From: an uncultured Bacteroidales bacterium
GTDB lineage: Bacteria; Bacteroidota; Bacteroidia; Bacteroidales; ML635J-15
Reading direction: 5' to 3'
Length of the DNA stretch: 64,000 nt
Assembly: GCA_905234755.1 (NCBI GenBank)
Contig: CAJOIT010000003.1
Coordinates: forward strand, 705,764 to 769,763
Shown here: positions 1 through 64,000 of the stretch, one piece after another
Layout: the number at the start of each line of letters is the position of its first letter
Numbering within the stretch: position 1 is the first letter of the stretch
Translations under genes and position numbers: made by a program
The notes under the pieces: generated by a model
The model's input: only the letters and a program-made list of their open reading frames with translations
Databases searched by the model: none
What the model was told of the DNA's origin: nothing

Positions 1-369
1 GAAGACAAAGGAATCTCATTTGAGTTGTATCCTTACATTCAAGGTGGCGAGGATAATCCATCGGTACAATTTATTGCCGACACAACGGAAATGCAAAGCA
101 AAATCAAAATGCTGAATGAAATTATTGGAAACGAAGAGGCTGTTTCCGATGAATTTGCTAAGTTTGCAAGCAAAAATGCCAAAAGTTTCATCGATATGCT
201 TGAACCTTTCAGGAACAAATATGTATCAAAACTAAGGAATATGAAATTATTTCCAAAATTATACGATGCCTCAAACAAGAAACTGCTGTTGAATCTCATA
301 AGATGCGAATCACACAGAGAAATGCTGACGGCAATTTTGGAAAAGGATTATATCAATAATTACAAATAG
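1..369 (+). CDS. 3' part of an unidentified protein gene (5' end upstream of window); first visible gene of a polysaccharide-biosynthesis operon
   Basis: Frame 1 is open from base 1 to TAG at 367-369. An 8-nt gap separates it from the next gene of a tightly packed same-strand operon. No family motif recognised. Confidence 0.5.
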   Translation, partial: EDKGISFELYPYIQGGEDNPSVQFIADTTEMQSKIKMLNEIIGNEEAVSDEFAKFASKNAKSFIDMLEPFRNKYVSKLRNMKLFPKLYDASNKKLLLNLIRCESHREMLTAILEKDYINNYK

Positions 370-376
370 AGTTAAC

Positions 377-1312
377 ATGAAAATAGGTTTTATTATTCCG
401 ACTTATCCTGATGAAAAAAGAATCGCTCTGCTTCCGGATGACATCGATGGATTCGAGAACGAAATCATTATGGAAAAGGGATTCGGAAAAAATATGAACA
501 TAGACGACAGCGAATACATTGCCAAAGGATGCAAGATGTCAACTAGAGAAAATATCTTCGCTACCTGCGACAACATATTTTGTCTCAAACTGTTGCAAGA
601 AGAAGATTATCATTTGTTGCGAGAAAATCATGTGATAATCGGATGGACGCACCCTACTGGTTCTGGAAAAAAATTCTATGACGAGGTGGCTTCTCCTAAA
701 AATCTAATCATCGTTGACCTCGACAATATTTATCCGACAATCAGACAGCGTGACAAAGTCGTCAAAATACCTTTCCTAAAGCCGAACTTCATTTGGCGCA
801 ACAGCTTTTACGCAGGAATTGCAAGCATACAGCATGCACTGCTCAACTATGGAATGTACCCGGACTCAACAACCAAGGTTGCCGTACTGTCAAGTGGAAA
901 TGTTGCTCAGGGCACATTCGCCGAAATATCAAACTACAATCCCGACCTAAGGATGTTCTATCGCAAAACAATGCACGAATTCTACGACTCCATTGACGAG
1001 TACGACATAATAATCAACGGAATAGAAGTAGATAATTCAACCGACCATATAATTCGTCGCGAACATCTAGCCAAAATAAAAAAAGGCTGCCTGCTAATTG
1101 ACGCAGCAGCCGATGCAGGAAATGCAATCGAAGGCACTCACTATACAACAATTAGCAATCCTATATACGAAGAAAACGGACTGTATTTCTATGAGGTCAA
1201 TAATGCGCCATCGCTACTCTACAGGAAGACCAGCAAGGAAATAAGCAGGTCGTTTTCCGAAAATGTATTCAAGCACGATATTTCAAGATTTTTAAATCTC
1301 TTACAGCAATGA
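377..1312 (+). CDS. AlaDH/PNT-fold dehydrogenase, N5-(carboxyethyl)ornithine synthase (CEOS)-like
   Basis: 311 aa. The N-terminus MKIGFIIPTYPDEKRIALLPDDI resembles the start of alanine dehydrogenase/CEOS proteins. There is a degenerate dinucleotide loop VAVLSSGNVAQG and an LLIDAAADAGNAIEGT strand. ATGA overlap with the next gene. Confidence 0.6.
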   Translation: MKIGFIIPTYPDEKRIALLPDDIDGFENEIIMEKGFGKNMNIDDSEYIAKGCKMSTRENIFATCDNIFCLKLLQEEDYHLLRENHVIIGWTHPTGSGKKFYDEVASPKNLIIVDLDNIYPTIRQRDKVVKIPFLKPNFIWRNSFYAGIASIQHALLNYGMYPDSTTKVAVLSSGNVAQGTFAEISNYNPDLRMFYRKTMHEFYDSIDEYDIIINGIEVDNSTDHIIRREHLAKIKKGCLLIDAAADAGNAIEGTHYTTISNPIYEENGLYFYEVNNAPSLLYRKTSKEISRSFSENVFKHDISRFLNLLQQ

Positions 1313-2307
1313 AATTAGGAATTTTTACATCGTTCAACGGAAACCACAACAAATTCGTAGATTCCTGCAAGGAAATTGGCGTTGAATACGAAATTATCGA
1401 CATACTTTCGTCAGAATGGCTAGAGCTTGTTAGGAAATCCAACTGCGACGGTTTTCTTTGCTCCTCGACCTGCGACACCCAGGAACGCAAAACCATACTC
1501 GACGAACGCTATTATTTTGTGTCAAATGTTCTTGGCAAGCCTATATATCCCGATTTTCTAGGATTATACATACACGAGAGCAAGCGCAATATGGCAGCAT
1601 GGCTTGATGCATACAATTATCCGCACACGCCTACCAAGGTTTTCACCGACAAGGATGAGGCTTTGCAATACCTATCTCAATGCAAATATCCGATAGTAGC
1701 AAAGGCAAACTTAGGTTCAGCTGCATCAAAAGTATTGATAATTAAATCGTACCATGCTGCAAAGAGATATGTAAAGAATGTTTTTCCACCAAAGAGGCTG
1801 CCAATTTTAAACCGAGGCAAAATATACTGGAGAAAAGTTCGCAATCTTCCTGTTCCAGACTTAGCGTCACCACAGAAGGACTATGTACTTTTCCAAGAAT
1901 ACAAAGACATTGCTCATGAGTGGAGAATAATAAAGATTGGAAACTCATATTTCGGACATAAGAAACTGCTTAAAGGTCAATTTGCAAGTGGTTCAGGTTT
2001 AGTTGGATGGGTTGACCCTCCCAAAGAATTACTAGAAATGGTCCGCAACATTTGTGAAGACGGTGGTTTCTATTGTATGGATGTTGATATTTTCGAAACG
2101 AAAAACGGTGAATACTTCATAAATGAACTGCAAGCATCCTTCGGTTCGTATCTAGACTACCAGATGTGCATTGACGGAAAACATGGTCGTTACAAGTATT
2201 CGGATGGCGAGTTTGTATTCGAGGAAGGCGACTTTAATGTACATGGTAGCGCGAAGCTGAAAGTAGAACATTTTATAGAAATACTAAAGGAGAAAAAGAA
2301 CCAATAA
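1309..2307 (+). CDS. ATP-grasp domain protein (carboxylate-amine ligase type)
   Basis: 332 aa. KYPIVAKANLGSAASKVLIIKS, EWRIIKIG and MDVDIFETKNGEYFINELQ match the ATP-grasp nucleotide/Mg-binding regions. Overlapping start and stop codons on both sides. Confidence 0.7.
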   Translation: MKLGIFTSFNGNHNKFVDSCKEIGVEYEIIDILSSEWLELVRKSNCDGFLCSSTCDTQERKTILDERYYFVSNVLGKPIYPDFLGLYIHESKRNMAAWLDAYNYPHTPTKVFTDKDEALQYLSQCKYPIVAKANLGSAASKVLIIKSYHAAKRYVKNVFPPKRLPILNRGKIYWRKVRNLPVPDLASPQKDYVLFQEYKDIAHEWRIIKIGNSYFGHKKLLKGQFASGSGLVGWVDPPKELLEMVRNICEDGGFYCMDVDIFETKNGEYFINELQASFGSYLDYQMCIDGKHGRYKYSDGEFVFEEGDFNVHGSAKLKVEHFIEILKEKKNQ

Positions 2308-3470
2308 TGCTTCTGCAAAAGGACAAAATAGCACTTAGTGTAAAATATGTATCGGTAGCCTGCCTTATGCTTTATATGCTACAAGGTGTGCTATACCCTG
2401 GTTCCATGTTTGTCGCTAAAATTTTCCTCGCGGCTTATTTTGCAGTCGGCATATTTTGTCTTACCGAGATTTTGTTTTCAGGAACGAAACAGGCATTAAT
2501 TTACAGCGCATTGGCATTTGCAATGGCTAACATTGCATACTTTGGATTTTCAAATGGCACTGCTATTTCCACATTCTACGGCATCGACCCACAAAGCCCA
2601 ATCAAACAAACTATATTAGTATTCCTTACTCTGTTTATATTTTTCTATCTTTCAAAAAACAAACTGATTGACAGAAAATTACTAATTGCCATATATGCTT
2701 TTTGGTTCGCTATAGGCATCATAAACTTTTACTCATTGTCGCCTTTTAGCCCTATATACGACAAGGAAGTAAACAATTCAGGCTACATTTTCGTAAACAT
2801 TTTGCCGTTCATGCTGTTTTTCAAACGGAAATACATTGCAATCATATTGTTTATAATCAGTAGCATCATCGTAATTTCCTCATTAAAGCGAGGTGCGATT
2901 CTAATACTTTTCGCATTTCTGGCATATTGTATTTTCTTCATGGCAAGGGATTCCAAATTGTCGGCAATGCAGAAGATTTCAATTTTCCTATTTGGTGCCA
3001 TCATCTGCCTGTCGTTTGCAATCCCGGCATATAACAGCAACGAGGCAATACAAAACCGAATGTCGGAAACATTAAGCGGCTACTCAAGCGGACGCGACAT
3101 AATATATCAGCAACTGCTGGACAACTGGGAAAACAATGAATCACTGACCAAGGTCATGTTCGGATTCGGATATTCATATACTCCTATTGTTACCTGTGGC
3201 AGATATGCCCACAACGACTGGCTGGAACTGCTAACAAACATGGGACTATTTGGCGTAGGTCTGTACCTGCTATTTATTTTACAGATTGTCGTAATGACCG
3301 TCAGTAGCACGCCCGACAGCATAGAACGAAGATGCATGGTGTCGATTCTTCTTATTATCATTGTGAAATCAGTATTTTCGATGGGCTACGGCGACCAAGG
3401 AACAATACCTTTGATGATATTGCTTGGATATATGGCTGGGAAAAATGAACTTCAACAAACAACTGTCTGA
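2307..3470 (+). CDS. O-antigen polymerase/ligase-family membrane protein (Wzy-like)
   Basis: 387 aa with about 10 hydrophobic helices. SLKRGAILILFAF and YAHNDWLELLTNMGLFG are typical of the Wzy_C/O-antigen ligase family. Confidence 0.7.
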   Translation: MLLQKDKIALSVKYVSVACLMLYMLQGVLYPGSMFVAKIFLAAYFAVGIFCLTEILFSGTKQALIYSALAFAMANIAYFGFSNGTAISTFYGIDPQSPIKQTILVFLTLFIFFYLSKNKLIDRKLLIAIYAFWFAIGIINFYSLSPFSPIYDKEVNNSGYIFVNILPFMLFFKRKYIAIILFIISSIIVISSLKRGAILILFAFLAYCIFFMARDSKLSAMQKISIFLFGAIICLSFAIPAYNSNEAIQNRMSETLSGYSSGRDIIYQQLLDNWENNESLTKVMFGFGYSYTPIVTCGRYAHNDWLELLTNMGLFGVGLYLLFILQIVVMTVSSTPDSIERRCMVSILLIIIVKSVFSMGYGDQGTIPLMILLGYMAGKNELQQTTV

Positions 3471-3472
3471 CT

Positions 3473-4522
3473 ATGAAAATCTTGTTCATATTACCATCAA
3501 TGGAATGCGGAGGCGCCGAGCGCGTAGCCGTAACTTTTGCAAAATGTCTGACAGAACACGAGGTAAAATTTGTGAACCTTGGCACACCCGAAGGAGAACT
3601 AACCAATTGGATAAAACCATATTTCCCAATAACATCACTGAATTGCAGACGAAGCATTCGGGCATACTTCCCGCTTAAAAGACTGATAAGAAAGGAAAAT
3701 CCGGATTTCATATTCACAACACATATATATGTTTCGGTATTATTAATGCTTACTGGCAAAAAAAATACGAGAAAACTTATTGCTCGTTTCCCGACAATGC
3801 CGTCCAACAAGCTGTATAAAGGGCTGAAAATTAGAATTATGGAAGCATTAGAACGCAAACTTTTCCGTAATGCCCATACTATAATCGCCCAAACCGATGA
3901 AATGAAGAAGGAAATTTGCAGTCTCCTGAATGTCAAGGAAGAAAATGTTGTGACAATACACAATCCCATTGATACGGAACTTATTGACAAACAAACTTGT
4001 AACATTGACAACCCATTCGACAAGAACAAGGTCAATTACCTGTCGGTAGGAAATATATCTCCAGCCAAAGGCTACGACACACTGATTTCAGCCTTCAGAA
4101 TGGTGTTGGAAAAAGACAATACTGCACAACTTTATATACTAGGTCGCAAAGAAACAGAATATGCGCAGCAGATTATTTCTACAGCAAAATACTGCCCAAA
4201 CATTCATTTCGAAGGTTTTTGCAAAAATCCATACCAATACATAAAATACTGCACGGCTTTAGTTCTTTCTTCACGAATGGAAGGTCTGCCCAATGTTGTC
4301 CTCGAAGCAATGTACCTCAATCGGCCTGTAGCAGCAACGACATGTGTGCCGATAATTAACGAACTGATAATAAATGATGTTAACGGATACAAGTCAGAAC
4401 CTGACAACGCAGAATCGCTGGCTTTTGCAATGCTACAGGCAATACGGTTGAGCAACATTCACAACAACTGCCAAGATGACAGCAACATCATAAAGATAAA
4501 AAACTTATTCAAGTCAAAATGA
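3473..4522 (+). CDS. Glycosyltransferase, GT-B fold (family 4-like)
   Basis: MKILFILPSMECGGAERV N-terminus and C-terminal SSRMEGLPNVVLEAMYLNRPVAAT (E-x7-E region). Confidence 0.8.
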   Translation: MKILFILPSMECGGAERVAVTFAKCLTEHEVKFVNLGTPEGELTNWIKPYFPITSLNCRRSIRAYFPLKRLIRKENPDFIFTTHIYVSVLLMLTGKKNTRKLIARFPTMPSNKLYKGLKIRIMEALERKLFRNAHTIIAQTDEMKKEICSLLNVKEENVVTIHNPIDTELIDKQTCNIDNPFDKNKVNYLSVGNISPAKGYDTLISAFRMVLEKDNTAQLYILGRKETEYAQQIISTAKYCPNIHFEGFCKNPYQYIKYCTALVLSSRMEGLPNVVLEAMYLNRPVAATTCVPIINELIINDVNGYKSEPDNAESLAFAMLQAIRLSNIHNNCQDDSNIIKIKNLFKSK

Positions 4523-5730
4523 AAGACATCTACATATTTACCAATTCATATCCATATACAAAATCCGTTGAGGTTTTCTTTGAGGACGAAATCAAGGTTG
4601 CCTCACAAACGGGATGCAAAATCTTCATAATCCCGACTAATAAAGACAAAGACATTCGTGAAATTCCTGAAAATATAACACTTCTCCCCTGCCTTACAGA
4701 AATTGGAATTCTAAATAAAATCATACTGTTCCTTATAATGCCATTCCATAAGAAATTCTGGACCATGCTAAAAGGTGCCGGCACTACAAAAAGGATTTTT
4801 CACGGCACCAAGTATTTGTACGGAGCATACATGACAAGATTCTACATCCGTAAAACGATAAAAACACCAGCAATACTATACAGTTACTGGTTCTCGTACA
4901 CTGCATTGGGCATGGCTTTGGCAAAAGAAGACAACGATGTCATACAAAAAAGCACCTTGATTAGCCGGGGACATGGATACGATGTTTTTTCTGATGCTAG
5001 AAACATATATATACCTCATAGGAATTTTACACTTTCAATGATTGATGCGCTATATCCCGTCTCAGATGCAGGAACAAACTATCTTTCAATGCTTTATCCA
5101 GAACATTCAGCAAAAATAACGACAAGGAGACTCGGAATAAAGCCAATAAGACCATGCTCGAGAGAATTGGAGCAAAGAACGATTTCGTTTGTGTCATGTT
5201 CTTCGGTAATAAAATTGAAACGCGTTGACTTGATAATGTCAATGATAAAGCAATTCAGTGAAAACCATAAGAACATGGAGGTTACATGGACACATTTTGG
5301 CGGTGGTGCTATGTTTTCACAAGTAAAACAAGCCTGTGAAAATATTCCAGCCAACATGAAGGTTAACCTAAACGGTTTTACTAATAGCAATGAAATACAT
5401 AAACTATACAGCGAAAAAGGTTATGACATATTTATAAACCTTAGTACAACCGAAGGTATTCCCGTATCGATTATGGAAGCAATAAGTGCAGGCATACCTG
5501 TAATTGCAACCGATGTCGGCGGAAACTGCGAAATAGTCGGCGCAGAAACAGGAAAGTTAGTTCCATTAAATGTTAAATACGAAGATTTTAATGCTGCTGT
5601 CGATTATATAATTGCTAATCATGGCACATTAAAAATTTCTGCAACAAAGTTTTTCAACAGCAGTTACAATGCAGACAAGAACTATACTGAGTTTTACCGC
5701 GAAATACAAGATATTAGCAACAAAAGATGA
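4519..5730 (+). CDS. Glycosyltransferase, GT-B fold (family 4-like)
   Basis: C-terminal TTEGIPVSIMEAISAGIPVIATDVGGNCEIV motif. ATGA overlap with the upstream gene. Confidence 0.8.
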   Translation: MKDIYIFTNSYPYTKSVEVFFEDEIKVASQTGCKIFIIPTNKDKDIREIPENITLLPCLTEIGILNKIILFLIMPFHKKFWTMLKGAGTTKRIFHGTKYLYGAYMTRFYIRKTIKTPAILYSYWFSYTALGMALAKEDNDVIQKSTLISRGHGYDVFSDARNIYIPHRNFTLSMIDALYPVSDAGTNYLSMLYPEHSAKITTRRLGIKPIRPCSRELEQRTISFVSCSSVIKLKRVDLIMSMIKQFSENHKNMEVTWTHFGGGAMFSQVKQACENIPANMKVNLNGFTNSNEIHKLYSEKGYDIFINLSTTEGIPVSIMEAISAGIPVIATDVGGNCEIVGAETGKLVPLNVKYEDFNAAVDYIIANHGTLKISATKFFNSSYNADKNYTEFYREIQDISNKR

Positions 5731-5740
5731 AAATTAACCG

Positions 5741-6730
5741 ATGGAAAAAGTAACTATAATAATACCTTGCAGGAACGAAGAGAAATACATTGGCAAATGT
5801 ATAGATTCAATCTTGCAGCAAGACTATCCGAAGGAAGACTTCGATGTTTTTATTGTAGATGGAGAAAGTACCGACAGGACAAAGGATATTGTACAGGAAT
5901 ATTGCACAAAAGAAAAAAACATACACATTCTTGACAATCCAGAGAAAACAGCTCCGTTCGCCATGAATATCGGAATTGAAAATTCTAAAGGCGAAATAAT
6001 CATAAGGATGGATGCACACGCATGGTACTCTCCAAAATATGTTTCAACATTGGTACACTATCTAAAAACCACTAACGCCGACAACATCGGATGCGTATGG
6101 ATTACAGATGTGTTGAACAAGACTGCCAAAACACTGAGCATAAAGGAAGTCCTTGCAAGTCCATTTGGCGTTGGAAACTCATCGTTTCGCACTGGAACCG
6201 ACAAAATTATGGAAGCCGACACCGTGCCGTTCGGGTGCTATCGTCGTGAAATCTTTGAAAAAGCAGGATATTATAACACAAAACTAACAAGGAACCAAGA
6301 CATTGAACTTAACAAACGAATAAAGGCCAACGGTGGGAAAATCTACCTTATCCCCGATGCACTTTGTACCTATTATGCCCGTGAAACCTTTGGCGCCATA
6401 GCGCAAAACAACTATCGCAACGGACTTTGGAACATACTTACCGTAAAGATTACCAAAAACTTCTCTTCCCTTTCACTAAGGCATTTCATACCGCTGATAT
6501 TTTTGCTTTCGCTGATTCTACCATCGGTATTTGCTGCATTGTGGTGGCCATTGTGCCTAATTTCAGCACTCTCTTTGACTTGCTATCTCCTTGCGCTGTG
6601 CATAATCAGCCTAAAACTTGCCTTCGCGAAGAAACTTAACTTTTTCTATCTTTGCTGGACATTCATAGTGCTACATTTTTCGTATGCCACTGGCTCGCTA
6701 GTCGGAATTTTTAAACATGTAAAGAAATGA
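5741..6730 (+). CDS. Glycosyltransferase family 2 with C-terminal membrane helices
   Basis: VTIIIPCRNEEKYIGKCIDSILQQDYP, VDGESTDRT and RMDAHA motifs. Hydrophobic C-terminal third. Confidence 0.85.
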   Translation: MEKVTIIIPCRNEEKYIGKCIDSILQQDYPKEDFDVFIVDGESTDRTKDIVQEYCTKEKNIHILDNPEKTAPFAMNIGIENSKGEIIIRMDAHAWYSPKYVSTLVHYLKTTNADNIGCVWITDVLNKTAKTLSIKEVLASPFGVGNSSFRTGTDKIMEADTVPFGCYRREIFEKAGYYNTKLTRNQDIELNKRIKANGGKIYLIPDALCTYYARETFGAIAQNNYRNGLWNILTVKITKNFSSLSLRHFIPLIFLLSLILPSVFAALWWPLCLISALSLTCYLLALCIISLKLAFAKKLNFFYLCWTFIVLHFSYATGSLVGIFKHVKK

Positions 6731-7878
6731 ACGATATTGAACTGAAATACAAAACTGAAATTGCAAAATACCTAAAATCCACTCCTGACGACATTTTCCT
6801 CTACTGGAAAGGTCGCGTGGCATTGTTCGCAATTTTGAAAGCAATGGACATACAAAAGGACAATGAAGTGATATTGCCAGCTTTTACCTGCGTGGTGGTT
6901 CCAAATGCGATAAAGTATCTCGGTGCAAAACCAATATATGTTGACATTGACGCAACAACATACAACTTTGATTTAAACCAACTTAGGTCAAAAATTACAG
7001 AACGGACAAAAGTCATAATATGCCAGAATACTTTCGGTTTGTCGTCCAATGTTGAGAAAGTTGTTGCCATTGCCAAGGAAAACAACATAAAAACCATTGA
7101 GGACTGCACTCACGGTTTCGGTGGCACATACCAAGGGAAACCAAACGGAAGCTACTGCGATGCAGCCTTTTATTCAACGCAATGGAACAAGCCGTATAGC
7201 ACTGGTGTTGGCGGTTTTGCACTTGTTACCGACCAAAATCTGAAAGCCAAATTGGAAAAAGTAAACGCCGACTTGGAACCAGCAACATTTAAGGATAAAA
7301 TCTCGTTGTCGACATTGTACTTCGTCCGCGAAAAGATATTGACAGACCGCAGATACTGGCGCATGGTGAAGCTGTACAGATGGCTCAGCAAGCACAAATT
7401 GGTTCAGGGCTCATCATCTGGCACCGAGATAGAATCAACAGAGATGCCGTCACACTATTTCAAGGGTATGTCAACCACACAGATGAAAAAAGGCATTACC
7501 AACCTTGCCAAATTGGGCGAAATGATACCGCTAAGAAAGGCTAACGCAGCCATTTACAGCGAATACCTAAAATCCAAAGGCAAGACATTCGTTCCGACAG
7601 AGCAATTCCAGGACCATTCGTTCCTGAAATATCCGTTTCTTGTCAAGGAGCGTGAAACCGTAATGAGAATTGCCGAGGAAAATAAAATTCCTCTTGGCGA
7701 ATGGTTTTGCAGTCCGATACATCCAGTCATGGAACACTTTGACCAATGGGATTTCTGCGAATGCGAATTCCCTGTCGCAACAAAATACTCAAGCGAAATG
7801 CTGAATTTGCCAACCGATGTTAAGGATACCGCCCCTGTCCTAGCCTTTCTTGACAAGATTGACGGTTTTTTGCTATAA
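6727..7878 (+). CDS. DegT/DnrJ/EryC1/StrS-family PLP-dependent sugar aminotransferase
   Basis: 383 aa. ILPAFTCVVVPNAIKYLGAKPIYVDID, and FYSTQWNKPYSTGVGG (candidate PLP-lysine segment). Last gene of the operon. Confidence 0.8.
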   Translation: MNDIELKYKTEIAKYLKSTPDDIFLYWKGRVALFAILKAMDIQKDNEVILPAFTCVVVPNAIKYLGAKPIYVDIDATTYNFDLNQLRSKITERTKVIICQNTFGLSSNVEKVVAIAKENNIKTIEDCTHGFGGTYQGKPNGSYCDAAFYSTQWNKPYSTGVGGFALVTDQNLKAKLEKVNADLEPATFKDKISLSTLYFVREKILTDRRYWRMVKLYRWLSKHKLVQGSSSGTEIESTEMPSHYFKGMSTTQMKKGITNLAKLGEMIPLRKANAAIYSEYLKSKGKTFVPTEQFQDHSFLKYPFLVKERETVMRIAEENKIPLGEWFCSPIHPVMEHFDQWDFCECEFPVATKYSSEMLNLPTDVKDTAPVLAFLDKIDGFLL

Positions 7879-7891
7879 ATATGATTGTGTT

Positions 7892-7923
7892 TGTAGGGGA
7901 AGGTTTCAAACCATTTCCCTACA
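7892..7923. terminator. Hairpin between convergent genes (putative bidirectional terminator, no U-tract)
   Basis: TGTAGGGGAAGGT..ACCATTTCCCTACA forms a stem of about 13 bp with one bulge. It lies between the stops at 7878 (+) and 7952 (-). Confidence 0.5.
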
Positions 7924-7951
7924 ATAACACAAAACATTTCAATAATTTGAT

Positions 7952-9385
7952 TTAATCTTCTTCCAAAAAATCCTTGTCAAAATTCACCAGATACAACTTT
8001 TCGGTTGCCCTTGTGATTGCCGTGTAAAGCCAGCGGAGAAATTCATATTTGCCGACATCGGTTATCTCTTCCTTGTTAATCCAGCCGTGGTCGATGAAAA
8101 CCGACTTCCATTGTCCGCCCTGTGACTTGTGACAGGTCATTGCGTAGGCGTATTTTATTTGCAAGGCATTGTAGTACGGGTCTTTAAGAATGGCTTCGTG
8201 ACGCTTTTTTGTATCCAGAATATCCTCGTAGTCAACTTCTAGCTGGTTCCAAAGTTCCTTGTAGTATTCCGATGGCATACCAGCCGAATCAATCGACAAT
8301 GTATCAAGCAAAACCTTCACCTCAATTTCGAGGTCTGGAAAATCGACAAAGCGCACATACAAATCGGCATAGCGATGTCCGTACAACTCATAGTGCCGTC
8401 TAACTTTCAGAACCTCAACCATATCACCATTGGCGATAAAGTCTATTTCGGCATTCTCTGGCAACCACGAGTAATTGTTCTTGACAACCATCAGCAAGTC
8501 GCCATACGAAAGTTCTTCCTCGCGCCACAAAATGCGGTTGCGAATACCCATATTGTAACGGTTGGCATATTTGTTTGTCTTGCAGATAATTCTGGTTTCA
8601 TCGTTGCCATAACGCGAATATGAATTTTCGATTTCATCTATCAGTTCTGCACCAGTAATGGATTGTATTTCAGGAAAACCTTTGTGCTTCAGTTTCGGAA
8701 ATGAGAAATCATTTTCCGTAATCATTTTGCGCAACTGCGTGGCATTGAACAATATGCCAGAATCAGCATCCTGTCTCACCACTTCTGACAATTCGCACGA
8801 ATAAACCTTAAGTCCGTATGCACTGAGATACGCCTCGTCCAAAGCTGGACTGAGAGCCGTTCCAACTGGCGGAAGCTGTGCAGAATCGCCAAGAAGAATC
8901 ACTCGGCAGTTGTTGTCGTTGAATGCGTATGCAAACAAATCATCAAGAAGTCGTCCGCTACCAAAGGCATTTTCGGGATTCGGAGCATTACCAATCATAG
9001 AAGCTTCGTCGACAATGAAAACCGTATTCTTGTAATTGTTGAAATTCAACGAAAACGGACTTCCTGGGTCGGATGTTGACTTTTTGCGGTAGATGCACTT
9101 GTGAATAGTAGATGCATGTCGTCCCGAATAGTTCGACAATACTTTTGCAGCCCTACCTGTCGGAGCAAGAAGCACTGTATTGATTTTTACCTCTTCGAGC
9201 AACTTTATGAATGCGCTTATCAAAGTGGTTTTTCCCGTTCCAGCATAACCTTTGAGAAGAAAAGTGCAAAGTTTTTCCCTGTCGCCCATGAACGAATAAA
9301 GCGAATCGGCCGCCGATAACTGCCCGACAGTCAGCTCACAATTCATGAAAAAGCGAAGTTTGTCCTTGAACTCTTCCCGCGTCAT
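7952..9385 (-). CDS. RecD/TraA-like superfamily I DNA helicase (AAA_30 + UvrD_C_2 type)
   Basis: 477 aa. Walker A GYAGTGKTTLISAF, Walker B VDEASM, LLGDSAQLPPV, and C-terminal AMTCHKSQGGQW. Confidence 0.85.
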   Translation of the reverse strand: MTREEFKDKLRFFMNCELTVGQLSAADSLYSFMGDREKLCTFLLKGYAGTGKTTLISAFIKLLEEVKINTVLLAPTGRAAKVLSNYSGRHASTIHKCIYRKKSTSDPGSPFSLNFNNYKNTVFIVDEASMIGNAPNPENAFGSGRLLDDLFAYAFNDNNCRVILLGDSAQLPPVGTALSPALDEAYLSAYGLKVYSCELSEVVRQDADSGILFNATQLRKMITENDFSFPKLKHKGFPEIQSITGAELIDEIENSYSRYGNDETRIICKTNKYANRYNMGIRNRILWREEELSYGDLLMVVKNNYSWLPENAEIDFIANGDMVEVLKVRRHYELYGHRYADLYVRFVDFPDLEIEVKVLLDTLSIDSAGMPSEYYKELWNQLEVDYEDILDTKKRHEAILKDPYYNALQIKYAYAMTCHKSQGGQWKSVFIDHGWINKEEITDVGKYEFLRWLYTAITRATEKLYLVNFDKDFLEED

Positions 9386-9425
9386 AAAGTTTTTTATTAT
9401 TTGTTTGCCGTATTAAAAAAAATTC

Positions 9426-9433
9426 TAACTTTG
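9426..9433 (+). promoter_or_regulatory. Bacteroidota -7 promoter box (TAnnTTTG)
   Basis: TAACTTTG lies 32 nt upstream of the ATG at 9465. A TTTG at 9404-9407 sits at a -33-like distance. Confidence 0.5.
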
Positions 9434-9464
9434 CGACTGCAAAATTAAACTTAAAATTTTAATA

Positions 9465-10286
9465 ATGGAAAAGGTAATTAGAATCGTTGTTTCAGTCGTG
9501 CTGCTAGGACTAGTTGCATTTTTGACCTATAAGATTGTATCCGGCATCGAAAAGCCTATAGATTATGAAGAACAGAGAATTGCAAGATTCCAAACCACTG
9601 TTGACCAGCTCATTGCTATCCGTACTGCACAGGTGGCATACAAGGAAAATGTTCTCTCTCCCGTATATACCAAGGACTCGGTAAAAAACGGCAAGAAGGT
9701 CATCGACAGAATTGAAGGAACAGACACAATATATGTTAAGAGCAAAGTTCCAACATACGACCATTTATATACACCGTCGTTTGACAATCTGATTAAATTC
9801 ATCAACGAAGGTCAGTTGAAGGTTGTTAAGGCAATCGGAACATTGACCGACGAACAGTTGAAAGCTGGCTTGAACGACAAGAAAGCCGTTGAAATTATCG
9901 AAAAGGCAAAGAAAACTGGAAATTGGAAGGAAGTTGAAGAAAAAGGACTTAAGGGTTTCAGCCGTGATACCATTTTAGTTCCCGTAAAAGACTCCCTCTT
10001 CAAGCACCTTGAATATCCTGTAGAAGAGATTCGCTACACAAGGGTTGGCAGAAAGGTTGAATTCAAGATGGATACTGCAACCGTAATGACCGGTTCGGGT
10101 GTTCCTGTAAAGGTTTTCCAGTGCTATGCACTCTACGATGACTTGCTGGATGGTCTTGACAGACAGCTCACTGTCAACTACAAGGACAAAATGAAAGATA
10201 CCTGCCTGAGAGTCGGTAAACTTGACGAAGCAAACAACAACGCAGGTAACTGGGATGCTACTATGGAAAAGAAAAAACAGGAGTAA
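9465..10286 (+). CDS. Hypothetical membrane-anchored protein
   Basis: 273 aa with a single N-terminal TM helix (IVVSVVLLGLVAFLTY). No domain recognised. Followed 2 nt later by the next gene. Confidence 0.6.
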   Translation: MEKVIRIVVSVVLLGLVAFLTYKIVSGIEKPIDYEEQRIARFQTTVDQLIAIRTAQVAYKENVLSPVYTKDSVKNGKKVIDRIEGTDTIYVKSKVPTYDHLYTPSFDNLIKFINEGQLKVVKAIGTLTDEQLKAGLNDKKAVEIIEKAKKTGNWKEVEEKGLKGFSRDTILVPVKDSLFKHLEYPVEEIRYTRVGRKVEFKMDTATVMTGSGVPVKVFQCYALYDDLLDGLDRQLTVNYKDKMKDTCLRVGKLDEANNNAGNWDATMEKKKQE

Positions 10287-10288
10287 TA

Positions 10289-11119
10289 ATGAAACCTGTT
10301 CACATTAAGGGCGACATTGATTTGCTCTCAAAAAATAGTCTGTCCATCTTGATAACACAAGATGGACTTTCTTATTCTATATACGACATCGACAACAACA
10401 AGGTTCTGACGCTTGTTTCAAAGCAATTTTCGGAAAAGGCCAATCGTTGTGAAGAAATAAAGCGGTTCCTCTCCGATGAAGAAGTTCTGCAATTCGATAA
10501 TGTAAATGTAGTATATGCGACAAAAAGCGTAACGATTGTCCCTGATGCAATATTCGAGGAAAGTCAAGCTGAAAACATTTTCGCTCTTAACAGACGAATT
10601 GCAGATGATGAAAAAATACTTTTTTCAAAGTTGCCAAAATCGCAAACCGTCTTAATTTTTTCGGCGAAAAAGGAAATCGTTGTGTTGCTCGACAGTCTAT
10701 TTGACAAATACAGCATTTACCCACAATCCCACACATTCATTGAGTCGGGACTGACAAGAACCAAAATCAGCGAAAAGCCAAATAGTCCGCGAATGTTCGT
10801 GCAGGTTTTCGAGGATTTCTTTGATGTTCTGGTGATTGACAAGGCTCAAATTTGCAACTATAACACATACGGCTACAAGTCATCAAACGACATTCTGTAT
10901 TTCATTGTGAACACCTTCGAGCAACTCGGATTGCCGCAGGAAGAATGCGAGGTGGTATTTTCGGGCTTCATCGAACCTGATGACCTAGCCGTTATACATT
11001 TGAAAAAATTCGTTAGGAATGTTTACTTTGAATCCATAAACAGGGACTACAAGTATTTCTATCGTTTCCAAGAATTTGCGCCACATTACTTCTACAATTT
11101 CATTAATACTGGCAAATGA
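10289..11119 (+). CDS. DUF3822-like protein
   Basis: 276 aa with an LSILITQDGLSYSIYD-type N-terminus. It lies directly upstream of and overlaps rsmD, the arrangement I recall for Bacteroidota DUF3822 genes. Confidence 0.55.
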   Translation: MKPVHIKGDIDLLSKNSLSILITQDGLSYSIYDIDNNKVLTLVSKQFSEKANRCEEIKRFLSDEEVLQFDNVNVVYATKSVTIVPDAIFEESQAENIFALNRRIADDEKILFSKLPKSQTVLIFSAKKEIVVLLDSLFDKYSIYPQSHTFIESGLTRTKISEKPNSPRMFVQVFEDFFDVLVIDKAQICNYNTYGYKSSNDILYFIVNTFEQLGLPQEECEVVFSGFIEPDDLAVIHLKKFVRNVYFESINRDYKYFYRFQEFAPHYFYNFINTGK

Positions 11120-11655
11120 GGATAATAGGCGGAAAATACAGAGGCAAAATGTTCAATCCTCCTGCCAACTTCAAGGCAAGGCCAACGACCGACTTCGCAA
11201 AGGAAGCCTTGTTCAACATACTTAACAACGACTTCAACTTCGAAAACATTGATGTACTTGACCTTTTCAGTGGTACGGGAAGCATATCTTACGAATTTGC
11301 AAGCCGTGGCGTAAAGTCGCTTGTAGCAGTGGAAAGCAATGTAAAGCACGCTGCATACATCGAAAAGAATTTCAAGGAATTAGGATTTACACAGGCAGTA
11401 ATTTACAAATCCGATGTTTTCCGCTATTTGGACACCTGCACCCAAAAGTTTGATGTGATTTTTGCCGACCCACCTTACGCACTTGAAAACATCGAGGAAA
11501 TATATCATTCCGTGTTCCGCAACAATTTGCTTTCCGACACATCATACCTGATAATTGAGCATGGCGAAACAACCGAGTTCTCTGGATTTCAGCATTTTGT
11601 AGGTATGAAAAAGTACGGTAGCGTACATTTCAGCATTTTCGACCCAACAATCTAG
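11116..11655 (+). CDS. rsmD: 16S rRNA (guanine966-N2)-methyltransferase RsmD
   Basis: MRIIGGKYRGK, ARPTTDFAKEALFNIL, SAM motif DLFSGTGSISYEFASRG, and catalytic ADPPY. Confidence 0.9.
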   Translation: MRIIGGKYRGKMFNPPANFKARPTTDFAKEALFNILNNDFNFENIDVLDLFSGTGSISYEFASRGVKSLVAVESNVKHAAYIEKNFKELGFTQAVIYKSDVFRYLDTCTQKFDVIFADPPYALENIEEIYHSVFRNNLLSDTSYLIIEHGETTEFSGFQHFVGMKKYGSVHFSIFDPTI

Positions 11656-11658
11656 GGG

Positions 11659-11695
11659 ATTTACGACTTACTATTTTGATTGGACGATTGACGAT
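11659..11695. repeat. Intergenic short-word element of the TTACGA/CGATTGACG family
   Basis: ATTTACGACTT...CGATTGACG. The same 11-mer and 9-mer recur at 52290-52310, and related GATTTACGA words occur at 34301-34336. Confidence 0.6.
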
Positions 11696-11722
11696 AAAAA
11701 TGGCGCAAAGCCCAGTCTTTTT

Positions 11723-11748
11723 GTCATCCTGAACTTGTTTCAGGATCT
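11723..11748. repeat. 26-nt hairpin motif GTCATYCWGAACTTGTTTCAGRATCT (copy 1 of 2)
   Basis: 8-bp stem ATCCTGAA/TTCAGGAT with loop CTTGT. It is 23/26 identical to 19568-19593. Confidence 0.7.
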
Positions 11749-11777
11749 AAAAAAGAGTGTCATACGCATATCCATCT

Positions 11778-12305
11778 TTACCCAAATATTCCCATTATCA
11801 ATTCCTTGACAATAAAGAACGCCAAGAAGCAACAATATATAAGTTTCTGCATTATGCCGCACATCATTCCCAGAAATGCGCCAAACGCCGCCTTCCAAAC
11901 ACCCTTCATATTGCCTTCGGTTTTCTGTCCTTGCTTTTTCAAATAGAGCAGTTCGCCGACAAATGCGCCAGCAAAAGGAGCAATGAAAATTGCCCACCAC
12001 GCCAAACCTATGAGACTTAGCAACACCCCTATTGCAGCGCCACGACTACCCCATTTTGTTCCGCCAAATTTCTTTGTTGCCAACGATGGCACAAGAAAAT
12101 CAAGAACGGTTACAACAACCATTATTGCACCTAATATCAGCAAGGTTGACAATTGTATATCGCAGTAGCTGACAAAAAACACAGCTACCAATCCCGCATA
12201 GGCTATCGGCGGACCGGGTAAAATCGGAACGAAGCAACCAATTATTCCTATCAGCAACAGAACTGCAGCGATTACAATAAGCAATATGTCAAGAGCAAAG
12301 GTCAT
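11778..12305 (-). CDS. DUF456-family membrane protein
   Basis: 175 aa and multi-TM. The N-terminal IGIIGCFVPILPGPPIAYAGL is characteristic of DUF456. Confidence 0.7.
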   Translation of the reverse strand: MTFALDILLIVIAAVLLLIGIIGCFVPILPGPPIAYAGLVAVFFVSYCDIQLSTLLILGAIMVVVTVLDFLVPSLATKKFGGTKWGSRGAAIGVLLSLIGLAWWAIFIAPFAGAFVGELLYLKKQGQKTEGNMKGVWKAAFGAFLGMMCGIMQKLIYCCFLAFFIVKELIMGIFG

Positions 12306-12730
12306 TTGTATTGCGAAATTATATCATCAACTAATGAACGATTAATCTGTATGGTAACAGAATATGTTATGCCAGACGACTTCTTCTTAGTATGCGAGCA
12401 CGAATTTTCGCACACTTTGAGAACCAGGCCTCGTATAGAATCTATCTTATCTTCATATTTGTCATCGCGTAGAAAATCCTTATACGAAATATTCTCGACT
12501 ATATATTCGTCAATTTGCTTTAGCAACAACCTTCTTGCTTCGTTTTCCGCTTTTTCCTGAGCAAGCTGCAAACTAGGTGACGAAACTTCGACCGAAGAAC
12601 GGAAGACATACTTGTCGGTAACATTTTTTGTGCAATTCCTTGAAAATATCGACACTACGGATTCAAAAAATGAACACGACTGCATCGTTACAGCAAAACA
12701 TAACATTATGGCAAACAGGATTTTACTCAT
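12302..12730 (-). CDS. Hypothetical lipoprotein
   Basis: 142 aa. Signal peptide with lipobox (FAVTMQSC). Overlaps both neighbouring genes, which indicates an operon. Confidence 0.6.
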   Translation of the reverse strand: MSKILFAIMLCFAVTMQSCSFFESVVSIFSRNCTKNVTDKYVFRSSVEVSSPSLQLAQEKAENEARRLLLKQIDEYIVENISYKDFLRDDKYEDKIDSIRGLVLKVCENSCSHTKKKSSGITYSVTIQINRSLVDDIISQYK

Positions 12731-13488
12731 TATTCAGCAAGCAACTTCACATCATTTGCATCAATCCAGCCTTCCTTGCCATCGGCAAGCCTAATGTTGT
12801 ACATGCCGTTTGCCGAATCTACAACATTGACCTTCAATCCTTCAAAAATTTCAAATGAGTTTACCGCATCGGCATTAGGCGACGACTTAACCATCGACTG
12901 CTCGAAAACTACTGCATAATTGTTTTCAGTAATCCTTACCGATGATTTATATGCACAAACGGCTGTAATGATAAAAAGCACAAATGCTATCACGGCGACT
13001 GAAAATCCCAATTTACGCATCGCAATACTTCCCATAAAAAGGTAGAGCGCAATTCCAGCAAGCACAAGCGCAAGCATTATAATGTTGAAGATTGTCCAGG
13101 CATCGGTTCCCATAATGCCAAGCACCGCAGTCCCCCACCTTTCGTAGAAAGGTTTTGGTAGCACCTCGACAACCTGCTTTAATGAACGGTTGGCTATATT
13201 AAGGTTAAATTCGGCATCACTGTTCGATGGATTCAGCATCAGCGCCTTCTCGTAGTAATATACCGAATATGGAATTTCGTTGAGACGATAGTAGCAGTTG
13301 CCCATATTATAATATAGGTCCGATGACGAATAGCCCATCCTGCATATCGAATCGTAGAGGTTAAGGGCATCTGCGTAGCGTGTCTGCATAAAATAGTTCT
13401 GTGCGCTGTCGGCCAATGCATCCACATCGGCAGAAAACATATTCAGAGACAACAGCGAAAGTGTGATATATGCAAAAATCTTCTTCAT
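12730..13488 (-). CDS. BatE-like TPR + SH3-domain protein
   Basis: Signal peptide, TPR repeats (YYNMGNCYYRLNEIPYSVYYYEKAL), two TM helices, and a C-terminal SH3-like YNIRLADGKEGWIDANDVKL. Lies directly downstream of the BatD-like gene. Confidence 0.65.
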   Translation of the reverse strand: MKKIFAYITLSLLSLNMFSADVDALADSAQNYFMQTRYADALNLYDSICRMGYSSSDLYYNMGNCYYRLNEIPYSVYYYEKALMLNPSNSDAEFNLNIANRSLKQVVEVLPKPFYERWGTAVLGIMGTDAWTIFNIIMLALVLAGIALYLFMGSIAMRKLGFSVAVIAFVLFIITAVCAYKSSVRITENNYAVVFEQSMVKSSPNADAVNSFEIFEGLKVNVVDSANGMYNIRLADGKEGWIDANDVKLLAE

Positions 13489-13490
13489 GG

Positions 13491-15323
13491 CTACCTCATG
13501 TTTTCTTCTAATTGTTCAATAATTCCAGTGGTTTCCTCGTAAATTGCAGTCATTTCGTTGCCACTGCCCGAAACAAAATGAGCAAATTCGCACTTGTCTA
13601 TAAGGTCAACAAACTGCTTGGAAAGGTTTTCTTCAATGTTGTGTTCGGCAAATGCCTGCATTACATTGTCCTTTGTAAGTTGCGATGTAGGTATCGAAAG
13701 TTTGTCGCTTGCATAGCCCCACAAAGCAGTGATAATTTCCTTGTAGAAATCGGTCTGGTTGTTGGCTTGCATGAATTTTCTTGCATTTTTCAGTCGCTTG
13801 CGTGAAATCTTGCTTGCCTTCTGGCGTTTCATCAGTTCCACATCCTGACGCTTCTTGATGTTCTTTCTCAAAACAATCACCAACACAATGAAAGCCACAA
13901 TCAGACATATTATTATCGTCCAGTACAATCCCGAAAGCATTAGCGGAGAATAAGCCGCAGCAAGATTCAAGTTGCCTTTGTGGATAAACCTTACATCTTC
14001 GGGATTTATGACCTCGACACCAGTCTGCGCATTGTAGATTGTCCCTGATGCCATATCGCCACTGCCCCTTCTTACATTCACAACTATCGGTTCGGTTGAT
14101 ACGGTATTGTATGTTTTGTTCGCAAGGTCATAATATACAAGCGATACCGAACCCAGATTGAACGAACCTCCATAACGCGGAACAATTGTGTATTCCCAAG
14201 TTTTGCTTCCCGACAAGCCAGATTCAGATGCATTGAGTTTGCTTGTTACAACCGGCTCGTACTGCTCAAACTCCTTAGGACATGATATTTGTGGCGATTC
14301 AATATTGTTGAAATTTCCTGAACCAGAAATAGTTATCTTACAAACGACAGCATCGTTCACAGAAACTGTGTCTTTTGGCATATTCAGCGAAATGTTGAAT
14401 TTTCCAACTGCTCCCGAATATCCTACTGGTTCCGACGGCAGTGATGCAACATTGAGCGAAAGAGTGTTGGATGTTGCAGATGCAGGTGCATTGTCGTAGG
14501 TGTAGCCCCAGAATGGATGTCTGCCCGACACGACCCTTGCCATGCACTTTATGTCGGCCTTGTCAATATCGACTTTTCCTGCAAGACGCGGAAAAACAAG
14601 GTATTTCTTCAGCACTGCTGCATTGTATGTCTTACCATTTACAGTTTCGCGCGACCATTTGAGGTTCTGGTCTGTTTCCAATTCCTCGACATAAAAATTG
14701 TTGAGTTTCGGCGGTGTAAAATCCTCAATAGACATCAAGTCTACAGCGGTATAAAGTTTAATGGTGATTATCGTTCCCTCACCTTTTGCAAGATTCGATT
14801 TGCTTGAAAATGTGCGCAATAGTACATCATCGGAGGAAACTGTTTGCTTAGGCTGATTCTGTTGCTGCTGCTGCGACCTGCCAGAACCAAAAATATCCTC
14901 AAAAGGATCGTAATAGCTTGACTGTCGCTGCTGTTGCTGTACGGCTTCCTTCTGAACGGTAACAGAAATGCTGTTGGATGTGTATTTTGTTCCGCCGACT
15001 ACTGCAACCGCACCATCCAGAGTGTAGGTTCCTTCAGAGACCGCTTCGAGAGTATAGGTATATGTGTATGTATTGCTGCTCGTCATGCTACCGTTCACAA
15101 TGCTGACGCTAGAACTCGAACTCTGCGAAGGTCCGCCGACACACTTAAACCCCGGTATATTACCAAGTTGTATAGACGATGGCTTTTCGTTGATTGTATA
15201 TTGAACCTGCATCCGTTGCCCTACTCCAACCCTCGCAGGCGCCTTGCCAGTGAAGGTTACGCCATCGGCAAACATGACAAACGACATGCACAAAATGACT
15301 ATTAATGACAAAAATCTTCTCAT
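13491..15323 (-). CDS. batD: BatD-like (oxygen-tolerance family) membrane protein
   Basis: 610 aa. Signal peptide, a long beta-rich ectodomain, a Q-rich linker, a TM helix near residue 460, a basic juxtamembrane stretch, and C-terminal FYKEIITALWGYASDKL. Confidence 0.65.
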   Translation of the reverse strand: MRRFLSLIVILCMSFVMFADGVTFTGKAPARVGVGQRMQVQYTINEKPSSIQLGNIPGFKCVGGPSQSSSSSVSIVNGSMTSSNTYTYTYTLEAVSEGTYTLDGAVAVVGGTKYTSNSISVTVQKEAVQQQQRQSSYYDPFEDIFGSGRSQQQQQNQPKQTVSSDDVLLRTFSSKSNLAKGEGTIITIKLYTAVDLMSIEDFTPPKLNNFYVEELETDQNLKWSRETVNGKTYNAAVLKKYLVFPRLAGKVDIDKADIKCMARVVSGRHPFWGYTYDNAPASATSNTLSLNVASLPSEPVGYSGAVGKFNISLNMPKDTVSVNDAVVCKITISGSGNFNNIESPQISCPKEFEQYEPVVTSKLNASESGLSGSKTWEYTIVPRYGGSFNLGSVSLVYYDLANKTYNTVSTEPIVVNVRRGSGDMASGTIYNAQTGVEVINPEDVRFIHKGNLNLAAAYSPLMLSGLYWTIIICLIVAFIVLVIVLRKNIKKRQDVELMKRQKASKISRKRLKNARKFMQANNQTDFYKEIITALWGYASDKLSIPTSQLTKDNVMQAFAEHNIEENLSKQFVDLIDKCEFAHFVSGSGNEMTAIYEETTGIIEQLEENMR

Positions 15324-15446
15324 ATCTATTCCGATATAAAACTTTTGCGAAAATAACGCATTGTATCTATTAATGTTTCAAAAGAAAAGTTAAAGTTTTA
15401 GGCAGACATTTTCATTATTTGCATAATTTCATGTCAGCAAACCAGA

Positions 15447-17102
15447 CTATTTGTTCAAGAATATATTTTCCAGAACCTTTCCACTTACGATTGGCGGCGG
15501 TGGCGTACCGAGTGCGGTTGAAACAGTCGGTGCTATGTCGGTAATATTTATCTGCGAGAAAACCTTCTGCTTCTTCACTTTCCAGCCATACCATATCAGC
15601 GGAACATGGGTGTTGCAGGAATAACCAGAGTTATGATCGGTGCAATATGGAATGTCCTCAATCCAGCCAGGCTTTAGCGCAATCATAATGTCGCCCGAAC
15701 GCTTCTGGTTGTACGAATTCTGCATCTTCACCGGCATGCCCTCAGCAAACACAATGTTCTGGAACTGATTGGCGCCAATCGCGTTGGCAATACCAGCCGA
15801 ATTCATTATGAAGTCAATAATCTTTTCGCGAATTTCATTGAGCGAAATCTGCGAATCCTCTATCAGCGACCTATTCAAATAAATCTGCGAATTATTAAAA
15901 TCAACAATCCAGTCACCATCACCGTACAGCGCTTTCAAATAAGATTTTACAAGTGCTAACATATAGTACTGCTTGAAGTTTCCTGCAGGCATTTTCTGGT
16001 CTTGTAAGTACTGTGGCATTTCCGAAACTCCATGATTTGATGTGAGGTAAATTAGGCAATTGTTCTTGCCTACCAAATCCTCTACCACATCAATAAGGTG
16101 CTCCAAATCCTTGTCCAAACGCAAGAACAAGTCCTGCACCTCAATAGACTGCGGTCCGTACAACTTACCAACTTCCTCTGGTACAGAATAGTTGATGAAC
16201 AAAAAATCGGTAAACTCATCCTTGCCCAAATCCTCGCCATACAATGCAGCAACAGCAAGATCGTTTAGCAAAGTATTACCTTCGGGTATCATTGTCAGCA
16301 ACTTATAGTTTCTGACCGTCTTTGTGATGTTCTGATAGTTGTACGGAAAAGTCTTGTACATGCCATCTATTCCAAATTCGTACTTGCTTGAATCTGAAAG
16401 CACTTCGTTGTATTTCTCAAGCGGAAGCATCGGTTCCCATTGACGACTAAGATACTCATCTGGCATTTTCTTGCTATTCACATCGACCACCCACTTGGGC
16501 AAACTGCTTGTGTAATAGGTAGATGTCATCCATTCGCCCGACACATGGTCGAACCAGTAGGCAGCATCGGCAGCATAACCACCAGAAAGCACGGCAGCGT
16601 ATTTCGACAGCGACATGCTTATAACCTTCGACTTGCCACGGTTGAACAGCTTAGCCTCGTCACTAAAAGTGGTCGAAAGCATATTCATTGGCGACACACG
16701 ACCATCGGCATCTTTGGAACCACCAATGGCAGTTTCCTTTTTTTCGGAATATATGCAGTCGATTTTTTCGCCAGTCAGCTTATTATACCAATAGTTAGAC
16801 ACAATGCCGTGACTGCATGGTTCTGCGCCAGTTACGATTGTAGCATAACCCGGTGCTGTCTGCGTAAGCGCATAGTTGAGGTTGGCGTTCACACAGTAGC
16901 TTCCATTCACTGCAAGCTTCTTGAAACCCTTGTTTCCAAAATTCTCCCAGAAACGGTCAATGTAGTCCTGACGCATCTGTTCTACCACTATTCCAATCAC
17001 GAGTTTGGGCTTGTCGGATGGTATCGACGACTCTATCTGCGCCATTGACGACATCGTCCACACCAGCATCCCAAGCAACAATATGCCTACTTTATTTTTC
17101 AT
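15447..17102 (-). CDS. Alkaline-phosphatase-superfamily protein (type I phosphodiesterase/nucleotide pyrophosphatase-like)
   Basis: The ORF runs to 17126 (GTG). I prefer the ATG at 17102, which gives the signal peptide MKNKVGILLLGMLVWTMSSMAQ. Motifs are TQTAPGYATIVTGAEPCSHGIV, TSNHG and CTDHNSGYSCNTHVPL. Confidence 0.75.
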   Translation of the reverse strand: MKNKVGILLLGMLVWTMSSMAQIESSIPSDKPKLVIGIVVEQMRQDYIDRFWENFGNKGFKKLAVNGSYCVNANLNYALTQTAPGYATIVTGAEPCSHGIVSNYWYNKLTGEKIDCIYSEKKETAIGGSKDADGRVSPMNMLSTTFSDEAKLFNRGKSKVISMSLSKYAAVLSGGYAADAAYWFDHVSGEWMTSTYYTSSLPKWVVDVNSKKMPDEYLSRQWEPMLPLEKYNEVLSDSSKYEFGIDGMYKTFPYNYQNITKTVRNYKLLTMIPEGNTLLNDLAVAALYGEDLGKDEFTDFLFINYSVPEEVGKLYGPQSIEVQDLFLRLDKDLEHLIDVVEDLVGKNNCLIYLTSNHGVSEMPQYLQDQKMPAGNFKQYYMLALVKSYLKALYGDGDWIVDFNNSQIYLNRSLIEDSQISLNEIREKIIDFIMNSAGIANAIGANQFQNIVFAEGMPVKMQNSYNQKRSGDIMIALKPGWIEDIPYCTDHNSGYSCNTHVPLIWYGWKVKKQKVFSQINITDIAPTVSTALGTPPPPIVSGKVLENIFLNK

Positions 17103-17251
17103 ATTGCGAATATAGCCCATTGCCACAAACCGACTAAAACAGAGAAAAGCATTTTTTTAACAACATCGTGTTATAAAAGGTCGAAATATCACAAAAAAGC
17201 CATTTTAAGTTAAAAATGTGTTAAGGATAATTGAAAAAAAGAAACTATTTT

Positions 17252-17259
17252 TAAATTTG
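17252..17259 (+). promoter_or_regulatory. Bacteroidota -7 promoter box (TAnnTTTG)
   Basis: TAAATTTG ends only 5 nt before the ATG at 17265. This implies a near-leaderless mRNA, or else a downstream start codon is used. Confidence 0.4.
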
Positions 17260-17264
17260 CAGAC

Positions 17265-18782
17265 ATGAAAAAGAAGAAAGTTGTATCGTGGAGTATAGTA
17301 ATGTTGTCGGTTTCGATGATAGTTCTCATTATGCTTCAGGTCAGCCACATAACTTCATCGTACAAAAAATCGGCAGAAATAACTGAAAGGGCTTTGAACG
17401 AAGCAATCAATCAGACCATCATCACTTTACAAAAACAGGAAGTAGCAATTTTTGTTTACGACAAATTCAAGGTTCAGGACGGAGGAAAGACCGACACAAG
17501 ACCAGACAATGTTCACATCAACTCCACAATGACCTCGTATTTCGATGAAGAAAACATTCCAACAAATGTAATTAAAACTTCAGACAACCACTCATATTCA
17601 ATTAAAAACGAAGATGTTGATGCAATAGAAGCATATTACCTTGGACAACTTTCAGACCCAAGTTCGCAGTTCAACAAACTGGCCATACAACTAGAAGCAG
17701 AGTTCACATGCAGACAGCTACCTATCGAAAAAAGGTTTGATGCAGAAACAATCGAACGCGTTCTGAGACGTACACTTACATCTTTCGGCATCGACATGAA
17801 CTTCGAGTTCGCCATAATCGACGACATCAGCATGGAAACGAAATTGGCATCCAAGAACTTCGACATCAGCAGGTTGGACAAATGCTACAAGTACAACATG
17901 ACACCAGGAAATGTCATGGAAAACCCCAACCTTTTCGTTGTCGATTTCCCGACTAAGCAAAACGCAATCTTTGCTTCAATATATTCGCAGGTAATAGTTT
18001 CGCTGCTGATTTCGATACTGTTCATAGCTACTTTCAGTATTGCAATTTTCACAATATTAAAGCAGAAAAAACTTAACGCCATCAAGACCGATTTCGTGAA
18101 CAACATGACTCACGAATTCAAGACGCCAATCGCCACAATAAAGCTTGCAGCAACCGCAATAAAAAGTCCGCAAGTAATTGAAAACAAAGAGACAATATCG
18201 GGTATGGCTGAAGTCATACTTCAAGAGACATCAAGGATGACACAACATGTGGAACAGGTTCTGCAAATTGCCACCCTCGACCGCAACGGACTAAAGCTAA
18301 ACCTTACCGACGAAGATGCAAACGCATTCGTAAGGGATGTTGCCGGAACAATGTCACTGCAAGTCACTCAAAAAGGCGGAGCACTGCAAATCGAAACCTG
18401 CGACGGCGAAGTCCACATACAAATGGATACTGTGCTCATGACCACAGTTCTTATAAACCTGATTGACAATGCAATAAAATACACAAAGGATGCTCCCGAA
18501 ATACATGTAAGCACCTACACCAAAGGCGACAGGTTCTTCTTCGCAGTGAAGGACAACGGCATAGGAATGTCGAAGGATGCTCAGACGAAAGTATTCGACA
18601 GATTCTACCGTGCACACACTGGCAACACCCACAATGTCAAGGGATTTGGACTAGGACTGAACTACGCCAAGGAAATAGTGCTTGCACATCATGGCCTCAT
18701 AACGGTGAACAGCACCGAAGGCAAGGGAAGCACATTCACAGTAAGTTTACCATTAACACTAAAAGACATAAATTATGAGTAA
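17265..18782 (+). CDS. Sensor histidine kinase
   Basis: Two TM helices flank a sensor domain of about 200 aa. H-box FVNNMTHEFKTPIATI, N-box LIDNAIKYT, and G-boxes DNGIGM and GFGLGLNYAKEIV. Confidence 0.9.
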   Translation: MKKKKVVSWSIVMLSVSMIVLIMLQVSHITSSYKKSAEITERALNEAINQTIITLQKQEVAIFVYDKFKVQDGGKTDTRPDNVHINSTMTSYFDEENIPTNVIKTSDNHSYSIKNEDVDAIEAYYLGQLSDPSSQFNKLAIQLEAEFTCRQLPIEKRFDAETIERVLRRTLTSFGIDMNFEFAIIDDISMETKLASKNFDISRLDKCYKYNMTPGNVMENPNLFVVDFPTKQNAIFASIYSQVIVSLLISILFIATFSIAIFTILKQKKLNAIKTDFVNNMTHEFKTPIATIKLAATAIKSPQVIENKETISGMAEVILQETSRMTQHVEQVLQIATLDRNGLKLNLTDEDANAFVRDVAGTMSLQVTQKGGALQIETCDGEVHIQMDTVLMTTVLINLIDNAIKYTKDAPEIHVSTYTKGDRFFFAVKDNGIGMSKDAQTKVFDRFYRAHTGNTHNVKGFGLGLNYAKEIVLAHHGLITVNSTEGKGSTFTVSLPLTLKDINYE

Positions 18783-19464
18783 AGAAAAATTATTATTGGT
18801 TGAGGACGATGTAAACTTTGGCTTCGTGCTAAAATCGTACTTGGAAATGAACGACTTCTATGTTACCCTCATAACTGATGGCAAGGACGCAGTAAACGCT
18901 TTCCTGTCGCGCGAATACAACCTCTGCATACTAGATGTGATGCTACCGAATGTTGACGGCTTCACTATCGCAAAAGAAATCAAGAGGATAAGTCCGAGTT
19001 GTCCGGTTATATTCCTGACAGCACGCTCGCTGAAGGAAGACATTATGGAAGGTTTCCGCATTGGTGCTGACGACTACCTCACAAAGCCGTTCGAATCGGA
19101 TGTATTGTTAATGAAAATCAGAGCAATACTGCGCCGCAACTTCGACATTAAGCCAGGTATCAGCGATGTGGTTACAATTGGCAAGTACAAGTTCAACACT
19201 AAGATTCGCTCGCTAACAAGCACCGACGAGGAGCACCGCCTTACCCCTCGCGAAGCCGACCTGCTCAAAGCATTGTATATCAACAAGAACAATGTCCTTG
19301 ACCGCAACGAGGCACTGAAGAAAATCTGGGGTGACGACAACTACTTCAACGCCAGAAGCATGGATGTTTACATAACAAAACTGAGAAAATACTTCAAGAA
19401 CGACGATTCCGTCCAGATTGATAACATTCACGGCAGCGGATTTATTTTGGTTGTAAAGGAATAA
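18775..19464 (+). CDS. OmpR/PhoB-type response regulator
   Basis: Receiver motifs LLVEDD, ILDVMLP and LTKPF. C-terminal winged helix (LTPREADLLKAL). 8-nt overlap with the kinase gene. Confidence 0.9.
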   Translation: MSKEKLLLVEDDVNFGFVLKSYLEMNDFYVTLITDGKDAVNAFLSREYNLCILDVMLPNVDGFTIAKEIKRISPSCPVIFLTARSLKEDIMEGFRIGADDYLTKPFESDVLLMKIRAILRRNFDIKPGISDVVTIGKYKFNTKIRSLTSTDEEHRLTPREADLLKALYINKNNVLDRNEALKKIWGDDNYFNARSMDVYITKLRKYFKNDDSVQIDNIHGSGFILVVKE

Positions 19465-19466
19465 TG

Positions 19467-19547
19467 AGGCTTGAAGTCTAACAGTCTAACAGGCTAGCAG
19501 TCCGAAAGTCTAAAAGACTATGGGCTGAAAGGATTAGACTTCAATCC
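19467..19547. repeat. Intergenic short-word element of the GTCTAACAG/AGGCTTGAAG family
   Basis: AGGCTTGAAGTCTAACAGTCTAACAGGCT, with a 9-bp inverted repeat GAAGTCTAA (19473-81) / TTAGACTTC (19534-42). Confidence 0.6.
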
Positions 19548-19567
19548 AATCACAATTGTCATTCAGA

Positions 19568-19593
19568 ACTTGTTTCAGAATCTGAATAGAATA
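19568..19593. repeat. 26-nt hairpin motif GTCATYCWGAACTTGTTTCAGRATCT (copy 2 of 2)
   Basis: 23/26 identical to 11723-11748. One C-G to T-A compensatory change and one mismatch in the stem. Confidence 0.7.
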
Positions 19594-19609
19594 TACTGAC
19601 AAACTGTAT

Positions 19610-19638
19610 AAAAGGGGCAGAATAAACCTGTCCCTTTT
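19610..19638. terminator. Bidirectional intrinsic-type terminator hairpin
   Basis: AAAAGGGGCAG/CTGTCCCTTTT forms a stem of about 11 bp with one mismatch and loop AATAAAC. A/T runs flank it on both sides. It lies between convergent genes. Confidence 0.65.
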
Positions 19639-19681
19639 GCATGATATATCCCCAATAATACTTTTTCTAAAACCAAAGCCC

Positions 19682-20893
19682 CTATTCCACCATCAGCGCA
19701 TTTATTTTTTCCTTCGACTGGTTTATCTTGCACATAAGACTATCGAACCATGCCGGTTTTATGGTGTTAGCAATGTCACTCACTGTGGAGCGTTTAGATT
19801 CTTTTCCCTTTTCTGTCAAAACTTCGGTTTCTGGTTCCGGCTTTACCTCGACAACTGGCTCTGCAACAATAGTTTCCGTATAGGCATTGGCTTCCAAGAC
19901 ATTGAAAAGAGAAACAAGTTTTTCGTACGAAACCGTATCGAAGCAATTGCACTCGAAGTTTGTCATCATTTGGAACAAAACATTGGAGCCAACTACTGGC
20001 AAGCCTCTGAATACCACCTCTTCTACCCCACAATCCTTGATTTCATCGTAAAGCATGGAAAACTCATGTCTAAGCATTTCCCTGATTTCAAACGACAAGT
20101 CGGTCAGTTTTACATTCTTCTTCACATCATCGAACACTGGCACGGAAATTTCGTAATGCACATATTGCTGCGGAACGGTTACGAAACCATACAACTCCAT
20201 GAGTTTTCGGCAGTTGCGATATGAAAGTCCAAACGCATCGCTCAATCTGCGGACTACATCATTAAGCCCAAACTGAAACCTTATCGTTCGCTTCACATTT
20301 CCACCAGAAAAGATACTAATGTCTGAAAATCTGTCAAATACAGAAACCACAGCATTGTATCCACGATAATTTTTAGCAGTGCCATTGTACAAGCAGATGT
20401 CAGGCACAACCGAAGAAACTTTGATTCCGAACTTTGATAGATTAGAAACAAGAGCAGACAGACGACGAGAATCCCAATAAAGGAAAGTCTTGCGTTTCAA
20501 ATACTTGCACAACAACGGAATATCTTCCAACCTCTTGCACGACTTGCCATCGCACTCGTAGTCGGTATGAACATCGAAATAGTTTGTTGCATCGGTGTCG
20601 CCTACACTAGAAAGCGGTGTCGAAAAATTGCGAATCTTGTACTTCTCATCCTTCTTTGAGCGCACTCCAGGCATCACCTGCTCGCCAAAATGATAATAAG
20701 CACTCGGCAAAACCAACTTTACCGCCGAAATACTATTGCTGCTCCCCTTTGCAAAACTGCTAATCACAGCAGATACATATTCGTTGAAATTACTATAGTC
20801 GTCACCGCAAAAATCCATTCTCAAAGATTTTTCATTTTCTGTAAAGAACTCTATCCTATTCTCCGACACCAACACAAAAGCTTCGTTTTTCAT
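19682..20893 (-). CDS. Divergent FtsA/PilM-like actin-fold protein (orphan, outside any dcw cluster)
   Basis: 403 aa. The segment VVSVFDRFSDISIFSGGNVKRTIRFQFGLNDVVRRLSDAFGLSYRNCRKLMELYGF aligns by eye to the FtsA/PilM domain 2A pattern (DiGggtT..GG..it.Dia..l....AE.iK), but with degenerate phosphate-binding residues. Acidic linker and amphipathic C-terminal tail. Confidence 0.4.
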   Translation of the reverse strand: MKNEAFVLVSENRIEFFTENEKSLRMDFCGDDYSNFNEYVSAVISSFAKGSSNSISAVKLVLPSAYYHFGEQVMPGVRSKKDEKYKIRNFSTPLSSVGDTDATNYFDVHTDYECDGKSCKRLEDIPLLCKYLKRKTFLYWDSRRLSALVSNLSKFGIKVSSVVPDICLYNGTAKNYRGYNAVVSVFDRFSDISIFSGGNVKRTIRFQFGLNDVVRRLSDAFGLSYRNCRKLMELYGFVTVPQQYVHYEISVPVFDDVKKNVKLTDLSFEIREMLRHEFSMLYDEIKDCGVEEVVFRGLPVVGSNVLFQMMTNFECNCFDTVSYEKLVSLFNVLEANAYTETIVAEPVVEVKPEPETEVLTEKGKESKRSTVSDIANTIKPAWFDSLMCKINQSKEKINALMVE

Positions 20894-21099
20894 ACCTTAT
20901 ATTTTTAAATTTTAACTTAAATTACTTAACCTTTCTATCCAATTATCATTTAACCATCACGCATAAATGATTTAAAACGACGCAAAAATACACTCATAAT
21001 AAATTATAATTCAACAATTTAAACAATACTTAATTAAGTTTAAGCAAATTTTCGCTTAAATATTTTTAATTTGCTTTGTTTAATTAAATTTAAATTTAT

Positions 21100-21107
21100 T
21101 AAATTTG
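21100..21107 (+). promoter_or_regulatory. Bacteroidota -7 promoter box (TAnnTTTG)
   Basis: TAAATTTG lies 27 nt upstream of the ATG at 21135. Confidence 0.5.
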
Positions 21108-21134
21108 CATCCGCTTAAAAAACTTAAAATTTAA

Positions 21135-22217
21135 ATGAACTTAAAACGCACAAGCTACAGCAACGAGATAATGCTACTTCTAGCGAAGACATTGTCGGTG
21201 CATACTGTTTCGTGCGTTCACCAGACAAACAACGGAATAAGGAAATCGTGGCTCGATGAGAACCTTCTTTCACACGATGACGGAATAATCTCGACCATCG
21301 ACATTGAAAAGCGCAAGCAGACAAAAAACAAACGCACATCGTGGGAAACTACGGAAAACCGCGACAGCATTCTCTTCGAAGACCAGAATCTGACGCTTTG
21401 CATTAGGCACCAGTCTCCTATCGACAACCTTGACGACCTGTATTTTGTAACCGTCAGGCCGACTCTCGGAAGTCTCAACATCATGGTAAGCGGTGGATAC
21501 GAGACAAAAATGTCGGTGCAGGACAAGGAAATAATAGCGGCACTTTGCTATTCGGTCACAAAATCGCTGATAGACATATTAAAGCAAAGCGAATCCAAGA
21601 TGCAAATGCTAATTGAATACATCAAGCACAAGGACAGAACAATATCCGCAATGAAACGAGAAATGGAAATTCCTGCTGACAAGACCATGAAGATTGTCAA
21701 GGAAAAGCTTGTCGCTCTTGGAAGACAATTCGGAAAGGATTTTTCGCTAACCAAAGATGCAGAAGCAGTTGTAAGCGAATATGCTGGCGACAATATGGAA
21801 CCATTGATCAATGCTCTCGAACGGGCTGCAAGCTTAAAGGCCGAAGTGTATGACAATTCGCAGATTGAAATAGACGATACCGACATTTTGGTAAAGCACG
21901 ATGCACCAAGCGAAACATCGGTTGCAAGACAAGAAAGCGTACTCGAAAAACGGCATTCAAAAATCATTGCATACCTTGAACGTCTCGAAGATGCCTACAA
22001 TACAACCAAGGATCGCGGGCAAAGGCCTACCGCTGTTAACATCGCCGAAGCTCTTGGCGTTTCATCTGCATCCATTACAATGTGGTTCAAGAAGCATTCC
22101 GAAGATGCAAGACGGCTCTGCGAAGCAAATGTCAACCTCTGCCCAAATACACGCCGTCAATTTGAACCTCTCAAGGAAGCCATTGCCGGCAAAAGGAACA
22201 TAGAAAAATCCGCATAA
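21135..22217 (+). CDS. Hypothetical protein with C-terminal Fis-type helix-turn-helix
   Basis: 360 aa. [25 protein letters not shown] resembles the Fis/NtrC-family HTH_8. The N-terminal 250 aa are unrecognised. The stop overlaps the yidD start (TAATG). Confidence 0.5.
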
Positions 22218-22495
22218 TGCCAATAATTAGAAAAATATTGACATTCCCATTCGTTTTGCTGATTCAAATCTATAGGAAACTCATATCTCCCCTCCTGCCC
22301 AATTCGTGCCGTTACACGCCAACCTGCTCGGCATACGGACTCGATGCATTTCGCAAGCATGGACTATTGAAAGGCTTCTTCCTAACCGCAAGACGAATAT
22401 TAAGTTGCAACCCTTGGGGCGGCAGCGGCTACGATCCAGTTCCAGACGAATGCACATGGAAATATGTATTCGGAAAAAGGGAAAAACAATGTTGA
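22217..22495 (+). CDS. yidD: Membrane protein insertion efficiency factor YidD
   Basis: [31 protein letters not shown]...[17 protein letters not shown]. Confidence 0.9.
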
Positions 22496-22548
22496 TAAAA
22501 TTCTATTAAAGGCTTGTCAGCATGCCGAAGCCCAATCGTTTTTTTGCT

Positions 22549-22556
22549 TAACTTTG
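22549..22556 (+). promoter_or_regulatory. Bacteroidota -7 promoter box (TAnnTTTG)
   Basis: TAACTTTG lies 16 nt upstream of the ruvB ATG. Confidence 0.5.
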
Positions 22557-22572
22557 CAAAAAAATATTCACT

Positions 22573-23595
22573 ATGAACAATTATGTACGTCCGGAAGAGG
22601 AAACCATGTCGTCGGCTGAAAAAGAGTTTGAAAAAGCTCTGCGACCGCTCGATTTTGAGGACTTCAACGGACAAAATAATATTGTCGAGAACCTGAAGGT
22701 CTTCGTAAAGGCAGCCAAACTGCGCGAAGAAGCACTCGACCATGTCTTGCTGCACGGCCCTCCAGGTCTTGGTAAGACTACTTTGGCAAACATTATTGCA
22801 AACGAACTTGGCGTAGGTTTCAAGACCACATCAGGTCCAGTTCTCGACAAGCCTGGCGACTTGGCAGGTCTGCTCACAAGCCTAGAAAAGAACGATGTAC
22901 TTTTCATTGACGAAATCCACCGTCTGAATCCGCTTGTCGAGGAATACCTTTATTCCGCTATGGAAGATTTCCGCATCGACATACTTATTGACAAAGGTCC
23001 TGCCGCACGTTCGGTGCAGATTCCACTCGAGCCGTTTACGCTCATCGGTGCGACAACCCGTTCCGGATTGTTAACCAGTCCGTTGCGTGCGCGTTTTGGC
23101 ATCAACTGCCATTTGCAGTACTATACCGCCGACATTCTCTGCAAGATTGTAAAGCGTTCGGCATCATTGCTAAACGTGGAAATCTCAGAAGAAGCAACAT
23201 ACGAAATTTCGCGCCGAAGCCGTGGTACACCACGTATTGCAAACTCACTGCTCCGCCGCGTACGCGACTTTGCGCAGGTAATCGGCAACGGAAGCATCGA
23301 CCTTGCCATTGCAAAACACTCGCTGTCAGCTCTCAACATCGACCAATACGGACTCGACGAGCAGGACAACAAGATTCTGCTTACTATCATCGAGAAGTTC
23401 GGTGGCGGTCCTGTTGGACTGAAGACCATTGCAACCGCTGTCGGCGAAGACGAAGGCACATTGGAGGAAGTTTACGAACCATTCCTTATTATGGAAGGTT
23501 TCATCAAACGCACTCCGCGTGGTCGTGAAGCTACCGAAAAGGCCTACAAACATTTGAATAAGTTTATGCCGGGAAAGCAGGAAACATTATTTTAA
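22573..23595 (+). CDS. ruvB: Holliday junction branch migration helicase RuvB
   Basis: [29 protein letters not shown], and [18 protein letters not shown]. Confidence 0.97.
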
Positions 23596-23613
23596 TTACA
23601 ACAAAAGACAACT

Positions 23614-25731
23614 ATGCCACGAAGAAGCAACGACGATAATTTGGGACGCGACAAGAAAACCCTGACAACAGGAATAATGGGCGTTTTCTACGAAAATCCC
23701 AACAAGGAATTCAACTACAAGCAAATTTCCACAAAACTTGGCTATACAGAACCATCATCGCGCACATTGATAAACCAAGTGCTTTGCGAACTGACAAAGG
23801 CTGGCACACTCAAGGAAACTTCGCGCGGAAAGTTCAAACTGAAAGCTAAGTCGGGAAAGGTTGTTGGTATTCTGGAGATTACAAAGACTGGCAATGCCTT
23901 CGTAACCAGCGAAGAATTGTCGGAGGACATTTTTGTTTCGTTCAAGAATTTGAATTCCGCTTTCGATGGAGATACAGTGAAAGTCAGTTTGTATGCCCGC
24001 AAGTCAAGCAGCCATCTCGAAGGGGAAGTTGTTGAGATTGTCCGCAGGGCAAGAACGCAGTTTGTCGGCACAATTCGCACTGCTGGTCATTATTCGTTTA
24101 TGATTCCCGACAGCCAGAAGGTTATGTACGACATCCTTATTCCTTCCGACAGACTTATGGGTGCAAAAGAAGACCAGAAAGTGCTTGTCGAGATTGAGGA
24201 ATGGCCCAACGGTCGTCAGAATCCTGTGGGAAAGGTGATTGAAGTGCTTGGCGAAGCTGGCGACAACAACACCGAAATGCACGCTATCCTAGCAGAGTAC
24301 GGACTTCCAGCAAAGTTTTCGCAAGATATTGAGAACGAAGCCAATAAAATCAAATTTGAAATAACCGACTACGACCTTAAAACACGTGAGGATTTCCGCA
24401 ATGCACCGACCTTCACTATCGACCCGGCCGATGCAAAGGACTTTGACGATGCTCTTTCGTTCGAAAAACTAGACAATGGCAATTATAGAATAGGTGTGCA
24501 TATCGCCGATGTCACCCACTATATGCGCGAAAACACTTCGCTCGACGACGAGGCATTCAACCGCGCAACATCTGTTTATCTTGTTGACCGCACAGTGCCG
24601 ATGTTGCCCGAAAGGTTGTGCAATTTCCTTTGCTCGCTTCGTCCCAACGAGGAAAAGTTCTGCTTCTCTGCAATTTTTGAAATGAACGACAATGCTGAAG
24701 TGTTGAGCTTCAAGCCAGCGAAAACCATAATTTCATCTGACCGCCGTTTCGCATACGAAGAAGCACAAGAAATTATTGAAACAGGCAAAGGTGATTTTGC
24801 AGAAGAAATATTGAAACTCAACGAATTGGCAAAGAAATTGCGTTCGGCACGATTCCAGAAGGGTGCATTCAACTTTGAGCATAAGGAAGTTAAGTTTGTG
24901 CTTGACGAAAAAGCCCGTCCCGTGAGCGTTTACTTCAAGGAGGCAAAGGAAGCCAACAACCTGATAGAAGAATTTATGCTTCTGGCGAACCGCAATGTAG
25001 CCGAAATGATTGGCAAGAAGCACAAGCCGTTTGTATATCGTGTTCACGCAGAACCGAACTACGACAAGTTATCTAACTTTTCTTCTTTCATTGGCAGATT
25101 CGGATATTCCATTGATATGTCAAACAGCATTGCGTTGTCCAATTCGCTTAACGGACTAGTTAACAATGTAAAAGGCAAGCCTGAGCAGAACATCATTGAA
25201 AACCTTGCAATCAGAGCAATGGCAAAGGCAGTTTATTCCACCAAAAACATTGGACACTACGGACTTGCGTTTGACTTTTATTCACATTTTACCTCGCCTA
25301 TACGTCGTTATCCAGATGTGATGACACACAGATTGCTTTACGCATACATGCGCAACCAAACTCCCGATACAGAAGATTTGGAAGCAAAGTGCAAGCATTG
25401 TTCGTTCAAGGAGCAGCAGGCGGTTTTGGCGGAGCGCAGTTCAATAAAGTACAAGCAAGCAGAATTTTTGCAGGACAAGATTGGTTTTGTTTTCGATGGT
25501 GTCATTTCAGGCATTCAGGAATATGGATTCTTTGTAGAATTGAAGGATTCAGCATGCGAGGGACTTGTCCATGTTCGCACCTTGATGGATGACGAATACG
25601 AATTCTTTGCCGAGGAATATTGCCTTCAAGGAGTTGATACAGGCAAGATTTTCAGACTAGGAGACGAGGTAAAAGTTCGCATTTCGGATGTGAACCTCGA
25701 AAAGAAGCAAATTGATATGGAATTGGCATAA
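23614..25731 (+). CDS. rnr: Ribonuclease R
   Basis: 705 aa. RNB motifs FTIDPADAKDFDDALS, YLVDRTVPMLPE and HYGLAFDFYSHFTSPIRRYPD. C-terminal S1 domain. Confidence 0.95.
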   Translation: MPRRSNDDNLGRDKKTLTTGIMGVFYENPNKEFNYKQISTKLGYTEPSSRTLINQVLCELTKAGTLKETSRGKFKLKAKSGKVVGILEITKTGNAFVTSEELSEDIFVSFKNLNSAFDGDTVKVSLYARKSSSHLEGEVVEIVRRARTQFVGTIRTAGHYSFMIPDSQKVMYDILIPSDRLMGAKEDQKVLVEIEEWPNGRQNPVGKVIEVLGEAGDNNTEMHAILAEYGLPAKFSQDIENEANKIKFEITDYDLKTREDFRNAPTFTIDPADAKDFDDALSFEKLDNGNYRIGVHIADVTHYMRENTSLDDEAFNRATSVYLVDRTVPMLPERLCNFLCSLRPNEEKFCFSAIFEMNDNAEVLSFKPAKTIISSDRRFAYEEAQEIIETGKGDFAEEILKLNELAKKLRSARFQKGAFNFEHKEVKFVLDEKARPVSVYFKEAKEANNLIEEFMLLANRNVAEMIGKKHKPFVYRVHAEPNYDKLSNFSSFIGRFGYSIDMSNSIALSNSLNGLVNNVKGKPEQNIIENLAIRAMAKAVYSTKNIGHYGLAFDFYSHFTSPIRRYPDVMTHRLLYAYMRNQTPDTEDLEAKCKHCSFKEQQAVLAERSSIKYKQAEFLQDKIGFVFDGVISGIQEYGFFVELKDSACEGLVHVRTLMDDEYEFFAEEYCLQGVDTGKIFRLGDEVKVRISDVNLEKKQIDMELA

Positions 25732-25762
25732 AAAAACAGCAGCCGACTTTTGCCGACTGCTG
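25730..25762 (-). terminator. Intrinsic terminator of secA (hairpin + U7 on the minus strand)
   Basis: CAGCAGCCGAC-TTTT-GCCGACTGCTG (9 of 11 pairs). On the minus strand it is followed by T7 (25736-25730), which overlaps the rnr stop codon. Confidence 0.7.
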
Positions 25763-25830
25763 GAAATCTTTCTATTAAATGCTGTCCTTCGACTCCGCTC
25801 AGGAAGCAGTTCAGCATGCCCATCTGGGTT

Positions 25831-28800
25831 CTATTCAGCATCTCCCATCATTGCGCCGTGGCAATTCTTGAATTTCTTGCCGCTACCGCATGGACAAGGA
25901 TCGTTTCTACCGACCTTCTTCTCAACGCGAACTGGCTCGTTCTTCTGCTTGCCTGCACTCGGGTCGTTGTACTGCGGACGGTTGCCACCAACTTCCTCAC
26001 GACCTGTGCGCATACGGCTTGTATCCAACTTCTGGCGCGGCTGACGAGCTTCCTTAACCTCATCCGGATTCGACATCGGAATGTAAGCCTTCATCAGAAT
26101 TGAAATGATTGAACGATTAGTCTTGTCAAGCATTTCCTTGAAAATGTTGTACGATTCGAGCTTGTATATCAGCAACGGATCTTTCTGCTCGTATGATGCG
26201 GCACGAACCGACTGGCGCAAATCGTCCATCTCGCGCAGATGTTCCTTCCACGATTCATCAATGTTGCGCAGAACAGCAGTCTTGTCGTAAGCGTGAACAA
26301 TCTCCTCACCCTTTGTCTGGTATGCCTTCTCCAAGTTCACAACCACATTGTACTGCTTAACGCCATCGGTAATCGGAACAATGATGTTCTTGTACATATT
26401 GCCCTTGTTCTCGAACACATACTTTATGGTCGGATATGCCTGTTCAGCAATCTGCTGTGCTTTGCGCTTGTGAGTTTCGCGAAGCGTTTCGTACAGATAG
26501 TCAACAAGTTCGTTGCGCGACATATTGTCGTATTTATCTTCACCAAGTTCAATGTCTATTGCAAGTGTCTTGAATACTTCAAACTTGAACTCATCGTATG
26601 TATAGTTTCCGTAGCATTCATCAACAAGCGAAACGCACACATCGTTCATCATGTTTGCAATATCGGCGCCAAGACGTTCTCCGTCGAGTGCATTACGACG
26701 CTTTTTGTATATTACGGTACGCTGTGCATTCATTACGTCATCGTACTCAAGCAAGTGCTTACGAATACCAAAGTTATTCTCCTCTACCTTCTTTTGAGCG
26801 CGCTCAATTGACTTCGAAATCATTGAATGCTGAATTGCTTCGCCTTCAACGTGTCCCATTCTATCCATAATAGAAGCTATCCTGTCGGAACCGAACAAAC
26901 GCATGAGATTGTCCTCGAGCGAAACGAAGAACTGCGAAGAACCCGGGTCACCCTGACGACCAGCACGACCACGCAACTGACGGTCAACACGACGAGACTC
27001 GTGACGCTCGGTACCAATGATTGCCAAACCTCCAGCCTCACGAACTTCGGGCGACAACTTAATATCGGTACCACGACCTGCCATGTTGGTTGCAATGGTT
27101 ACCGTACTAGACTGACCTGCTTCGGCAACAATATCAGCCTCGCGCTTGTGCAACTTGGCGTTCAACACATTGTGCTTTATGCCCTTGCGAGTAAGAATCT
27201 TACTCAACAATTCGGAAACTTCAACCGATGTAGTACCAACAAGCACAGGACGACCAATCTTAACCAAACGCTCAATTTCATCGATTACGGCTGCATACTT
27301 TTCCTTGGTTGTCTTGTAGATAAGATCTTCGTAATCGTTACGAATTACAGGCTTATTGGTTGGAATTGTCACAACATCAAGTTTGTATATGTCCCAGAAT
27401 TCGCCAGCCTCTGTTTCTGCAGTACCAGTCATACCTGAAAGTTTGTGGTACATTCTGAAATAGTTCTGCAAGGTGATTGTTGCGTAGGTTTGGGTTGCAG
27501 CCTCGACCTTTACATTTTCCTTCGATTCCACAGCCTGATGCAAGCCATCCGACCAACGGCGGCCTTCCATAATACGACCGGTCTGCTCGTCAACAATCTT
27601 TACCTTGTTGTCGATAATTACATAGTCAACATCTTTTTCGAACATTGTGTATGCCTTAAGCAACTGGTTTATAGTATGGATACGTTCAGACTTTATTGAA
27701 TAGTCGCGGATAATTTCGTCCTTTTTCTGTAATTTTTCTGGTGTCGGAAGATTTTCCTTTTCAAGTTCGGCGAGAGAAACACCGATGTCGGGCATCACGA
27801 AGAAATTAGAATCCGATGTCGAATTAGCCAGCAAGTCGAAACCTTTGTCGGTAAGGTCAACCGAGTTTAGTTTTTCATCGATAACGAAATACAAATCATC
27901 GGTAGCAAGATGCATCATCTTGTTGTTGTCCTGCATGTAGAAGTTTTCGGTCTTCTGCAACAATGCCTTCATGCCCTGTTCAGACAAGAACTTGATGAGA
28001 GCCTTGTTCTTTGGCAAAGCCTTGTAAGCCTGCAACAGCTTGAAACCGCCATCCTTCAAGTTAGCTTCCATGATAAGTTTCTTGGCATCGTTGAAAATCT
28101 TGTTGAACAAATCCTTTTGTGCTGCGACAAGTTGCTGAACCTGCGGTTTCAAATCATCGAAAAGCTGATCGTCGCCCTTAGGTGTAGGACCCGAAATAAT
28201 CAAAGGTGTACGAGCATCATCGATAAGTACCGAGTCGACCTCGTCGACGATTGCATAATTGTGTTTGCGCTGAACCAAATCGGCTGGCGAAAGTGCCATA
28301 TTGTCGCGCAGATAGTCGAAACCGAACTCGTTGTTTGTACCGAAAGTAATGTCTGATGCGTAAGCCTTGCGACGAGCTTCGCTATTGGGTTCGTGCTTGT
28401 CGATGCAATCAACAGATAGACCATGGAACATATATAATGGTCCCATCCATTCGGAGTCACGTTTTGCAAGGTAATCGTTCACTGTTACAACATGTACGCC
28501 CCTGCCAGTAAGTGCGTTAAGGAATACCGGCAAGGTTGCCACGAGGGTTTTACCTTCACCTGTCGCCATTTCCGCTATCTTTCCCTGATGCAGTACGATA
28601 CCACCGATAAGCTGCACATTGTAGTGGACCATATCCCATGTCACCATGTTACCACCGGCAACCCACGAATTCTTCCAGATGGCCATGTCGCGGTCAATTG
28701 TCACAAAGTCGTTTGTTGCAGCCAAATCGCGGTCAAAGTCGGTTGCTGTAACCACAACCTCTGCATTTTCCTTGAATCTGCGGGCAGTTTCCTTCAATAT

Positions 28801-29136
28801 CGAAAATGCCTGCGGAAGAATGGTCATAAGGTGGTCTTCGATTTTCTTGTCAATCTTCTCCTCTATCTTGTCAATCTCGTTGAACACTTCCTCGCGTTCC
28901 CAGATGTCCAAGCCCTGAGCCTTTTCCCTCAGTTCTGCAATCTGCTTTTCTTCACCACTTATATGCTCGTGAATGCCTTTTCTCAATTCTTGAGTGCGTG
29001 CGCGGAGTTCATCGTTCGACAAAGCCAGGAATTCATTTTCCAAAGCAAGCACTTCGTTAAGTATCGGTGTCAGTGCCTTCAAGTCGCGTTCCGACTTGGT
29101 ACCGAACATCTTAGACAAAAAACTTATTATACCCAT
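25831..29136 (-). CDS. secA: Preprotein translocase ATPase SecA
   Basis: The ORF extends to 29382, but the conserved SecA N-terminus [20 protein letters not shown] starts at 29136 (1101 aa). Motifs are [14 protein letters not shown] and [19 protein letters not shown], plus the C-terminal zinc motif [14 protein letters not shown]. Confidence 0.97.
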
Positions 29137-29160
29137 ATATTGTTCTTTTATTTTAAGGTG

Positions 29161-29168
29161 CAAAGTTA
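29161..29168 (-). promoter_or_regulatory. Bacteroidota -7 promoter box (TAnnTTTG) for secA
   Basis: The minus strand reads TAACTTTG, 24 nt upstream of the ATG at 29136. Confidence 0.5.
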
Positions 29169-29260
29169 CCACTTTTATATGAATTGCGTTGATTTTTTTT
29201 GTTGTTTTGCAAACAAAGTCAAACGATTTGAAAGTATAACACAACAAACTGAATACTAAA

Positions 29261-30256
29261 ATGTTCAATAGAAAAATTTTCTGGGGAATAATAGCACTGG
29301 CAATCATTTCTGCATCGTGCAGCCGAAATGCCGAATATATAAAGTACAGCGGACCTACACAGGGAACAATGTTCAACATCACCTACCACAGCAATGTGAA
29401 CTACAACAAGGAAATCGACAGTCTGCTCGACAATTTCTGCCGTTCATTGTCCAACTACGACAGCACCTCGCTCATTTCGCGCATAAACCGCAACGAAACC
29501 GATTCGCTGGATGCTCTTACCGAAGAATTTTTCAGGGTTTCGAAAGAAGTATGGGAAAACACTGGCGGAACATTCGATGTTAGCGTCGCTCCCATTGTCA
29601 ACGCTTGGGGATTCGGTTGGGTTCGCCACGAAAAGCATATCCCAGACAGCATCGAAATCAATAGTCTGCTACAACATGTAGGACTTGGCAAAATAGATAT
29701 TGCAAACGGCAAAATCATAAAACAAGACCCCGATGTACAAATAATTACAAATGCCATTGCACAAGGAATGTCTGTCGATTATGTTTCCGATTTTTTCAAG
29801 AGCAAGGGAATTACTGATTTTTTGGTAGAGATTGGCGGTGAAATATACTGCTCCGGCAAAAACGCCAAAGGCGAAAACTGGAAAATAGGCGTTGACAAGC
29901 CAATCGAAGGCAGTGGTTACGAATACCGTGAAAACCAAATTGTCATTCAACTTTCCGACATGGCTGTAAATACATCGGGCAACTACCGCAAATTTTTGGA
30001 AGAAGGCGAGAAAAAATATGGTCATTCCATCAATCCACTCACTGGCTATCCTGCCGAAAACGAGATGATTAGCGCAACTGTCGTCTATCCCGACTGCATC
30101 CGCGCCGATGCTTACGCCACCGCATTCATGGTGATGGGATCCGAAAAAGCAATGCAAATCGTTGAAAGCATAGATGGCATGGAAGCCTATTTCATTATAC
30201 ACGATGGGGAAGAAACAAAAACAGTTGAATCTAGCGGATTTAGGAAATACGAATAG
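29261..30256 (+). CDS. apbE: FAD:protein FMN transferase (ApbE family lipoprotein)
   Basis: Lipoprotein signal (IISASC). Motifs [38 protein letters not shown], and [12 protein letters not shown]. Confidence 0.9.
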
Positions 30257-30262
30257 GTTTAT

Positions 30263-30305
30263 AAAAAAGAACAGAACGACAAAAGTTGTTTTATTGTTCT
30301 GTTCT
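30263..30305 (-). terminator. Intrinsic terminator (10-bp stem + U5 on the minus strand) between convergent genes
   Basis: AGAACAGAAC (30268-77) / GTTCTGTTCT (30296-305) with an 18-nt loop. A run at 30263-68 gives the U-tract on the minus strand. Confidence 0.65.
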
Positions 30306-30327
30306 CTATCATCAATTTTTCAAAATG

Positions 30328-37106: not shown

Positions 37107-38200
37107 CTTTCCCATGCGATACCTATTTTTAATAAAACAGATGGTGCATACACTTTGTTTTTTATATCATACGAGGCTCCCGCACTTATACCGAGAAAGA
37201 ACAAGGGCCAAGAATCTACGATAAAGTTGTAACCAACATGAAAATGTAATCCATGACTATGTTCTACATTCTTCTGCCTTGCGTAAATTCTATAATCATG
37301 TCCATAAACTTTACCTACATCATAAACAGGCATATTAATTGTTCCATAGCCACAACCCATAAATAATCCTTCATATATATATAATTTTAAACCACCAGAA
37401 TAATGAAAAAAAAGTTTGCTTATTGTTTCATTAAAACTATAGTAATCTGAATAAAATTTAACATGTGTGAAATCCATTCCAAAATCCAAATATCCACCAA
37501 TACCAATAACACCACCGTATCGAAACTCTACGCCATCAGTCAAATTCCAAGGATAACCAGTTCCTGCAATGTTCCATGCAACATAATTGCGATCACCCCA
37601 GGAGAGATTATCTCTAATTTGTTTTTTTCGTTTTGCCTTTGCAGCCTGTTTTTCTTTGAGAGCTTGAAGCCTAGCCTCCTGCTCCTGCCTTTTTCTGTCT
37701 TCTTCAATCTTGTCTTTATACTCCTCCTTCATAATCTCACGCAATTCTTTTGCCTTACTGAAATCATAACAATCTCCCGCAAATTGCCTGAATTTGGGTT
37801 CAATATTTCCACTGATAGCCACTTGCAAGAGCTGATAATAATACCACTGCTCCCCATCACGTGACTTTTCAGAAAAATAGCAAACCTCTTTCATTGGTAT
37901 TTCATAATGGCTGGCAACAACGTTGAAATCTTGGTCGCTCGACTGAAACGCCTTGAAAATATCCATTGAATTGGATCCTACCCCGACTCGTGACTGCGCT
38001 TCCTTGACTGCCATTACAAACGCATCGGTACGAGCCTCTTTTTCTGTGTCGCCAACACCTTTGCTTACATAGTATTCGTAAGTATCATTCTCAGCCTGCG
38101 GCGGATTAAATGTCCAGTTCGGACGCATTGAAATATATGTTTGTGCAAATGCAACATTGCTAATCAATATGATTGCAAATAATTGAAATAACCTTTTCAT
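37103..38200 (-). CDS. Secreted protein: LPP20-like N-terminal domain + charged coiled coil + C-terminal small beta-barrel (outer-membrane type)
   Basis: 365 aa. Signal peptide MKRLFQLFAIILISNVAFAQ. The N-domain is paralogous to the product of 38204-38650. KE-rich helix (residues ~160-200). The C-terminal ~165 aa have alternating hydrophobic/aromatic strands ending in IGIAWER. Confidence 0.6.
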   Translation of the reverse strand: MKRLFQLFAIILISNVAFAQTYISMRPNWTFNPPQAENDTYEYYVSKGVGDTEKEARTDAFVMAVKEAQSRVGVGSNSMDIFKAFQSSDQDFNVVASHYEIPMKEVCYFSEKSRDGEQWYYYQLLQVAISGNIEPKFRQFAGDCYDFSKAKELREIMKEEYKDKIEEDRKRQEQEARLQALKEKQAAKAKRKKQIRDNLSWGDRNYVAWNIAGTGYPWNLTDGVEFRYGGVIGIGGYLDFGMDFTHVKFYSDYYSFNETISKLFFHYSGGLKLYIYEGLFMGCGYGTINMPVYDVGKVYGHDYRIYARQKNVEHSHGLHFHVGYNFIVDSWPLFFLGISAGASYDIKNKVYAPSVLLKIGIAWER

Positions 38201-38203
38201 AAA

Positions 38204-38650
38204 TCATTGACATTTAGTAAATTCTTCAAATTGTGGTTCTTTATTTCCAAATTTTGCGACCTGCCACAGAACATACAACCGAATCAAGTCTCCCATTGGA
38301 GTATGGTTCGCCTCCCAATAATCACACACTTTATTCATAGGTATACTTATAAAGTCTTGATTAACATTAACTCCTTCTGTTACTGAATTTTCAAGAGACT
38401 TGACATCATCTTGGAAATGCACCTCTACCCCCATTCTCCATTTTGCTTCCATCACGGCTTTTGCAAAAGCATTGGCGTATGCTTTGTCGTAAGAAACATC
38501 TTCAGCCATCGTAACACGATAGTAATAATTCTTGTCTGCTCCTGCACTCGGCAATTGTGTTACCCAATATGGAAGAACACGTCCAGTCTGTGCGTTTGCA
38601 GTAAGAATCAAGCAAAGGAATATAAAAAAAGAAAACAATCTTACTTTCAT
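38204..38650 (-). CDS. Small secreted protein, paralog of the N-terminal domain of the downstream gene
   Basis: The ORF is open to 38707. I prefer the ATG at 38650, which gives the signal MKVRLFSFFIFLCLILTANAQ. Pattern shared with 37103-38200: P.W..P.A...Y.Y.V...A..AF..AV.EA..R.GV....IPM..VC...Y.L.QVA..GN.EP.F..F..C. Confidence 0.6.
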   Translation of the reverse strand: MKVRLFSFFIFLCLILTANAQTGRVLPYWVTQLPSAGADKNYYYRVTMAEDVSYDKAYANAFAKAVMEAKWRMGVEVHFQDDVKSLENSVTEGVNVNQDFISIPMNKVCDYWEANHTPMGDLIRLYVLWQVAKFGNKEPQFEEFTKCQ

Positions 38651-38710
38651 AATATTAATCATTATGTTAGAGGGGAGCAAACAGACATAGCTCTGCTTGC
38701 TCCCCATAAA

Positions 38711-39514
38711 TTATTCTGATTTTTCCTCCAATGCTTTAAGTCTTTGTAAATCTGCCTGATTGGCTTCTTGCTTTTTACGGGATTGTTCATCCAACTCGGT
38801 TTGCAGCCTTTTCCTAAAAAGAGCCTTGTCAATATCCAATTCCCTTTCATCTTCAATTGCCTTGTCAATTTCATCAAGCACATCATTTGAGGCTACATAC
38901 AATGCTACATAACACCCATATCCTCCTTTCTTGTCCTGAATCCATTCACGACAAGCTGGTTTCATTAATTTGTTAATGGCTTTTTCACATACATTGATAC
39001 AAAGGCCTTCCAACTGAGCCTCTTGCAGACGAGTCAAACTTTTGGTGTCAGAATCTTTAGTATAATCTTCTATACCATTTTTGATTACACCCACCCAGCG
39101 GGTCATCAATTCTGCAATAGCATTACGGTTAGCATCCTTTAGTGCCAATTCTTGACGTTCCTTTCCTGTTGCCATTCCTTGTGCAGCCATCTGATTGGTC
39201 TTTTCTAATTCTAGAGCTTCTTTAGTACAAGGGATTAACAGTTTTTTTGCACCAGCTTCCAAAACTGCTTGATTATTAAGTTCCGACATTGCTATTTCCT
39301 GCTGTCTCTTAAGCAATTCCAACTCATTTTGGACTTTGATTAACTCTGCTTGCTCTTTCGCTTCTCGTATTTGTCTTTGTATATCAGATTCTTGTGGTTG
39401 TGTTGATGTTTGTGCTTGTGGTTGTTGTGCAACTATTGGTTGAGGCGACTTACAAGAAAATAGAACTGCAACTGCCATTAACATCATTACAGAAAACAAT
39501 ATTTTACTTTTCAT
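38711..39514 (-). CDS. Lipoprotein with coiled-coil flanks and central LPP20-like domain
   Basis: 267 aa. Lipobox VLFSC. Q/E-rich coiled coils at both ends. The central segment GMATGKERQELALKDANRNAIAELMTRWVGVIKNG resembles the LPP20 lipoprotein family. Confidence 0.55.
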   Translation of the reverse strand: MKSKILFSVMMLMAVAVLFSCKSPQPIVAQQPQAQTSTQPQESDIQRQIREAKEQAELIKVQNELELLKRQQEIAMSELNNQAVLEAGAKKLLIPCTKEALELEKTNQMAAQGMATGKERQELALKDANRNAIAELMTRWVGVIKNGIEDYTKDSDTKSLTRLQEAQLEGLCINVCEKAINKLMKPACREWIQDKKGGYGCYVALYVASNDVLDEIDKAIEDERELDIDKALFRKRLQTELDEQSRKKQEANQADLQRLKALEEKSE

Positions 39515-39637
39515 TTCAATTTTTGTCGGTTATATCCCATCGGCACATCGGTTTTTGTTCAAAATTTTATTTTTCCCCCTACTCGTTTGGCTTTTCGGGA
39601 ATTATCCGCCTGTGCCATTTCGTTGAAATACCCACAT

Positions 39638-39809
39638 AAAAAAAGCGTGGCACTTTAAGTCTTCATCGGATTCCTTGAGGTCTTGGACTACCTAATCTAC
39701 CCAACTACAACATTAAGTCCACGCATATAGCGCGGAATGCCATTGCCTTGCTCTGGGTAGATTTTGAAATTGTCCAAGTTTCAAGAAATCCAGATAAGCT
39801 ACTTAGCTT
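39638..39809 (-). ncRNA. Candidate structured cis-regulatory leader RNA, unclassified (copy 2 of 2)
   Basis: On the minus strand: P0 39809-39796; P1 39791-39772 with 39688-39668; P2 39762-39754 with 39703-39695; P3 hairpin 39735-39719. The alternative helix GCGUGGACUUAA (39724-13) / UUAAAGUGCCACGC (39658-45) is followed by U7 (39644-38). Strand assignment is tentative. Confidence 0.55.
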
Positions 39810-39946
39810 TTTCCTATTTTAAAATGTGTGTATCAAATTACACTTATGCTACATAGGCGAACCATTTATGTTGCAGGCACTATACTATGTTTGTCTGGCA
39901 ATTGGTGGCGACCTGCATTAACCGCACAAAGCCAAAATTTGAAGCA

Positions 39947-39954
39947 CAAATGTA
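39947..39954 (-). promoter_or_regulatory. Possible Bacteroidota -7 box (TAnnTTTG) for the leader and four-gene cassette
   Basis: The minus strand reads TACATTTG, with a TTTG (39978-75) 20 nt upstream. This would give a leader of about 425 nt. Confidence 0.4.
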
Positions 39955-39993
39955 ACAATATTGATTAGATTGTGCAAATATTTTTTTAGGGCT

Positions 39994-40069
39994 AACAGGC
40001 TTGAAGGCTAAAAGGCCGCTAGACTGTTCGTCTGTAAGCCTGTTCGTCTTTTTAGCCTTTTCTCAAGCC
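39994..40069. repeat. Hairpin element AACAGGCTT...AAGCCTGTT (copy B) with extended imperfect palindrome
   Basis: The 23-mer at 39994-40016 is identical to 35690-35712. 9-bp stem 39994-40002 / 40036-44. Alternative long pairing of 39998-40016 with 40046-40069. Confidence 0.7.
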
Positions 40070-40092
40070 AAATACAACTTATATTTTCTATT

Positions 40093-40137
40093 AATATTTA
40101 AGTTAATATCTTAAATTTTTAAAGAATATTTAAGATA
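40093..40137 (+). repeat. 45-nt direct repeat (copy 1) containing palindrome ATTTAAG-N7-CTTAAAT
   Basis: About 38/45 identical to 40271-40315, lying 178 bp upstream of it. Confidence 0.7.
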
Positions 40138-40246
40138 TAATCATACTAAATAGTATAATTATCAACAATTTAACTCAAAACAACACTAATATTAAATTCT
40201 ACTATTATTTTTAAAGAAAAATACTTGTAGTTAACGAAAAATAATA

Positions 40247-40254
40247 TACCTTTG
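40247..40254 (+). promoter_or_regulatory. Bacteroidota -7 promoter box (TAnnTTTG)
   Basis: TACCTTTG lies 51 nt upstream of the ATG at 40306. Confidence 0.5.
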
Positions 40255-40270
40255 CGGAAGATTTTCAACG

Positions 40271-40315
40271 AATATTTAAGTTAGTATCTTAAAATTTCAA
40301 GGAATATGTTAGATA
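40271..40315 (+). repeat. 45-nt direct repeat (copy 2) spanning the 5' UTR and start codon of the ATPase gene
   Basis: See 40093-40137. It contains the ATG at 40306, and the corresponding triplet in copy 1 is ATT. Confidence 0.7.
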
Positions 40316-41448
40316 GGTTTTACAAGATAAGCGAATATGTTGAGGACATGAGCGTATTTCTGTTCGGAGCAAGAAAGACAGGCAAATCCACCTTCCTACG
40401 AAAAACCTTTCCTAAGGCTTTGTATATAGACTTGCTTGATTCAGAACTCGGTGCACTATACAAACGCCGTCCATCATACCTTTACGAACAATTGGAAGAC
40501 AAATCGTCCGACACCATTGTAATAATAGACGAAATTCAGGAAGTACCGGAATTACTCAACGAAGTTCACCGCCTAATATTCAAGAACGACATCCGCTTTA
40601 TTCTCTGCGGAAGCAGTGCCCGCAAACTAAGGCGCAAAGGCTACAATACACTCGGAGGTCGCGCTTTCCCGTGCTACTTCTACCCTTTGGTCAGTTGTGA
40701 GATTCCTAATTTCGACTTACAAAAAGCACTAAACGACGGACTCATTCCTCAGCATTACCTAAGCAAGAACCCCAAGCGACTTCTCGCCGCCTATATCGAT
40801 GTATATCTTAAAGAAGAAATCAAAGCGGAAGCAATAGTCAGAAATCTTGACGGATTCCAGCGTTTTCTTGAAGTCGCCGCACTGACCAACGGTGAAATAG
40901 TAAACTTCACCAATATTGCCAGCGACTGCGGTGTAAAGTCGGTAACAGTAAAAGAATATTTTTCAATACTACAGGACACACTAATTGGCTATATGATACC
41001 TGCATATACAAAATCAATGAAGCGTAAACTTGTGCAGGCACCACGTTTCTATTATTTCGATGTCGGAGTTGCCAATTATCTGCTTAAACGCCAGACATTA
41101 ATACGCGGTTCTGCGGAATACGGACATGCCTTTGAGCATCTTGTAATCCAAGAACTTATTGCCTACATAGGATATACCAACTCTCAAGAAAAGCTCAGCT
41201 ACTGGCACACATACTCGGGACTGGAAGTTGACGCCATAATTGGAGACGCTCGCATAGCTATAGAAATCAAGTCTGTAGATGAAGTATTACCAAAACACCT
41301 AAAAGGGCTGAAAGCATTTCACGAAGAACATCCCGACTGCCAACTGATGTTTGTTTCGCACGACAGAATCAACCGCACATCTTCTGGCGTTAAGATTATC
41401 AACATCAACGACTTCCTCAAGGATCTTTGGGAAGGAAAAATATTCTAA
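40306..41448 (+). CDS. AAA_14/DUF4143-type ATPase
   Basis: 380 aa. Walker A GARKTGKST and Walker B VIIDEIQ. The C-terminal YWHTYSGLEVDAII...IEIKS is a nuclease-fold-like region typical of DUF4143 proteins. Confidence 0.8.
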   Translation: MLDRFYKISEYVEDMSVFLFGARKTGKSTFLRKTFPKALYIDLLDSELGALYKRRPSYLYEQLEDKSSDTIVIIDEIQEVPELLNEVHRLIFKNDIRFILCGSSARKLRRKGYNTLGGRAFPCYFYPLVSCEIPNFDLQKALNDGLIPQHYLSKNPKRLLAAYIDVYLKEEIKAEAIVRNLDGFQRFLEVAALTNGEIVNFTNIASDCGVKSVTVKEYFSILQDTLIGYMIPAYTKSMKRKLVQAPRFYYFDVGVANYLLKRQTLIRGSAEYGHAFEHLVIQELIAYIGYTNSQEKLSYWHTYSGLEVDAIIGDARIAIEIKSVDEVLPKHLKGLKAFHEEHPDCQLMFVSHDRINRTSSGVKIININDFLKDLWEGKIF

Positions 41449-41531
41449 TAGTCTAACAGTCTTGCGGTCTAACAGCCTGATAGTCTTCCCGACAGGTCTT
41501 CTGCAAGACTGATAGACAGGGATTCTGTTAG
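41449..41531. repeat. Intergenic short-word element (GTCTAACAG family) between convergent genes
   Basis: AGTCTAACAGTCTTGCGGTCTAACAGCC... The stem TAACAGTCTTGC (41454-65) / GCAAGACTGATA (41503-14) pairs at 11 of 12 positions. Confidence 0.6.
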
Positions 41532-42233
41532 CTACCCTTTTCTCAAATTTGCAATCGACAACATAACTCCCAGAACCACACCGAGCAAGGCTGCAAAAAG
41601 CACCTGCAAGTTGGCGGGAAGCAGGAAGGTTATCGTATGCGCCGGGAACCAGAACAGCGGTATGTACTTCTTGAAAACCAAGCTCCATTGCGCCTTCCAG
41701 TTCAGTCCGACGATAATCTGCTCCATCTTTATGGGACGGAAGAAACCACGGAGTGTTCCACCATTGTTAAGTATATGAGTATCAGTAATCTTATGCAAGG
41801 TCATAAATACCGGAGCGAAAATTGAGTTCATCGCCACACTTACGGCAAATGCAACGCCGACCTTTCCCCACGAGAATTCGCCAGCAAGCAGACCTGCCAT
41901 CGTGCCTTTTTCGCATCCACCGACAATGTCGAGAAATGTCGGTACGCCCGACTTGAAGATTATCATTGCCATGCAGATTCCCATACCGAGTATTCCCCAC
42001 ACAATTGCGCGTGGCAGTACGCCGAAACCTTTCTGGTTGTACACTCCTTTTGATATGCGCAAACCGAGCATCTCACCTACCGTCGCCAATATCGCGAACT
42101 TGAAGAAGCCCATTATGAACGGATGCGTAGCCGTCCAAAGGTTGAAATACTCGAGAAAGTGCGTCTGCGGAATGAAAAACGGTATCAGCACCACAATCAC
42201 ACAGATGATAAATATGAAATCTTGTTTTTTCAT
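41532..42233 (-). CDS. Hypothetical multi-pass membrane protein
   Basis: 233 aa with about 6 hydrophobic helices. No family recognised. Confidence 0.6.
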   Translation of the reverse strand: MKKQDFIFIICVIVVLIPFFIPQTHFLEYFNLWTATHPFIMGFFKFAILATVGEMLGLRISKGVYNQKGFGVLPRAIVWGILGMGICMAMIIFKSGVPTFLDIVGGCEKGTMAGLLAGEFSWGKVGVAFAVSVAMNSIFAPVFMTLHKITDTHILNNGGTLRGFFRPIKMEQIIVGLNWKAQWSLVFKKYIPLFWFPAHTITFLLPANLQVLFAALLGVVLGVMLSIANLRKG

Positions 42234-42267
42234 TATTTTGTTTTTATAAGTTATTCTTTATTAGCAT

Positions 42268-42432
42268 TATCCGTCATTCCGTAAAACAAAGCGAACAGGC
42301 GCAGGCACGAGCCTTGTGAGCCTGTTTGTACGGAATCTCCATTTTGTACCTATTTAGGAGATTCCGCACAATCGAACATTACAACGCTCCCCGTTCTGTA
42401 TCGCGTGTATGTTCTGATTTGCGGAATGACAA
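42268..42432. repeat. Nested palindromic element with four ATTCCG/CGGAAT segments
   Basis: Outer inverted repeat GTCATTCCGTAAA (42273-85) / TTTGCGGAATGAC (42418-30). Hairpin AACAGGC (42294-300) / GCCTGTT (42320-26). 10-bp hairpin CGGAATCTCC (42331-40) / GGAGATTCCG (42357-66). Confidence 0.7.
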
Positions 42433-42522
42433 GTTGTTTATTTTTTAATGTCATCCAATTTTTATCAAAAAAGCACAAGAACTTTCCAACGAAAGTCCCT
42501 GTGCCTATATGCCTTGAAAATA

Positions 42523-44595
42523 TTACTTTTCAATTCTGATACGAGCGTCAACGGCAACGACATTGCGCGGATTACCAAGCAATGGGTTCAAGTCCATCTC
42601 GGCAATTTCGGGAGCAGCCATTACCAATGCGCTTACGCGTGCAACCTGGTCGGCATAAATGTCAATATTAACAGGTTCCTGACCGCGAACACCCTGCAAA
42701 ATCTTGTAGCCACGCAACTTGGTGAGCATTTCCTTTGCTTCGGCAGCAGTAATCGGAGCAAGTGCGCTCTGTACATCCTTCAACACCTCGATGAAAATAC
42801 CACCAAGTCCGAAGAATACCTGATGTCCGAACTTCGGGTCGCGGATAGCACCTATATATACATCGGTACCATCAAGCATCGGGTACATTTCAACAGCGTA
42901 GGTATCCTGAATCTTAATAAGCCTGTCGAATTCCTTTGCAACGGTGTCCATATCCTTGACGCCAAGAACAACACCACCAACATCAGACTTATGCAACGGA
43001 CCTACAACCTTCATTACCAGCGGAACATCCTTGCTGCAACCTACTTCCTTTGCAAATGCCAAAGCATCTTCCTTCTTGTCAACTTCTACCGATTTCTTGC
43101 GGTTGATTCCTGCAGCATCGAGAAGCTCGTTGTAGTCGGCAATCTCCATATAACCGTTCTGTACACGGTCAATGGTCTTGCGAATGCGTGCTACATCAAT
43201 CTTCGGAAGCTCAACATTTTCTGGCTGTGGCTTTGGTGTATGGTAAATCTTGCACAATGCATTACCAAGCACGCATTCCTCCGGGAAGTTGATATGTCCC
43301 TTGGCAATGAAATCGTCAATATCGTCCTTAACATTTATAATCGATGGCAATACTGGGAAAATCGGCTTCTTGCAGGTCTTCATCTTTTCGCCAAGCAGGT
43401 CGTAAACCTCTCTGTTGCTGAACAATCCCGGTGAACCGAAAATGACAACCGAGAAATCAATGTCTTCATATTCGTTTTCAACAGTGTCGATGATATATCC
43501 CAATTGTTCTGCAGTACCAGTAGCAAGGAAGTCGATAGGATTACCAACCGATGAACCTCCGAAGAGCTTAGCAAGCAGAGGTGCACTAGCAGGATGATCC
43601 TTCAGAGGAGGAACTTCCATTCCACCATTCGACAAAACATCGGTAAGCATTACGGCAGGACCACCAGCGTGGGTGATAACAGCGCAACGGTTACCCTTAA
43701 TTTCAGGATGCATGAAAACAGCGCAAACTGTGGTCAGTTCCTGACGGTTGCTACAACGAACTATACCAGCCTTGCGGAAAAGAGCATCGACAGCGGCATC
43801 GTTTGTTGCCAAAGCGCCAGTGTGCGACGAAGCGGCACGACTACCAGCGGCAGAACCGCCCGACTTAATTGCAGCAATGTGGCATCCCTTGTTGATGAGC
43901 GAGCGTGAATGCTTGAGCATCTTCTGCGGGTCGCCAATCTTTTCCATATAGAGCATGATTACGCGCGAACTCTTAACTGGGTCGAAAGTATTGTCAAGGT
44001 GTTCGAGAACATCCTCGATACCAATCTGAGCCGAGTTTCCAACTGCCCATACGCTATTGAATTTCAAGCCATTGGAAATACCATATTCCTTAATGAACAC
44101 TGCAGTAGCACCAGAACCGGTAATGAAATCAACACCGTGAGGATCAAGTTGCGGGATTGGTGTATCGAAAGCACCGCAGTAGTTGCTGTTTAGGAAACCT
44201 GTGCAGTTAGGACCGATAAGGCTGCCGCCTACATTGTTGATATATTCAACAATCTGACGTTCAATCTTTGCGCCTTCTTCGTTCTCCTCGCCGAACCCAG
44301 CCGACAGAATGATGAAACCGCCGGTCTTCTTGGTGTTTGCAAGAACATCTACAGCATGAGCGCAGAACTTTGCAGCAATAGCAAGCACAGCGCAATCAAC
44401 TTCTGGCAAGTCTTCAACAGTGCGATAGCTCTTTATGCCTTGCACCTCGTCCATCTTGGGATTAACAACATATACCTGACCTTTGAAAGGACTTGAAAGC
44501 AAATTCTTCAGCACCTTTCCGCCGGGCTTATGAACATCGTCGGAACCACCAACGATTACAACACTTTTAGGATTTAATAGTTTATCGTTTATCAT
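42523..44595 (-). CDS. ADP-forming acyl-CoA synthetase (acetate--CoA ligase family, fused alpha-beta)
   Basis: 690 aa. N-terminal CoA-binding domain (SVVIVGGSDDVHKPGG), a succinyl-CoA-synthetase-like ligase domain, and a C-terminal ATP-grasp domain. Confidence 0.85.
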   Translation of the reverse strand: MINDKLLNPKSVVIVGGSDDVHKPGGKVLKNLLSSPFKGQVYVVNPKMDEVQGIKSYRTVEDLPEVDCAVLAIAAKFCAHAVDVLANTKKTGGFIILSAGFGEENEEGAKIERQIVEYINNVGGSLIGPNCTGFLNSNYCGAFDTPIPQLDPHGVDFITGSGATAVFIKEYGISNGLKFNSVWAVGNSAQIGIEDVLEHLDNTFDPVKSSRVIMLYMEKIGDPQKMLKHSRSLINKGCHIAAIKSGGSAAGSRAASSHTGALATNDAAVDALFRKAGIVRCSNRQELTTVCAVFMHPEIKGNRCAVITHAGGPAVMLTDVLSNGGMEVPPLKDHPASAPLLAKLFGGSSVGNPIDFLATGTAEQLGYIIDTVENEYEDIDFSVVIFGSPGLFSNREVYDLLGEKMKTCKKPIFPVLPSIINVKDDIDDFIAKGHINFPEECVLGNALCKIYHTPKPQPENVELPKIDVARIRKTIDRVQNGYMEIADYNELLDAAGINRKKSVEVDKKEDALAFAKEVGCSKDVPLVMKVVGPLHKSDVGGVVLGVKDMDTVAKEFDRLIKIQDTYAVEMYPMLDGTDVYIGAIRDPKFGHQVFFGLGGIFIEVLKDVQSALAPITAAEAKEMLTKLRGYKILQGVRGQEPVNIDIYADQVARVSALVMAAPEIAEMDLNPLLGNPRNVVAVDARIRIEK

Positions 44596-44623
44596 TTCGT
44601 TTAATTATTTTCTTTAATGCGTG

Positions 44624-44631
44624 CAAAGATA
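44624..44631 (-). promoter_or_regulatory. Bacteroidota -7 promoter box (TAnnTTTG)
   Basis: The minus strand reads TATCTTTG, 28 nt upstream of the ATG at 44595. Confidence 0.5.
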
Positions 44632-44771
44632 AGTTTTTATTATCAAACAAACAATCGAGATGCGGTAATATTATAAACAAATGCTACATAACATAAAAAG
44701 CAAAATGTCCTTATAAAAACCAGCACATAGAATTAGGGAAACATTATTTATAGCCGCATGTACGACCTATC

Positions 44772-45473
44772 CTACTCGTCCTTTACACAACGCACAGAAA
44801 AGCCATCGCTTTTGCTACTGTAGTTTGACACAATGCCAGCATAATTGTAGTATATGTATCTATAATAGGCATTGCCACTATAATATTCGTATTCAGTTGC
44901 CGACCAGAAATATGCAAAAGACGCAAAGTTTCCGTATACTTTTCCATCGAAGCTACCTGAAGGCAATACCGAAAAACCTGATTTTCCAAATGATGAGTTT
45001 CGTTCGAGAGAACCATCATTCCATAGTTCTGCCTTGGCAGCTAGCTGTGAACCAACATTTTCACCGCCCAATGCAGTCTTTAGTTGCTTCCAATCCGAAT
45101 TTGTTGGCAAATGCCAACCACTTGGACAAGCCTTTTCAGCTGCATACCAGTTGTACAAATATCCATACTGAGCAACATTCTCTGCATTGCCATTCGGATA
45201 ATACACATGAGGCTTGTTACTCTTTGATGTACCAATTGGTATATCCTTGGAATAGCGAAGGTTTTCCGCCATCCATACTTTGTTTCCAATCTTTACTGTG
45301 CGGTACGAATTTCCATCACGAGAATCAACAAACCTGCCAGTATCTCCAACTGGAACATACGATGAATACTTCTGAGAAATACTATCTGAAATGTTTATTC
45401 CACACAAAGCATCTGCGGCACATACAAACATACCGACCAACACGAGTAATATATATGGAACAAACCTTTTCAT
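44772..45473 (-). CDS. Fibrobacter succinogenes major paralogous (FISUMP) domain protein
   Basis: Signal peptide. FVDSRDGNSYRTVKIGNKVWMAENL, GYLYNWYAA, CPSGWHLPT and FWSATE (TIGR02145-type pattern). Confidence 0.85.
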   Translation of the reverse strand: MKRFVPYILLVLVGMFVCAADALCGINISDSISQKYSSYVPVGDTGRFVDSRDGNSYRTVKIGNKVWMAENLRYSKDIPIGTSKSNKPHVYYPNGNAENVAQYGYLYNWYAAEKACPSGWHLPTNSDWKQLKTALGGENVGSQLAAKAELWNDGSLERNSSFGKSGFSVLPSGSFDGKVYGNFASFAYFWSATEYEYYSGNAYYRYIYYNYAGIVSNYSSKSDGFSVRCVKDE

Positions 45474-45490
45474 ACTATGTGAATATCTTG

Positions 45491-45498
45491 CAAATTTA
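45491..45498 (-). promoter_or_regulatory. Bacteroidota -7 promoter box (TAnnTTTG)
   Basis: The minus strand reads TAAATTTG, 17 nt upstream of the ATG at 45473. Confidence 0.45.
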
Positions 45499-45561
45499 AT
45501 TTAATTATCGAAATAAAATACAAAAAATCAATTTTATTTTATCTGGGAGCAAGAAAAACAA

Positions 45562-46788
45562 TTAATTTGCTGTTGTACAATCAAGAGATAGCACCTTATG
45601 ATATAAGTTTTCGGCATCATTATCGCCATAAAACTCAATGAGCCTAGCAACCGCTATTTCTATTTCTTCGGGCGGATAGATTGTGGATTCCGAAAAAGTA
45701 TTCAGGAAGCGAATCATAAAAAACACATCGAACTTTGTGAACATGCGCTTTACAAAACTTTTTCGGTCTGAGGTATTTTTACGGCACTCATCTACCAGAA
45801 CTTTGAATTTCTGTTCACCGACAAAATCAATCACCTCAGTTGGAACAGGAAAATCTCCAACATATAGATTTGGAAATGCCGAATAAAAATCCTTGAGCAA
45901 CAAAAACAATCCAAAATTATACACCTTACACGAACTTGTCTCTATTATTTTCTTAACGGAACGACCTGTGCCAAATGGAACTCGCTCGGATACAGATGGT
46001 GCTGGAAAAACAATCGGTTCGTCAACTGATACCACATTTGACTGCAATGCCAGTTTCTGCAAGAAATAAAAATCCTCGCCAGCCTGCCTACGCGCCATCC
46101 CTCCCATTTTTGCGTATGCTTCTGTCGTAACAGCAAAGCACGAACCTATGGTATGAAGACATTGTGGGATTCCAGCAACTTTCTGTGCCAAACGAAAATA
46201 GCGCAAGTACATCTCATATCTACGGCAAGCATCTATCTCCTGCTTAGAGTACAATGTCTCATCAAAATTATGCTGAAACTGCAAAGTGCAGGCATTCGGT
46301 CTGTCTTTTGAAATACAAAATCGCTCGTATATCTTTGTGAAATAATATTTTGAAACAAGACAATCGGAATCGAGCGAAACAATTATGCCATGTGGGTTTT
46401 CTATTGAAGCAAAGCGCCAAACTGCCTCGTCCATGCCAATCTTGCGGGCGTTGCCAACACCTGCAATCTTGTGCGGCACACCTTCTAATATATATGGTAA
46501 AAGTTTAAAGTTGGAATGCTTTCCACTAGTTTGTAAAAGTTCTGCATATATGTGCCTGTTTTTCTCAACAATGGCTTCACTAGTGTCCTCGGCAGAATTG
46601 ACAACAACTATCACTTCAACCGAACATTGTGGCTTATAGGCAGAATCAAGCGACTGCAAAGTCTTGAAAACGAACTCGTCATCATAGCATGGTATAACAA
46701 CAATAATCCCCGTATCGCTGCGGGGATTATCGTTAAATATCTTTGGTGCTACAGAGTACCTTGCGGTATATGCCTCTGCAAAATTCAT
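45562..46788 (-). CDS. Glycosyltransferase family 2-like protein
   Basis: 408 aa. GIIVVIPCYDDEFVFKTLQSL, VEVIVVVNSAEDTS, and SLDSDC (DxD). Confidence 0.7.
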   Translation of the reverse strand: MNFAEAYTARYSVAPKIFNDNPRSDTGIIVVIPCYDDEFVFKTLQSLDSAYKPQCSVEVIVVVNSAEDTSEAIVEKNRHIYAELLQTSGKHSNFKLLPYILEGVPHKIAGVGNARKIGMDEAVWRFASIENPHGIIVSLDSDCLVSKYYFTKIYERFCISKDRPNACTLQFQHNFDETLYSKQEIDACRRYEMYLRYFRLAQKVAGIPQCLHTIGSCFAVTTEAYAKMGGMARRQAGEDFYFLQKLALQSNVVSVDEPIVFPAPSVSERVPFGTGRSVKKIIETSSCKVYNFGLFLLLKDFYSAFPNLYVGDFPVPTEVIDFVGEQKFKVLVDECRKNTSDRKSFVKRMFTKFDVFFMIRFLNTFSESTIYPPEEIEIAVARLIEFYGDNDAENLYHKVLSLDCTTAN

Positions 46789-46791
46789 GAG

Positions 46792-47631
46792 TTATTCTGT
46801 TTTGGTATCATTTTCAAGAATACCGCCATAACGCTGGTTGAGCTTTGCAACTACATCTGCAGTTATGTTCATGCCTGGCTGTGAATATACAACAGTAACT
46901 CCTCCCATGTTACCAAGAATAACTTTGTAACGGCCTTCAGCATAAATGTTTACAAAATTAATTACCGAGTCGTATATTTCTTGATTCATAGCGCTTTGCT
47001 TTTCAAGGAGCTGGGAAGAAAGAGTTGCCTGCAAGTTTTCAATAGCAGCCTGTTCCTTTTCGAGTTCGCTCTGCTGAGCCTGCTGGCTGGCTGCACTCAG
47101 GAACATTCCTGTACGAGCCTTTTCCATATAAGCATTATACATGCTTTCAAACTTCTTCATACGCGACTGAATGGTTCCCTCTGCCTTCTTCTGCTCCATT
47201 GCAAGGTCTTCCTGCAACTTTATGGCATAGTTATAAGTAAGCAACAATGTATCAAGGTCAATATAAGCAATATCACTAGCTTCTGCATCACCTACAGGCT
47301 TGTCAAAAACAGTTTCCTCAACTTTTGGTTCTTCTGTAGAAGCATTTTTCGGGCTAATCACACCCGTAAACATTAAAACGAAAAGTATGATTGCAGCAAG
47401 ACCTAAAATCATTCCGCACAAACCTACGCACATTCCACAGTTGCATTTCTTAGGCTTTGCTTCGCATGATTCGTAAGTCGGTTCTTGCTCTACTTGCTGT
47501 TCATCTACATGCTGTTCCGGTTCCTGTGGTTGTTCCGGCTCTGCCTTTTCACCATGAATTTCCCTTTCTATCTGCGCTATCTGCTCCTCAACACTCGGCA
47601 AATGCTTTTCTTCGTTATTGAAATCTTCCAT
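46792..47631 (-). CDS. OmpH/Skp-like protein with acidic N-terminal extension and Cys-rich TM anchor
   Basis: 279 aa. The C-terminal 170 aa match the OmpH pattern (IAYIDLDTLL...KAEGTIQSRMKKFE...VILGN). The N-terminus is E/Q-rich and is followed by KKCNCGMCVGLCGMILGLAAIILFVL. Confidence 0.65.
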   Translation of the reverse strand: MEDFNNEEKHLPSVEEQIAQIEREIHGEKAEPEQPQEPEQHVDEQQVEQEPTYESCEAKPKKCNCGMCVGLCGMILGLAAIILFVLMFTGVISPKNASTEEPKVEETVFDKPVGDAEASDIAYIDLDTLLLTYNYAIKLQEDLAMEQKKAEGTIQSRMKKFESMYNAYMEKARTGMFLSAASQQAQQSELEKEQAAIENLQATLSSQLLEKQSAMNQEIYDSVINFVNIYAEGRYKVILGNMGGVTVVYSQPGMNITADVVAKLNQRYGGILENDTKTE

Positions 47632-47657
47632 TTTATTTTCGTTTTAATAAATCCGTG

Positions 47658-47665
47658 CAAAGTTA
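47658..47665 (-). promoter_or_regulatory. Bacteroidota -7 promoter box (TAnnTTTG)
   Basis: The minus strand reads TAACTTTG, 26 nt upstream of the ATG at 47631. Confidence 0.45.
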
Positions 47666-47726
47666 AAGTTATTTTTTTGCAACTGGAATATACTACACAA
47701 CTTTTAATTTAATTTTATGATAACAA

Positions 47727-50144
47727 CTAAAATTTGATAACAATTTTCAAGTTCGGGCGAATTCCTGTAAGATACGATGGCACTGCATATTCCCTGCCAC
47801 GAATATCGGTAATCCAAGTGTGTGAAATTTCATTCTTGGTGTTCAGCAAGTTGAAAACCTCAAGCGAAATCCAGAAATCCTTTATCCAATCAGCTTTCTT
47901 GAAATTAAACTGCTTAGAGATTCCGAAATCCACGCGTCTGTATGCCTTCATGCGACCTGTTGCCATATAGCGTTCCGAATTTGGTGGTCCGTACGGAAGC
48001 CCTGTGCCCAAATGCAAACTAAGAAAAACCTTCCAAGTCGGAGCCTTGGGTATGTAGTCCTGGAAGAAAATTCCAAAATTCACAAGCTGATCGGTCGGAC
48101 GAGGAATGTATCCCGGATATACAGTATCTACAACACCTTCAACGGTTTGAGTATAAAAATCATTTTCAATGTCCTCGTATGTACGCATCAAGCCGAGGCT
48201 AATCCACGATTCGGTTCCCGGCACAAACTCACCATTGACCTTTGCCTCCAACCCGTATGCATAACCATGTGCAATATTTTCACCGTAATATTTTATCTGC
48301 ACATTATCGACATTGTAAGGATTCAGATTATACATATATTTATAATATGCCTCGGCAACCAACTTGAATGGGCGTCCCCAAGCGAGGAAATTATAGTCCA
48401 TACCGACAACCGCCTGCACGGATGACTGCGCCTTAATGTTTTCGTTAAGTGTTCCATCGTTGATTCTACGGGCTTCCTTAATCGTTGGCGGCTGATGATA
48501 AAGTCCTGTTGCAAAACGGAATACGAAATCCTGCTTCCATGTTTTGGGCTTTACGCTAAAATTAAGGCGCGGACTTGCAAGGAACTGCTTGTTAAAAGTC
48601 CAGTAGTTCAGTCGCACGCCACCACCCAACGACATTTCAGCTGCATCGGTCTTGAACATATACGAATCCTGAATGTATGCCGATGCCCGTACACTTTGCA
48701 ATCCTATATTGGCAATGTCAGTCTGGTACAAAAACACCATGTTATCGGAATACGGCAACGAATAGTCAGCCGAATCGTTCATCGTCCATTCGTGCACCTT
48801 ATACGAATAATTTTCGTAATTGGTTTGCACGCCCCAGTCCAACTTGTTCTCACCTTTGAGAAATGTTCCAATGTGCTTTGCCGAAATTACATATCCTTCG
48901 TAGTAATTGCGGGCATGGTCAAGAAAAGAACCTACACCTATATTAGATACGCTATCCCCTGTTGTCTCACCAAGCTGCTGGTCAATTTCGTTTAGATAAT
49001 ACTGGGCAAGTATGTCGTATGTCTCCGCCTCATTGGTATAGTATCCTGATGCTATGAATTTGAGGCTCAAATTGTTGCTTGGAGAATAAATTGCCGACAA
49101 TGCAGCTGTTCCGTTGTTAAACTTATCCACTTCCTGACCTTCGAAATAAGTTCTAACCTTTAACGCATCACTGACTGTTCCGAACGATGTTTCACCGTCA
49201 AGAGGAATATACTTGTACTTGTTGTTGCTGTAGTTTCCTAAAAAATTGAGTTCCAACTTTTCGCTAACAGTATATACAAGATATGCCTGTCCATCTATGT
49301 AAGATGGGTCATAATGGCCGGAAACATCCATAGATGTTAACAAATATCTTGATGTCTTGTACCTTACACCGAGATTGTAGCGGAAAAGATGGTTTTTGCT
49401 TGTTCCCTCGACATGGGCATTTGCGCCAAGCAAACTAACCATTATCGATGCCCCGAACTCGGTTGGTTTCTTATATTTTATATCAAGTACCGATGACATT
49501 TTGTCGCCATACTTTGATTCGAAAGCTCCAGCCGAGAACAAAATCGACGAAACCATATCGGAATTTATGAAACTAAGTCCCTCCTGCTGTCCCGAACGGA
49601 TAAGCTGAGGACGATAAATCTCCACATCGTTCACAAAGACAAGGTTCTCATCGAAGTTACCGCCACGCACATTGTACTGCGAACTAAGTTCGTTGTTTGA
49701 CGACACCGATGGCAAAGCCTTCAGTATGTCCTCAAAGCCACCTGTTGTTGGTATCTTCATGGAAATCTGTGGGTTAAGTCGCGTACCAGACACATGTCTT
49801 TCGCTTGTAGCCCCAATATCGGCAGTAGGAAGCATAACTGCACCTTCGGTAAGTATTGCCGTAACTTGCTTACGCTCATTCGGTTTCAAGTTGACTTTCT
49901 GCGTAAAGGGTTCATAGCCAAGGAAAGATATTTGTATCTCAACATCCTTACCTGATGGAACGCTCAACTCGAAATAACCGGATGCATCAGTTGTTGTTCC
50001 TGCATTAGAACCAACAACCATCACATTGGCAAATTCGACAGGTTTCTTGTTTGCATCGCGGACATAACCGAAATAGGTGGCATTCTGCGAAAACGCCACA
50101 CAAGCGACAAATGTCAGCAACAATACAAGTAAAAACCTACGCAT
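47727..50144 (-). CDS. TonB-dependent receptor-like outer-membrane protein with carboxypeptidase-regulatory-like N-domain
   Basis: 805 aa. Signal peptide, CarboxypepD_reg segment (YFGYVRDANKKPVEFANVMV...GYFEL), plug-like region, and a beta-barrel ending LKIVIKF. Confidence 0.8.
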   Translation of the reverse strand: MRRFLLVLLLTFVACVAFSQNATYFGYVRDANKKPVEFANVMVVGSNAGTTTDASGYFELSVPSGKDVEIQISFLGYEPFTQKVNLKPNERKQVTAILTEGAVMLPTADIGATSERHVSGTRLNPQISMKIPTTGGFEDILKALPSVSSNNELSSQYNVRGGNFDENLVFVNDVEIYRPQLIRSGQQEGLSFINSDMVSSILFSAGAFESKYGDKMSSVLDIKYKKPTEFGASIMVSLLGANAHVEGTSKNHLFRYNLGVRYKTSRYLLTSMDVSGHYDPSYIDGQAYLVYTVSEKLELNFLGNYSNNKYKYIPLDGETSFGTVSDALKVRTYFEGQEVDKFNNGTAALSAIYSPSNNLSLKFIASGYYTNEAETYDILAQYYLNEIDQQLGETTGDSVSNIGVGSFLDHARNYYEGYVISAKHIGTFLKGENKLDWGVQTNYENYSYKVHEWTMNDSADYSLPYSDNMVFLYQTDIANIGLQSVRASAYIQDSYMFKTDAAEMSLGGGVRLNYWTFNKQFLASPRLNFSVKPKTWKQDFVFRFATGLYHQPPTIKEARRINDGTLNENIKAQSSVQAVVGMDYNFLAWGRPFKLVAEAYYKYMYNLNPYNVDNVQIKYYGENIAHGYAYGLEAKVNGEFVPGTESWISLGLMRTYEDIENDFYTQTVEGVVDTVYPGYIPRPTDQLVNFGIFFQDYIPKAPTWKVFLSLHLGTGLPYGPPNSERYMATGRMKAYRRVDFGISKQFNFKKADWIKDFWISLEVFNLLNTKNEISHTWITDIRGREYAVPSYLTGIRPNLKIVIKF

Positions 50145-50171
50145 ATTCCCTATAACTCAAACAAACACTTT

Positions 50172-52262
50172 TTATTGTTTGGCCTCGCTGTTTAGTTCGG
50201 GATATTCAATCCTTGAATGGTAAATGTTCTCTATCTTGGAAATCAGAATTTGCTTTGCCTTGCCAATCTGCTTCATAGTTATGTCAACATCATCGTACTG
50301 ACCGTCCTTAAACTGCGCCTCAACAATATTGTTCACAAGTGCAGAAATAGACTCATGCGAGTAAACCTTCAAGGTCCTTGCTGCCGCTTCAACGGAATCG
50401 GCCATCATAGTTGCAATTAGCTCCACCGACTGCGGTTTGGGGCCTGCATATTGAAATTTTGAAATATCAGGAGTCTTGTCGGGATTCGCATTTTTCCACG
50501 AATAGTAGAAATAGCGCGTCAACGATGTACCTTGATGCTGTTCAATGAAATCTACTATCTGCGGTGGCAACTTGTATTTCTTTGCCAACTCAACGCCCTT
50601 GCTTACATGCGCAATAATCATTTGTGCCGATTCCTCGAAAGGAAGTCCTTCGTGAATGTTTGTACCACCATTCTGGTTCTCAATAAAATACTCTGGAGCG
50701 TAAGTTTTGCCAATGTCGTGATACAATGCTCCAGCGCGAGCCAACAATGGCTTCCCTCCTATTTCGCGCACTATTGCCTCGGACAAATTCGACAGCATCA
50801 CCGAATGCTGGAATGTTCCAGGTGCCTTTTCCGACAACTCGCGCAATGCCTCGTTGTTGGTATCGCAAAGTTCCACCAATGTAAAGCCGGAAATAAAACC
50901 GAAAATCTTCTCGAATATGAAGACAAACGGCAGATACAAAAGCAACATCGCAGATGAAATGCCATAATACATGAATTCCTCCAGTTCCTGTTCGGAGAAT
51001 GTACCAAGCCGCATCAGCGAGAACCCCGTATGTAGCAGCGCGTATGCTATAAACACGACAATCATGCTGATAAATATCTGCTGACGCTTTGATGTGTTGC
51101 GCAAACTAAACATACCTATCAATCCTGCAATTGTCTGTATGAAAACAAATTCGAACCTGTTTACAGCGAAGAAACTTACTACAAAAATTGTTATAAGGTA
51201 AATAAGGAACGAAATGTCAAAATCGATGAAAGTCACCAGTAGTAGCGGCACAAGTGCAAACGGAACAATATTAATACTTACTGTCGAATACTTGAAAACA
51301 AGGAATGTCACAAGGAAAAGCAGAAGCATGAGCGAAAGTACAAACACATTTTCAGTAATGCCCCATTTTTTCTTTCTGCCGAACTTGAGCGAATAATACA
51401 GTATGTTAGCAAAAAGAATCAGAAATACTATCAATACGCCAAGCTCCACCAACCAGAATGACTTTCGTCCCGTGGTGTTCTCGAATTGCATCTTGTACGA
51501 ATCGAGCAGAAGTTTGGAATGATCGTCAACCATCTTGCCTTTCGAGATAATCAGTTCTCCCTTATGCACCATGCCCGACATTGGGGAAACAGCCCCCAAC
51601 CTATCCTGCAGATACAATTCGTTCAAATCCTCATCAATAGCCAAATTTACAACAAACTCCGTCTTGGAGATAAGGTCTCTTACAACAAAACCAGACATAG
51701 AGTCGGCTTCATAAATATTGGAAAAACTATTGTATATGTCACGGATTTCCGATTTTGCAGATTCTTTAGTGTAAAAATTGTCGACAAGTTCAAATTCACT
51801 TACATTATTCTTTACAACACGAATTTTATTTCCCGCATTTTTGTATTCCGCAAGTAACGATGGCTGAATAACGCCTCTCTTGTATATAGCAATAAGTTTG
51901 CTTTGGAACGCATCTGTAAACGACAAAACCTCATTTTCTGCAATGTGAAGTTTTTCGCTGGTTGCTTTTTCAACAAGACCTCTATATGACGAAATGAAAT
52001 TCAATGGCGCAATCGTATCAAACTTATAGTATGGTATGAAATCCGCAACAATGCTATCTTTTTCCGCCTGTACATCTTCCTGGGAGCGACATATAGCAAA
52101 GTCGTACGGAGCATATAAATCATCATATAGCCATTGTGTACCTTTGTCGTATGAATATTCAAACTGGTTTTCGGTCGGGAAAATAAATACGGATGCAGCA
52201 ACACTAACCGCGTACAGCAATATTATGATTATCAGTTTATTTTTGTTTTTCATCTTTCGCAA
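50172..52262 (-). CDS. 7TM-receptor HD/HDIG phosphohydrolase (PgpH-like)
   Basis: 696 aa. Extracellular N-domain, a 7-TM block, and a C-terminal HD domain (HSVMLSNL, LYHDIGK, IIAHV). Confidence 0.85.
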   Translation of the reverse strand: MRKMKNKNKLIIIILLYAVSVAASVFIFPTENQFEYSYDKGTQWLYDDLYAPYDFAICRSQEDVQAEKDSIVADFIPYYKFDTIAPLNFISSYRGLVEKATSEKLHIAENEVLSFTDAFQSKLIAIYKRGVIQPSLLAEYKNAGNKIRVVKNNVSEFELVDNFYTKESAKSEIRDIYNSFSNIYEADSMSGFVVRDLISKTEFVVNLAIDEDLNELYLQDRLGAVSPMSGMVHKGELIISKGKMVDDHSKLLLDSYKMQFENTTGRKSFWLVELGVLIVFLILFANILYYSLKFGRKKKWGITENVFVLSLMLLLFLVTFLVFKYSTVSINIVPFALVPLLLVTFIDFDISFLIYLITIFVVSFFAVNRFEFVFIQTIAGLIGMFSLRNTSKRQQIFISMIVVFIAYALLHTGFSLMRLGTFSEQELEEFMYYGISSAMLLLYLPFVFIFEKIFGFISGFTLVELCDTNNEALRELSEKAPGTFQHSVMLSNLSEAIVREIGGKPLLARAGALYHDIGKTYAPEYFIENQNGGTNIHEGLPFEESAQMIIAHVSKGVELAKKYKLPPQIVDFIEQHQGTSLTRYFYYSWKNANPDKTPDISKFQYAGPKPQSVELIATMMADSVEAAARTLKVYSHESISALVNNIVEAQFKDGQYDDVDITMKQIGKAKQILISKIENIYHSRIEYPELNSEAKQ

Positions 52263-52289
52263 TTATAAAACGCCGTAAAGGTAATAAAT

Positions 52290-52310
52290 ATTTACGACTT
52301 TCGATTGACG
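52290..52310. repeat. Intergenic short-word element (TTACGA/CGATTGACG family)
   Basis: ATTTACGACTTTCGATTGACG shares an 11-mer and a 9-mer with 11659-11695. Confidence 0.6.
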
Positions 52311-52315
52311 CACAC

Positions 52316-52343
52316 AAAAAAAGGGCGAAACCGCCCTTTTTTT
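52316..52343 (-). terminator. Intrinsic terminator (GC hairpin flanked by A7/T7)
   Basis: AAAAAAA-GGGCG-AAAC-CGCCC-TTTTTTT, just downstream of the stop at 52364 on the minus strand. Confidence 0.8.
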
Positions 52344-52363
52344 CTTATAAGATTTAACTTGGT

Positions 52364-55300
52364 CTATTTGAAAGCATTTTCGCTAAGACCCTTTCCACTG
52401 AGAGCAAGGTCCTTCATGTAGCTAGGAACTGGTTTGCCAAGATACTTGTCTACATAAATCTTTGCAAGATATTGACCGAGCATAAATCCATGTCCACGCA
52501 AACCTGTCAGCATACCGACTTCCGGATCAACAATGTAGCGTGGTTCCATATAGTAGCCAGCCCATACGGCATGGAAACCAACCGATGCAAGGTTCGGAAT
52601 CCAGTCAGCAAATACTTCGCTTACAATCTCAAGGAATTCCTTGCTGTTGTACTTCAGGTTCTGGCGAGCTTCGAAAGCATCACAATCAGGAGAAGCACAA
52701 CCTATTATCTGCCCAGTATGCAAGAACTGCTGTCCATATACCGCACTGAATCCCTTGTAATGACGACGGTCAATTATCATATCGAGCGAATCGCCAGCCT
52801 TACCGAGATTTGGCAGACGCCTTGTAATAAATGCCTGATGCTTAACTGGATACAACTGAGTGTCGATACCTAGCATATCGGTAAATTTCTCTGCACCCCA
52901 ACCAAGCGAATTGACAAAATGCTCGCATGTGAACTCAACAAACTGCTTGTCGTGTGTACGAACGAGAGCAACGAACTTATCTCCGTTCTTGTATACCGAC
53001 AGCAATTCGCAATCTTCCATCAGACGACCGCCATTCTGAACAGCAATGCTTCTTACATAGTCGATTGTACGACCAGGAGTTGCCTGCCAGCAGTTGTTTG
53101 AAATGAGAGCATGGCTATATACATTGCTGTCCATATTCCACAATGGAGAAATCTCGTTGCGGAAGTCCTTCTTTTCAATCATATAGGCATCACTCCATGC
53201 ACGCGAAGCATCAAGAGCCTTATATGTAGCATCATCATGTACGAGATTTACATACTTGGTCATCTTGAAGTCGATATTGTGAACCGACTGTATTTCCTTG
53301 AAAATTTCAAGGTTATGATTTGCAATATCGGAAATGTCTGGATTCGAGAATGCAGGACGACCACCACCGATGCAACGCCATGATGAACCACGGTCGTAGT
53401 TAATCAATACTGGCTTCATTCCTGCCTCTGCAAAGTAACGGAATGCAGCACTACCAGCCATACCACCACCAGCAACCAAAACCTTTACCTCTTCCTTGCG
53501 AACATCGTGACCTTTCGGGAATACATAAACTTCCTTTGCATTAGGATTATAAAGGTCACCCAAAGTAACCTGATTTGCTAATGGAGCACGCGGTGACGAT
53601 TCACCAACCAATTCTATTCCATGTGCGCGTAAAATCTGACGGGCGCGCGATACACAGCGTTTGCCACGGCAAGGTCCCATACCCATACGGGTAATATGCT
53701 TCAACTCATCTACTGATATGTATTTGCGGTCACCTATTACATTAAGTATGGTCTTTATGTCAACATCTTCGCAATGGCAAACATACATTTCGCTATCTAC
53801 ATCATGCAAGCCCTTAAACTCCAATGGTTTCGGATAGCGTTCCTTGAGAATGAAACCTCTTGCAGCTGTAAGTTGTTCGCCCGAAATAGTAGTAGCCTTC
53901 ACACGAACCACATGAGTCTTGTTTTCCTTGCGCAAAACCTTCTCGATGACTCCCTCGCCAACTGGTTTTCCATTGTTGTCAACAAGGAATACATCCTTAC
54001 CTTCTTCTACATCATATTCAACAGGCAGGAATAGCGTATTCTTGTTCAAGTCGTAACCGAAAATTGCAAGTCCCGGGCAATGGTTTACGCACTGCATACA
54101 GCCAATACACTTGTTGTAATCAACAACTGGAGTTGTATTTGTGCTAGACTTTGTGATTGCGCCCTGCGGACATGAGAACGAACAAGGATTACATGCGAAA
54201 CCATACAGACAGTCGAGTTGAACAAATGGCTTTTCGTGCATACGGGCATTTTCCGGCAGATTCGGCTTGTCAAGTACACGAACCGGATGTTGCTGAGAGT
54301 CAATATACTGACGAGAAATCTCAAGATATTCGTCATAATTGATGCGAATACCAAGATTCTGAGCAACTTCGTAAGCAACCTGCTTTCCACGCAATACAGC
54401 GCTTGTACCCTCGCCTATGCGTACTGCATCGCCACAACCGTATGTGTTTAGACCGAATACATGTTTTCCCTTTGTCAAAATCTGGTCATCGGGAACAAGA
54501 CCTGTACATATATTAATAATGTCAATATCATCAATAATCTTTTCTGTACCTGGAATCGGCTTGAAGTTCTTGCATTCGGCAATGACAGCGCCCTTTATTC
54601 CTGTATAATCGTCATTCGGAATTGCCTTCAGCAATATATGGGAAGTAAGAATAGGAATACCAAGACGGCGCACACGGTTTGCCTGTACAGGGAAACCGCC
54701 TTCGTGGTCCATACCCTCGATGATAGCCTTGATTTCGGCACCAGCCTGCATTCCCTGATACGATGTCAAGTAGCCAATGTTTCCTGCACCGACTGTGAGA
54801 ACTCGCTTACCGAGCAAGGTATTTTCCTGATTCATCATCTTCTGGAAAACTGCTGCAGTATAAACGCCAGGAACATCATCGTTTTCGAATACCGGCATGA
54901 AAGGCACTGCACCTGTTGCCACTACAAGATGCTCAGCATCTACATAACTTATTTCCTGATTTACTACATTCTTCAATGCTATGCGCTTGCCTTCGAGCAA
55001 ATCCCATACAGTATTGTTGAGCAATATGCCATCATGGTTGTCACCAGCAAGAGTCTTTGCTATATCGAAGCCACGCATTCCACCAAATTTCTTTTCCTTC
55101 TCGAAGAAGAAGAACTGGTGTGTCTGCATATTGAACTGTCCACCAATGGATGCATTATTGTCGATTACGAGATTTGGAATACCAAGTTCATTAAGTTTTT
55201 CACGGCATGCAAGTCCTGCTGGTCCTGCACCTATTATGGCGACTGTCGTCTTATGAATCTTTACTTCTTTCTGTGGATTTGCCTCTACACCCGGGCAATA

Positions 55301-55588
55301 TCCCTTTGGAATCTCGCGAACTTCCTTAACGCCATCAACCTTAGTGATGCATATACGGCGAATCTTGCCATCTACAAGCATTTCGCAAGCGCCGCACTTA
55401 CCTATACCACATTCAAGGCTACGGTTACGACCATCAAGGCTATGGCTGTGTACTGGAAATCCCGCCTGATGTAAAGCAGCTGCTATTGTCTTACCACGCT
55501 GACCTTTAACTATTTGTCCTTCGTATTGAAACTCCACAAGGTCTTCTGCGGGGATTTCAAGAATAGGATGTCTTTCAATTTTGTACAT
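52364..55588 (-). CDS. Multidomain iron-sulfur flavoprotein: 2Fe-2S + NAD(P)/FAD pyridine-nucleotide-disulfide oxidoreductase + 2x[4Fe-4S] ferredoxin + BFD-like 2Fe-2S + DAO-type FAD oxidase (HcnA/HcnB/HcnC-like fusion)
   Basis: Start chosen at 55588 (MYKIERHPILE), giving 1074 aa. Motifs: CGIGKCGACEM; TVAIIGAGPAGLA; VLTVGAGNIGY; CNPCSFSCPQGAI and CIGCMQCVNHCPGLAI; YVCHCEDV...MGPCRGKRC; VLVAGGGMAGSAAF. Confidence 0.8.
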   Translation of the reverse strand: MYKIERHPILEIPAEDLVEFQYEGQIVKGQRGKTIAAALHQAGFPVHSHSLDGRNRSLECGIGKCGACEMLVDGKIRRICITKVDGVKEVREIPKGYCPGVEANPQKEVKIHKTTVAIIGAGPAGLACREKLNELGIPNLVIDNNASIGGQFNMQTHQFFFFEKEKKFGGMRGFDIAKTLAGDNHDGILLNNTVWDLLEGKRIALKNVVNQEISYVDAEHLVVATGAVPFMPVFENDDVPGVYTAAVFQKMMNQENTLLGKRVLTVGAGNIGYLTSYQGMQAGAEIKAIIEGMDHEGGFPVQANRVRRLGIPILTSHILLKAIPNDDYTGIKGAVIAECKNFKPIPGTEKIIDDIDIINICTGLVPDDQILTKGKHVFGLNTYGCGDAVRIGEGTSAVLRGKQVAYEVAQNLGIRINYDEYLEISRQYIDSQQHPVRVLDKPNLPENARMHEKPFVQLDCLYGFACNPCSFSCPQGAITKSSTNTTPVVDYNKCIGCMQCVNHCPGLAIFGYDLNKNTLFLPVEYDVEEGKDVFLVDNNGKPVGEGVIEKVLRKENKTHVVRVKATTISGEQLTAARGFILKERYPKPLEFKGLHDVDSEMYVCHCEDVDIKTILNVIGDRKYISVDELKHITRMGMGPCRGKRCVSRARQILRAHGIELVGESSPRAPLANQVTLGDLYNPNAKEVYVFPKGHDVRKEEVKVLVAGGGMAGSAAFRYFAEAGMKPVLINYDRGSSWRCIGGGRPAFSNPDISDIANHNLEIFKEIQSVHNIDFKMTKYVNLVHDDATYKALDASRAWSDAYMIEKKDFRNEISPLWNMDSNVYSHALISNNCWQATPGRTIDYVRSIAVQNGGRLMEDCELLSVYKNGDKFVALVRTHDKQFVEFTCEHFVNSLGWGAEKFTDMLGIDTQLYPVKHQAFITRRLPNLGKAGDSLDMIIDRRHYKGFSAVYGQQFLHTGQIIGCASPDCDAFEARQNLKYNSKEFLEIVSEVFADWIPNLASVGFHAVWAGYYMEPRYIVDPEVGMLTGLRGHGFMLGQYLAKIYVDKYLGKPVPSYMKDLALSGKGLSENAFK

Positions 55589-55624
55589 AGTTCTTCTTTT
55601 TGTATTTTTTTGGATTGACGAGCG

Positions 55625-55632
55625 CAAAAGTA
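55625..55632 (-). promoter_or_regulatory. Bacteroidota -7 promoter box (TAnnTTTG)
   Basis: The minus strand reads TACTTTTG, 36 nt upstream of the ATG at 55588. This supports the shorter start. Confidence 0.5.
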
Positions 55633-55686
55633 AGAAAAACAAATTACATTCGCCAATGTCATTTTAACTTTTTTTGAACGCAAAAT

Positions 55687-56970
55687 TTATTTGGTGTAAA
55701 ACTCTATCATTTTCACTATAGCTCGTTGACAAACAGGGCAAAACGACTCGCACTGGAAATGGTTCATCAAGCAGTCCTGCATAGGGCGATAAAAATCCTT
55801 GCTCATGTAGCCAGCACCTTCATATACACCAACCTTATCCTTATATTCCGCTGTTGCAGGCGTTGGAATCGGTGTCCCGGGTTCTATCATGTCCTTCCAT
55901 TTCACATCAAAGTTGACCAAAGTCGTGACATTCGGATCGGCAGGTTCCAGTTTCTTGTTGTAAAAGTCGTTATATTCAGCACCACCGACATATTCATCGC
56001 CAAGACCAGCAAAACCATGACCGAACTCATGCACTATGATTTTTCCAGCCATCTTGTTGGAATTCACTCCAGTGCAATACCAATTGAAAATTCCACCGCC
56101 ACCATATTTGGGACTATTGACAAGAATATAAATCTGGTCGTAAGGCGCATTTGCAGCAACATCGCGAAGTGCCTTGTTATCAGTGGTCATAAGATAGCGT
56201 TCGCTTCCAAGCGACCAGTACGAACAACTTACGACCGTATTCTTCCATATCCCCCTGCAAGGTTCATCTACACCCGACTCCTCCGATGGAGCAAGGACAG
56301 CATGAATATTGAAATCATCCTTATGCGAAGTATATGGCTCGTAGCCGAAAAATTCCTTCTTGAATTTTTCGCAGTCCTTTTTGAACAACGACATCTGCGA
56401 AGCCGTGTATCCATCAGGGACAATCACAATGTCAACTTTATGGGCAGCTTCACCGTTGCCTCCCTTGTGAACCTCGAAAACTGGATACTTGTGGCGATTG
56501 TCCTGCTTAATCAGACATTTGTCAGATGGGTCAATGTTATAACTGTATTTTTCAACATATTCACCTGTTTCAAAAGACTTTGTGCAGAACACAATAGTAA
56601 CGGCAGCTTTTGGATAAGGAAATACTACCGACTCAGAAAAACTTTTTTGTACCGACTTTGCCTCGTCAACAGTCTGCCACTCGCCGAACAATGTCGAATA
56701 CGACTTGCTGTATATCAGCGTTCCTGATGCCTTGTCAAAAACTTTTACCAGATATTTTCCAAAATTCGTTTCATCTATCAGATTGACCTTAGAACCGCCC
56801 CAAAAAGGTTCGGCAATGACTTCATCAATATAATAGGTATCATCGGAAGCATCACCAGCATGAAAATAATCTACACGCATGATTCTATTCTCAAAATACT
56901 TGTCAAACTGCGCTGAAACAAACACTGGGACAAGTAACAATAGCATTACAATTAACTTTCTCATATACAT
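55687..56970 (-). CDS. M64-family (IgA-peptidase-like) zinc metallopeptidase
   Basis: 427 aa with a signal peptide (the start may be the ATG at 56964). IVHEFGHGFAGLGDEY zinc motif. Confidence 0.85.
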   Translation of the reverse strand: MYMRKLIVMLLLLVPVFVSAQFDKYFENRIMRVDYFHAGDASDDTYYIDEVIAEPFWGGSKVNLIDETNFGKYLVKVFDKASGTLIYSKSYSTLFGEWQTVDEAKSVQKSFSESVVFPYPKAAVTIVFCTKSFETGEYVEKYSYNIDPSDKCLIKQDNRHKYPVFEVHKGGNGEAAHKVDIVIVPDGYTASQMSLFKKDCEKFKKEFFGYEPYTSHKDDFNIHAVLAPSEESGVDEPCRGIWKNTVVSCSYWSLGSERYLMTTDNKALRDVAANAPYDQIYILVNSPKYGGGGIFNWYCTGVNSNKMAGKIIVHEFGHGFAGLGDEYVGGAEYNDFYNKKLEPADPNVTTLVNFDVKWKDMIEPGTPIPTPATAEYKDKVGVYEGAGYMSKDFYRPMQDCLMNHFQCESFCPVCQRAIVKMIEFYTK

Positions 56971-57620
56971 TGATTTTTGTATTCTTCTGTAAAAACAAAC
57001 CTGACCGTTTTTTCGTCCATGTCAATCCTAACGACTTGCATGAGCATAAGATTCACCAGCACATCCTCGACACTTCGCACAGACATTCCCGTAAAATGGA
57101 CAATAAAGTCCTTGGTAACGAATCCACTTATGCGAATTTCGTTCACAATAAACTTCATAACATCATCGTAAAACAATTCCGATGGCACATAACTTTTTGA
57201 TTGCCGCCAATACCGAACAAGTTCGGGCGGCGCAAGCACATTCTTGTCGGCACAACGCACAAAAGCCCTCATGTCGCCACGCACATCGGGCGCATAATGC
57301 GGAAGTTTCTCGCTACGCGCGACGACAACCTCTAGCACATTTTTCCCATCAACCACATGATTGACTGCCGAATATTCCACCACAGGATAAGTATAGAGCA
57401 GTGCCGCAGTCTCTATCATGTAGCACTCTTCTTCTGATTTTACGCCTGCTATCGAACCGTTGTCGCGAACACCAATCAGCAAAGAACCACCATCGGTATT
57501 GGCGTATGCCGCCAGCGAACGAGCAATCTTGCCCGAATCGGTAATACTATGCTTAAAGTCGAGATGCAAGCCCTCTCCTTCCGCAATGCGCTCAAGCAGT
57601 TCGTTCCGCTGTAAATCCAT
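56961..57620 (-). CDS. AlbA_2 (Schlafen-like) putative DNA-binding domain protein
   Basis: 219 aa. EGLHLDFK and AAYANTDGGSLLIGVRDNGSIAGV. Confidence 0.75.
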   Translation of the reverse strand: MDLQRNELLERIAEGEGLHLDFKHSITDSGKIARSLAAYANTDGGSLLIGVRDNGSIAGVKSEEECYMIETAALLYTYPVVEYSAVNHVVDGKNVLEVVVARSEKLPHYAPDVRGDMRAFVRCADKNVLAPPELVRYWRQSKSYVPSELFYDDVMKFIVNEIRISGFVTKDFIVHFTGMSVRSVEDVLVNLMLMQVVRIDMDEKTVRFVFTEEYKNQCI

Positions 57621-57637
57621 GCAACAAAATTTTGCAA

Positions 57638-57645
57638 CAAAAATA
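57638..57645 (-). promoter_or_regulatory. Bacteroidota -7 promoter box (TAnnTTTG)
   Basis: The minus strand reads TATTTTTG, 17 nt upstream of the ATG at 57620. Confidence 0.4.
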
Positions 57646-57675
57646 ACACTTGATTTATGATTTTGAACAAACCAA

Positions 57676-58560
57676 TCACTCTATTTTTGAAATCAGCCAT
57701 TCGGCAGTCACATCATTCATAAGTGCAAGAGCAAACAATTTCTTGCCCAAGTCTTTCAAAGAAGCACCGACATGATACACCTTATCGTCGACTAGCAGAA
57801 ATCTGTCATGAGCATTCTTGAAAATAACAACTTCAATTGGTTTATATTCAGCATTATGCTTTGCAATGTCTAATTTCAATTGCTTTGAAATACCTTGCGT
57901 ATAAACCTTAGCAGAAACATTATCATTCCTTTTTGCAAGCATCAGCAACACCGACTCATCTATGTAGTTGTCAATCAAAACCAACCTATGCTCAGCACTT
58001 TTTATCAACCCTATTACAAATACATACGCATCAAATACCTGCCCATTGAAAAATATGCCTTCCTTTTTATTCAAGTTTCTGCTTTCTATCACCGAAAATA
58101 TCTTGTCAAACTTTCTATCTGCATCGACACGGCTCTGCTCGAGACTATCAAGACGCTTAATAATTGAACCATCACGCGAAATAGCATTCCTCATTTCGAC
58201 AAAAGCATCGATAATACGCACACTAACTGCAACCGCAGTTTCGCTGCGAAGCACAGCCGAAAGCATAGCAACGCCCTGCTCTGTAAAAGCATAAGGATTC
58301 GTCTTTGAAAACTTTAACTTTTCGAGGTGGTCACAAATTGTGACCACCTTATTTCTTTCATCATCAGTAAGTTGAAACCTAAAACGCTCTGGAAACCGCT
58401 CAATATTACGCTTCACCTGCTGATTCAAAACCTTGGTTTCAACTCCATAAAGTTCGGCAAGATGATAATCAATCATCACCTGCTTATTCCTTATTGTAAA
58501 TATCAGATTTTCAACTTCATAAGAAGAAAAATCCGAAAGAATCAAATTTGCCATACGCAC
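57676..58560 (-). CDS. ORF6N (KilA-N-like) domain protein with C-terminal PLD-like module
   Basis: 294 aa. MIDYHLAELYGVETKVLNQQVKRNIERFPERFRFQLT is the ORF6N part. The C-terminal HDRFLLVDDKVYHVGASLKDLGKK is an HxK/R-x4-D-x6-GxS-like motif. Confidence 0.75.
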   Translation of the reverse strand: MRMANLILSDFSSYEVENLIFTIRNKQVMIDYHLAELYGVETKVLNQQVKRNIERFPERFRFQLTDDERNKVVTICDHLEKLKFSKTNPYAFTEQGVAMLSAVLRSETAVAVSVRIIDAFVEMRNAISRDGSIIKRLDSLEQSRVDADRKFDKIFSVIESRNLNKKEGIFFNGQVFDAYVFVIGLIKSAEHRLVLIDNYIDESVLLMLAKRNDNVSAKVYTQGISKQLKLDIAKHNAEYKPIEVVIFKNAHDRFLLVDDKVYHVGASLKDLGKKLFALALMNDVTAEWLISKIE

Positions 58561-58746
58561 CTATTAATTAATAATGTAAAACAATAATTTTCCGCAAATA
58601 TCGCCTAAGCGCAAACTACAAAGCGAATACAAACATTTACTTTCGTTTATTATTCGTTTACTGTCGTTTATACGCGGATTAAGTACTGTATACCAGGCCA
58701 ATACACTTAAACACACAAACAAACTCCTCTACAAATAAAAAGTTAC

Positions 58747-58754
58747 TATCTTTG
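58747..58754 (+). promoter_or_regulatory. Bacteroidota -7 promoter box (TAnnTTTG)
   Basis: TATCTTTG lies 54 nt upstream of the ATG at 58809. Confidence 0.5.
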
Positions 58755-58808
58755 CAAATGGGACATAAATGTTTGAATTGAAGAAAATTTTGTAATAATT
58801 TATTGTAT

Positions 58809-60881
58809 ATGAAAAACTTAACAAAACTAATGTTCATTATGCTTAGCGGAAGTTTAATCGTGTCATCGTGCACGGAAAAGAAAGAAGAAGCAAAGCCTGC
58901 CGAGGAACAGGAATTTCAATGGCAGATTGACCAGTTCGATGACATCAAAGTAATGCGCTACCAGGTACCAGACTGGGATTCGCTATCTCTACAGCAAAAG
59001 CAGTTCATCTATTATTTGGCCGAAGCAACCTACTGGGGACGCGACATTTTGTACGACCAGTTCTTCAAGTACAACCTTATGATTCGCAACACTTTGGAAG
59101 GCATTTACACCACCTACGAAGGCAACAAGGAATGCGAGGACTGGAAAAACTTCGAGATATATCTTAAAAAGGTATGGTTTGCTAATGGCATCCACCACCA
59201 CTACTCCAACGACAAGTTCACGCCAAAGTTTTCGGAAGAATACTTCAGGATGCTCCTTGAACAATCGAAGGACGGCTATATTGCCATGAATGCAACTGAA
59301 GGCATGGACAAAAATGAGTTCACCGACCTTCTCTGCGACATTATCTTCAACCCCGACAAGTACCAGAGCAAGAACAACACTGCCGAGGGCGTTGACATTA
59401 TCGCACAGTCGTGCAACAACTTCTACGAGAACCTTACTGCGAAGGAAGTTGAAGACTACTACAACGCTATGCAAGTTCCCGATACCGCAAGACCTATCTC
59501 CAAAGGTCTTAACTCAAAGTTGTTAAAGACTGCTAATGGCGGAAATATTGTGGAACGCACATACAAAATTGGTGGTATGTACAGCGAAACGATAGAAAAG
59601 ATTGTCGAGAATCTTGAAAAAGCCATCGAATTTGCTGAAAGCGATATTCAGAAAGCAGAACTGCGCAAACTTATAGAATACTATCAAACCGGTGACCTTA
59701 CCACTTGGGACGAATACAATGTGATGTGGGCAGAAAACACCGACCCGCGCGTTGACTATGTAAACGGCTTCATCGAAAACTACGGCGACCCACTGGGACT
59801 TAAGGCTACTTGGGAAGCAATTGTTGACTTCAAGGACATCGAAGCCACCAAGATGACCAAGCTGATAAGCGAAAATGCTCAGTGGTTCGAGGATAACAGC
59901 CCTGTTGACAAGCGTTTCAAGAAGGAAAAGGTAAAAGGCGTTTCTGCAAAGGCAATAAATGTTGTTGCACTCGGTGGCGACTGCTTCCCTGCACCACCAA
60001 TCGGAATCAACCTGCCAAACGCCGACTGGATTCGCAAGGACCACGGCTCAAAATCGGTAACAATTACCAACCTGACTTATGCTTACGACCAAGCAGCATT
60101 GCAACGCGGTGGAAGCCTTGAAGAATTTGCAGCCAGCGAAGAGGAAATTGCAAGAGCAAAGAAATATAGCTCAATTACCGACAATCTTCACACCGACCTC
60201 CACGAATGCCTCGGTCACGGCAGCGGTCAACTTCTACCCGACACAGACCCCAATTCATTAAAGGAACACTCATCAACATTGGAAGAAGCTCGCGCCGACC
60301 TTTTCGGACTTTACTACCTCGCCGACAACAAGATGGTTGAACTTGGACTTCTCCCCGACAACGAAGCATACAAGGCAGAATATGACGGATATATCCGCAA
60401 CGGACTTATCACACAGCTGACCAGAATACTTGAAGGCAAGAACATCGAAGAAGCCCACATGCGCAACCGCGCCCTCATTTCGCGCTGGTGCTATGAAAAC
60501 GGCAAGGACGACAATGTGATTGAAATGTTCAAGAAGGACGGCAAGACATACGTAAAGGTAAACGACTATGTAAAACTGCGTGAACTTTTCGGAACTTTGC
60601 TTGCCGAAATCCAGCGCATAAAGTCGGAAGGCGACTATGCAGCAGGCGCAGCAATGGTCGAGAAATACGCAGTTAAGGTTGACCCAGAACTGCACAAGGA
60701 AGTGCTTGAACGCTACCGTGCATTGAACCTCGCACCTTACGGAGGATTTGTAAATCCGAAACTTACACAGGTGTTTGACGACAAAGGCAACTTGAAGGAT
60801 ATTGAAATTTCATACCCCGACAACTATGTTGAACAGATGCTCTGGTTGAGCAAGAACTATTCGATTAAGCCGAAGTTCTAA
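58809..60881 (+). CDS. Dipeptidyl-peptidase III (peptidase family M49), lipoprotein form
   Basis: I prefer the ATG at 58809 (MKNLTKLMFIMLSGSLIVSSC) over the TTG at 58803. Zinc motifs HECLGH and EEARADL. Confidence 0.9.
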   Translation: MKNLTKLMFIMLSGSLIVSSCTEKKEEAKPAEEQEFQWQIDQFDDIKVMRYQVPDWDSLSLQQKQFIYYLAEATYWGRDILYDQFFKYNLMIRNTLEGIYTTYEGNKECEDWKNFEIYLKKVWFANGIHHHYSNDKFTPKFSEEYFRMLLEQSKDGYIAMNATEGMDKNEFTDLLCDIIFNPDKYQSKNNTAEGVDIIAQSCNNFYENLTAKEVEDYYNAMQVPDTARPISKGLNSKLLKTANGGNIVERTYKIGGMYSETIEKIVENLEKAIEFAESDIQKAELRKLIEYYQTGDLTTWDEYNVMWAENTDPRVDYVNGFIENYGDPLGLKATWEAIVDFKDIEATKMTKLISENAQWFEDNSPVDKRFKKEKVKGVSAKAINVVALGGDCFPAPPIGINLPNADWIRKDHGSKSVTITNLTYAYDQAALQRGGSLEEFAASEEEIARAKKYSSITDNLHTDLHECLGHGSGQLLPDTDPNSLKEHSSTLEEARADLFGLYYLADNKMVELGLLPDNEAYKAEYDGYIRNGLITQLTRILEGKNIEEAHMRNRALISRWCYENGKDDNVIEMFKKDGKTYVKVNDYVKLRELFGTLLAEIQRIKSEGDYAAGAAMVEKYAVKVDPELHKEVLERYRALNLAPYGGFVNPKLTQVFDDKGNLKDIEISYPDNYVEQMLWLSKNYSIKPKF

Positions 60882-60904
60882 ACAACAGAACATCAACAAA
60901 ATAT

Positions 60905-60930
60905 AAAGGATGGCTCGCCATCCTTTTTTT
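60905..60930 (+). terminator. Intrinsic terminator of the DPP III gene
   Basis: AAAGGATGG-CTCG-CCATCCTTT followed by a T-run to 60930. Confidence 0.8.
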
Positions 60931-60953
60931 GTTTTCATCATGATTAATACAAC

Positions 60954-60982
60954 AAAAAAAGCGGAAGAGTCTTCTCTCCCGC
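60954..60982 (-). terminator. Intrinsic terminator of iorAB (minus strand)
   Basis: GCGGAAGAG-TCTT-CTCTCCCGC (one mismatch). The A7 run at 60954-60 gives a U7 tract on the minus strand. Confidence 0.7.
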
Positions 60983-61005
60983 TCTATTTCTATAAGATTT
61001 TACTG

Positions 61006-61578
61006 CTAGTTATTCTTTGCGAACTCGTAACCTGCCTTTATTGCAGCAAGGTTCGAATTTACAACAGCTTCGCCCTTGCGACCAAAAATGCGCTGGATTG
61101 AAGCTTCAAGTTCTGCAAGTTCCAATCCGAGGAAAGGAATTGTTGCACCAAGCAGAACCATGTTTGAACGAGCGTTAACCTTCTTTGCAATTTCGTTTGC
61201 GTTGAAAGCAACATTTGTCTTTACCTTCTTTACTTCTGCCATAACCTTGTCCATATCAGGATAGTTCTTGATATTAACGAAAGGTTCTGAGTTTGTGATT
61301 ACACAACCGTCGGCAGCAAGGAATGGCAAATAACGCAACGATTCCATTGGTTCGCTCGACAAAATGATGTCAGCCTGACCTTCTGGAATAACGTCTGCAT
61401 AAATCGGCTTGTCGGAAATACGCAAATGCGAGAAAACCGAACCGCCACGCTGCGACATTCCGTGGATTTCAGACTGCTTCAAATACAAATTCTTGTTGAG
61501 TGCTGCATCAGAGATGATTTTGGCTACCGATACTATACCGTCGCCACCTACGCCGCACAATATGATGTCTTTTTTCAT
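61006..61578 (-). CDS. iorB: Indolepyruvate:ferredoxin oxidoreductase, beta subunit
   Basis: 190 aa. ILCGVGGDGIVSVAKII...HGMSQRGGSV, a 2-oxoacid:acceptor oxidoreductase gamma-type domain. Lies directly downstream of iorA. Confidence 0.85.
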   Translation of the reverse strand: MKKDIILCGVGGDGIVSVAKIISDAALNKNLYLKQSEIHGMSQRGGSVFSHLRISDKPIYADVIPEGQADIILSSEPMESLRYLPFLAADGCVITNSEPFVNIKNYPDMDKVMAEVKKVKTNVAFNANEIAKKVNARSNMVLLGATIPFLGLELAELEASIQRIFGRKGEAVVNSNLAAIKAGYEFAKNN

Positions 61579-61603
61579 GTTTATTTCTCCTATTATTAAA
61601 AGG

Positions 61604-63187
61604 TTATTTCTTTTCGCCTATGTGCTTCTTGAGTTCTACGATACAGGTTCTGCGCGGAATAATTACCGAAACGCCGTTGTAATTGATTTCCTCTTCGAGA
61701 ATCTTTACAAATTCGTCGTGGTTCTTTGGTAGCGGAACAATCTCGCGGATATGTTCTGGTTCAACGCCAAGACCTATACAAATCTGTGCAATCTTGCAGT
61801 GTGCCGACGATGGCTGACCACCTGTCATTGCTGTGATGTCGTTGTCGAGAATCATGATTACAACATTTGCCTTTTCGTTTACGCAGTCCAAAAGACCTGT
61901 CATACCGCTGTGACCGAAAGTACCGTCACCTATTACAGCAACTGACGGGAAGATACCAGCCTCAGCAGCACCCTTTGCCATAGTTATTGATGCTCCCATG
62001 CAAACGGTTGTGTCAATAGCCTTCATGTTGAAGCCCAAGGTATAGCAACCTATATCGCCGAATACCTTACCGTGATACTTAGCCATAACATCATTCAAAG
62101 CAGTGTAGCTGTCAACATGAGGACAACCCTGGCACAATGCTGGTGGACGGTTGGTTACCAATTCTGGAACAGGCATTCCCTTTGCAGGAGCGAGTTTCAA
62201 TGCAGCAGCAATCTTTTCTGCGTTCATTTCGCCATCGCGACGGATGGTTTCGTCCAAGCGACCCATAACCTTCTTGCCCTTTGCAAGGAATCCCTTTATG
62301 TGCTCCTCGATGAATGGCTGACCATCTTCGAGAACAAGGAGTTCGTCGCACTCATCGTACAACTTGCTGAGCATATTGTAAGGCAACGGATACTGTGTAA
62401 TCTTTACAACTGGATACGGGCAATGTCCGTCCTTGAAGTTTTCCATCAAGTAGTTGTAAGCGATACCGCTGGTGATTATACCGAGTTTCTTGTTTTCGCC
62501 ATCGAAATACTTGTTGTATCCAGATTCTTCTGACGACTTTGTGAACAACGGCTGCTTGTCGATAAGGTTTCTGTACAAGCGCTTAGCATTTGCCGGCAAC
62601 AAAACGAATGAACTAGCGTCAGCTGGTTCTGTCAATGGGTTTTGTGGCAACGGATTGCGACGTTCAACACCTGCACGGCTGTGAGCCAAACGGGTAGGAA
62701 TTCTGTAAAGAACAGGAGTTCCAAGTTTTTCCGAAAGTTCGTAACCGAAGAAAACCATATCGTAAGCTTCCTGCTGGTTCGATGGTTCGAGCATTGGAAT
62801 CATAGCCCAGTGTCCGTAGAAACGGCTGTCCTGCTCATCCTGCGACGAGTACATGCTTGGATCGTCAGCAACAACGACGAGCACGCCCTTAGTACCGATG
62901 ATAGCTGCGTTCATGAACGGGTCACCGCATACATTGAGACCGACATGCTTCATACAGGTCATAGCACGCTTGCCAGCGTATGCAACACCTATTGAAGCCT
63001 CGAGAGCTGTCTTTTCGTTTGCACACCAGTTGGCGATAACACCTTTTTCCTTTGCTTCCTTTGATTTGATTACATATTCGGTAATCTGAGTGGACGGAGT
63101 TCCAGGATAGCTGTTTATTGCGCTTCCGCCAGCATCGATGAATGCTTGAGCTATCGCTTCGTCTCCCAACAATAATAATTTCTGCAT
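61604..63187 (-). CDS. iorA: Indolepyruvate:ferredoxin oxidoreductase, alpha subunit
   Basis: 527 aa. LLLGDEAIAQAFIDAGG N-terminus, PPALCQGCPH, GDIGCYTLG, and the TPP motif IGDGTFGHSGM. Confidence 0.9.
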   Translation of the reverse strand: MQKLLLLGDEAIAQAFIDAGGSAINSYPGTPSTQITEYVIKSKEAKEKGVIANWCANEKTALEASIGVAYAGKRAMTCMKHVGLNVCGDPFMNAAIIGTKGVLVVVADDPSMYSSQDEQDSRFYGHWAMIPMLEPSNQQEAYDMVFFGYELSEKLGTPVLYRIPTRLAHSRAGVERRNPLPQNPLTEPADASSFVLLPANAKRLYRNLIDKQPLFTKSSEESGYNKYFDGENKKLGIITSGIAYNYLMENFKDGHCPYPVVKITQYPLPYNMLSKLYDECDELLVLEDGQPFIEEHIKGFLAKGKKVMGRLDETIRRDGEMNAEKIAAALKLAPAKGMPVPELVTNRPPALCQGCPHVDSYTALNDVMAKYHGKVFGDIGCYTLGFNMKAIDTTVCMGASITMAKGAAEAGIFPSVAVIGDGTFGHSGMTGLLDCVNEKANVVIMILDNDITAMTGGQPSSAHCKIAQICIGLGVEPEHIREIVPLPKNHDEFVKILEEEINYNGVSVIIPRRTCIVELKKHIGEKK

Positions 63188-63435
63188 ATTTCTATTCTTT
63201 TATTTTTTACATTTAATTAGTCCACGAAGATACAAATTTTCCGACACTTACAAAAATGTTTCAAAGCATATTTTGAATGGAGTTATTCACGATAACATTT
63301 TTTTACAAATCACTTTAAATCAAAGACATAATCACCAACAAATATTTCTTTGTTAAAAAAGCATTTGTTTCTTCTTAACAATGGCAACCAGATTATAAAC
63401 GCTGGTCGGCTGAATATGTGACAAACAATGATGGT

Positions 63436-64000
63436 CTATTCCTTTATGAATTTCCGTTGAATAGGCGTTCCTTGAGCTTCGTCCCCTGAGCCTGTCGAAG
63501 GGCGAAGTGTACGACTATATATTCTTACCACATACACCCCACTTGGCAAATTTTCAACATCGCATACTGCACTTTCGTCATTCACATCCATTTGCAAAAC
63601 AACTTGTCCCAAAGTATTCACAATCTCGACTGATGAAATTTCTTCCGAAGAAATGATGTTCAGAATATTGCCTACTGGATTGGGATAAATCTGCAAATCT
63701 GAAATTTCGTTTTCTTCAACAAAAGAACAATCTTCTTGAATATTTGTAAACCTATTCCAATATTCAGCATTACTGTACGCAGTTGCGCTGCCACATGGGA
63801 CAATTACTGGAATGGATGTTGAAACGCCAGTAAAAGTGGAATAATTTATAATTGGGGGATTTAAAGCATAGTTAAAAATCGTATCAATATTACGACAATT
63901 ACCAAATGCGGAATTCCCAATACTTGTAACCCAATCGCCTATTCTAATAGATGTTATACATGTTACACCTGCAAATGTATGATGTTTTATCTCCGTTACC
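63436..64000 (-). CDS. Leucine-rich-repeat (BspA-like) surface protein with T9SS C-terminal sorting domain (5' end outside window)
   Basis: The frame is open from the window end to the stop at 63436. LRR unit SIRIGDWVTSIGNSAFGNCRNIDTI. CTD YPNPVGNILNI...LPSGVYVVRIY. Confidence 0.8.
   Translation of the reverse strand, partial: VTEIKHHTFAGVTCITSIRIGDWVTSIGNSAFGNCRNIDTIFNYALNPPIINYSTFTGVSTSIPVIVPCGSATAYSNAEYWNRFTNIQEDCSFVEENEISDLQIYPNPVGNILNIISSEEISSVEIVNTLGQVVLQMDVNDESAVCDVENLPSGVYVVRIYSRTLRPSTGSGDEAQGTPIQRKFIKE

Follow-up and report, generated by a model that had tools for sequence, protein, structure and literature searches.

Within the window, a stretch of 64,000 nucleotides from an uncultured Bacteroidales bacterium, two copies of a structured RNA element lie on the minus strand, each ahead of a gene for a lipoprotein. 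The copy under study (copy 2) stands in the leader of a four-gene cassette, and copy 1 precedes a lipoprotein gene elsewhere in the window. The features of the two loci are as follows.

39947-39954, minus strand: candidate Bacteroidota -7 promoter box of the copy 2 leader, TACATTTG, of the TAnnTTTG type, from sequence
39849-39859, minus strand: cgCCUAUG motif with start-stop mini-ORF, AUG 39854-39852, UAG 39851-39849
39824-39843, minus strand: small hairpin HpA, GUGUA (39843-39839) with UACAC (39832-39828), from sequence
39796-39809, minus strand: hairpin P0, AAGCU-AAGU-AGCUU, with an A-run just before it, from sequence
39668-39791, minus strand: rod of copy 2, from the fold, model matches of 127 bits and 98.9 bits and family-wide pair counts
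39791-81 with 39678-68, minus strand: helix P1a, GGAUUUCUUGA with UCAAGGAAUCC, from sequence and fold
39780-79 opposite 39681-79, minus strand: P1a/P1b internal loop, AA opposite ACC
39778-72 with 39688-82, minus strand: helix P1b, CUUGGAC with GUCCAAG, from sequence and fold
39771-63 and 39694-89, minus strand: joining segments J1/2, AAUUUCAAA, and J2/1, UAGGUA
39762-54 with 39703-695, minus strand: helix P2
39736-30 with 39724-18, minus strand: helix P3; CCGCGC-UAUAU-GCGUGG, which includes a G-U pair, is 39735-19
39713-39724, minus strand: segment X, GCGUGGACUUAA, the P3 3′ strand and the bases after it, which pairs in the rod or with T
39638-39658, minus strand: segment T, UUAAAGUGCCACGC (39658-45), then U7 (39644-38), which together would form the 3′ half of a conditional intrinsic terminator
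39612-39637, minus strand: post-terminator segments, AUGUGGGUAU (39637-28), complementary to the HpA 3′ arm, and GGCAC (39616-12), complementary to GUGCC of T (39653-49)
39524-39598, minus strand: second conserved leader module, Block A CCGAAAAGCCAAACGAGUAGG (39598-78) and Block B, a hairpin with loop AUGGGAUAUAA (39553-24)
38711-39514, minus strand: cassette gene 1, a 267-aa lipoprotein (MKSKILFSVMMLMAVAVLFSC...), from ORF reading
38204-38707, 37103-38200 and 36638-37069: cassette genes after gene 1
31722-31729, minus strand: TATATTTG box of copy 1
31480-31641, minus strand: copy 1, from fold, sequence and model matches, with P0 at 31641-24 and the rod at 31618-31511
Helices of the copy 1 rod, minus strand: P1a GAACCUA/UAGGUUC, AA/ACC loop, P1b UUCUGGAAA/UUUCCAGAA, P2 CAUCAC/GUGAUG, P2a GAGAAAG/CUUUUUC, P3 CGCGG/CCGUG
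31493-86, minus strand: segment T of copy 1, AAGCCCAC, then U6 at 31485-80
30328-31422: lipoprotein gene downstream of copy 1

When the minus-strand sequence of copy 2 was re-read, its helices were all found at the coordinates previously listed, including P0, P1, P2 and P3 with its G-U pair. In this copy P1 splits into two helices, P1a and P1b, and the A-rich/C-rich internal loop that the original prediction had put at the same place in both copies is the AA/ACC loop between these two helices. An additional helix of the rod, P2a, is weak in copy 2. The fold of copy 2 has an energy of -68.6 kcal/mol (z = -6.4), which none of 200 shuffles equalled, and that of copy 1 has a z of -6.9 against shuffles. 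The two copies had been held to be more than a chance resemblance, and the apical pattern common to them has indeed no other match in the window, where the chance expectation is 0. When copy 1 was left out and a covariance model was trained on copy 2 plus two orthologous leaders, this model still recovered copy 1, at 27.1 bits (E 8e-4), and a model from 80 genomes scores it at 42.3 bits (E 2e-7); by these scores copy 1 and copy 2 evidently belong to one RNA family. The GCAUUC described before P3 occurs in both copies of the window but does not characterise the family; the leaders L004 and L015, for example, have GCGCUC.

One pattern scan of species-representative genomes returned at least 120 loci, all but two of which are matched by the covariance model. 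The scan matches span Bacteroidales, Sphingobacteriales, Chitinophagales and Flavobacteriales, and the genera that carry the RNA module range from Bacteroides, Prevotella and Alistipes through to Sphingobacterium and Flavobacterium, with several to many copies in each genome. In over 150 distinct homologues, spread through the phylum, the helices are retained. Their rod consists of about 45 bp (P1a, P1b, P2, P2a, P3) interrupted by conserved internal loops and is 110-190 nt long, the long variants (e.g., L001, L008, L020) carrying an extra insert of about 60 nt. The claim that the helices are kept by compensatory change is upheld by two alignments, in which the proposed pairs are maintained among homologues. 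The genome-scan alignment, in which 93.7% of cells are paired versus 66.0% after shuffling and double-change cells number 765 versus 231, shows change on both sides in 32 of 38 pairs; sequence conservation at the base is partly forced by the search pattern in this set, and for that region only the set anchored on P0, outside the rod, is unbiased. In the latter, 91.0% of cells are paired versus 60.4% after shuffling, both sides have changed in 36 of 38 pairs, all seven P1b pairs covary (7/7), and the loop nucleotides (AA/RCC; A-UUU-AA/GGU) are conserved from Bacteroidales to Flavobacteriales. The motif AAAAGCGUUAGCUUU is conserved ahead of the rod in most members, and a search with this 15-mer alone turned up 36 additional rods in 100 metagenome loci. 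By itself, the 5′ block pattern has too little specificity, only 1 of its 52 matches in viral contigs being real. A contig of a viral collection carries one family copy, and a BLAST search of copy 2 against phage and plasmid collections gave no match. Since many G-U pairs are formed on the transcribed strand in the genome-scan alignment and the covariance model scores only 29 bits on the reverse strand versus 153 bits on the forward strand, the transcribed strand is fixed.

A search of the whole window with Rfam 15 (4227 models) at gathering thresholds gave no match, and permissive filters, applied to an 11-kb slice and to 230-280-nt slices of two members, gave only sub-threshold noise resembling microRNAs and snoRNAs. 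The conserved sequences led to nothing relevant in full-text literature or in 200 of the 408 supplement files of a human-microbiome structured-RNA catalogue. SRP RNA, 6S RNA, Y RNA, T-box, retron and attC-like elements were rejected, either for want of an Rfam match or because context, copy number or strand behaviour was wrong. The RNA had been predicted to be unclassified, and by its sequence and covariation it does represent a new class outside the families of Rfam 15, whose well-supported alignment is available for, and suits, a new Rfam family.

The position of the element is fixed, with a promoter on one side and a same-strand ORF on the other, the order being promoter, often a mini-ORF, small hairpin, P0, rod, T, U-run and then the ORF about 100 nt on. 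The conserved module is thus more extensive than originally described, reaching further both upstream, with the mini-ORF and small hairpin, and downstream. Upstream, 105 of 127 members have a TAnnTTTG box, whose median distance to P1a is 90 nt. Of the promoter that had been suggested for a long copy 2 leader, the TACATTTG box stands at 39954-47, 156 nt ahead of P1a and thus about 65 nt beyond the family median; because of this unusual distance, the transcription start itself can only be inferred. The upstream neighbour gene is divergent in 36 of 108 loci, which argues that the element has its own promoter. The cgCCUAUG motif occurs in 86 of 153 distinct leaders and is missing in 44%, its AUG lying at a median of 67 nt ahead of P1a (63 nt in copy 2), and frame 0 meets a stop within 5 sense codons in 78 of the 86 motif-bearing leaders, versus about one third for the +2 frame. 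The stop codon of this putative mini-ORF (1-5 codons) abuts HpA, which reads GCGUA/UACGC in most relatives versus GUGUA/UACAC in copy 2. The HpA 3′ arm of copy 2, AUACACACAU (39833-39824), is also complementary to 39637-39628. The corresponding helix between HpA 3′ arm and post-U-run sequence covaries in a subset of leaders and is strong in 49 of 147, but over the whole set of 147 it is non-significant (p 0.1) and hence a subfamily feature only.

Beyond the rod, 124 of 127 members have a T-run no more than 60 nt from the rod end (median offset 20 nt). Of the 111 loci whose downstream sequence is long enough, 91 (82%) have a same-strand ORF of at least 40 aa that begins within 300 nt, the distance being narrow with a median of 97 nt. 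The second leader module, which stops 10 nt short of the start codon, occurs in every orthologous cassette locus examined, even in those without a rod nearby, and Block A is found 50-73 nt past the rod in six independent leaders. The genes behind both copies had been described as encoding signal-peptide/lipobox proteins, and both N-termini do carry these features (...VLFSC behind copy 2, ...LFSSC behind copy 1). Comparison of the first cassette gene with Pfam and NCBIfam gave no family match at cutoff. Homologues of the 267-aa lipoprotein form 20 clusters from ruminant-gut Bacteroidales and Paludibacteraceae assemblies, and the order of the cassette genes is kept in related loci. Across the homologues of the RNA, 92 of 115 downstream ORFs (80%), from 78 unrelated clusters, have a signal-peptide-like N-terminus by a crude heuristic that comes without a background rate, in agreement with the proposed placement ahead of lipoprotein genes. 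The regulon consists mostly of unrelated exported or surface proteins, plus some defence-like genes, with no common pathway; such a composition points to a global cue (envelope, growth state, stress) rather than to a pathway metabolite.

The alternative helix that had been proposed between 39724-13 and 39658-45, followed by U7, is present in copy 2, and the competing helix covaries family-wide. Segment X has two mutually exclusive partners, either the 5′ strands of P2a and P3 or segment T, and T resembles these 5′ strands. The native X:T duplex has a mean of -14.6 kcal/mol, versus -11.2 for partners swapped between loci and -8.5 for shuffled T, and native T beats the swapped partners in 122 of 154 leaders (p 2e-7). 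The predicted competing helix is thus conserved, with covariation, and so is the U-run. In short variants such as copy 2, the sole partner of T sits inside the rod; in long variants (L020, BTnc262), a local hairpin beside the U-run could terminate alone. T also pairs with a downstream segment, at a native mean of -8.3 kcal/mol versus -6.9 for permuted sequences (p 2e-6); that segments behind the U-run pair back to T and to HpA suggests that read-through transcripts are under selection. The rod has a mean stability of -52 kcal/mol, and nested-structure energy models with explicit pairs favour it over the X:T state by about 20 kcal/mol. A search of the upstream 100 nt and of the sequence past the terminator for cis segments that would compete for the strands of the rod found none, native sequences performing no better than swapped ones. 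Given this stability and the lack of a cis competitor, X:T would be expected to win only through a trans-acting blocker of the rod or as a pseudoknot with the basal rod intact. A closing helix is possible, in which the A-run and the HpA 3′ arm would pair with the U-run and the bases that follow.

We interpret the element as a cis-acting conditional terminator leader that decides on read-through from its own promoter into the gene behind, a reading to which we assign a probability of roughly 0.58. As long as the rod is intact, RNA polymerase would read on into the gene. Pairing of X with T, directly before the U-run, would instead create an intrinsic terminator and leave a leader RNA of about 250-320 nt. 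Termination would be conditional, and the effector, whether protein, RNA or small molecule, might act at the conserved loops (AA/RCC, A-UUU-AA/GGU) or on the nascent 5′ strand of the rod. In about half of the leaders, including that of copy 2, the mini-ORF of 1-5 codons and HpA may add a ribosome-dependent input. A wider proposal, which we regard as possible rather than probable, is that of a phylum-wide riboregulator class placing many unrelated exported and accessory genes of each genome under one RNA-sensed signal with a new effector, with the antiterminator at the tip of a 45-bp rod and the mini-ORF input in about half of the copies.

Two intergenic sRNAs of Bacteroides thetaiotaomicron VPI-5482, BTnc262 and BTnc198, of 319 and 369 nt and each with its own TSS (Ryan et al. 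2020, PMC7366714), carry long variants of the element, as judged by sequence inspection and, for BTnc262, by profile matches and folding. They have been catalogued as sRNAs only, without an assigned family, structure or function (PMC7366714), and no mention of either was found in the literature text searched. BTnc262 (6024348-6024667) has a mapped TSS with a canonical PM1 promoter and an annotated 3′ end at the U-run. Its basal parts are P1a GCUGUUUGA/UCAAACAGC, an AA/GCC loop and P1b CUUCGAAC/GUUCGAAG, and its apex carries GGCGUGGGCUU, with CCCGCGC and the U-run after it. Family sequence profiles match both halves in order (E 1e-4 to 1e-3 each), and the RNA folds as a 186-nt rod whose base is that of the family. 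Both B. thetaiotaomicron RNAs differ from copy 2 in a rod insert of about 60 nt, as in L001, L008 and L020, and in a local terminator hairpin; because that hairpin beside the U-run could terminate alone, they could be plain sRNAs. With both RNAs present in a genetically tractable model organism, the conditional-terminator hypothesis is directly testable.

Other explanations have to be weighed against the conditional terminator. It is hardly credible that the element is a mobile palindromic DNA repeat of the MITE or REP type, or a structure acting at the DNA level, without a function as RNA. The many copies per genome, the near-palindromic layout and the copy on the viral-collection contig might suggest as much, but the window copies are far from identical and share little helix sequence while keeping the pairs, no target-site duplications flank either of them (ATCT/GATG at copy 2, GTCCT/GGATA at copy 1), the G-U pairs are strand-specific and scores on the reverse strand much weaker, orientation and distance to promoter and ORF are fixed, and the element is transcribed in B. 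thetaiotaomicron. A mobile MITE, which the original prediction had named as an alternative that would refute it, is accordingly not supported. We also consider it distinctly improbable that the rod serves mainly RNA stability or processing, as a dsRNase substrate or a protective 5′ structure that sets the half-life or the mature 5′ end, with the U-run and T being secondary. A long, near-continuous and very stable duplex that lacks a cis competitor, together with the possible closing helix, would fit such a role; it would leave unexplained the covarying complementarity between T and the 3′ strand of the apex before the U-run, the in vivo 3′ end at the U-run and the conservation of loop nucleotides between distant orders.

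The elements might alternatively be independent, multi-copy genes for sRNAs that act in trans or sponge a protein, their conserved loops being seed or protein sites and the gene behind a mere neighbour or a target of leaky read-through. This reading, unlikely but to be taken seriously, draws on the annotation of the two B. thetaiotaomicron members as sRNAs, on the combination of promoter, U-run and high copy number that resembles FopS-like Bacteroides families (PMC11697453), on the phylum-wide conservation of the loop sequences and on the self-sufficient terminator hairpin of the long variants. An unlinked sRNA, however, needs neither an ORF on the same strand at a narrow distance nor the 80% of exported products, the confinement of the T partner to the rod in short variants is the layout of a switch, and conserved segments behind the U-run fold back onto T and the upstream hairpin. 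A small-molecule riboswitch would be a special case of the conditional terminator, in which the aptamer for a global metabolite or second messenger would be the rod's basal half (AA/RCC loop, P1b, A-UUU-AA/GGU loop, P2) and ligand binding would decide between the apical antiterminator and X:T. Conserved unpaired loop nucleotides between freely covarying helices and an expression platform of terminator and antiterminator are consistent with this idea. Second-messenger riboswitches have heterogeneous regulons of surface and accessory genes, and the regulon of the present element is likewise heterogeneous. We nevertheless hold a riboswitch to be improbable, in view of an unbranched rod whose small loops offer no obvious pocket, an apex that as putative platform is unusual in being as conserved in sequence as the putative aptamer, a gene context that suggests no candidate ligand and a rod that is far more stable than its alternative even without ligand.

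Gut and rumen communities are dominated by Bacteroidota, in which the control of expression after transcription initiation is poorly understood. Here, one conserved RNA module stands ahead of surface, secreted and defence-type genes without an assigned function. If the conditional terminator is indeed regulated, it would reveal an extensive regulon that has so far been hidden, together with a new signal sensed by RNA; many "hypothetical lipoprotein" genes would become accessible together, and the two B. thetaiotaomicron sRNAs would be reinterpreted as leader products.

Several known systems invite comparison. The leader of tetQ is about 130 nt long and acts on the ribosome-binding region of the resistance gene. 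This leader, from CTnDOT, was reportedly described by Wang and colleagues in 2005 as encoding a 3-amino-acid leader peptide and working by translational attenuation. In layout, about half of the present leaders resemble that of tetQ, with a putative ORF of 1-5 codons ahead of alternative hairpins; the present leader differs in its length of 250-430 nt, in that the alternative structure is a terminator and in that the downstream genes are not resistance genes. The leaders of capsule operons governed by UpxY, a NusG paralogue, precede the upxY gene and contain an ops-like pause site (PMC11685472); they were ruled out on gene content, no NusG-like first gene occurring in the sample scanned. With the FopS/GibS family, the element shares multiple copies, a canonical promoter, conservation in Bacteroidaceae and a link to the expression of cell-surface proteins (PMC11697453). 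FopS RNAs are 65-70 nt long, act in trans on susC mRNAs via a 5′ seed and have been reported within Bacteroidaceae (PMC11697453), whereas the present RNA forms a 110-190-nt rod within a longer leader and occurs phylum-wide; on size and architecture the FopS/GibS family (R1 seed at the 5′ end, GibS being longer than 65-70 nt) was ruled out. The element also resembles transcription-attenuating leaders (riboswitches, and protein- or ribosome-dependent attenuators): its covarying structured domain is part of a 5′ leader and has the same sense as the gene, and antiterminator and intrinsic terminator are mutually exclusive helices that have one strand in common, with a U-run after the terminator. 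Unlike in known attenuators, it is the tip of a single long rod, and not a helix closing a branched aptamer, that forms the antiterminator, and the regulon is defined by protein export rather than by a pathway.

Copy 2 was read on the minus strand, where each of its proposed helices was found: the small hairpin P0 is followed by a rod of about 45 bp (P1a, P1b, P2, P2a and P3; 39668-39791) and by a helix that competes with the rod apex:

39809-39796, minus strand: P0
39791-72 with 39688-68, minus strand: P1
39762-54 with 39703-695, minus strand: P2
39735-19, minus strand: P3, with one G-U pair
39724-13 with 39658-45, minus strand: alternative helix, followed by U7 at 39644-38

P1 is divided into P1a (11 bp) and P1b (7 bp) by an AA/ACC internal loop, and both this loop and the order of elements are common to copy 2 and copy 1 (rod 31511-31618, minus strand), while the helix sequences differ. 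A 186-nt stretch of copy 2 has a folding energy of -68.6 kcal/mol (z = -6.4 relative to dinucleotide shuffles); copy 1 (31645-31475) yields z = -6.9. The relatedness claimed for the two copies was corroborated by a covariance model constructed from copy 2 and two orthologous leaders, with copy 1 left out, which detects copy 1 (27 bits, E 8e-4) and also matches a longer variant (L020, a homologous locus). Under a broader model made from 80 sequences, copy 1 scores 42 bits (E 2e-7). The designation as unclassified holds in Rfam 15, which contains nothing matching the element, whether searched at gathering thresholds or, for short slices, with permissive filters.

Orthologues of the lipoprotein encoded downstream make up a small family, represented in assemblies of ruminant-gut Bacteroidales and of Paludibacteraceae. 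In several of these loci the element lies upstream of the gene, and P2 and P1a show compensatory changes. A scan of one genome per species, using a pattern that fixes two basal loop regions only, yielded at least 120 loci, all but two of those listed matching the model at E <= 0.01. The loci listed are distributed as follows:

Bacteroidales: Bacteroidaceae, Prevotellaceae, Alistipes/Rikenellaceae, Porphyromonadaceae, Tannerella, Muribaculaceae, Paludibacteraceae, Dysgonomonadaceae, Odoribacter
Sphingobacteriales: Sphingobacterium, Pelobium, Parapedobacter
Chitinophagales: Terrimonas
Flavobacteriales: Flavobacterium, Salegentibacter, Chryseobacterium, Weeksellaceae

Among them, one Candidatus Symbiothrix assembly harbors at least six copies. 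Three loci (L129, L160, L182) carry two same-strand members 0.7-2.7 kb apart, as tandem leader-gene units, and good matches in assemblies labelled Synergistales and Kiritimatiellaeota (L111, L176) could reflect contamination during binning or transfer to other phyla.

That pairing is kept despite sequence change is borne out by the 80-sequence alignment, in which 93.7% of cells are paired (66.0% when shuffled), double-change cells number 765 (231 when shuffled), and the covariation signal is lost once partners are slid by 1-3 columns. Since the scan pattern had forced part of the basal sequence, a second, independent set was made from metagenome contigs by using a 15-mer of the P0 hairpin, outside the rod, as the sole anchor. 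The rod is present behind this 15-mer in 36 of the first 100 loci (at least 120 are listed). Here 91.0% of cells are paired, versus 60.4% after shuffling, 36 of 38 pairs have changes in both partners, and P1b covaries in 7/7 pairs; the unpaired AA bulge, A-UUU-AA, GGU and RCCUC are conserved in this unbiased set while the helices vary. Frequent G-U pairs and a weak reverse-strand model score (29 vs 153 bits) establish that the functional strand is that of the downstream gene.

A T-run occurs in 124 of 127 members, at a median of 20 nt past the rod. As originally predicted, the segment directly before the U-run (T) is complementary to the 3′ strand of P3 and P2a (X), which makes T similar to the 5′ strands of these two helices. 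The mean duplex energy of X with its own T is -14.6 kcal/mol, compared with -11.2 for T from other loci and -8.5 for shuffled T, and in 122 of 154 leaders the native partner scores better (p 2e-7). Some variants, for example GCGUAGGUG with CAUCUACGC, have GUCCRCGC in place of the common GCGUGGGC. T is also complementary, more weakly, to a segment 25-45 nt past the U-run (-8.3 vs -6.9). In one subfamily, to which copy 2 belongs, the 3′ arm of a small upstream hairpin pairs with the bases immediately following the U-run; this pairing is strong in 49 of 147 leaders but overall not significant. In energy models limited to nested structures, enforcing X:T costs about 20 kcal/mol relative to the rod state, and no competition for the rod strands was found from the upstream leader or the downstream region, the positive control being clear; X:T would thus win only through a blocked rod or apical displacement. 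Either something would prevent rod formation and allow X:T to form, or X:T would displace the apical helices only, with the basal rod persisting in a pseudoknot, a case that lies outside the scoring of these models and that, by a rough length estimate, two 9-nt linkers could just permit.

The conserved module exceeds the rod reported earlier. A Bacteroidota -7 box (TAnnTTTG) is found in 105/127 members, its end lying a median of 90 nt from P1a (interquartile range 74-105), and one third of cases have a divergent upstream neighbour, which implies that the element has its own promoter. The box proposed for copy 2, TACATTTG, fits the consensus but is located some 65 nt further upstream than usual, so that a leader of about 425 nt, as read from sequence, is only plausible. 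Divergent from this leader is an AAA_14/DUF4143 ATPase gene (40306-41448, plus strand; E 1e-34), and roughly 500 nt of intergenic DNA must therefore hold both promoters. Between promoter and rod, 86 of 153 distinct leaders carry a uuGCCUAUGa motif, whose AUG opens an ORF ending within five sense codons in 78/86, the +2 frame ending that early in only about one third. Common mini-ORFs are AUG-AGA-UAA, AUG-AUA-UAA and AUG-AAA-CAU-UAG; the base after the AUG is A in 58/86, and the stop codon abuts a small covarying hairpin (GCGUA/UACGC in most relatives, GUGUA/UACAC in copy 2), after which come an A-run and P0. In copy 2, the sequence contains:

39849-39859, minus strand: GCCUAUG motif, present also in most of the loci compared
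39854-39849, minus strand: mini-ORF, a bare AUG-UAG 63 nt before P1a

Of the 111 loci having enough sequence, 91 have an ORF of 40 aa or more whose start lies no further than 300 nt away (median 97 nt). In line with the expectation that exported proteins or lipoproteins follow, a signal-peptide-like N-terminus is present in 92/115 first ORFs of at least 60 aa (a raw count by a crude heuristic), and a lipobox-like motif in 34/115. These 115 ORFs form 78 clusters with no detectable similarity to one another. Surface-type domains (Ig, PKD, Fib_succ_major, Lcl_C) appear in the Pfam sample together with non-exported accessory proteins (PD-(D/E)XK nuclease, type III restriction helicase, FtsK/STAND NTPase, family 2 glycosyltransferase), and in Sphingobacteriales the ORF product is conserved, about 71 aa long, and lacks a signal peptide. 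Both copies in the window do precede lipoprotein genes, neither protein having a family assignment; no protein of the four-gene envelope cassette behind copy 2 reaches any Pfam or NCBIfam cutoff. Within 37103-38707 (minus strand), a 167-aa protein and the N-terminal part of a 365-aa protein, both from this cassette, carry a similar motif past their signal peptides (YYY/YEYYV ... A.A.AF..AV.EA). On an IMG/VR contig classed as viral (L034), a member at 6973-7095 (minus strand) lies ahead of a PD-(D/E)XK nuclease gene and then a Sel1-repeat membrane protein, possibly a defence or mobile-element context.

A second conserved module is situated closer to the gene:

39524-39598, minus strand: second leader module, between terminator and start codon; also in L008, L010, L020, L095, L097, L143 and L145

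Block A reads CCGAAAnnCC...GAGUAGG. Block B, situated 10-20 nt ahead of the ATG, forms a hairpin whose stem covaries (GCCG/CGGC, GCUCG/UGAGC, GCCCG/UGGGC) and whose loop, AUGGGAUAUAA, is invariant. The module occurs in all lipoprotein-cassette orthologues, even without a rod nearby, and block A recurs 50-73 nt past the rod in unrelated leaders of three families. In L015 (1838-2685), L013 (1-720) and L008 (1942-3001), an extra small ORF (125-227 aa) with a second block B copy in front lies between rod and lipoprotein gene, suggesting that a resident leader receives gene insertions, or that the genes behind it are exchanged.

A search of the supplementary tables of a Bacteroides thetaiotaomicron dRNA-seq study (PMC7366714) matched the conserved motifs to two annotated intergenic sRNAs, BTnc262 (NC_004663.1 6024348-6024667, plus strand, 319 nt, mapped TSS, canonical PM1 promoter) and BTnc198 (4610950-4611319, minus strand, 369 nt), for which the paper text searched contains no mention. 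BTnc262 comprises P1a GCUGUUUGA/UCAAACAGC, an AA/GCC loop, P1b CUUCGAAC/GUUCGAAG, GGCGUGGGCUU, and CCCGCGC followed by the U-run at which its annotated 3′ end falls. Family sequence profiles match both halves in the correct order; its fold is a 186-nt rod whose base is as in the family, and a local hairpin adjoins the U-run. These data show that family members have a promoter from which they are transcribed, and that a product with its 3′ end at the U-run accumulates. Long rod variants, with an insert of about 60-90 nt, are:

L001, 2649-2859
L008, 1942-2118
L020, 2666-2849
BTnc262

The insert holds AGAUGCCUAUGGGUAUG-like sequence resembling the upstream GCCUAUG motif of short variants, and all four also carry a local terminator hairpin.

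The best-supported reading, with a probability of about 0.58, is that the leader acts in cis to control read-through at an intrinsic terminator. The apical rod would serve as antiterminator, an effector may act on the conserved loops or the nascent 5′ strand, and about half of the leaders may receive an additional ribosome-dependent input. A small-molecule riboswitch would be a special case of this reading, included in its probability, and is itself doubtful. The annotation in B. thetaiotaomicron and the long variants with their own terminator would also suit independent multi-copy sRNA genes, a possible but unlikely arrangement given the fixed spacing to same-strand ORFs, the export property common to these ORFs, and selection on sequences past the U-run. 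It is improbable that the rod serves in RNA stability or processing, and a mobile DNA repeat (MITE), named in the original prediction as what would speak against gene-associated leaders, is contradicted on several counts and extremely improbable.

Two members, BTnc262 and BTnc198, had been listed before as sRNAs without an explanation. The family might also have been touched on in a comparative study of Bacteroides RNAs. Palindromic Bacteroidetes motifs, mentioned in the large human-microbiome catalogue of candidate structured RNAs, might overlap with it. As a terminator-controlling leader, the element would work like a riboswitch or attenuator, and its GCCUAUG ORF of 1-5 codons resembles minigenes and start-stop regulatory ORFs; the tetQ leader, which encodes a 3-aa peptide, bears a resemblance to the mini-ORF leaders. 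Published descriptions set the element apart from the FopS/GibS sRNA family and from UpxY leaders, and it is a member of neither. The family is therefore rated a new class of a known regulatory kind, unusual in architecture and unusually broad in distribution and regulon.
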